Assembly (NCBI GenBank): GCA_937899305.1 | Contig: CALDJV010000935.1 | Coordinates: forward strand, 1 to 14,122 | Reading direction: 5' to 3' | Length of the DNA: 14,122 nt | Source of the DNA: an uncultured Cytophagaceae bacterium | Lineage (GTDB): Bacteria; Bacteroidota; Bacteroidia; Cytophagales; Microscillaceae | Shown here: piece after piece, positions 1-14,122 of the stretch | How positions within the stretch are numbered: position 1 is the first letter of the stretch | How the letters are laid out: each line of letters begins with the position of its first letter | The notes under the pieces: model-generated | Told to the model about the DNA's origin: nothing | What the model saw: only the letters and a program-made list of their open reading frames with translations | The model's database searches: none | Made by a program: the position numbers and the translations under genes

Positions 1-164
1 CTCAGGATGACTAAAGAATCCTGACGATGGTAAAGAGGAAGAAAAAGTTACTGACGACCGATACAATGTTTTATTTTTGATTATAAAAACCAGGGGAAGA
101 AATTCACCAATTTTGAACACCCTACCTGACAAGTTTTGAAAACCTGCCAGGTATTTTTATCAGG

Positions 165-2714
165 TTAATCTTCCTCCTCCTCTTCTACGTCGTCGGCTTC
201 GGCTCCGTTGAGGCTAGACTCTAGCACATTGGCCAGTTTGGTGCCTTTGAGCATATTGGTAAATACCTGGGCCACACTTTTGCCTCCTAAAATGGCCAAT
301 GGTGACATTGATTTTGCCATTTTTTCGGCCAACGATTTATCGGCAAAGGCTTGCAAAGCAGCTATCAAATTAGGTGATACTGCCTCTGCTTTGTTCACTA
401 CCGCTTGTACTTCAGCCTGGAGTTGTTCCAGCTCTTGATTCAACTCTTTTTGAGCAATTTCTAACAGCAACTCTTCTTCTTTCTGCTTGCGGGCCAGTTC
501 TGCATCATTGATTTGAGTCAATGATTCTTGCTCAGCCAAATTGGCTTCCAGTTTACGTTGCTTAGACTGAATCTCCATGTCTAGTTTTACCAAAATAAGC
601 TCCAACTCTTTTTTGGCTTCCTTTTTCTCCAGATCTAACTGCCGTTGGGTAGTTTCGGATTTGGTAGTAGCAATCTGCTGACTGATTTCTTCGCTTTGTT
701 GGGTAAATTCTAATTTGCGTTTTTCGGCATCTATACGCAAAGTTTGTTTGACCACCTCTTGTTGGGCCGAAATCAACAGGTTTTCAATGCTTACATCGCT
801 CAGGCGAATGTCCAGCACTTCTATGTCATAAATACGCATGTTGTTTTCTTCAAACATACGCCCAGGACGTTTGTTGCTTTCTCCGGCTTCGCCCAAAATA
901 CTATTACGCAAAATGTCAATGCCATTGGCATAAAAATCCATAATGGTGTGTTTTTTCACCTTGTTACGGATAAACGAACGCATGTGGTCGGTCAAAAATT
1001 TGACATAATTCTCAACATTGAACCACTTGTCGGACGCTTCTTCAAAATTGACCCGATAAGAAATGGTAATGCTCACTTGGGTAAAATCAGAAGACTCGGC
1101 TTTGACAATGTCTGAAATTTTGTTGTGTAGTACTCGTAAATATACCGTAGTAATGGTATTATCGGAAGTTTTGGGCGTTCCAGTGGAGAGGGTAATGGGT
1201 TCCAGGCTTTCGTCGTATTCCAGCAAATAAGTTTGGGGCCCGGCTACTACTTTGCGTTGTCCGGTTTTGCTCACTACCAAAATGGCGTACCCGGTCCATA
1301 AGTTGATGGTCACCGCTCCTTCGTATTTGGTATCGAGGGTAATGGTGCGTGGAGGGGTAAAACTTTGCTCTCGGGTAAACTCATCTCCGGCCATTTCTTT
1401 GGAGACTTTCTCTTTCTTCTTGCGACGAGGTGCGGGTACCGGCATTTCGTCGGCCAGTTCTTCCATTTCTATGGCTGCCGCAGGTTCGGCCGATACCTCC
1501 AGATAACCTTCATTTGATTTACGGCGGTCCAGCTCTTGTTTGAGTTGACGATTGTATTCTAAGGCCTCCGAGTTACCTGGAAACCAAAGTTTTACTTGCT
1601 TGGGGTCTAATACCCGCTTGACAAATACTGCTTCTCGAGGATCGGGTAAAAACATGGCCGGACCTTGTTTGAGCGATACTTTTCCAGTTTTTCGGTTGAG
1701 GTAGTAGCGCCCTTCTCCTGCTGGAATGGCAATGGCATAATGTCTTTCTTTTTGGCCATATTTGATAATGGCATGTTCAGGACGAGGATAGTAAATCATT
1801 TGCTCGTTTCCGGTCACAAACAATTCTTCCCCTTCCTGGAAAGTAGTGCCATTTTCTTCATAAGGAGCTATGACCTTGATATACAAGCCACTCATTTCGT
1901 TGAGTTCAATTGCCCGGAACTTACGCGATCCATTGCGATATACAAACTCCTCAGTAGGTTTTGGGAAGACCACCGCAGGGCCTTGAATGTAACGTTTGTT
2001 GCCGTCTTCGTCTAGTAAAATACAATACTCGAGCCGCTCCAGAGTAACCGCTTCTCGCACGTAGTTTCCACTCACCCCTCGTACCACTTCTATGCCGGTG
2101 GGTGGGATATAAAACGATACTGCATCTCCCTTGATGATCAGCATTTTACCCATCGTCAAATCCGGCATTTCCTCCAGATTTATCACTTCTACCTCTGAAC
2201 CTTCTCCCTCCTTTTCTTCTCCGTCTTTGGCCTCTCCTGAACTTTTGGTTTTAATAACTGCCTTGTTCCAATTTTGTCGGGCTTCCTCTTCGTCGTATAC
2301 TCTTACCGCCAAATATTGATTTGAGCGTAAATGATGGCCTCTCAGCACTTTTACCATTTGTCCAGGCCATAGAGCAAAGTTAATAGGTCCCGGAATATTT
2401 ACTTTGCGCCCCACATTCAAAGCTCCCAGATTGCTTACGGTCCCATTTTTAGGCTGAGTACCATCCTGTGGAGGGTTCTTCATGACAATGTACCAACCCT
2501 CGGGTGCAGTGGTGAAAGTTTGCAAGGAAGTGTCAAGTGTACAACGTTCAAACTTTTTAGTTTGTGAATCAAATATGACGGGTTTATCAGTATTGGCCAA
2601 ACTGGTTTTATAAGGCCCTACATATACGTTGATGTTTCCTTTGGTTTGGTCAGAAATAAAAGCAAATTCATTGGGAGTAAGCACCAGATCGCGCTCTCGG
2701 TTGGAGTCTGACAT
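165..2714 (-). CDS. Major vault protein (MVP) homologue, full length (849 aa)
   Basis: The N-terminus (VLTPNEFAFISDQTKGNINVYVGPYKT) resembles the eukaryotic MVP N-terminus ([26 protein letters not shown]). About 500 aa follow as repeated beta-rich MVP-repeat-like modules. Next comes a shoulder-like segment (IYDIEVLDIRLSDVSIENLLISAQQEVVKQTLRIDAEKRK). After it is a long E/K/Q-rich coiled coil, equivalent to the cap-helix. The C-terminal block (PNLIAALQAFADKSLAEKMAKSMSPLAILGG) resembles the human MVP C-terminus and is followed by an acidic tail, DDVEEEEED. Start is ATG and stop is TAA. Confidence 0.85.
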   Translation of the reverse strand: MSDSNRERDLVLTPNEFAFISDQTKGNINVYVGPYKTSLANTDKPVIFDSQTKKFERCTLDTSLQTFTTAPEGWYIVMKNPPQDGTQPKNGTVSNLGALNVGRKVNIPGPINFALWPGQMVKVLRGHHLRSNQYLAVRVYDEEEARQNWNKAVIKTKSSGEAKDGEEKEGEGSEVEVINLEEMPDLTMGKMLIIKGDAVSFYIPPTGIEVVRGVSGNYVREAVTLERLEYCILLDEDGNKRYIQGPAVVFPKPTEEFVYRNGSRKFRAIELNEMSGLYIKVIAPYEENGTTFQEGEELFVTGNEQMIYYPRPEHAIIKYGQKERHYAIAIPAGEGRYYLNRKTGKVSLKQGPAMFLPDPREAVFVKRVLDPKQVKLWFPGNSEALEYNRQLKQELDRRKSNEGYLEVSAEPAAAIEMEELADEMPVPAPRRKKKEKVSKEMAGDEFTREQSFTPPRTITLDTKYEGAVTINLWTGYAILVVSKTGQRKVVAGPQTYLLEYDESLEPITLSTGTPKTSDNTITTVYLRVLHNKISDIVKAESSDFTQVSITISYRVNFEEASDKWFNVENYVKFLTDHMRSFIRNKVKKHTIMDFYANGIDILRNSILGEAGESNKRPGRMFEENNMRIYDIEVLDIRLSDVSIENLLISAQQEVVKQTLRIDAEKRKLEFTQQSEEISQQIATTKSETTQRQLDLEKKEAKKELELILVKLDMEIQSKQRKLEANLAEQESLTQINDAELARKQKEEELLLEIAQKELNQELEQLQAEVQAVVNKAEAVSPNLIAALQAFADKSLAEKMAKSMSPLAILGGKSVAQVFTNMLKGTKLANVLESSLNGAEADDVEEEEED

Positions 2715-2907
2715 ATCGTTTTCTATTTTGATTAAGTTGGGTATGTATTATGGCAATGAATTTACATAAAAATTTGAGTTTTGGGGTATTGGTTTCCTTT
2801 TTTTTGGCCTGAAGCAAAGACATAGTGAATGAAAATAATCGCTATTTCAGGCTTACGAATTCGTAGAGCACAATTCAATCAAAAGCGCTTGGTCAAGTTT
2901 CAAACCC

Positions 2908-2949
2908 CAATCAATAAAAAACCCAACAGATTTGGAGGGTCTGTTGGGT
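2908..2949 (-). terminator. Rho-independent terminator of the upstream 557-aa gene, insulating it from MVP
   Basis: Read on the minus strand, the element starts about 30 nt after the stop at 2981. It reads CCCAACAG-(11 nt loop)-CTGTTGGG, an 8-9 bp GC-rich stem, followed by TTTTTTATTGATT. Confidence 0.55.
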
Positions 2950-2980
2950 AGATTTTGTCATTTACTTTATCGAGCATACC

Positions 2981-4654
2981 CTAGGCAAGTCGTCCATCCG
3001 CTCTCATTTTATTGTAATGTTCGGGAGTGAGCTCAGCCACTGGAATGCGAAACACATTCATGGCTAACCCATCTGATATATGCTCCTGCTCATTGTCTAT
3101 TTCTTTTTTCCCTTTTTGCACATACTGGAGCTTGTTCAATCCTGGAAAAGTTTCTACCAATTGACCATTAGGGTCTTTTACCCACCAATGTTCATAGCCA
3201 ATTTTATCTGGTCGCTCATGCATACAAATTTTCCAAGTGTTTTTGGTTCCAAGTGGCAACACACGCAAGCCGTAGCTCTCAATTGTATTGATCATCACTT
3301 GTTGAGTAGCCTGCTTTACGGCCTTTTTTCTTGCTTTCCCAATTTTTTTGGCACTCCCCTGCCTACGGCTCACTTCTTTCAGATGAGTTACTGTAGCATC
3401 TAAACGTTCTCGAGCATTGTCAAACCTATTTTTTTCTGCTTCATTTAACTCATTTTGTACAAACATCGTGTATGCATCATCCCGTCCTAAACCAATCCCA
3501 GTTCCTCCTACATTGGATGGTACTTGGCTACTTACATAACCAAACATCGCGGTAGATTTTGGTACTCTCACATCTTCTGAAACTGCTCCAAGTAAGGCCC
3601 AATTCCAACAAGCAGGTCCATCAACAGACTTTTTCGTTTGAGAGGCCTCAAACTCCGCTTGAGCTTCTTCATCTAAGATAGTAGGCCCTAACTGGGAGCT
3701 TTCATTCTTTTTAAAATTCTTAAGTTTTACTGGTTTCTCATTCTCTTCTGCCATAATACCGCCTGCAAGCACATACAATTCACCTGGCTGAAATTCCCTT
3801 TCTACATCTTGAACCGTACCGTCGTAACTTAGTATCTTGTACACTTTTCTGGGCAAAGGTATCTTGGTATTGGTGCCCCAGATTTTTTTTAAAAATGATT
3901 TATCATTTACTGTCACCACTGTACCTTCTGGCAAAGTTCCTACCCTCTGTCCACTTTTGTTATAAACAGCCCTGTCACTCACATCACCTTTTTTGGAGGT
4001 ATGGTTTTTTATCTTGGTATTGATAATCCTCTGAACAGGAGAGGCCAAACTAAGTGTACTGGTGTTTGTTTCATTAGAAGAAACCTTTTCATCTGCTTTT
4101 CTTTGCAAAGGCTGCGCCGCCATTTGGTCGACTACTTGCTCTCGGGTGGTGTCTACCGATTGGCCGTTGACTACCTGGTCGCCTTTTGGAGTTCCATTTT
4201 TTGCATTGTCTATGGCGTGAGCCACTTCATGTTTGATGTTCGACTCAGTATCCTTGCCTGGAGCAAAGTCAATCTTGCTCCCCTGAATGGTGGCTTCGGC
4301 ATTGACTGTGTCTGGAAAAGGTGAATTATGATTGGCCTTCAAGCTCGACGTATCTACCCCATGTTGCTGCCCCATGGTGGTGGCTATTTCCTTGAATTTG
4401 GCCGAGCCTTGAGGTTGTTTGGTTTGTCCAGCCGAATTACGCTGCACTGGCTTTTGTTTGGCCTGAACGGGACGTTGCTTGGCTTGAATTGGTTTTTGTT
4501 TGGCCTGAACAGGGCGTTGCTTCGCTTGAATCGGCTTCTGCTTGGCTTGAATGGTACTTTTGCTTTGGGCTTTAGCTGATTTATTTGGTTCAACTGACTG
4601 TTTGCTTTGGGCTTGGGTGTTGTCGTTATGATTAGATGATGCTTGTTGATGCAT
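2981..4654 (-). CDS. Multidomain protein: N-terminal Q/K/P heptad repeats + DUF4157 (zincin-like HExxH) domain + C-terminal putative papain-fold Cys/His domain; polymorphic-toxin/effector-like
   Basis: Residues about 92-150 (MGQQHGVDTSSLKANHNS...NAEATIQGSKIDFAPGKDTESNIKHEVAHAIDN) fit the DUF4157 pattern. That pattern is M..FG.DFS.VR.H...A.A.T.G..I.F..G.......HE.AHxxQ, with the HExxH motif. Residues 36-71 are five copies of QAKQ[KR]P[IV]. In the C-terminal 330 aa, Cys349 sits in GPACWNWALLG and His489 in IGYEHWWVKD. Their 140-aa spacing is reminiscent of the papain-like Cys...His-aromatic arrangement. No signal peptide is evident. Confidence 0.7.
   Translation of the reverse strand: MHQQASSNHNDNTQAQSKQSVEPNKSAKAQSKSTIQAKQKPIQAKQRPVQAKQKPIQAKQRPVQAKQKPVQRNSAGQTKQPQGSAKFKEIATTMGQQHGVDTSSLKANHNSPFPDTVNAEATIQGSKIDFAPGKDTESNIKHEVAHAIDNAKNGTPKGDQVVNGQSVDTTREQVVDQMAAQPLQRKADEKVSSNETNTSTLSLASPVQRIINTKIKNHTSKKGDVSDRAVYNKSGQRVGTLPEGTVVTVNDKSFLKKIWGTNTKIPLPRKVYKILSYDGTVQDVEREFQPGELYVLAGGIMAEENEKPVKLKNFKKNESSQLGPTILDEEAQAEFEASQTKKSVDGPACWNWALLGAVSEDVRVPKSTAMFGYVSSQVPSNVGGTGIGLGRDDAYTMFVQNELNEAEKNRFDNARERLDATVTHLKEVSRRQGSAKKIGKARKKAVKQATQQVMINTIESYGLRVLPLGTKNTWKICMHERPDKIGYEHWWVKDPNGQLVETFPGLNKLQYVQKGKKEIDNEQEHISDGLAMNVFRIPVAELTPEHYNKMRADGRLA
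4442..4549. repeat. In-frame imperfect 21-bp tandem repeat x5 (encodes QAKQ[KR]P[IV]) inside the 557-aa CDS
   Basis: The nucleotide period is visible directly: ttgcttggcttgaattggtttttgtttggcctgaac is repeated with small substitutions. The protein-level heptad repeat confirms it. Confidence 0.8.
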
Positions 4655-5255
4655 ATTAGTTTTTAAAATTAGATAATACCTTGAAAATCTACCAACCTGA
4701 ATAAAGCAGAATGGGCCACTTTAGCTAAAGCCACCTATGTTTGGTGTCTTCAGCTTACCTAGGTATTCTTCGAAGCTGTATCGTGATTATTTTCACAATA
4801 CAGTTTTAAAATCTGCTTTTATTTGGTTATAAAGTCGTTTTTAAAAACTTTTTTCTTTCAGGCATCCGCCTGATGACTGCAATCAATAACCCTTACAAAG
4901 CAGGCTAACATTTGGTTGCTTTGATAATTAAATTTATTAACAGCCTCTTAACACAGTTGTATTATTCAAATAATCATTTTCACCTTATCTCAAGCATTGA
5001 AGTAGGTTTATTAATTCGTAATAAGGTCGAAGGCAACTTGATATTGACTAAAAAGAAAGCCTTGTGCTCAAGTCAAAAAAACCTTAACTCAAACAATTTT
5101 TCATAAAATCTTACCATAATTCGTTATATTACCATTGAAGTATAGATTGATCATAAAAATTAGCATCTTTGAAAGCATACGATGCTTGGAAGCGGTGATT
5201 TTATTTGAAAACCAACTTTCAAACACTCGTACCAAACATTCAAATAATTATTTCT
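4655..5255. promoter_or_regulatory. 600-bp AT-rich divergent intergenic region; presumed promoters for the 557-aa gene (minus strand) and the subtilase (plus strand)
   Basis: The stretch has no convincing ORF and sits between divergently transcribed genes. It contains small palindromes (gtttttaaaaac, caggcatccgcctg). I could not assign precise -33/-7 elements by eye. Confidence 0.3.
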
Positions 5256-6917
5256 ATGAAATTGAAAAGTATTTTTATAATAGGTTTATTGTTCATTCAA
5301 GTAGGGATGGCCAACGCCAAAACTCCTACCCCTTACAAATTCCCCTACCCCGTTTTCCATTTTTCTAATATTTATTGGGTAGTAGCCAGTGATAGCACCG
5401 ACAAACCTCCCAAAAACTGGTTCAATCTCGATGCCAAGCAGGATAATATTCGTGGAGTGAGTACCGAAAAAACGTATCAGACCTTGTTGAAAGGCAAAAA
5501 ATCTACTACAGTAGTAGTAGCCGTGATCGACTCGGGCATAGATACCAAACACCCTGATTTGAAAAAGCAGATTTGGGTAAACCCCAAAGAAAAACCGGGC
5601 AACGGCAAAGACGATGACAAAAATGGGTATGTGGATGATATAAATGGTTGGGATTTTATCGGCGGAAAAGACGGCAAAGATGTGGATATAGATACCTATG
5701 AGCTTACCCGGGAATTGCTTCGTCTGGAGAAAAAATTTGCCGATGCCGACCCTGAAAAGATACGCAAGAAAGACAAGAAGGAATATGAGAGTTATCTTAA
5801 AATAAAGAAAACACACGCCAGTAAATACGGTGAGGCGCGTCAGACCTACGCAGTGATCACTCAAATCAAAGCAGCTTATCAAGTGGTTCAAAAAGCACTT
5901 GGCAAAAAAGATGTCAAAAAAGAAGACCTTGATAACCTCAACAGTGAGGACGCGGAGGTAGTGCAAGCAGCTCAGATTCTAAAACGAGCCATTGGATTTG
6001 GCCTTCCCTTGGGTCAGATAGAGGAAGCCCACAAACATTACGAAACCATGTTTAAATATTGGTTGAACAAGGATTTTAACCCCCGCAATATTGTAGGAGA
6101 TAACTACAAGAAGTTGAATGAAAAAGGGTATGGTAACAATGAGGTACAGGGCCCTGACGCAGATCACGGAACTCACGTAGCAGGGATTATCGGAGCCGAC
6201 AGAACCAATGATGTGGGTATCAAAGGAGTAGCTGACAATGTCAAAATTATGGTATTGAGAGCAGTGCCCAATGGAGACGAAAGAGACAAGGACATTGCCA
6301 ACGCCATTCGTTATGCAGTAGACAATGGGGCACGCATCATCAACATGAGTTTTGGTAAGTCTTATTCTCCTAACAAAGAATTTGTTGACAAGGCGGTAAA
6401 GTACGCCCAAAAGAAAGGAGTATTGTTGATACACGCTGCAGGTAACGACGGCGCTAACTTGGACGAAGCAGCTAATTTTCCTAATAAAAAATTCAAAAAC
6501 TCTAAAAAATCGGCCAAAAACTGGATTGAAGTAGGTGCTTCTTCCTGGGGAGACGAGAAGAATTTTGTGGGTAGTTTTTCAAACTATGGTAAAACTGCAG
6601 TAGATGTATTTGCCCCTGGGGTAGCCATCAACTCTACCATTCCTGACAATAAATACACTGAGCATGACGGAACCAGTATGGCCGCTCCGGTAGTATCTGG
6701 AGTAGCTGCTTTACTGATGTCTTACTTCCCTGAATTGAGCGCTGAAGATGTAAAGGAAATCATTCTGAAGTCATCAATTAAGTACACTGATAAGGAAATC
6801 AACAAACCGGGTAGAGGTAAAAACACCATTAAATTTGGTGAATTGTCAGCAACTGGGGGTATTGTCAATGCATACGAAGCCGTAAAAATGGCTCAAAACT
6901 GGAAGGATAATAAGTAG
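5256..6917 (+). CDS. Secreted subtilisin-like serine peptidase (S8 family)
   Basis: The catalytic triad motifs are present: Asp in VVAVIDSGID, His in DADHGTHVAG, Ser in GTSMAAPVVSG, plus the oxyanion Asn in HAAGNDG. A signal peptide MKLKSIFIIGLLFIQVGMANA begins at an internal ATG (about 5256). The ORF-track start at 5205 is probably upstream of the true start. A charged insert of about 180 aa lies between the catalytic Asp and His. Confidence 0.9.
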   Translation: MKLKSIFIIGLLFIQVGMANAKTPTPYKFPYPVFHFSNIYWVVASDSTDKPPKNWFNLDAKQDNIRGVSTEKTYQTLLKGKKSTTVVVAVIDSGIDTKHPDLKKQIWVNPKEKPGNGKDDDKNGYVDDINGWDFIGGKDGKDVDIDTYELTRELLRLEKKFADADPEKIRKKDKKEYESYLKIKKTHASKYGEARQTYAVITQIKAAYQVVQKALGKKDVKKEDLDNLNSEDAEVVQAAQILKRAIGFGLPLGQIEEAHKHYETMFKYWLNKDFNPRNIVGDNYKKLNEKGYGNNEVQGPDADHGTHVAGIIGADRTNDVGIKGVADNVKIMVLRAVPNGDERDKDIANAIRYAVDNGARIINMSFGKSYSPNKEFVDKAVKYAQKKGVLLIHAAGNDGANLDEAANFPNKKFKNSKKSAKNWIEVGASSWGDEKNFVGSFSNYGKTAVDVFAPGVAINSTIPDNKYTEHDGTSMAAPVVSGVAALLMSYFPELSAEDVKEIILKSSIKYTDKEINKPGRGKNTIKFGELSATGGIVNAYEAVKMAQNWKDNK

Positions 6918-6949
6918 TTTTTTTAGTTTTAAAGTCAATAGTTTTCTTT

Positions 6950-7021
6950 AGTTGGTAGTCCGTAGTTTTATTTAGTTGGTAGTCCGTAGTTTTATTTAGT
7001 TGGTAGTCCGTAGTTTTATTT
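6950..7021. repeat. Perfect 3 x 24-bp tandem repeat (AGTTGGTAGTCCGTAGTTTTATTT)
   Basis: Three identical head-to-tail copies start about 33 nt after the subtilase stop. Degenerate AGTCC(A)-containing copies follow at about 7022-7050 (agtccacggtcgacagtccatagtccacag). Confidence 0.9.
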
Positions 7022-7168
7022 AGTCCACGGTCGACAGTCCATAGTCCACAGTAGCGCGATGCGGAACAATTAGCTTTTGGTCCTTGGTTGACTAATTGAA
7101 TGAAAAATGATACGCCGCTTTGCGCAACCCGAAGTCCTGAGCGAAGCCGAAGGAACTAGCAATGCAGC

Positions 7169-7291
7169 AATGAGCCGAAGGCGGAACAATGTAACAATAG
7201 CAATAAGTCATCGCTTTGCGAAACAATTAAACAATGAGCCGAAGGCGGAGCAATGTAACAATAGCAATAAATCATCGCTTCGCGAAACAAT
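7169..7291. repeat. Two near-identical ~59-bp direct repeats (period 64 bp) with degenerate partial copies upstream
   Basis: The unit aatgagccgaaggcgg[a/g]acaatgtaacaatagcaataa[g/a]tcatcgctt[t/c]gcgaaacaat occurs twice. Related fragments (gcgatgcggaacaat, gagcgaagccgaagg, ccgctttgcgcaaccc) lie at about 7055-7168. Each unit carries an imperfect internal inverted repeat, gccgaaggcg / cgcttcgcg. Confidence 0.85.
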
Positions 7292-7367
7292 AGTCCAGAG
7301 CTGATGAAATCGAAAAGTTATTTTTTCAGCTTTAATAAACGTAAAAAATTGACTATATCAATAATTG

Positions 7368-7400
7368 GTCTCGCAGGTATTTTACTTGCGAGGCTTTTTT
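7368..7400 (+). terminator. Intrinsic-terminator-like hairpin + U-tract, 17 nt upstream of the start codon of the next gene
   Basis: The sequence is GGTCTCGCAGG-tatttta-CTTGCGAGGC, a roughly 10-bp stem, followed by TTTTTTATAT. This pattern exists only on the plus strand. It could end the subtilase/repeat transcript or act as a leader attenuator for the three-gene operon. Confidence 0.45.
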
Positions 7401-7416
7401 ATATCTGAGCATTCCC

Positions 7417-8040
7417 ATGAAAATATATTTTACCCTTGATGAACTTCCTGAACAATATCAAAAACAATTCAAGGCCGGATTTGACCTCAATCATCTCCAG
7501 CAATTTTACCCTGCCACCAATCCTTATGGCACTACCCTATTTACCCTGATTGCCTTTGGCTTGCCCGCCATTTTGGTCATCGTTTTAGTAATCATGGCGC
7601 TTTTTCAGCCTATGGCCAACCCTCCTCAAACCACCCAAGATTGGCTCATTTTTGTTAGTATTGCCGCTTTTCTATTACTCATTCTGGGTGGCCTCGCTTG
7701 GTGGATTGTTCGGGTATTCAAAAACTTTCGAGTTGTTTCTCAAATTAAAAAGATACGCAAGGAAAAAGGGCTTAGTCACTATGGATTGCTCTTAGATGAA
7801 CACTTGGTGTACCGGCCCATTGCTACCCAAAAACCAATACTGATGTTACCTAAAGACTTGGTCCGTCGGGTAAAGCAAGTGTCTCAACGGGTAGAAGGCA
7901 GCAACCGACAATACTTACAACTGATTTACTTTGATGAAGACCAACAGCAGGAGTTTTATGTCGAGATGAGCCGCTATGAACTAGATAAGCAGTACACTCA
8001 AGGCAGGACCCTGAGTACCATTATAGAAAAATGGAAATAA
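7417..8040 (+). CDS. Hypothetical 2-TM inner-membrane protein (paralogue of the gene at 8683-9363)
   Basis: It has a 207-aa ORF with an ATG start. The N-terminal cytoplasmic motif is QKQFKAGF...LQQFYP. Two hydrophobic helices follow (FTLIAFGLPAILVIVLVIMALF and LIFVSIAAFLLLILGGLAWWIV). The C-terminal domain of about 100 aa has a conserved YRP motif. It is clearly paralogous to the third gene of the cluster. Confidence 0.7.
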   Translation: MKIYFTLDELPEQYQKQFKAGFDLNHLQQFYPATNPYGTTLFTLIAFGLPAILVIVLVIMALFQPMANPPQTTQDWLIFVSIAAFLLLILGGLAWWIVRVFKNFRVVSQIKKIRKEKGLSHYGLLLDEHLVYRPIATQKPILMLPKDLVRRVKQVSQRVEGSNRQYLQLIYFDEDQQQEFYVEMSRYELDKQYTQGRTLSTIIEKWK

Positions 8041-8044
8041 AAAT

Positions 8045-8617
8045 ATGAAGTACACATCGAAAAATAAGTATCAAATAGGGTGGTTGATTGTATGGGGTAT
8101 TTGCCAATGGCTTACCGGGTGTTACCCCATCTACCTCGAAAGGTCTAAAGCCAATGGGGAAATGCGAACGGTGAAAACCTGGCATTTTACCAGAAACCTA
8201 GTCAAGCACAAATCACTGACCTCAGATGGAAAACTTGTCAAACGATTTTATATCTCGCCTAGTGCCCGATGCTTGTCTCGCCAAGACATCAAACTCATCA
8301 AAAAACAATTGAGGACCAAAAAAGTCAGGTTTACAAACTATACCATCTACTCACAAGATTGCAAAGCTGTATTTTCACTCTCGGTAGACGATTACATTGC
8401 TCCTTTTTACCGCATTTCAATTCCCATGATCAAGACAAATGGGAAAATATTTATCAATCATTGCCTTCAGGATAACCCTCCCCTTGCGGAATTGCTTGTC
8501 ATTGAAAAACTACTCCGTAAGGAGTTTTCAGCAGATGTAGTAAAAACCATTCTGGCTCGTTATAAAAGAGGTACGCAACGGTTTGTCAGGCGTCATTATC
8601 ATCGAACGAGGCATTGA
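8045..8617 (+). CDS. Hypothetical protein, putative lipoprotein (lipobox L-T-G-C at Cys26), very basic C-terminal tail
   Basis: It has a 190-aa ORF that starts 4 nt after the previous stop. The N-terminus MKYTSKNKYQIGWLIVWGICQWLTGC has a positively charged n-region, a hydrophobic h-region and an LTGC lipobox. The C-terminus is RYKRGTQRFVRRHYHRTRH. No recognisable domain. Confidence 0.55.
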   Translation: MKYTSKNKYQIGWLIVWGICQWLTGCYPIYLERSKANGEMRTVKTWHFTRNLVKHKSLTSDGKLVKRFYISPSARCLSRQDIKLIKKQLRTKKVRFTNYTIYSQDCKAVFSLSVDDYIAPFYRISIPMIKTNGKIFINHCLQDNPPLAELLVIEKLLRKEFSADVVKTILARYKRGTQRFVRRHYHRTRH

Positions 8618-8682
8618 AGCAGGTCATCAACAAGGCGCTAAAACCAACTCAACCAGGTTCTTTAATCAAACGATTTAGAAAA

Positions 8683-9363
8683 ATGCAGGTATATCATTCG
8701 TGGAAAGACTTTCCAATTTCCTGTCAAAAACAATTGAAAGAAGGTTTTAATACTCAAAATCTCAAGGATTTTTATCCAACATCTACCAACTTCTGGATGT
8801 ATTTGCTTGGGACGGTTTTATTAGGCATTCCAGGATTCATTGCCAGTATTTGGGGAGTCATTGCTATAGTAGATTTGCTATTTTTTCAGGATAATTTTTC
8901 TGATTCTTCTAGTATAAGCGACACCATTGTATTGGTGGTGGCCGTTTTGATTGTCCTCATTCTATTGATCGCTTTTTTTATTTGGGGAATCAACCTATTC
9001 ACCAATTTTATGAGAGCCATCCAAATAAAGCAAGGCCACAAAAAACAACGGGTATATTTTGGTTTGTGGTTAGCCACCGATGCACTCATTTACCGTCCAC
9101 GATTGGCAAATAAAAAACCGATCTATATTTCTAAAAAACAAGTAACTAAAGCCGAATGGCATTCCGAAATACTCCCTTCAGGTTCGGGTGGAGGCAAACA
9201 TCAAGTATACTTTAGTTTGATATATTATCACGATTCAGTTCAAAATGTCGAATACCATATTAGGATTGACCAAGAAGCACTGGATGCCCAATACTTGCAA
9301 CAAAGGGAGGTGTATCAAATTGTAAATGATTGGCTGACCAAAAAGGGGAAAAGGAGGCATTGA
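8683..9363 (+). CDS. Hypothetical 2-TM inner-membrane protein (paralogue of 7417-8040)
   Basis: The ORF track opens at a TTG at 8614 that overlaps the preceding stop. The first ATG, at 8683, gives an N-terminus MQVYHSWKDFPISCQKQLKEGFNTQNLKDFYP. That aligns residue for residue with MKIYFTLDELPEQYQKQFKAGFDLNHLQQFYP of the first gene. Two TM helices follow, then a conserved block GL.L....L[VI]YRP....KPI. The true start is uncertain between 8614 and 8683. Confidence 0.65.
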   Translation: MQVYHSWKDFPISCQKQLKEGFNTQNLKDFYPTSTNFWMYLLGTVLLGIPGFIASIWGVIAIVDLLFFQDNFSDSSSISDTIVLVVAVLIVLILLIAFFIWGINLFTNFMRAIQIKQGHKKQRVYFGLWLATDALIYRPRLANKKPIYISKKQVTKAEWHSEILPSGSGGGKHQVYFSLIYYHDSVQNVEYHIRIDQEALDAQYLQQREVYQIVNDWLTKKGKRRH

Positions 9364-9750
9364 CTTTCGAGACCTGATTACAGTTATTTTTTACCGATCA
9401 TGTTTAAGAATTAGCATCAATCATACACTATTACCAAGGCATATTTGTGCTTGTCTTGCCTCGCTATGAAACCATCTGTCTGTCTCATACGTTACACAAA
9501 AGAGAAAAAATCCTAACAAAGGAATAAGAATCAATCAACTTATCAATTATCAGAGTTAAGATGCTCTGAAATCCACTTCTTCACCTTACTTAGGTGTCTT
9601 CACTAACCGGTGATTATACCATTAAATTCACTTTGGAAGGTTGTAGTTTTTAGGTGCTCACTCTTCAGGTAGCAGTTGCGTAATTAGGGGCAATTTTGCT
9701 CACCCTGCTACCCTACAAACTTTTCATGAAGCAAAACCACAGCACATTTT

Positions 9751-10503
9751 CTAGCTTTTTTTAGTATTGACCAACTCCAAAGTACGGCAAGTTTTTTCGG
9801 CAGCGGCTTGCTCAGCTTTCTTTTTGCTAAATCCAGTACCGCTGGCAACTGGTTCTTCGTCTATGATAACCTGTGCTACAAATTGTCGTTGATGTTTGGA
9901 TCCTTCCTCTTTCACAATCTCAAACCGTAGCTCCCGATTGTTTTTCTGAGCCCACTCGATTACAATACTTTTGTAGTTTTGGTTGTTCTCGATGATTTCT
10001 CCCAAGTCTAAGTGGCCCATCACAATTTTCCTTACTACAAATTTACGGCAGTAATGGAAGCCTTTGTCCAGATAGACCGCTCCAACCAATGCCTCTAGAG
10101 CATCACCTCCCATAGATTTGTAAGTAAAATTGTTTCTACGGCTTCCCTCAAACTTGATCAAGTCCTGGATACCCATTTTGCGAGACAATTGGTTCAAAGA
10201 TTCCCGATTAACAATTCGCGCTCGAATTTCAGTCAAAAAACCTTCTTCTTTGAATGGATATTTTTTGAATAGGTAATCGGCTACTATTGCGCCTAGAATA
10301 GCATCACCCAGATACTCTAAGCGTTCATTAGACTCTTTGAATCCATCTTGCAGCGATTTGGAAGCCGAAGTGTGGCTCAGGGCAAGTTGATAAAGAGAAA
10401 GGTTAAACGGCTTGTGTCCAATAATTCTCTTGATAGAATTGGCAAGCCGTTTTTCTTCTTCGGTATGTTTTTTAAGTAGTTTAGATATAAATCTAAAAAT
10501 CAC
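9751..10503 (-). CDS. rnc: Ribonuclease III
   Basis: The RNase III signature ERLEYLGDAILGAIVADYLF is present. A C-terminal dsRBD-like region carries the AEQAAAEKTCRTL motif. It has a GTG start overlapping the fabF stop by 1 nt, and 250 aa. Confidence 0.9.
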   Translation of the reverse strand: MIFRFISKLLKKHTEEEKRLANSIKRIIGHKPFNLSLYQLALSHTSASKSLQDGFKESNERLEYLGDAILGAIVADYLFKKYPFKEEGFLTEIRARIVNRESLNQLSRKMGIQDLIKFEGSRRNNFTYKSMGGDALEALVGAVYLDKGFHYCRKFVVRKIVMGHLDLGEIIENNQNYKSIVIEWAQKNNRELRFEIVKEEGSKHQRQFVAQVIIDEEPVASGTGFSKKKAEQAAAEKTCRTLELVNTKKS

Positions 10504-11756
10504 TACATTTCTAATTTTTTAAAAACTAAGGTAAAATTATGTCCGCCAAAACCAAAGGTATTGCTCATGGCATAATTTATTTCTCTTTCCTGAACTTTGT
10601 TGAAGGTAAAATTCAACTTTTTGTCAAATTGCTCATCATCCGTAAAATGGTTGATGGTAGGAGGAACAACTTGATGTTGAATTGCCAAAATAGTCGCTAC
10701 GGCTTCTATTGCGCCAGCAGCTCCTAACAAATGCCCAGTCATTGACTTGGTAGAGCTAATATTAAGATTATAAGCGTGTTCACCAAATACTTTTTGAATG
10801 GCTAAAGCTTCGCTGTAGTCTCCCAAAGGAGTAGAAGTACCGTGTACATTGATATAATCAATGGCTTCGGCAGTTATCCCAGCATCATTCAATGCATCTT
10901 GCATCACCTTGATTGCTCCTAGCCCTTCAGGATGAGGAGCAGTAAGATGGTGAGCATCAGAAGACATACCGCCACCTACCAATTCAGCATAAATTTTAGC
11001 ACCACGTGCCTTGGCGTGTTCGTATTCTTCTAGTATGATGGCTCCACCACCTTCTCCAAGTACAAAGCCATCTCGTTCCTTGTCGAAAGGGCGAGAAGCA
11101 GTAGTTGGAGAATCGTTTCTTTCAGAAAGTGCTTTCAAAGCATTGAAGCCTCCAATACCTGTTTCGGTTACTGCTGCTTCTGAGCCTCCCGAAACGGCCA
11201 TGTCAATTCTACCCAAGCGGATGTAATTGAAAGCATCTACCATGGCATTGGTAGCCGATGCACAAGCCGAAACCGTTACGTAGTTTGGCCCTCGAAAGCC
11301 ATATTTTATAGAGATGTGACCCGAACTTAGGTCAGCAATCATTTTAGGTATAAAAAACGGACTAAACTTAGGAGTTCCATTGCCTTGGGCAAATCCCATT
11401 ACTTCGTCCTGGAAAGACTTCAAACCACCAATACCTGCCCCCCAGATAACTCCTACTCGATCTTTGTTGATGCTATCTAGGTTTACTTGTGCATCTTGGA
11501 TGGCTTCTTCGCAAGCCACCAATGCATAGTGGGTAAAAATATCCATCCGGCGTGCATCACGACGATGAATATGGTCTTCAACGTTGAAGTTTTTTACCTC
11601 ACAGGCAAATTTAGTTTTGAATTTTTCTGCGTCAAACTTAGTAATTGGAGCAGCCCCACTTACCCCATTCTTTAAACCCTCCCAAAACTCAGGTACAGTA
11701 TTACCGATGGGAGTGAGTGAGCCTAATCCAGTTACTACAACTCGTCTTAAATTCAT
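10503..11756 (-). CDS. fabF: 3-oxoacyl-[acyl-carrier-protein] synthase II (KAS II)
   Basis: The protein is 417 aa. It has the active-site Cys in VSACASATNA, the HGTSTPLGD His motif and the NISSTKSMTGHLLGAAG motif. The overall beta-ketoacyl-ACP synthase family layout is typical. Confidence 0.95.
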   Translation of the reverse strand: MNLRRVVVTGLGSLTPIGNTVPEFWEGLKNGVSGAAPITKFDAEKFKTKFACEVKNFNVEDHIHRRDARRMDIFTHYALVACEEAIQDAQVNLDSINKDRVGVIWGAGIGGLKSFQDEVMGFAQGNGTPKFSPFFIPKMIADLSSGHISIKYGFRGPNYVTVSACASATNAMVDAFNYIRLGRIDMAVSGGSEAAVTETGIGGFNALKALSERNDSPTTASRPFDKERDGFVLGEGGGAIILEEYEHAKARGAKIYAELVGGGMSSDAHHLTAPHPEGLGAIKVMQDALNDAGITAEAIDYINVHGTSTPLGDYSEALAIQKVFGEHAYNLNISSTKSMTGHLLGAAGAIEAVATILAIQHQVVPPTINHFTDDEQFDKKLNFTFNKVQEREINYAMSNTFGFGGHNFTLVFKKLEM

Positions 11757-11772
11757 AAACAGAGTTTATTTT

Positions 11773-12015
11773 TTACTTTACGTTCTCTTCTAGGTAGGTA
11801 ATGGCCTGTCCCACGGTTCCAATATTTTCTGCGTGATCGTCAGGAATAGAAATTTCAAACTCTTTTTCAAACTCCATGATCAGTTCGACAGTATCCAAAG
11901 AATCAGCCCCTAAATCATTAGTGAAGCTTGCTTCTGGAGTAACCTCTGACTCTTCAACACCAAGTTTATCAATAATGATATTATTAACTTTTTTTGCAAT
12001 TTCTGACATTTTCAA
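11773..12015 (-). CDS. acpP: Acyl carrier protein
   Basis: It is about 78 aa with the phosphopantetheine-attachment motif [17 protein letters not shown]. The true start may be the ATG two codons inside the ORF (MSEIAKK...). Confidence 0.9.
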
Positions 12016-12449
12016 TAATAGTTTAGTTAAAAAAACTCTGCAAAGAAATGCATTAAAAACAATATTATCAAACTATTTTAACGATTCGTGATCTGATTCG
12101 CTGGAAATTATATTATTGTTAAATATTGCTTTCTTTGGATAGTTATTTGGCAAAAACACCTTGAATTATCTTTTTTGTGAATCCAAACATCCATATTATT
12201 TTTGGACATCACAAAAAAACGCAAAATATAATTTTGAGCCTTAGTGCTGGTTTGTCAATCACTGGATCGCAAAGACAAAGCGTTAAAAAATGATCGTAAA
12301 TGGCGCTAATTATCTTCACATTACCAATATATTGTAGCTTTTTACAAAATAGTAGTACAAATTGATCAAAATTTGATGCATATTGCGGCCATTGTACAAA
12401 AAATTCTCCCCATAACTAAATTGAGACAAAAACACATAAGATAGATAAG
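12016..12449. promoter_or_regulatory. Divergent AT-rich intergenic region between acpP (minus strand) and pyk (plus strand); presumed promoters
   Basis: The 430-bp stretch has no ORF. It contains the near-palindrome TTGATCAAAATTTGATGCA about 55 nt upstream of pyk. No specific promoter elements were called. Confidence 0.3.
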
Positions 12450-13877
12450 ATGAAACCATTTTTCAACAAAACAAAAGTAATCGCAACTGTGGGTCCCGCC
12501 ATTAATACCAAAGAAAAACTATTGGAAATGGTTCAGGAAGGTACCGATGTATTTAGATTGAATTTCTCACACGGAAGCCACGAAGAGCACAAAAAGGTGA
12601 TTCAATATATTCGTGAGCTAAATAAAGAGCATAACTTAAATATATGTATTCTACAGGATTTGCAAGGTCCTAAAATTCGCCTGGGAGAAGTTGCTTCTGA
12701 TCAGGAGTTTTTGAAAGCCGGAAAAAAAGTAACAATTACGACCCAACCTATTAAGTCTACGGCTAAAAAAATTAGCACCACTTACAAAGCTTTTGTAAAC
12801 GATGTAAAACCGGACGATCAGATTTTGATTGATGATGGTAAGATCGAACTAAAAGTATTGGAGGTAAGAAACAAAGAGGTCGTTGCTGAGGTGATATACG
12901 GTGGACAATTGAAGTCTAAAAAAGGAATTAACCTTCCTAGTACCAATATATCTTCTCCTTCGTTGACCGAAAAAGATACCAAAGATTTGATGTTTGGCCT
13001 GGAAGAAGAGGTAGACTGGATTGCTTTGTCGTTTGTACGCTCGCCCATCGATGTATTGCTATTGAAGCACATCATCAAGCAACAGGGCAAAGAAATAAAG
13101 GTCATTGCCAAGGTAGAAAAACCAGAAGCCATTGATCAAATAGATGCCATTATTGAAGCATCTGATGCCATTATGGTAGCCCGTGGAGACTTGGGAGTAG
13201 AGGTGAAAATTGAGGAAGTACCTTTGATTCAAAAATTGATCGCTCAAAAATGTCGTCAAGTAGGCAAACCCGTCATCATTGCTACTCAAATGCTGGAAAG
13301 TATGATTGACAACCCTCGCCCTACTCGCGCCGAAACCAATGACATTGCCAATGCGGTAATGGATGGTGCCGATACGTTGATGCTCAGCGGAGAAACTGCG
13401 GTGGGTAAGTATCCACTGGAAACGGTGCGTACGATGAATGAGACCATCCGGATTATGGAGCAAAAAAGTGAGAGTATTTACCATAAAAAAGAGGTACTGC
13501 ACCGTAAGTCTCCCACTTATTATAATGACAGCATCATTGCGGCAGCCTGTGTATTGGCCCAAGATACCCATGCTAAAGGCATTGTGGGTATGACTCAATC
13601 GGGGTACACCGCTTTTCAGGTGGCTCGTTTCCGCCCCAAGGCACATATTTTTATATTTACGGCCAATCGTAAACTGCTCAACCGCTTGAGTCTGGTTTGG
13701 GGAGTAAGGGCTTTTTATTATGACAAGTTTACCTCTACTGATGATACTTTTGACGAGGTATTGGGACTACTTCAGCAAGAAGGGCACCTCAACAAAGGGG
13801 ATATTTGCATTAACTTGGCCAGTATGCCCATTGCCAAGCGACAACGTACCAATACCATTAAGATGTCGCAGATCTAA
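12450..13877 (+). CDS. pyk: Pyruvate kinase
   Basis: The protein is 475 aa. Its N-terminus is KVIATVGPAINTKEKLLEMVQEGTDVFRLNFSHGSHEEH. It has the MVARGDLGVEV active-site loop. A C-terminal effector-binding domain is present. Confidence 0.95.
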   Translation: MKPFFNKTKVIATVGPAINTKEKLLEMVQEGTDVFRLNFSHGSHEEHKKVIQYIRELNKEHNLNICILQDLQGPKIRLGEVASDQEFLKAGKKVTITTQPIKSTAKKISTTYKAFVNDVKPDDQILIDDGKIELKVLEVRNKEVVAEVIYGGQLKSKKGINLPSTNISSPSLTEKDTKDLMFGLEEEVDWIALSFVRSPIDVLLLKHIIKQQGKEIKVIAKVEKPEAIDQIDAIIEASDAIMVARGDLGVEVKIEEVPLIQKLIAQKCRQVGKPVIIATQMLESMIDNPRPTRAETNDIANAVMDGADTLMLSGETAVGKYPLETVRTMNETIRIMEQKSESIYHKKEVLHRKSPTYYNDSIIAAACVLAQDTHAKGIVGMTQSGYTAFQVARFRPKAHIFIFTANRKLLNRLSLVWGVRAFYYDKFTSTDDTFDEVLGLLQQEGHLNKGDICINLASMPIAKRQRTNTIKMSQI

Positions 13878-13900
13878 TTGTAATTACTAAGCTTTTATTG

Positions 13901-13950
13901 ATCCCTTTTATAATATATGGATATTGTAAAAGGGATTTTTGTTGTTTTTT
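13901..13950 (+). terminator. Rho-independent terminator of pyk
   Basis: The stem ATCCCTTTTA-(16 nt)-TAAAAGGGAT has 10 bp. It is followed by TTTTGTTGTTTTTTTT and lies about 25 nt after the pyk stop. Confidence 0.6.
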
Positions 13951-14122
13951 TTCAAAATGTAGTACAATCCTCTCCTCAACAAAACAATCACCAATGTCTG
14001 TCAAGCCTGATGCATCTGTGCATATTTAGCATACCCACAAATTCTCCTGAAAATATTCGGCTAGCCGAGTATTTTTTTTATTTTTGTTAATGGAGTTTTT
14101 GGTACTCAATCTCTATTTTTTT

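Follow-up and report, generated by a model that had tools for sequence, protein, structure and literature searches.

The function of the vault has been unresolved since 1986, and a gene for a major vault protein (MVP) in a bacterial chromosome raises three questions: whether the product is a true MVP homologue, where the gene came from, and whether the protein builds a cage. Such a gene lies in the stretch of DNA analysed here (hereafter the window), which comprises positions 1 to 14,122 of contig CALDJV010000935.1 from an uncultured Cytophagaceae bacterium. The MVP-like coding sequence is complete (165..2714, minus strand). Its open reading frame spans 849 codons from an ATG to a TAA at 165-167, and the product computed from it has 849 aa, a mass of 96 kDa and a pI of 5.2.

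The product is a genuine MVP homologue over its full length and is encoded in a bacterial chromosome, as the initial annotation had proposed. The Pfam family MVP_shoulder (PF11978) matches aa 530-640 with an E-value of 1.8e-30 (105.8 bits, cut-off 25) and is covered from profile position 2 to 118 of 118. Vault_3 (PF17795), a family of the MVP repeat, matches aa 483-526 at 6.2e-9, which exceeds the curated cut-off, and Band_7 (PF01145) matches the shoulder at 6.3e-6 (26.8 bits, cut-off 23.6). Of the two Pfam families that had been named as a check, PF11978 was thus detected, whereas PF01505 gave no match in the MVP-like protein even at E <= 10. A phmmer comparison with the MVP chains of the PDB yielded 6e-12. 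Bacterial-family profiles matched rat/human MVP at 2.7e-25 and 1.1e-42, with collinear matches that begin at the R1-like N-terminus and run up to where the cap ring starts; in the 1.1e-42 match to rat MVP, the collinear pieces cover R1, R6-R8 and the stretch from R9 up to and including the cap helix. The identity to human MVP is 23% by BLASTP, for which a human sequence cross-checked against PDB alignments was used.

The predicted structure leads to the same result. An AF2 model built from a 116-sequence alignment, taken from a 50%-clustered library, has a mean pLDDT of 81.7, which rises above 90 in every repeat and in the shoulder. It supersedes a model from a shallower 54-sequence alignment (all sequences at least 59% identical), in which the N-terminal half was unusable (mean pLDDT 51.6). 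Foldseek aligned the model with rabbit, human and rat vault chains at 5e-33 to 3e-26 and with mouse MVP R1-R7 at 3e-14; the identity in the structural alignment with eukaryotic MVP is 16-17%. An internal repeat signal was also found by hhalign (Ra-Rf 93%, Rc-Re 74% and Rb-Rc 41% probability). The similarity therefore extends beyond the coiled coil and the SPFH region, as the repeat array matches mouse R1-R7 structurally and Vault_3 passes the Pfam threshold. For the likeness of the N-terminal block to human MVP, which had been claimed as recognisable, BLASTP of this block alone (aa 12-81) stays below significance with E = 0.66, and only the collinearity and the structural match support it. Homology to eukaryotic MVP has been shown to span the whole length of the bacterial protein.

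The domain layout consists of seven small beta repeats, with an R8-like helical/disordered insert before the seventh, an SPFH-type shoulder, a helix of 136 residues and a conserved C-terminal segment; all of these features lie on the minus strand. The count of seven repeats N-terminal to the shoulder, against nine (R1-R9) in vertebrate MVP, was obtained by DSSP on the confident AF2 model. BLASTP aligns residue 224 of the query with human residue 275, and consequently three repeats, not five, precede the equivalent of R6. The first repeat, Ra (2544..2690, aa 9-57; AF2 DSSP, pLDDT ~95), is an R1-like N-terminal beta domain. A profile piece aligns its residues 13-51 with rat MVP 10-47, and its loop KTSLANTD (aa 36-43) is invariant in the family. 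It is followed by Rb (2340..2525, aa 64-125; AF2 DSSP, pLDDT 94-96) and Rc (2085..2318, aa 133-210). Rc is split by an acidic, disordered insert (aa 157-190, nt 2145-2246), in which the AF2 pLDDT is below 50 at aa 161-177 and which is negatively charged in 84% of the 116 family members. Rd (1944..2060, aa 219-257) aligns with vertebrate R6 in the profile and BLASTP comparisons, and no other block is conserved as well across the family (mean majority fraction 0.79). Re (1767..1922, aa 265-316) and Rf (1620..1745, aa 324-365) align with vertebrate R7 and the beta part of R8, respectively, by profile, AF2 and BLASTP. The equivalent of the helical/disordered part of R8 lies at 1368..1604, with two helices at aa 371-402 and a charged, disordered loop at aa 403-449 (AF2 pLDDT ~40). 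This insert is collinear with human 410-456 (BLASTP) and is the least conserved internal region (majority fraction 0.24). The last repeat, Rg (1146..1310, aa 469-523), is the R9 equivalent according to Pfam Vault_3, the profile and AF2. It carries an 'LSxGxPK' loop (S510, G512, P514, K515), of which S510 and K515 never vary among 116 sequences.

The repeats are followed by the shoulder domain with its SPFH/Band-7 fold (801..1124, aa 531-638) and by the cap helix (387..794, aa 641-776; AF2 pLDDT 66-86). The latter is one continuous alpha helix that aligns with the rat/human cap helix (profile, BLASTP). The cap helix had been predicted at about 150 residues; it is indeed present as a single helix, but with 136. 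Across the family its length is kept, with a median of 136 and a range of 118-158, while its sequence drifts (majority fraction 0.35). The conserved C-terminal segment (213..374, aa 781-834) is made up of three short helices at the position of the vertebrate cap ring. Residues P781, A786, F790, D792, L795, M803, P805, I808-G811, S813 and G824 are invariant in close relatives, and the pLDDT of the segment is below 50 in the monomer AF2 model. The initial annotation likened this block to the human cap ring. The alignment does reach human residue 826, but with low similarity at the segment, which would be a cap-ring equivalent by its position only. The acidic tail (168..212, aa 835-849, ...AEADDVEEEEED) is real, as the last 18 residues of the protein carry a net charge of -10. 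It is, however, lineage-specific: a negative tail occurs in only 32% of the 116 family members.

The MVP-like gene stands alone. No gene is conserved beside it across 77 non-redundant loci, as judged from clustered crude ORF calls. The most frequent neighbour families, namely sensor kinases (10 of the 77 loci), S8 peptidases (8 of 77), ABC transporters, CorA and LepA, were considered as partners and rejected, being generic and varying in position and orientation. The upstream 557-aa ORF had appeared by eye to contain a DUF4157-like HExxH domain; Pfam gives no support for this even at E <= 10. The upstream gene ends in a terminator-like hairpin (2921..2949, minus strand) with a 10-bp stem followed by UUUUUUAUU. 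The hairpin is canonical in form and unremarkable in energy (-14.4 kcal/mol, z = -1.2), and it parts the upstream gene from the MVP-like gene. Between it and the ATG lies an intergenic region of 206 bp (2715..2920, minus strand), where the gene presumably has its own promoter; in this region no sigma-70-like site was found on the minus strand, and no exact Bacteroidota TAnnTTTG was found by eye. On the other side of the gene, 11 nt past the stop codon, a strong stem-loop was detected (123..153, minus strand; 14-bp stem, no U tract, -20.7 kcal/mol, z = -5.0). None of 200 shuffled sequences folds as well, and this stem-loop may mark the end of the transcript or stabilise it.

Every structurally solved SPFH protein self-assembles, to our knowledge, side by side into a closed dome. 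From homology and geometry we infer, with moderate confidence, that the native bacterial protein likewise self-assembles into a soluble cage that is vault-like or of the SPFH type and shorter than the vertebrate vault. Side-by-side self-assembly would give a closed dome, as in MVP and the solved SPFH proteins, with the shoulders and cap helices as its roof, the C-terminal segments closing the apex and the repeat array as a cylindrical wall. Two such domes may pair via the conserved N-terminal repeat to form a soluble, vault-like cage. Seven repeats in place of nine would make for a shorter barrel than that of the vertebrate vault. The conserved length of the cap helix, compared with ~156 residues in rat, suggests that the diameter is fixed and slightly smaller than in vertebrates, and the copy number may amount to a few tens per half. 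A conserved C-terminal segment that is modelled with low confidence as a monomer would be expected if it folds only on oligomerisation. The different repeat number and the low identity to human MVP imply that the lateral contacts may differ from those of the vertebrate vault. We lean slightly against the bolder claim that bacteria such as Microscillaceae build true closed two-halved vault particles from a seven-repeat MVP alone, without TEP1, PARP4 or vault RNA. No gene for any of these was found in the window (Pfam), the 77 loci gave no hint of a cargo or partner, and Rfam and ARAGORN detected no RNA genes in the window. If the bolder claim is true, the particle, built by a family found in at least ten phyla and in huge phages, would represent the eukaryotic vault's prokaryotic forerunner as well as a protein compartment of a new bacterial class. 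A true bacterial vault as an idea has been in print since 2013, and only its demonstration would be new. In view of the Band_7 signal and of eukaryotic vaults reportedly sited at membranes, a membrane-apposed single dome can also be envisaged.

The best surviving alternative, which we nevertheless regard as unlikely, takes the protein to be a single SPFH-type dome, a 'half vault', seated against the inner membrane on its cytoplasmic side. There it would enclose or organise a membrane patch or protein, in the manner of HflK/C, QmcA, stomatin, flotillin, prohibitin and erlin, and no free particle of two halves would arise. It can draw on the title of a 2026 paper, according to which vaults reportedly associate with membranes in situ, and on the shoulder passing the Band_7 cut-off. 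This Band_7 signal sets the bacterial clade apart from the eukaryotic and cyanobacterial MVPs (Sokolskyi 2019; 10.1101/872010). However, the chain contains no transmembrane segment, membrane hairpin or lipobox. The Kyte-Doolittle 19-residue average peaks at 1.03, and hence the protein has no hydrophobic segment; it has no membrane anchor. The position of an anchor is instead occupied by ~520 residues of vault-wall-like repeats, the best-conserved part of the protein, and the 77 loci show no conserved membrane partner close to the gene, whether NfeD, FtsH or another. The lack of a hydrophobic segment also speaks for the soluble cage.

A role without a cage, in which the protein would be a soluble scaffold or would sequester nucleotides, perhaps in stress or in defence against phages as Sokolskyi 2019 speculated, is very improbable. 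Such a role would be in line with the presence of full-length homologues in phages, with the GMP/CMP pockets predicted in region 500-700 of bacterial homologues (Sokolskyi 2019; 10.1101/872010), and with the binding of NAD+/ADP-ribose by human MVP between neighbouring shoulders. The human pocket residues R504, K506, R507, H509, R511, D521 and W545 were examined in the profile alignment. Only K506 (= K515) is retained in the bacterial protein, together with G503 and P505 of the G-x-P framework, whereas R504 and R507 are replaced by T, H509 by D, D521 by N and W545 by V. Conservation of the human NAD+ pocket was rejected on these grounds, the basic residues being mostly replaced, and the bacterial protein probably does not use a pocket of the human type. 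Moreover, the human pocket spans two adjacent protomers and so depends on assembly, which itself counts against the absence of a cage. A cap helix of fixed length and a conserved C-terminus are also hard to explain without oligomerisation. As to defence, PADLOC gave no match for the MVP-like protein or the upstream ORF, and there is no defence-island context.

The soluble cage would be the product of a native gene. Full-length relatives with 58-93% identity occur in 399 species-level genomes of Bacteroidota, Riflebacteria, Sericytochromatia, Chloroflexota, Desulfobacterota, Myxococcota, Planctomycetota, Gemmatimonadota, Bacillota and Vulcanimicrobiota, and the 50%-clustered protein library contains 654 clusters at E < 1e-30. 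Many family members are labelled 'major vault protein' by JGI. Set against these identities, the 23% to human MVP does not bear out the description of the protein as eukaryote-type. The gene has a GC content of 0.445, a GC3 of 0.446 and an RSCU correlation of 0.71, in the same range as fabF and pyk. This comparison with the flanking housekeeping genes, which the initial annotation had proposed, showed a match and supports a native gene. Synteny links the locus to marine bacterium AO1-C and UBA11690, and the gene is flanked by rnc, fabF, acpP and pyk in the same order as in AO1-C. Its dN/dS is 0.023-0.027, compared with 0.030-0.045 for pyk, rnc and fabF, which shows that purifying selection on it is as strong as on the adjoining housekeeping genes. 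Composition, codon usage, synteny and dN/dS together reject the recent horizontal transfer that had been raised for this gene. In a published tree, the Cytophagales and Myxococcales proteins form a bacterial clade apart from a clade of eukaryotes and Oscillatoriales (10.1101/872010). A second tree agrees and places the phage copies with the bacterial clade (10.1101/2023.11.10.566534); the placement of the window protein combines these trees with the identities measured here. A recent transfer of the gene from a eukaryote or a phage, or eukaryotic contamination of the metagenome bin, could appeal to three points: it is eukaryotes for which MVP is best known, homologues with 42% identity to the protein occur in huge phages, and the metagenomic contig that makes up the window is short (14 kb). 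This alternative is effectively refuted by the bacterial gene order, by the matching composition and codon usage, by the 84-93% identity to orthologues of related Microscillaceae, against 23% and 42% to the human and phage proteins, and by the absence of phage genes from the window and of PHROG matches for the MVP-like protein or the upstream ORF. The gene is a native, chromosomally inherited member of a bacterial MVP-like family in Microscillaceae (Cytophagales, Bacteroidota).

This family and the closest orthologue are already known, both from the literature and from annotation based on Pfam. The Microscilla marina orthologue was named as a bacterial MVP homologue by Daly et al. 2013 (PMC3762200), where it is reported to pass in-silico tests of fold and lateral docking, and again by Sokolskyi 2019 (10.1101/872010). 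No experimental characterisation of any bacterial MVP was found in the literature searched, in agreement with the initial annotation, which had described such homologues as noted without functional or structural work. We know of no experimental study of the Asgard or phage homologues either. As a large native bacterial family described in 2013, these proteins are a good experimental subject and not a new discovery. What is added for the family are the seven repeats, the lack of a conserved gene neighbour, the conserved cap-helix length, the non-conservation of the human NAD+ pocket and the homologues in phage genomes of 462-735 kb. With a bacterial homologue, the role of an MVP cage can be approached in a genetically simpler system, in which one gene is constrained as strongly as housekeeping genes and cultivable relatives exist (Microscilla marina ATCC 23134 and Bernardetia litoralis DSM 6794). 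A possible prokaryotic origin of the vault is a further question on which the homologue bears. This significance is common to the whole family, with nothing special to this window.

Among known systems, HflK/C, QmcA, stomatin, prohibitin, erlin and flotillin form membrane-anchored SPFH cages without an MVP repeat array. The window protein shares their SPFH fold, but has no anchor and carries its ~520 residues of repeats before the SPFH domain. With eukaryotic MVP (rat, human, rabbit; PDB 4V60, 4HL8, 7PKZ, 9BW5, 9Z4W) it has the domain order of the whole chain in common. It differs in having seven repeats and a cap helix of 136 residues instead of nine and ~156, in a shoulder that is detected by the Band_7 profile, and in the loss of the basic residues of the NAD+/ADP-ribose 'keyhole'. 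The eukaryotic vault is a D39 78-mer of two 39-mer halves, while the window protein is known from its sequence and a predicted monomer. An Asgard archaeal MVP representative has five repeats, a cap helix and a shoulder (PMC12962969), and phage MVP homologues have been reported (10.1101/2023.11.10.566534). The homologues of both groups have the cap helix and the shoulder and fewer repeats than vertebrate MVP, and they belong to lineages other than that of the window protein.

The nearest counterparts are bacterial. The window protein is 84% identical to that of M. marina over 100% of its length and 66% identical to that of B. litoralis; the M. marina protein compared here is presumably UniProt A1ZGE7, judging from organism and assembly. 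The differences are minor: the window copy has an unusually acidic C-terminal tail, and its genomic neighbourhood is unlike those of M. marina and B. litoralis. The published bacterial set (Daly 2013; Sokolskyi 2019) includes M. marina ATCC 23134 A1ZGE7, Flexibacter (Bernardetia) litoralis I4AHY9, Saprospira grandis H6L4P8, Plesiocystis and Corallococcus, and its members share Vault_3, MVP_shoulder, the Band_7 signal and a length of 820-860 aa with the window protein. The window protein is a member of this bacterial MVP-like family and, in effect, the orthologue of the M. marina protein.

The MVP-like gene occupies positions 165-2714 on the minus strand of the window, which is an entire short contig, and comprises 849 codons from ATG to TAA. 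The opposite strand of this stretch holds three ORFs of 84-123 aa, which were disregarded because the coding sequence around them is strongly conserved. The product has a predicted mass of 96 kDa and a pI of 5.2, and no hydrophobic segment was detected in it (maximum 19-residue Kyte-Doolittle average, 1.03). An identical protein, P0001, is present in the public protein collection.

The initial annotation described this ORF as a full-length, eukaryote-type major vault protein (MVP). Of the two Pfam families it named as checks, MVP_shoulder (PF11978) was matched over the whole profile with 1.8e-30, while PF01505 gave no match even at E <= 10. The MVP repeat family Vault_3 (PF17795, 6.2e-9) and Band_7 (PF01145, 6.3e-6) were also matched, and all three hits are over the curated cut-offs. 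When PDB sequences were searched with the window protein alone, only MVP chains were found (6e-12). A profile of 54 close relatives matched MVP with 2.7e-25, and a profile of 116 diverse relatives matched rat MVP with 1.1e-42. The segments of the latter match are collinear: residues 13-51 align with rat 10-47 (R1; weak taken alone), 230-352 with rat 294-409 (R6-R8), and 461-784 with rat 458-814, which runs from R9 through the shoulder and cap helix into the beginning of the cap ring. The repeat at 262-313 additionally matches rat R3 and R5, as is expected of a repeat array. In BLASTP, residues 224-804 align with human MVP 275-826 at 23% identity (E = 8e-15); the human sequence used agrees with the PDB alignments.

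The AlphaFold2 model, built from 116 sequences taken from the 50%-clustered library, has a mean pLDDT of 81.7 and a pTM of 0.61, with pLDDT >90 across all repeats and the shoulder. DSSP delimits seven small beta domains in this model: Ra (aa 9-57), Rb (64-125), Rc (133-210), Rd (219-257), Re (265-316), Rf (324-365) and Rg (469-523). Rc carries a disordered acidic insert at aa 157-190; the insert is acidic in 84% of the 116 members. The stretch between Rf and Rg (aa 371-449) forms two helices and then a charged, disordered loop, in exactly the position of the helical/disordered part of vertebrate R8 in the human BLASTP alignment. The shoulder (aa 531-638) is followed by the cap helix, a single unbroken helix of 136 residues (aa 641-776), three short helices of low confidence (aa 784-834) and a C-terminal acidic tail. 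Profile-profile comparison of the repeats gave probabilities of 93% for Ra-Rf, 74% for Rc-Re and 30-45% for several other pairs. In the Foldseek search of the PDB, vault chains came top (5e-33 to 3e-26, identity 16-17%), followed by the mouse R1-R7 crystal structures (3e-14); the SPFH cages flotillin, QmcA, prohibitin, HflK/C, erlin and stomatin appeared only afterwards (2e-6 and weaker). The likeness to MVP is thus not limited to the coiled coil or SPFH region, a restriction that would have refuted the original call, and with Pfam, profile and Foldseek matches along the chain the full-length MVP homologue stands.

The eukaryotic label does not hold, as the 23% identity to human MVP compares with 58-93% to bacterial proteins in many phyla. 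A word-indexed search returned 6,807 proteins; each of the best 120 is full length and has 59% identity or more to the window protein. Among these 120 are proteins of the marine bacterium AO1-C (93%), a Microscillaceae MAG (92%), Microscilla marina (84%), Bernardetia litoralis (66%), and Riflebacteria and Ozemobacteraceae (about 61%). In an exhaustive search of the 50%-clustered library, 1,353 clusters passed E <= 1e-3, of which 654 also passed E <= 1e-30, and the best 150 show near whole-length coverage at 39-54% identity. In a scan with one genome per species, relatives were encoded by 399 genomes. Identities of 58-62% are retained even in Sericytochromatia, Chloroflexota, Desulfobacterota, Myxococcota, Planctomycetota, Gemmatimonadota, Bacillota and Vulcanimicrobiota. 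This flat profile, covering at least 10 bacterial phyla (loci L006-L085), suggests either extreme constraint or repeated inter-phylum transfer. Many hosts come from lineages that are filamentous, gliding or predatory and have large genomes.

The arrival of the gene by horizontal transfer, raised in the initial annotation, is contradicted by its composition, codon usage, synteny and dN/dS. Its GC is 0.445 and its GC3 0.446, and the GC of the neighbours is 0.36-0.435; in synonymous codon choice its correlation with the rest of the window is 0.71, equal to that of fabF (0.71) and close to that of pyk (0.81). The order pyk, acpP-fabF-rnc, membrane proteins, S8 peptidase, hypothetical gene and MVP is common to AO1-C and, in part, to a second genome, UBA11690. 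Against these two genomes its dN/dS values are 0.023 and 0.027, below those of pyk and rnc (0.030 each) and of fabF (0.045). The gene is therefore native and strongly constrained. In published trees, the Cytophagales and Myxococcales proteins fall in a bacterial clade separate from eukaryotes and Oscillatoriales (10.1101/872010), and the eukaryotes form a long separate branch (10.1101/2023.11.10.566534).

At the end of the upstream gene (2981-4654, minus strand) stands a terminator-like hairpin of canonical form with a U run (2949-2921), which is separated from the MVP-like gene by a 206-bp spacer. A stem-loop with a 14-bp stem lies at 123-153 (minus strand), 11 nt past the MVP stop codon (-20.7 kcal/mol, z = -5.0). 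From these signals the MVP-like gene looks monocistronic. This unusually stable stem-loop lacks a U tract and may act either as a terminator without one or as an mRNA stabiliser. The surroundings of the M. marina and B. litoralis genes are unrelated to those in the window, and clustering of crude ORF calls from 77 non-redundant loci revealed no conserved neighbour. The commonest neighbour families, sensor kinases (10/77 loci) and S8 peptidases (8/77), were rejected as partners because they are generic and vary in position and orientation; the S8 peptidases probably reflect chance in S8-rich genomes. The window contains no Rfam family or tRNA, and neither the window protein nor the upstream ORF matched PADLOC or PHROG.

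Pfam and NCBIfam likewise gave no match for the upstream 557-aa ORF, an orphan. Its N-terminal part repeats QAKQ[KR]P[IV] in tandem about five times, and a HEVAH (HExxH) motif is also present; a DUF4157-like domain guessed by eye was unsupported by Pfam at E <= 10. It evolves fast, with 47-48% aa identity to its AO1-C and UBA11690 counterparts versus 93-94% for the adjacent MVP. The ORF at 5205-6917 (plus strand) encodes a secreted-type S8 subtilase (Pfam, 1.1e-56), whose match covers 427 residues against a 288-position profile, implying large insertions in the catalytic domain. Three tandem small ORFs at 7417-9363 (plus strand; 207, 190 and 249 aa) gave only weak sub-threshold matches to Yip1, DUF975 and DUF898 and probably encode membrane proteins. 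They diverge rapidly from AO1-C (55-71% aa identity), where a metallophosphatase gene is inserted in the corresponding stretch.

The finding is a rediscovery of a documented family. The proteins A1ZGE7 of Microscilla marina ATCC 23134 and I4AHY9 of Flexibacter litoralis were reported as bacterial MVP homologues with about 25% identity to eukaryotic MVPs, passing fold and docking criteria (Daly et al. 2013, PMC3762200), and the Band-7 signal and the link to gliding bacteria were pointed out for the same proteins by Sokolskyi 2019 (10.1101/872010). MVPs of two gut phages (2023, 10.1101/2023.11.10.566534) and Asgard homologues with five repeats (2026, PMC12962969) have followed. Our search of the literature on bacterial and prokaryotic vaults found no experimental work on bacterial, phage or Asgard MVPs, in agreement with the earlier description of the bacterial proteins as noted but uncharacterised. 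To a specialist the gene would come as no surprise, and the window offers no special handle on the family; the family itself is an attractive route to the old question of vault function.

Full-length MVP-like proteins are also encoded by the huge phages LR756501.1 (735,411 bp), LR756500.1 and LR756503.1, with genomes of 462-735 kb and records without annotation. Their identity to the window protein is 42-43%, with 97-98% of it covered. The 809-aa copy of LR756501.1 (L086:5995-8424) has the same signature of MVP_shoulder (1.2e-28), Vault_3 (4.9e-11) and Band_7. Its neighbours are of phage type, namely a phage metallopeptidase, DUF5662 and a gene with a weak, below-cut-off match to a prohead core serine protease family (Peptidase_S77). 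These phages differ from the gut phages of the 2023 preprint, and a literature search found no publication naming both huge phages and major vault protein.

With its fold, domain order, solubility, solitary gene and strong constraint established, we propose that the window protein probably self-assembles into a cage, since all solved relatives, MVP or SPFH, form a closed dome from an SPFH domain, a long helix and a C-terminal closure. The length of the cap helix is tightly held across phyla (median 136 residues, range 118-158 in the alignment of 116 members), while its sequence (aa 641-776) is among the least conserved parts (majority fraction 0.35), a combination that fits a geometric constraint. 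Three further features point the same way: the repeats, which would make up the wall, are better conserved than any other part of the protein (0.55-0.79); close relatives show high conservation of the C-terminal segment, yet AlphaFold2 models it as a monomer with low confidence; and the KTSLANTD loop of Ra, invariant in close relatives, aligns with the D39/N40 region engaged in half-to-half contacts of the human vault. The main alternative, a single dome apposed to a membrane as in other SPFH proteins, is less likely, because the window protein is without any anchor and has a full wall of MVP repeats.

In the profile alignment, most of the NAD+/ADP-ribose pocket that lies between protomers of human MVP is not conserved. 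Human K506, G503 and P505 are kept as K515, G512 and P514, and S510 and K515 are invariant in the 116 sequences; R504, R507, H509, D521 and W545 of human MVP are replaced. Vertebrate MVP has nine repeats and the window protein seven, with three instead of five before the equivalent of R6. The cage would be expected to be a soluble, vault-like particle, shorter than the vertebrate vault owing to the smaller number of repeats, and somewhat narrower owing to a cap helix of 136 residues versus about 156.

What the first reader, a model, noticed from the sequence alone, without database searches (positions are those of the whole stretch)
2981..4654. DUF4157 HExxH zincin-like protein with a putative papain-fold Cys/His C-terminal domain immediately upstream of MVP
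The DUF4157 module is known mainly as the N-terminal 'pre-toxin' domain of polymorphic toxins and of cargo proteins of extracellular contractile injection systems. Here it is fused to an N-terminal low-complexity heptad repeat. It is also fused to a C-terminal 330-aa domain whose Cys349 (GPACWNW) and His489 (EHWWV) lie 140 residues apart, as in papain-like peptidases and transglutaminases. The gene is co-oriented with MVP and separated from it only by its own terminator. No injection-system genes are in the window. The gene could encode a toxin or effector, or speculatively a vault-associated cargo.
Basis: partly seen in the sequence, partly recalled or inferred. Interest (0 to 1): 0.7.

Follow-up and report, generated by a model that had tools for sequence, protein, structure and literature searches.

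The report
Orphan injection-system effector, new Cys-His domain
This gene encodes one member of a large, fast-swapping family of bacterial toxin-like "cargo" proteins of the kind loaded into phage-tail-like injection particles, carrying a previously uncatalogued cysteine-histidine enzyme domain; its position next to a bacterial vault-protein gene looks like local gene order, not a functional link.

Summary
Window 2981..4654 (-) is a 557-aa ORF with a Q/K/P/A-rich heptad-repeat N-terminus, an HEVAH motif, and its own terminator 31 nt after the stop, 266 nt upstream of a co-oriented MVP homologue.

The Pfam DUF4157 match (PF13699, now "eCIS_core") is sub-threshold for this protein alone. A profile of its about 120 paralogues hits bona fide PF13699 domains at 1e-16 to 1e-18.

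Residues 1-210 form a conserved module in more than 170 proteins of Microscillaceae and Aquimarina. These carry many different C-terminal domains (calpain, RNase, ADP-ribosyltransferase, kinase and others). That is the architecture of the AlgoCIS cargo proteins Cgo1/Cgo2.

One family member sits at the 3' end of a complete eCIS operon.

The MVP adjacency exists only in the two closest genomes. There the C-terminal cassette is a different one, and 13 other MVP loci lack any such gene.

Verdict: a new member of a known kind, and not vault cargo.

The parts
2981..4654 (-). Whole gene: 557-aa orphan DUF4157-type polymorphic effector (P0001).
   Evidence: ORF list and translation. There are 173 homologues, and all but one match only aa 1-210.
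4400..4654 (-). Predicted disordered N-terminal region, aa 1-85. It is Q/K/A/S/P-rich with no aromatic or Leu/Cys residues and no signal peptide. It is the candidate loading sequence for the injection particle.
   Evidence: Composition. The role is inferred by analogy with the Cgo1/Cgo2 N-terminal domain, which is required for loading (bioRxiv 10.64898/2026.05.27.728243).
4439..4549 (-). Heptad repeats (KQ[KR]P[IV]QA) x5, ending in PVQR (aa 36-72).
   Evidence: Tandem repeat with 21/42-nt period at 4448..4551. Q71 and R72 are at least 90% conserved in the family.
4085..4399 (-). Divergent DUF4157 / eCIS_core zincin-like domain (aa 86-190), followed by a PLQRK motif (aa 182-186).
   Evidence: PF13699 gives E=0.019 and 15.6 bits, covering 6-77 of 79 model positions. 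The family profile hits bona fide PF13699 domains at 1e-16 to 1e-18.
4217..4231 (-). HEVAH (aa 142-146), the putative zinc-binding and catalytic motif. Glu172 (4139..4141) is a candidate third ligand.
   Evidence: H142 and E143 are invariant and H146 at least 90% conserved among 78 members. E143 and E172 are invariant among 120.
4028..4039 (-). PVQR junction motif (aa 206-209), just before the variable C-terminal cassette. It is a candidate processing site (inference only).
   Evidence: Q208 is at least 90% conserved across paralogues with unrelated C-termini. The leader of P0121 ends in TIQR at the same alignment position.
2807..4095 (-). Swapped cassette: linker, beta subdomain, Cys/His domain, stop codon and terminator. 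It has no DNA homology to the syntenic loci of the two closest genomes.
   Evidence: blastn homology to L012 and L020 stops at 4096 and resumes at 2806 / 2781.
3740..4024 (-). Beta-rich subdomain (aa 211-305), possibly SH3b-like.
2984..3622 (-). Cys/His catalytic-type domain (aa 345-557), a family not in Pfam. It contains the ACWNWAL, [WF][ED]HWW and V-E-T-F-P motifs and is predicted to be papain-like.
3608..3610 (-). Cys349 codon, the predicted nucleophile.
   Evidence: Invariant in 22 of 22 sequences and the first residue of a helix in the model.
3188..3190 (-). His489 codon, the predicted general base. Glu501 (3152..3154) on the next strand is a candidate third triad residue.
   Evidence: His489 is invariant and is the first residue of strand 158-162 of the model. 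Position 501 is E, D or Q in most members.
2915..2949 (-). Intrinsic terminator of the effector gene: a 10-bp GC-containing stem, a 9-nt loop and T6.
   Evidence: Read directly from the sequence. The palindrome is also reported by the scan.
165..2714 (-). Neighbouring MVP homologue. It is not judged to be part of the system and is listed because the finding names it.
   Evidence: Pfam MVP_shoulder, Vault_3 and Band_7. Adjacency is limited to three close genomes.

Best explanation
The gene encodes an 'orphan' cargo/effector protein of an extracellular contractile injection system (eCIS, a phage-tail-like particle) that is encoded elsewhere in the genome.

Proposed mechanism:
1. The protein is made in the cytoplasm without a secretion signal.
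2. Its disordered Q/K/P/A-rich N-terminus (aa 1-85, with KQ[KR]P[IV]QA repeats) serves as the loading sequence. [quoted passage not shown]
3. The particle is released, binds a target cell and contracts, ejecting the cargo.
4. In the target, the C-terminal cassette acts. A beta-rich, possibly SH3b-like, targeting subdomain precedes a papain-like enzyme. Cys349 is the nucleophile, His489 the base and probably Glu501 the third residue. The enzyme would cleave or otherwise modify a target protein, as a protease, deubiquitinase-like enzyme or deamidase.
5. The central DUF4157 zincin-like domain (HEVAH plus Glu172, strictly conserved) is an accessory module. I propose that it processes the protein at the conserved P-[IVL]-Q-R motifs that flank it (aa 69-72, 182-186, 206-209) and so frees the toxin domain.

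What is shown:
- the domain architecture;
- the family-wide modularity;
- the conserved residues;
- the cassette swap at a syntenic locus;
- the eCIS-operon location of a homologous C-terminal domain.

What is inferred:
- loading into an eCIS in this organism;
- the catalytic chemistry and the target;
- the autoprocessing step.
For: Architecture:
- A disordered N-terminus, DUF4157 and a variable C-terminal domain are the same arrangement as the experimentally loaded AlgoCIS cargos Cgo1/Cgo2 of another Cytophagales bacterium (PMC8894135; bioRxiv 10.64898/2026.05.27.728243).
- DUF4157 is a marker of eCIS toxins. It occurs in 36% of known eCIS toxins against 0.06% of other proteins (PMC11297309; PMC8213781).

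N-module family:
- 173 hits, with homology ending at aa ~186-210.
- The C-termini include calpain, RNase, Endonuclea_NS_2, ADP-ribosyltransferase, kinase, M91, C39 and C80 domains.
- There are at least 12-13 paralogues per genome, some in tandem arrays.
- Taxa that carry the family are eCIS-positive. M. marina ATCC 23134 has two complete eCIS operons, and 14 of 16 Aquimarina genomes are positive (Geller 2021 supplements).

Family of the C-terminal domain:
- 10 of 36 members are fused to strong PF13699 domains (6.9e-26).
- P0134 lies directly after Pvc16_N and the AAA ATPase, next to sheath and tube genes.
- P0124 lies in an array of DUF4157 genes.
- P0149 lies near PAAR and VgrG genes.
- P0121 carries a short F.DNR...IQR leader in an array next to a PF13699 gene.

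Catalytic site:
- Cys349 and His489 are invariant.
- The model has pLDDT 82.3, with Cys349 at a helix N-terminus and His489 at a strand start.

Cassette swap at the syntenic locus.
Against: - No eCIS gene is in the 14-kb window, and the rest of this genome could not be inspected.
- In M. marina and AO1-C the paralogues are also far from eCIS operons, so the link is by family and taxon, not by locus.
- The N-terminus of this family has no sequence similarity to any experimentally tested loading signal.
- DUF4157 also occurs in some T6SS effectors (PMC11297309).
- DUF4157 is dispensable for loading, and its HExxH motif is dispensable for Cgo1 toxicity, so the processing role is speculative.
Confidence: 0.68

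Rival explanations
1. The protein is an effector of a different contractile system: a Bacteroidota-type T6SS (T6SSiii) or a cytoplasmic CIS. It would be mounted on or loaded through a VgrG/PAAR spike rather than into the tube of a released particle.
For: DUF4157 is sometimes present in T6SS effectors (PMC11297309). One member of the C-terminal family, P0149, lies 3.5-5.5 kb from PAAR and VgrG-like genes. P0124 lies near a PAAR-RHS toxin.
Against: The closest experimentally studied architecture is tube-lumen cargo of an eCIS. P0134 follows Afp15/Afp16-type genes, which are typical of eCIS. M. marina has eCIS operons. eCIS loci also encode PAAR and VgrG-like spikes, so L027 does not discriminate between the two.
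Confidence: 0.15
2. The C-terminal cassette is an antibacterial cell-wall hydrolase. An SH3b-like wall-binding domain would be joined to an NlpC/P60/CHAP-type Cys-His amidase or endopeptidase that attacks peptidoglycan of rival bacteria. This concerns the chemistry of the C-terminal domain and is compatible with delivery by an eCIS.
Confidence: 0.15
3. The protein is cargo or a partner of the bacterial vault-like (MVP) particle encoded immediately downstream.
For: The two genes are co-oriented and adjacent. The adjacency 'S8 subtilase <> N-module gene > MVP' recurs in two other genomes, L012 and L020.
Against: - Those two genomes are very close relatives (MVP 92-93% and RNase III 97% identical). 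The whole PK-FabF-RNaseIII-S8 neighbourhood is syntenic, so the adjacency is inherited gene order.
- Their gene at this position carries a different C-terminal domain.
- 13 other bacterial MVP loci, six with about 5-10 kb of upstream sequence, have no DUF4157-like ORF.
- The only full-length relative, P0002, lies elsewhere, next to TPR and SnoaL genes.
- The other paralogue loci examined (L004-L006, L009-L011) show no MVP gene.
- The gene has its own strong terminator.
Confidence: 0.02

Closest known systems
AlgoCIS cargo proteins Cgo1/Cgo2 of Algoriphagus machipongonensis (PMC8894135; bioRxiv 10.64898/2026.05.27.728243)
   Same: The phylum and order are the same (Bacteroidota, Cytophagales). 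The three-part architecture is the same: a disordered N-terminal region, a central DUF4157 with HExxH, and a variable C-terminal effector domain. Neither has a Sec signal.
   Different: Cgo1/Cgo2 are encoded inside the eCIS cluster, whereas this gene is an orphan in a housekeeping neighbourhood. The N-terminal sequence is specific to this family (KQ[KR]P[IV]QA heptads) and is not known to be a loading signal. The DUF4157 domain is divergent, below Pfam's threshold. The C-terminal domain is a different, uncatalogued Cys/His domain.
eCIS-associated toxins (EATs) with an N-terminal DUF4157, e.g. EAT14 of Chitinophaga rupis (DUF4157-LysM-transglutaminase; PMC11297309)
   Same: DUF4157 at the N-terminus is fused to a Cys-His(-Asp) papain/transglutaminase-superfamily toxin domain, with an intervening binding domain (LysM there, a beta subdomain here). 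EAT14 is toxic to E. coli and yeast.
   Different: The C-terminal domain here does not match Transglut_prok or any other Pfam model. No toxicity data exist for this protein.
AvrPphB / YopT family (peptidase C58), papain-like type III effectors
   Different: Sequence identity is only 9% and there is no sequence-level relationship. A ~90-residue helical hairpin is inserted between Cys and His. The third residue is probably Glu at +12 rather than Asp at +15. The delivery machine is different.
Polymorphic toxin systems with zincin-like 'pre-toxin' domains (Zhang, Aravind et al. 2012; recalled, not read here)
   Same: A conserved N-terminal trafficking/processing module carries interchangeable C-terminal toxin cassettes. 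There are many paralogues per genome, tandem arrays, and cassette replacement at a fixed locus.
   Different: No adjacent immunity gene is present here. No Tox-PL or other catalogued toxin Pfam domain matches.

Membership tests
DUF4157 / eCIS_core (Pfam PF13699) | Match to the PF13699 profile at or above the gathering score (22 bits). | tested here: not met
   There is no hit on the full-length protein. The excised domain gives 15.6 bits and E=0.019, covering 6-77 of 79 model positions. Only 3 of 78 paralogues reach E<=1e-3.
DUF4157 / eCIS_core (Pfam PF13699) | Profile-level homology to bona fide members. | tested here: met
   An HMM of the N-module core hits proteins carrying strong PF13699 domains: P0127 2.8e-18, P0124 1.2e-16, P0132 7e-16 (Pfam status). 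It also hits the 150-aa PF13699 protein of L007 at 2.4e-16.
DUF4157 / eCIS_core (Pfam PF13699) | Conserved HExxH zincin motif. | tested here: met
   HEVAH at aa 142-146. The motif is present in 118 of 120 family members, and E172 is invariant. Metal binding and activity were not tested.
eCIS cargo / eCIS-associated toxin | Encoded in or next to an eCIS operon. | tested here: not met
   The window has no sheath, tube, baseplate, Afp15 or Afp16 genes. Paralogues in AO1-C and M. marina are also distant from eCIS genes. A homologue of the C-terminal domain (P0134) does sit at the 3' end of an eCIS operon.
eCIS cargo / eCIS-associated toxin | The producer genome encodes an eCIS. | not testable with these tools
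   Only a 14-kb contig is available. Related taxa are eCIS-positive: M. marina has 2 operons and 14 of 16 Aquimarina genomes are positive.
eCIS cargo / eCIS-associated toxin | Disordered hydrophilic N-terminal loading region, with physical presence in the particle lumen. | tested here: inconclusive
   The composition of aa 1-85 fits: Q20 K13 A11 S9 P7, with no aromatic residues. Loading can only be shown experimentally.
Polymorphic toxin family | A conserved N-terminal module with diverse, exchangeable C-terminal domains. | tested here: met
   A cassette swap at the syntenic locus is bounded at window 4096 and 2806.
Polymorphic toxin family | A cognate immunity gene immediately downstream. | tested here: not met
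   The 266-nt gap before MVP contains only a terminator and no ORF. The RNase paralogue P0097 does have a downstream 151-aa ORF.
Papain-like (clan CA-type) Cys-His enzymes | Conserved Cys at the N-terminus of a helix and conserved His on a beta strand. | tested here: met
   Cys349 and His489 are invariant in 22 of 22 sequences. In the model, the helix starts at Cys and the strand starts at His.
Papain-like (clan CA-type) Cys-His enzymes | Significant structural similarity to known members. | tested here: inconclusive
Papain-like (clan CA-type) Cys-His enzymes | Cys and His side chains adjacent in space. | not testable with these tools
   Model coordinates are not exposed to the tools, so no distance was measured.
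Vault cargo (e.g. proteins with an MVP-interacting INT domain) | Conserved association with MVP or an MVP-binding domain. | tested here: not met
   Adjacency occurs only in 2 of 15 other MVP loci, both near-identical relatives with a different C-terminal domain. No Pfam domain of that kind was found.

The most novel reading that the evidence does not exclude
The ACWNWAL...EHWW domain is a new catalytic family of contractile-injection-system effectors that targets eukaryotic cells. The fusion of some members to PI3P-binding FYVE fingers suggests action on endosomal or phagosomal membranes, for example as a deubiquitinase, deamidase or lipid-anchor-cleaving protease used against protist grazers. 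In addition, the Microscillaceae N-module (heptad-repeat leader plus divergent DUF4157 flanked by PxQR sites) would be a self-processing delivery tag that lets dozens of orphan genes scattered around the genome feed one or two eCIS machines.
Probability: 0.3. Interest if true: 0.6.

Novelty: new member of a known kind. Interest (0 to 1): 0.42.

Why it matters
DUF4157-tagged eCIS toxins are a recognised class, but about half of them have no recognisable toxin domain (PMC11297309). This gene gives a concrete handle on one such uncatalogued domain.

- The family has 36 representatives across Bacteroidota, Actinomycetota and Betaproteobacteria.
- It has an invariant Cys/His pair and a confident model.
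- It offers clear mutational targets: C349, H489 and E501.

The Microscillaceae family also provides a natural library of more than 100 cargo proteins that share one leader. That could be useful for understanding, and for engineering, cargo loading into programmable injection particles. The syntenic cassette swap shows how such effectors diversify.

Finally, the result removes a tempting but unsupported link between a bacterial vault protein and a toxin.

Tried and rejected
Searches that gave nothing:
- Pfam and NCBIfam on the full protein gave nothing significant.
- PADLOC gave no defence-system match for the effector or for MVP.
- Pfam at E<=10 on 22 core domains gave no recurrent family.
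- PDB sequence searches with the core profile and with the beta subdomain gave only chance-level hits.
- Foldseek against the PDB gave nothing at E<0.5. The afdb50 library was not available.
- A full-text search for the motif CWNWAL found no paper.

Structure prediction:
- The first AlphaFold run, with a 3-sequence alignment, was poor (pLDDT 55.7). It was used only for the beta subdomain.

Ideas rejected:
- Cys477/His479 (ICMH) as an alternative catalytic pair. They are not conserved in the family (VGQH, IVLQ, ISMI and others).
- Vault cargo.
- A functional link to the divergent S8 subtilase. It is syntenic only in the same three genomes and is absent from the other paralogue loci examined.

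Context look-ups that did not help:
- Those for AO1-C, M. marina and Chitiniphilus members showed orphan positions without injection genes.
- P0071 was not on record.
- Cluster look-ups gave no informative names.
- The third word-index search returned only 10 hits, all 'hypothetical protein'.
Full report
**1. The observation**

The ORF at 2981..4654 on the minus strand encodes 557 aa.
- HEVAH lies at aa 142-146.
- Cys349 lies in GPACWNW and His489 in YEHWWV, 140 residues apart. The protein has only two cysteines.
- The N-terminus has five KQ[KR]P[IV]QA heptads at aa 36-72, visible in the DNA as a 21/42-nt tandem repeat at 4448..4551.
- A strong intrinsic terminator follows 31 nt after the TAG stop. 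The stem runs 2949..2921 on the minus strand and is followed by T6.
- After a further 266-nt spacer comes a co-oriented MVP homologue at 165..2714. Pfam gives MVP_shoulder 1.8e-30 and Vault_3 6.2e-9.

The other ORFs of the window are an S8 subtilase (divergent), three membrane or unknown proteins, RNase III, FabF, ACP and pyruvate kinase. No injection-system gene is present.

**2. Is it DUF4157?**

On its own the protein fails Pfam's test.
- The full-length protein gives no hit.
- The excised aa 86-185 gives 15.6 bits and E=0.019, against a gathering score of 22, although the match covers nearly the whole model.

The family settles the question. A search of 5.8 billion proteins returned 173 homologues. 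An HMM of their aa 80-190 region gives these hits:
- 2.4e-16 against a 150-aa protein that carries PF13699;
- 2.8e-18 to about 1e-8 against the DUF4157 domains of distant proteins, which hit PF13699 at up to 6.9e-26.

Conservation supports the same conclusion.
- H142 and E143 are invariant and H146 is at least 90% conserved among 78 members.
- E143 and E172 are invariant among all 120 members aligned.

It is therefore a divergent DUF4157 subfamily with an intact gluzincin-like signature.

**3. A polymorphic family**

All hits except one match only aa 1 to about 186-210. The C-termini differ: calpain C2, ACTMAP-like, protein kinase, VirD5-like, RNase, ADP-ribosyltransferase, Endonuclea_NS_2, M91, C39 and C80.

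Single genomes hold at least 12-13 paralogues (marine bacterium AO1-C and the Microscillaceae MAG UBA11690). Some lie in tandem arrays of eight or more genes.

Across paralogues the module has the same plan:
- a hydrophilic leader with P[IV]QAK repeats, ending in PVQR (Q71 and R72 at least 90% conserved);
- the DUF4157 core;
- a PLQRK motif, then a short spacer;
- a further P[IV]QR (Q208 at least 90% conserved) just before the variable part.

**4. What is known about this architecture**

Two cargo proteins of the Algoriphagus eCIS, Cgo1 and Cgo2, have the same arrangement: a disordered N-terminal domain, DUF4157 and a variable C-terminal domain. [quoted passage not shown]
- The N-terminal domain is required for loading, whereas DUF4157 is not (bioRxiv 10.64898/2026.05.27.728243).
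- DUF4157 is a statistical marker of eCIS toxins (PMC8213781 and PMC11297309).
- Microscilla marina ATCC 23134, which carries several members of this family, has two complete eCIS operons. Of 16 Aquimarina genomes, 14 are eCIS-positive (Geller 2021 supplements).

In M. marina and AO1-C, however, the family members lie far from those operons. They are 'orphan' effectors, as is the gene in the window.

**5. The C-terminal cassette**

Only two close relatives of aa 205-557 exist in the word-indexed database.
- P0002 is 47% identical over this part and has the same N-module.
- P0121 is 36% identical and has a short leader in place of the N-module.

P0121 lies in an array of genes that all start MYAQVEKPKEN..., next to a PF13699 gene.

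An exhaustive HMMER search of 1.84 billion representatives with a three-sequence profile found 36 proteins. They share the region from just before Cys349 to about aa 510.

In a 22-sequence alignment, at 20-28% identity to the query, the invariant residues are Cys349, Ala353, Gly462, His489, Trp490 and Trp491. Position 501, in V-E-T-F-P, is usually E, D or Q. Cys477 and His479 are not conserved.

The family has no match in the databases searched.
- No Pfam family matches even at E=10.
- No PDB sequence matches.
- The few named members are 'hypothetical protein', from Chitiniphilus, Actinoplanes and Nocardioides.

**6. Fold**

With the 22-sequence alignment, AlphaFold2 gives a confident model of aa 332-557 (pLDDT 82.3, pTM 0.83).
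- Cys349 is the first residue of a helix.
- A long helical hairpin follows.
- His489 is the first residue of a beta strand, and Glu501 lies on the next strand.

This is the layout of papain-like enzymes.

The fold assignment is therefore consistent but weak.

**7. Genomic company of the C-terminal family**

- 10 of 36 members carry strong DUF4157 domains, and 3 carry FYVE fingers.
- P0134 lies directly downstream of Pvc16_N (Afp16-type) and an AAA ATPase (Afp15-type), beside sheath and tube genes. This is the canonical position of an eCIS toxin.
- P0124 lies among DUF4157 genes.
- The FYVE-fused P0149 lies near PAAR and VgrG-like genes.

Independently of the N-module, these contexts tie the Cys/His domain to contractile injection systems. 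The FYVE fusions hint at eukaryotic targets.

**8. The MVP neighbour**

A scan of 185,579 species genomes with the MVP protein found 15 loci.

Only the two closest carry an N-module gene upstream: the Microscillaceae MAG UBA11690 (MVP 92% identical) and AO1-C (93%).
- In both, the whole neighbourhood is syntenic: PK, FabF, RNase III, membrane proteins, S8 (divergent), N-module gene, MVP.
- DNA homology with the window runs through the N-module, stops at window position 4096 (aa 187, just after PLQRK) and resumes at 2806/2781.
- The 1.3-kb C-terminal cassette with its terminator has therefore been replaced.

The other 13 MVP loci contain no DUF4157-like ORF. Six of them have about 5-10 kb of upstream sequence.

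In UBA11690 the closest relative of the window's cassette, P0002, sits on another contig, next to TPR and SnoaL genes.

The adjacency to MVP is thus recent shared gene order at a recombination-prone effector locus. It is not evidence of function.

**9. Conclusion**

The gene is best explained as an orphan cargo or effector of an eCIS. It has four parts:
- a family-specific disordered leader;
- an accessory zincin-like DUF4157 domain;
- a possible SH3b-like targeting domain;
- a new papain-like Cys349/His489 toxin domain.

The delivery route in this organism, the chemistry and target of the toxin domain, and any self-processing at the PxQR motifs are inferences.

It is a new member of a known kind. 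Its C-terminal domain family appears to be undescribed.

Noticed in passing
window 165..2714 (-); loci L012-L026: Besides Microscillaceae (84-93% identity), relatives of the bacterial MVP homologue occur in Bernardetiaceae, Raineyaceae and Chitinophagales MAGs (63-70%). Unexpectedly, they also occur in MAGs labelled Parcubacteria/Pacebacteria (46-48%) and Clostridium sp. (41%). Bacterial MVP homologues in Microscilla are already reported (PMC3762200; bioRxiv 10.1101/872010). The CPR and Clostridium hits could be contamination or lateral transfer.
   Followed up: partly
window 5205..6917 (+): An S8 subtilase (Pfam 1.1e-56, with weak resemblance to T7SS mycosins) is transcribed divergently from the effector gene across a 550-bp AT-rich spacer. 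It is syntenic in L012 and L020 but absent from the other effector loci examined.
   Followed up: partly
window 7417..8040 (+) and 8614..9363 (+): These two ORFs are distant paralogues of each other, with tblastn cross-hits at 25-30% identity in the syntenic loci. They give only weak Yip1/DUF975/FxsA-like membrane-protein matches. The ORF between them (8045..8617) has no match at all.
   Followed up: no
L006 2347-4593; L009 7643-9859: A DUF5916 gene (~740 aa) lies directly upstream of N-module effector genes in both marine bacterium AO1-C and Microscilla marina. This may be orthologous synteny or a functional partner.
   Followed up: no
L007 5311-9636: Four consecutive genes all begin MYAQVEKPKEN..., with a F.DNR...IQR-type leader, and have unrelated C-termini. 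A 150-aa stand-alone PF13699 gene lies upstream. It looks like a second kind of leader for the same class of effectors.
   Followed up: partly
L027 2692-3564: A bacterial protein fuses the Cys/His domain to a eukaryote-type FYVE zinc finger. It sits a few kb from PAAR and VgrG-like genes. Two more FYVE fusions exist (P0142 and P0155).
   Followed up: partly
L009 12575-13030: The RNase-bearing paralogue of M. marina (P0097) is followed 10 bp later by a 151-aa ORF with no Pfam match, a candidate immunity protein. The gene in the window has no such partner.
   Followed up: no
L004/L005 (marine bacterium AO1-C, MLAY01000005.1 ~54-107 kb): A tandem array of at least eight co-oriented N-module paralogues is interspersed with Methyltransf_28-like genes and a 1266-aa protein of unknown function. 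No injection-system gene lies within 10 kb.
   Followed up: partly
window 3080..3403, 4001..4324, 4328..4579 (+): Three ORFs of 83-107 aa lie antisense inside the effector gene. They are most likely spurious.
   Followed up: no

Follow-up and report, generated by a model that had tools for sequence, protein, structure and literature searches.

Several families of dispersed bacterial repeats offer points of comparison for the sequence described here. BIMEs are mosaics of REP palindromes and other motifs, and REP/BIME modules have been proposed to act as 3'-end stabilisers or terminators, or as protein-binding sites, with protection of mRNA 3' ends being a role proposed for REPs. The BOX element of Streptococcus pneumoniae is organised as boxA-boxB(n)-boxC, in which boxA and boxC are complementary and boxB occurs in variable tandem number. 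The cyanobacterial STRR and SDR repeats comprise tandem heptanucleotide words and very short GC-rich hairpin units situated within other repeats, and have arisen in lineage-specific bursts. MITEs such as Correia and ERIC are non-coding, dispersed elements of 100-500 nt that can be co-transcribed with their neighbours. REPs tagged by GTAG or CGTC often lie no more than 20 nt from where the preceding ORF ends, and have stems of 5-13 bp (Di Nocera et al. 2013; PMC3733652). A separate literature concerns GCGNAGC and CCGAAGG, the extraordinarily stable GNA-triloop DNA mini-hairpins of Hirao and colleagues, which are known as a structural motif at ssDNA priming sites of phages and plasmids and at promoters, reportedly bind SSB poorly, and are much weaker in their RNA versions (PMC13037366). 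In the Cytophagales, interspersed repeats have been little described, and here we document one such family.

The window, i.e. the whole stretch of DNA that was analysed, is an entire MAG contig of 14,122 bp, and the genes, modules and other features described below all lie on its + strand. An S8 subtilase gene (5256-6917; Pfam PF00082, E=1e-56), whose exact 553-aa product is on record and whose relatives in marine bacterium AO1-C (81% identity) and Microscilla marina (71%) place the window in the Microscillaceae, Cytophagales, is followed by a 207-aa gene without assigned function (7417-8040), with a repeat-rich spacer between the two. With a confidence of about 0.8, we interpret the repeat-rich stretch as a single member of a mosaic repeat family that is strand-polar, intergenic and present in high copy number in an uncultured Microscillaceae (Cytophagales) species. 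This family is apparently without previous description: literature searches with the sequence string, or on Microscilla together with repeats, returned nothing relevant, and searches of plasmids, phages and viral contigs gave no match to it.

The distance from the subtilase stop codon to the orthologous 207-aa gene is 73-74 nt in AO1-C (L016) and in an 82% relative (L017-19), compared with 499 nt in the window. In these shorter spacers the order is TAA, 6-10 nt, AAAATTTGACTAT..., the same terminator hairpin, a T-run and ATG. The TTGACTAT block and the terminator are conserved between the window and the AO1-C and L017 spacers, and the window retains this block at 7343-7400, as an ancestral spacer block AAAAAATTGACTATATCAATAATTGG (7343-7368, conserved in AO1-C and L017) followed by the intrinsic terminator of the subtilase gene (7369-7400; a 13-pair stem and T-run in a terminator scan), whose hairpin is found in AO1-C, L017 and M. 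marina. Between the stop codon and this ancestral terminator region lies a lineage-specific insertion of ~420 nt (6918-7342) that contains both repeat arrays, so that a ~400-nt copy now separates the old terminator of the subtilase gene from its stop codon, as judged from a comparison of filled and empty states at one site only and with species at ~81% protein identity. The insertion junctions of the window recur identically in the same-species sequences L075 and L076, and a BLAST comparison of the insert with orthologous regions of ~20 kb from AO1-C, M. marina and L017-19 yielded only matches of 12-13 nt. The stop codon itself also differs, with orthologues ending in TAA and the window subtilase in a TAG (6915-6917) that doubles as the first TAG word of the repeat element. 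Because the copy is placed upstream of the terminator, the repeat region is probably transcribed as a long 3'-UTR extension of the subtilase, a reading based on its position.

Family-module sequence, defined by 12-mers common to at least four other loci, occupies 6915-7297 (k-mer interval 6914-7324), and sharing with the family stops at ~7297. It opens with a T-rich leader of TAG words, TAGTTTTTTTAGTTTTAAAGTCAATAGTTTTCTTT (6915-6949), which is found directly 3' of stop codons in other copies too. TRF detects a 24-nt period (3.6 copies, 98% matches, 6939-7024) that includes three perfect copies of AGTTGGTAGTCCGTAGTTTTATTT (6950-6973, 6974-6997 and 6998-7021), with weaker 24-bp copies extending back to the stop codon at 6915, and this array is a local amplification of a trio of 5' TAGTT/TAGTCC family words. 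The exact 24-mer occurs at this locus only, and single diverged copies are present in other elements, e.g. in L028 with 2 mismatches. A heptamer array follows (period 7, 4.4 copies, 7022-7052 by TRF), made of the words AGTCCAC, GGTCGAC and AGTCCAT (7022-7051), and the same heptamers are present in most family copies. Further downstream are GTAG, the mini-palindrome CGCGATGCG and GGAACAAT (7051-7070), where other copies read GTAG-CGCAAAGCG-G at the same place, and then the H module ACTAATTGAATGAAAAATG (7091-7109) and a block at 7113-7157 consisting of the S module CGCCGCTTTGCGCAAC, the core GAAGTCCTGAGCGAAGCCGAAGG (7131-7153) and AACTA. The K module, present in most copies, is missing from the window copy.

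The second array (64-nt period, 1.9 copies, 95% matches, 7168-7291 by TRF) is made of two standard family units of the form GAGC(C)GAAG(G)CGGAACAAT ... ATCGCTTCGCG. Each of these (7172-7288 together) joins a g module GAGCCGAAGGCGGARCAAT (7172-7190 and 7236-7254) to an S module ATCGCTTYGCGAAAC (7210-7224 and 7274-7288); the full 64-nt units, 7160-7223 and 7224-7287, are 91% identical, and a third, degenerate partial copy lies upstream at 7113-7160. A terminal TAGTCC word (7291-7296) forms the 3' edge of family sequence, completing the order words, 24-mer x3, heptamers, GTAG-palindrome, H, S, core, g-S, g-S, TAGTCC. Still within the insertion, an AT-rich hairpin, GCTGATGAAA...TTTTTTCAGC, followed by TTT (7300-7330) is not a high-copy module, its segment being common only to L075/L076 and partly to L049 and L062. 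A hammerhead-like CTGATGA...GAAA string at 7300-7312 was considered and rejected, since stem II has no room and there was no Rfam match. Within the 14-kb window, GCCGAAGG (three occurrences) and CGCTTYGCGMAAC (three) are confined to the spacer, as are 7 of the 8 matches to TAGTCCRYAG, and no dinucleotide shuffle reached these counts.

An earlier note on this DNA had described a perfect 3 x 24-bp array, decaying AGTCCA copies behind it, and a 2 x ~59-bp array of period 64 with further degenerate copies upstream, all of which we recovered at the positions given above. The number of three 24-mers derives from a short-read MAG assembly, and an independent ENA assembly of the same sequence (L005) has 2 copies rather than 3, which may be the result of assembler collapse. 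Contigs of four other samples all break inside the arrays, Logan contigs from two samples ending within the array; the repeat arrays explain the breakage of all short-read assemblies here.

A search for further copies elsewhere, as the same note had advised, revealed a dispersed family. Protein searches with the ORF at 7107-7304 returned short ORFs from other NCBI/ENA contigs with MIRRFAQPEVLSEAEGTSN or RFAQPEVLSEAEGT in common and with unrelated tails, and 12 spurious ORFs read from repeat copies were found on further NCBI/ENA contigs. At the nucleotide level, the core 23-mer matched 53 loci in a scan of a metagenome collection, 35 of which are contigs of one assembly, ERZ1740067 (coverage 4-9x, GC 0.39-0.46), with long flanking similarity to the window insert. 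This assembly carries the orthologous subtilase locus (L075) with flanking genes 97.4-98.6% identical to those of the window, and on the basis of this 97-98.6% identity its contigs were assigned to the same species. By means of 12-mers common to at least four loci we delimited 53 elements in 234 kb, none of which (0/53) overlaps an ORF of >=120 aa. Elements other than the one that selected each contig occur roughly once per 10-13 kb, a density which suggests, by rough extrapolation from metagenome contigs chosen for carrying the core and not from a closed genome, hundreds of elements per genome.

Outside this species, about 10 unrelated contexts carry the exact 23-mer as well, the genomes concerned having a GC of 0.34-0.70, and Rfam searches of 11 unrelated loci with the 23-mer identified tRNAs only. 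A scan with GAGCCGAAGGCGGARCAATG of a genome collection composed of species representatives, the source MAG not being among them, gave nine matches, of which seven were chance or coding matches in high-GC genomes and one was relevant, namely a related element at a non-orthologous site in the Microscillaceae MAG UBA11690 (L014), with the same AGTCAATAGTT..AGTTGGTAG words and tandem AGCAATRAGCCGAAGGCGRAACAATGA units. No family elements were detected in ~20 kb each of AO1-C and M. marina.

All 35 contigs of ERZ1740067 present one polar mosaic, with TAGTT/TAGTCC words at the 5' side, then the ACTAATTGAATGAAAAATG block, then CGCTTCGCGCAAC and the core, and then variable runs of GAGC(C)GAAG(G)CGGAACAAT and ATCGCTTCGCG units. 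Expressed in modules, the conserved order across copies is words-H-K-S-core-(n/g/e/S/F/Q)n, in which T-rich TAG words and TAGTCC/GGTCGA heptamers (module 1) precede H (ACTAATTGAATGAAAAATG), K (AAAACGTAAAGTGAAAAGTG) and S (ATCGCTTCGCGCAAC) as modules 2-4, the core (module 5), a variable run of n (AACCATTTAAC), g (GAGCCGAAGGCGGAACAAT), e (GAGCGAAGCGGAACAAT), S, F and Q (module 6), and a ragged, A-rich RCAAT end (module 7). Other copies hold internal arrays of their own, with periods of 14, 16, 23-27, 33, 43, 49, 66 and 121. Where the upstream gene is co-oriented, 15/22 elements start <=10 nt from its stop; a TAG stop ends 12/22 of these upstream genes, compared with 40/163 other ORFs (Fisher p=0.005), and in eight such cases the gene stop is the element's own first TAGTTTTTTT word.

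Module number at the subtilase locus differs sharply between strains of the same species. In L075 and L076, which represent the same species and locus in two metagenomes, the element measures ~160 nt, is without the 24-mer array, heptamers, H or core, and has one e-S unit in place of the window's two g-S units; a single C and a single G are all that distinguish the window g from the L075 e at this position. Since this sister-strain element lacks the 24-mer array and holds one 64-bp-type unit, the arrays are recent internal expansions or contractions. This agrees with the proposal that perfect copy identity reflects recent change, and the comparison of copy number between strains that accompanied it shows that number to be unstable. 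The 24-mer triplication in particular is a recent gain in the window lineage. H and core are family modules, and the simplest origin of the short form in L075/L076 is therefore loss, by deletion, of the sequence between repeated S and TAGTTTTA words.

Nearest-neighbour folding of the region as RNA and as DNA, on both strands, by a procedure that ignores the sheared G-A pair, gave z-scores of -0.28, -0.69, -0.32 and +0.93 relative to shuffles, none of them better than the shuffles. An imperfect stem that had been drawn within each 59-bp unit (GCCGAAGGCG/CGCTTCGCG) did not hold up, as no compensatory variation was seen across ~50 copies and the pattern fits local mini-hairpins of 2-3 bp; long-range e:S and S:core stems likewise displayed no covariation across copies. 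The conserved palindromes GC-NNN-GC, GCC-NNN-GGC and CGC-NNN-GCG have stems of 2-4 bp. Among strings of the form GC{n}GNAG{m}C, n equals m in 160/161 cases inside elements compared with 21/45 outside, and in 50 g and 47 e units variation is 0-4% in the stems, 28-42% at the middle loop base and 0% at the third loop base, A, in statistics that count sequences related by descent and not independent events. The loops (GC-GAA-GC 76, GCA 15, GTA 12; GCC-GAA-GGC 31, GTA 9, GCA 3) have the composition of GNA triloops: the closing pair is C-G, the first loop base is G, the second may be any base, and the third is an invariant A. This suggests that the GC-rich units are local GNA-triloop mini-hairpins on the CAAT-word strand when it is single-stranded, and the predicted mini-hairpin sequences include GAGCGAAGCGG and GAGCCGAAGGCGG.

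From these features a candidate mechanism can be outlined, in which the arrays would grow and shrink by slippage or unequal recombination between short repeated words, and the GC-rich motifs GCGNAGC and GCCGNAGGC would act as one-strand GNA-triloop mini-hairpins in single-stranded nucleic acid, most plausibly ssDNA. That ssDNA mini-hairpins and short direct words together promote slippage or unequal recombination, perhaps along with recognition by an ssDNA-acting enzyme, is a tentative idea to which we give somewhat less than even odds. The family may spread as a non-autonomous element, through an HUH/Y1-type enzyme acting on ssDNA hairpins or through gene conversion. At or near the copies there was no sign of a transposase, of terminal inverted repeats or of a clear target-site duplication, and ten ORFs beside or between elements, read by eye, looked like ordinary housekeeping proteins with no RAYT seen among them. 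In view of the missing transposase, inverted termini and firm target duplication, mobility as such is putative, with gene conversion between copies as a possible alternative. A bolder version would make the family a new class of strand-polar, non-autonomous elements, i.e. strings of GNA-triloop mini-hairpins that spread via ssDNA (by an HUH-type enzyme or by priming/template switch) and land preferentially on stop codons with a TAG of their own, the 23-26-nt core, a pair of adjoining mini-hairpins (GCGAAGC + CCGAAGG), being a very small cross-phylum unit; we regard this as rather unlikely. As one copy of a mosaic intergenic family, the region would have no subtilase-specific function, and any effect would be generic, e.g. 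protection of mRNA 3' ends.

It is also unlikely, to a slightly greater degree, that the family is a host-domesticated, genome-wide element whose copies are bound by an abundant DNA- or RNA-binding protein or, at many genes, stabilise the mRNA 3' end or act in termination, an account with which a selfish origin is compatible. The placement of the elements speaks for it. They are strictly intergenic, and where the upstream gene is co-oriented the element starts <=10 nt from its stop in 15/22 cases, a position shared with REPs (PMC3733652). The window copy, being upstream of a terminator, is probably transcribed, and a function at the level of the host, instead of an insertion bias, could account for the contact with stop codons. 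However, there is no preference for divergent, convergent or tandem spacers or for either orientation (tandem 14 sense and 9 antisense, divergent 7, convergent 6), the mix being so close to background that no gene-class or orientation specificity is indicated. Moreover, element content at one locus differs greatly between strains, the ~20-kb samples of AO1-C and M. marina are devoid of elements, and there is no folding signal.

Mobilisation of a classical MITE by a DDE transposase would be in keeping with a dispersed, non-coding element of 150-500 nt, and with a possible TA/AGTA duplication at the junctions (AAGTA|G ... TTAGTA|AACG in L075). This duplication rests on one inferred empty site, the sole comparable one, where the relatives' spacer is strongly diverged. 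The copy ends are non-complementary, the 3' ends ragged and the architecture polar, and the only inverted pair spanning the region (70% over 27 nt) is AT-rich with its right arm in ancestral DNA, all of which leaves a classical MITE very improbable. Of the three roles that the earlier note had offered, MITE/REP-like debris nevertheless comes closest, in that the resemblance to such repeats stands; the ordered polar modules are not debris, and the termini are not those of a classical MITE.

The other two roles were a structured 3'-UTR or small RNA and iterated regulator-binding sites, considered here as specific to the subtilase. A locus-specific RNA regulating the subtilase or the downstream gene could draw on the position between a stop codon and a strong terminator, and on the repeated GC-rich motifs. 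It is contradicted by the absence of the region from the orthologous spacer of the nearest related species, by its length of only ~160 nt in a same-species strain, and by the recurrence of the same modules at dozens of unrelated loci, housekeeping genes included. MFE z-scores were not significant, folding being equal to that of shuffles, no sigma-70-like promoter was found inside the segment, and an Rfam scan of the whole window (E<=1) gave as its sole match the terminator, which resembles the Spot 42 3' end at 26 bits compared with a gathering score of 80. Both subtilase-specific roles were accordingly abandoned, a regulatory RNA being, in our estimate, even less probable than a MITE.

Hardly any likelihood attaches to a purely local replication-slippage minisatellite without relatives elsewhere. 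The perfect identity of the 24-mer copies and the restriction of the exact 24-mer to this locus would fit, but every module, including the diverged single 24-mer unit, recurs in other elements, and the core is present in 35 other contigs; slippage alone is true only of the last 24-mer amplification step. Finally, a small protein gene, as the 65-aa ORF or a MKNEKRKVKSGRFAQPEVLSEAEG... reading, has next to no probability, because the ORFs called from several copies do share RFAQPEVLSEAEGT but have wholly different tails and lengths (33-72 aa) beyond the shared DNA core, the offsets of modules differ by amounts not divisible by 3 (H at -40, -57, -61 and -81), the 64-nt period shifts the frame, and the ORF at 7107-7304, rightly called spurious before, has no Pfam match and as sole database relatives short ORFs from other repeat copies.

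For this locus, the tempting reading of a subtilase-specific RNA or regulator site is thus removed. More generally, the family combines several unusual traits, namely the polar order of its mosaic, the provision of the upstream gene's TAG stop by its 5' end, and GC-rich units matching an ultra-stable DNA mini-hairpin. Should the hairpins exist in vivo, this family would offer a natural setting in which to study ssDNA mini-hairpins in repeat expansion, replication pausing and HUH-type mobilisation. Its modules are strain-level markers, and also a source of spurious ORF calls, of which at least 12 are in public protein sets.

Among known systems, mini-hairpin DNA is matched literally by motifs of the e, g and core modules (GCGAAGC, GCGCAGC, GCGTAGC, GCCGAAGGC and CCGAAGG; PMC13037366), but the window family is a dispersed chromosomal repeat, unlike the phage and plasmid sites of that literature, and its hairpins are predicted from sequence. 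The family resembles Correia and ERIC in being non-coding, dispersed, 100-500 nt long and capable of co-transcription with neighbouring genes, and differs from them in its lack of terminal inverted repeats and of a demonstrated target duplication, and in a length that varies through internal arrays. With the cyanobacterial STRR and SDR repeats it shares intergenic tandem heptanucleotide words, very short GC-rich units nested in other repeats and lineage-specific bursts, whereas its words are different and its heptamers are one module of a larger ordered element.

Closer parallels are found in BOX and REP/BIME. Likened by description, the family is organised as BOX is, with dispersed intergenic modules in fixed order and an internal module of variable tandem number, although terminal complementarity of the boxA/boxC kind is absent and the host phylum is another. 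Like REP/BIME, it is high-copy (53 elements in 234 kb), strictly extragenic and mosaic, combines small GC-rich palindromes with other motifs, often lies close to the end of the preceding ORF (15/22 at <=10 nt from the stop), and is clustered, tandemly reiterated and variable between strains. Unlike REP/BIME, it is polar with a fixed module order, consists mostly of AT-rich word arrays (TAGTT/TAGTCC, RCAAT), occurs also in divergent spacers, and has neither head-to-head dimers nor a RAYT found nearby. Its stems of 2-4 bp with 3-nt loops fall short of the 5-13 bp of REP stems, and GTAG precedes CGCGATGCG/CGCAAAGCG in one module (7051-7063), while the abundant g, e and S units carry no REP-like GTAG/CGTC tag. 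The family works in the manner of REP/BIME or of pneumococcal BOX, as an extragenic mosaic of variable tandem modules that often lies in 3'-UTRs.

An exact copy of the 23-nt core of the high-copy repeat family, GAAGTCCTGAGCGAAGCCGAAGG, was also found in about 10 further, unrelated non-coding contexts, on contigs ranging in GC content from 0.34 to 0.70 (L022, L024, L025, L031, L035, L038, L042, L044, L048, L051, L058 and L063, plus duplicates). These copies lie, for example, upstream of tRNA genes, immediately 5' of start codons or within GCGGCGGC/GCCGCCGC stems, adjacent GTCATCCTGAGCGAAGCGAAGGATC-type sequences around them make long palindromes, and a 37-nt version of the 23-mer is common to L044 and L058. 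In Rfam, no family spanned the 23-mer at these unrelated loci. A related composite element occupies positions 6538-6881 of L014, from the Microscillaceae MAG UBA11690, within a divergent spacer; in this element an arm of ATTG words and an arm of CAAT words form a long imperfect inverted repeat about CATTGTTCC-GCGATGCAAT-GGAACAATG.

Within the 64-bp array of the window, the Logan contigs L001 and L003 (k=31), which derive from two different samples, both start at the identical base, position 7255 in the second unit, despite the window having no shared 31-mer at that point, which hints at an additional copy or a variant in these samples. Between the family copy and the subtilase terminator, TGAAATCGAAAAGTTATTTTT (7305-7325), followed about 20 nt on by an A-rich block, also occurs at L049 (minus strand, 699) and L062 (3282), and is outside the high-copy family. 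Shortly upstream of the terminator lies a conserved palindrome, ATTGACTATATCAAT (7348-7362), whose counterpart in marine bacterium AO1-C is TTGACTATTTCAA (L016 11680-11700).

A stretch of approximately 1 kb (8660-9640), which includes a DUF975-like ORF of 249 aa (8614-9363), is shared by the window and L001-L003 and is missing from the same-species contigs L075 and L076; it is a gene presence/absence polymorphism. Another dispersed repeat, TTTGATTATAAAAACCAGGGGAAGAAATTCACCAATTTTGAACACCCTACCTGACAAGTTTTGAAAACCTGCCAGGTA, distinct from the high-copy family and terminating in a palindrome of CCTGACAGG...CCTGTCAGG type, was noted at the left end of the contig (74-152), immediately 3' of an MVP-like gene; L052 2302-2380 matches this repeat at 88.6% identity, and L057 3103-3138 matches it in part. 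The slot adjoining the MVP-like gene is variable, since the window carries there an ORF of 557 aa without Pfam domains (2981-4654, minus strand), with a coding tandem repeat of 42-bp units, or 14 codons (4448-4551), whereas the gene at this position in same-species L075 encodes a protein of 756 aa that is for the most part unrelated and gives a faint eCIS_core match. The MVP-like gene itself (165-2714, minus strand) is kept beside the subtilase in AO1-C and in an 82% relative, L017, and its 849-aa product, with matches to PF11978 MVP_shoulder (1.8e-30), Vault_3 and Band_7, is a bacterial homologue of the major vault protein of eukaryotes.
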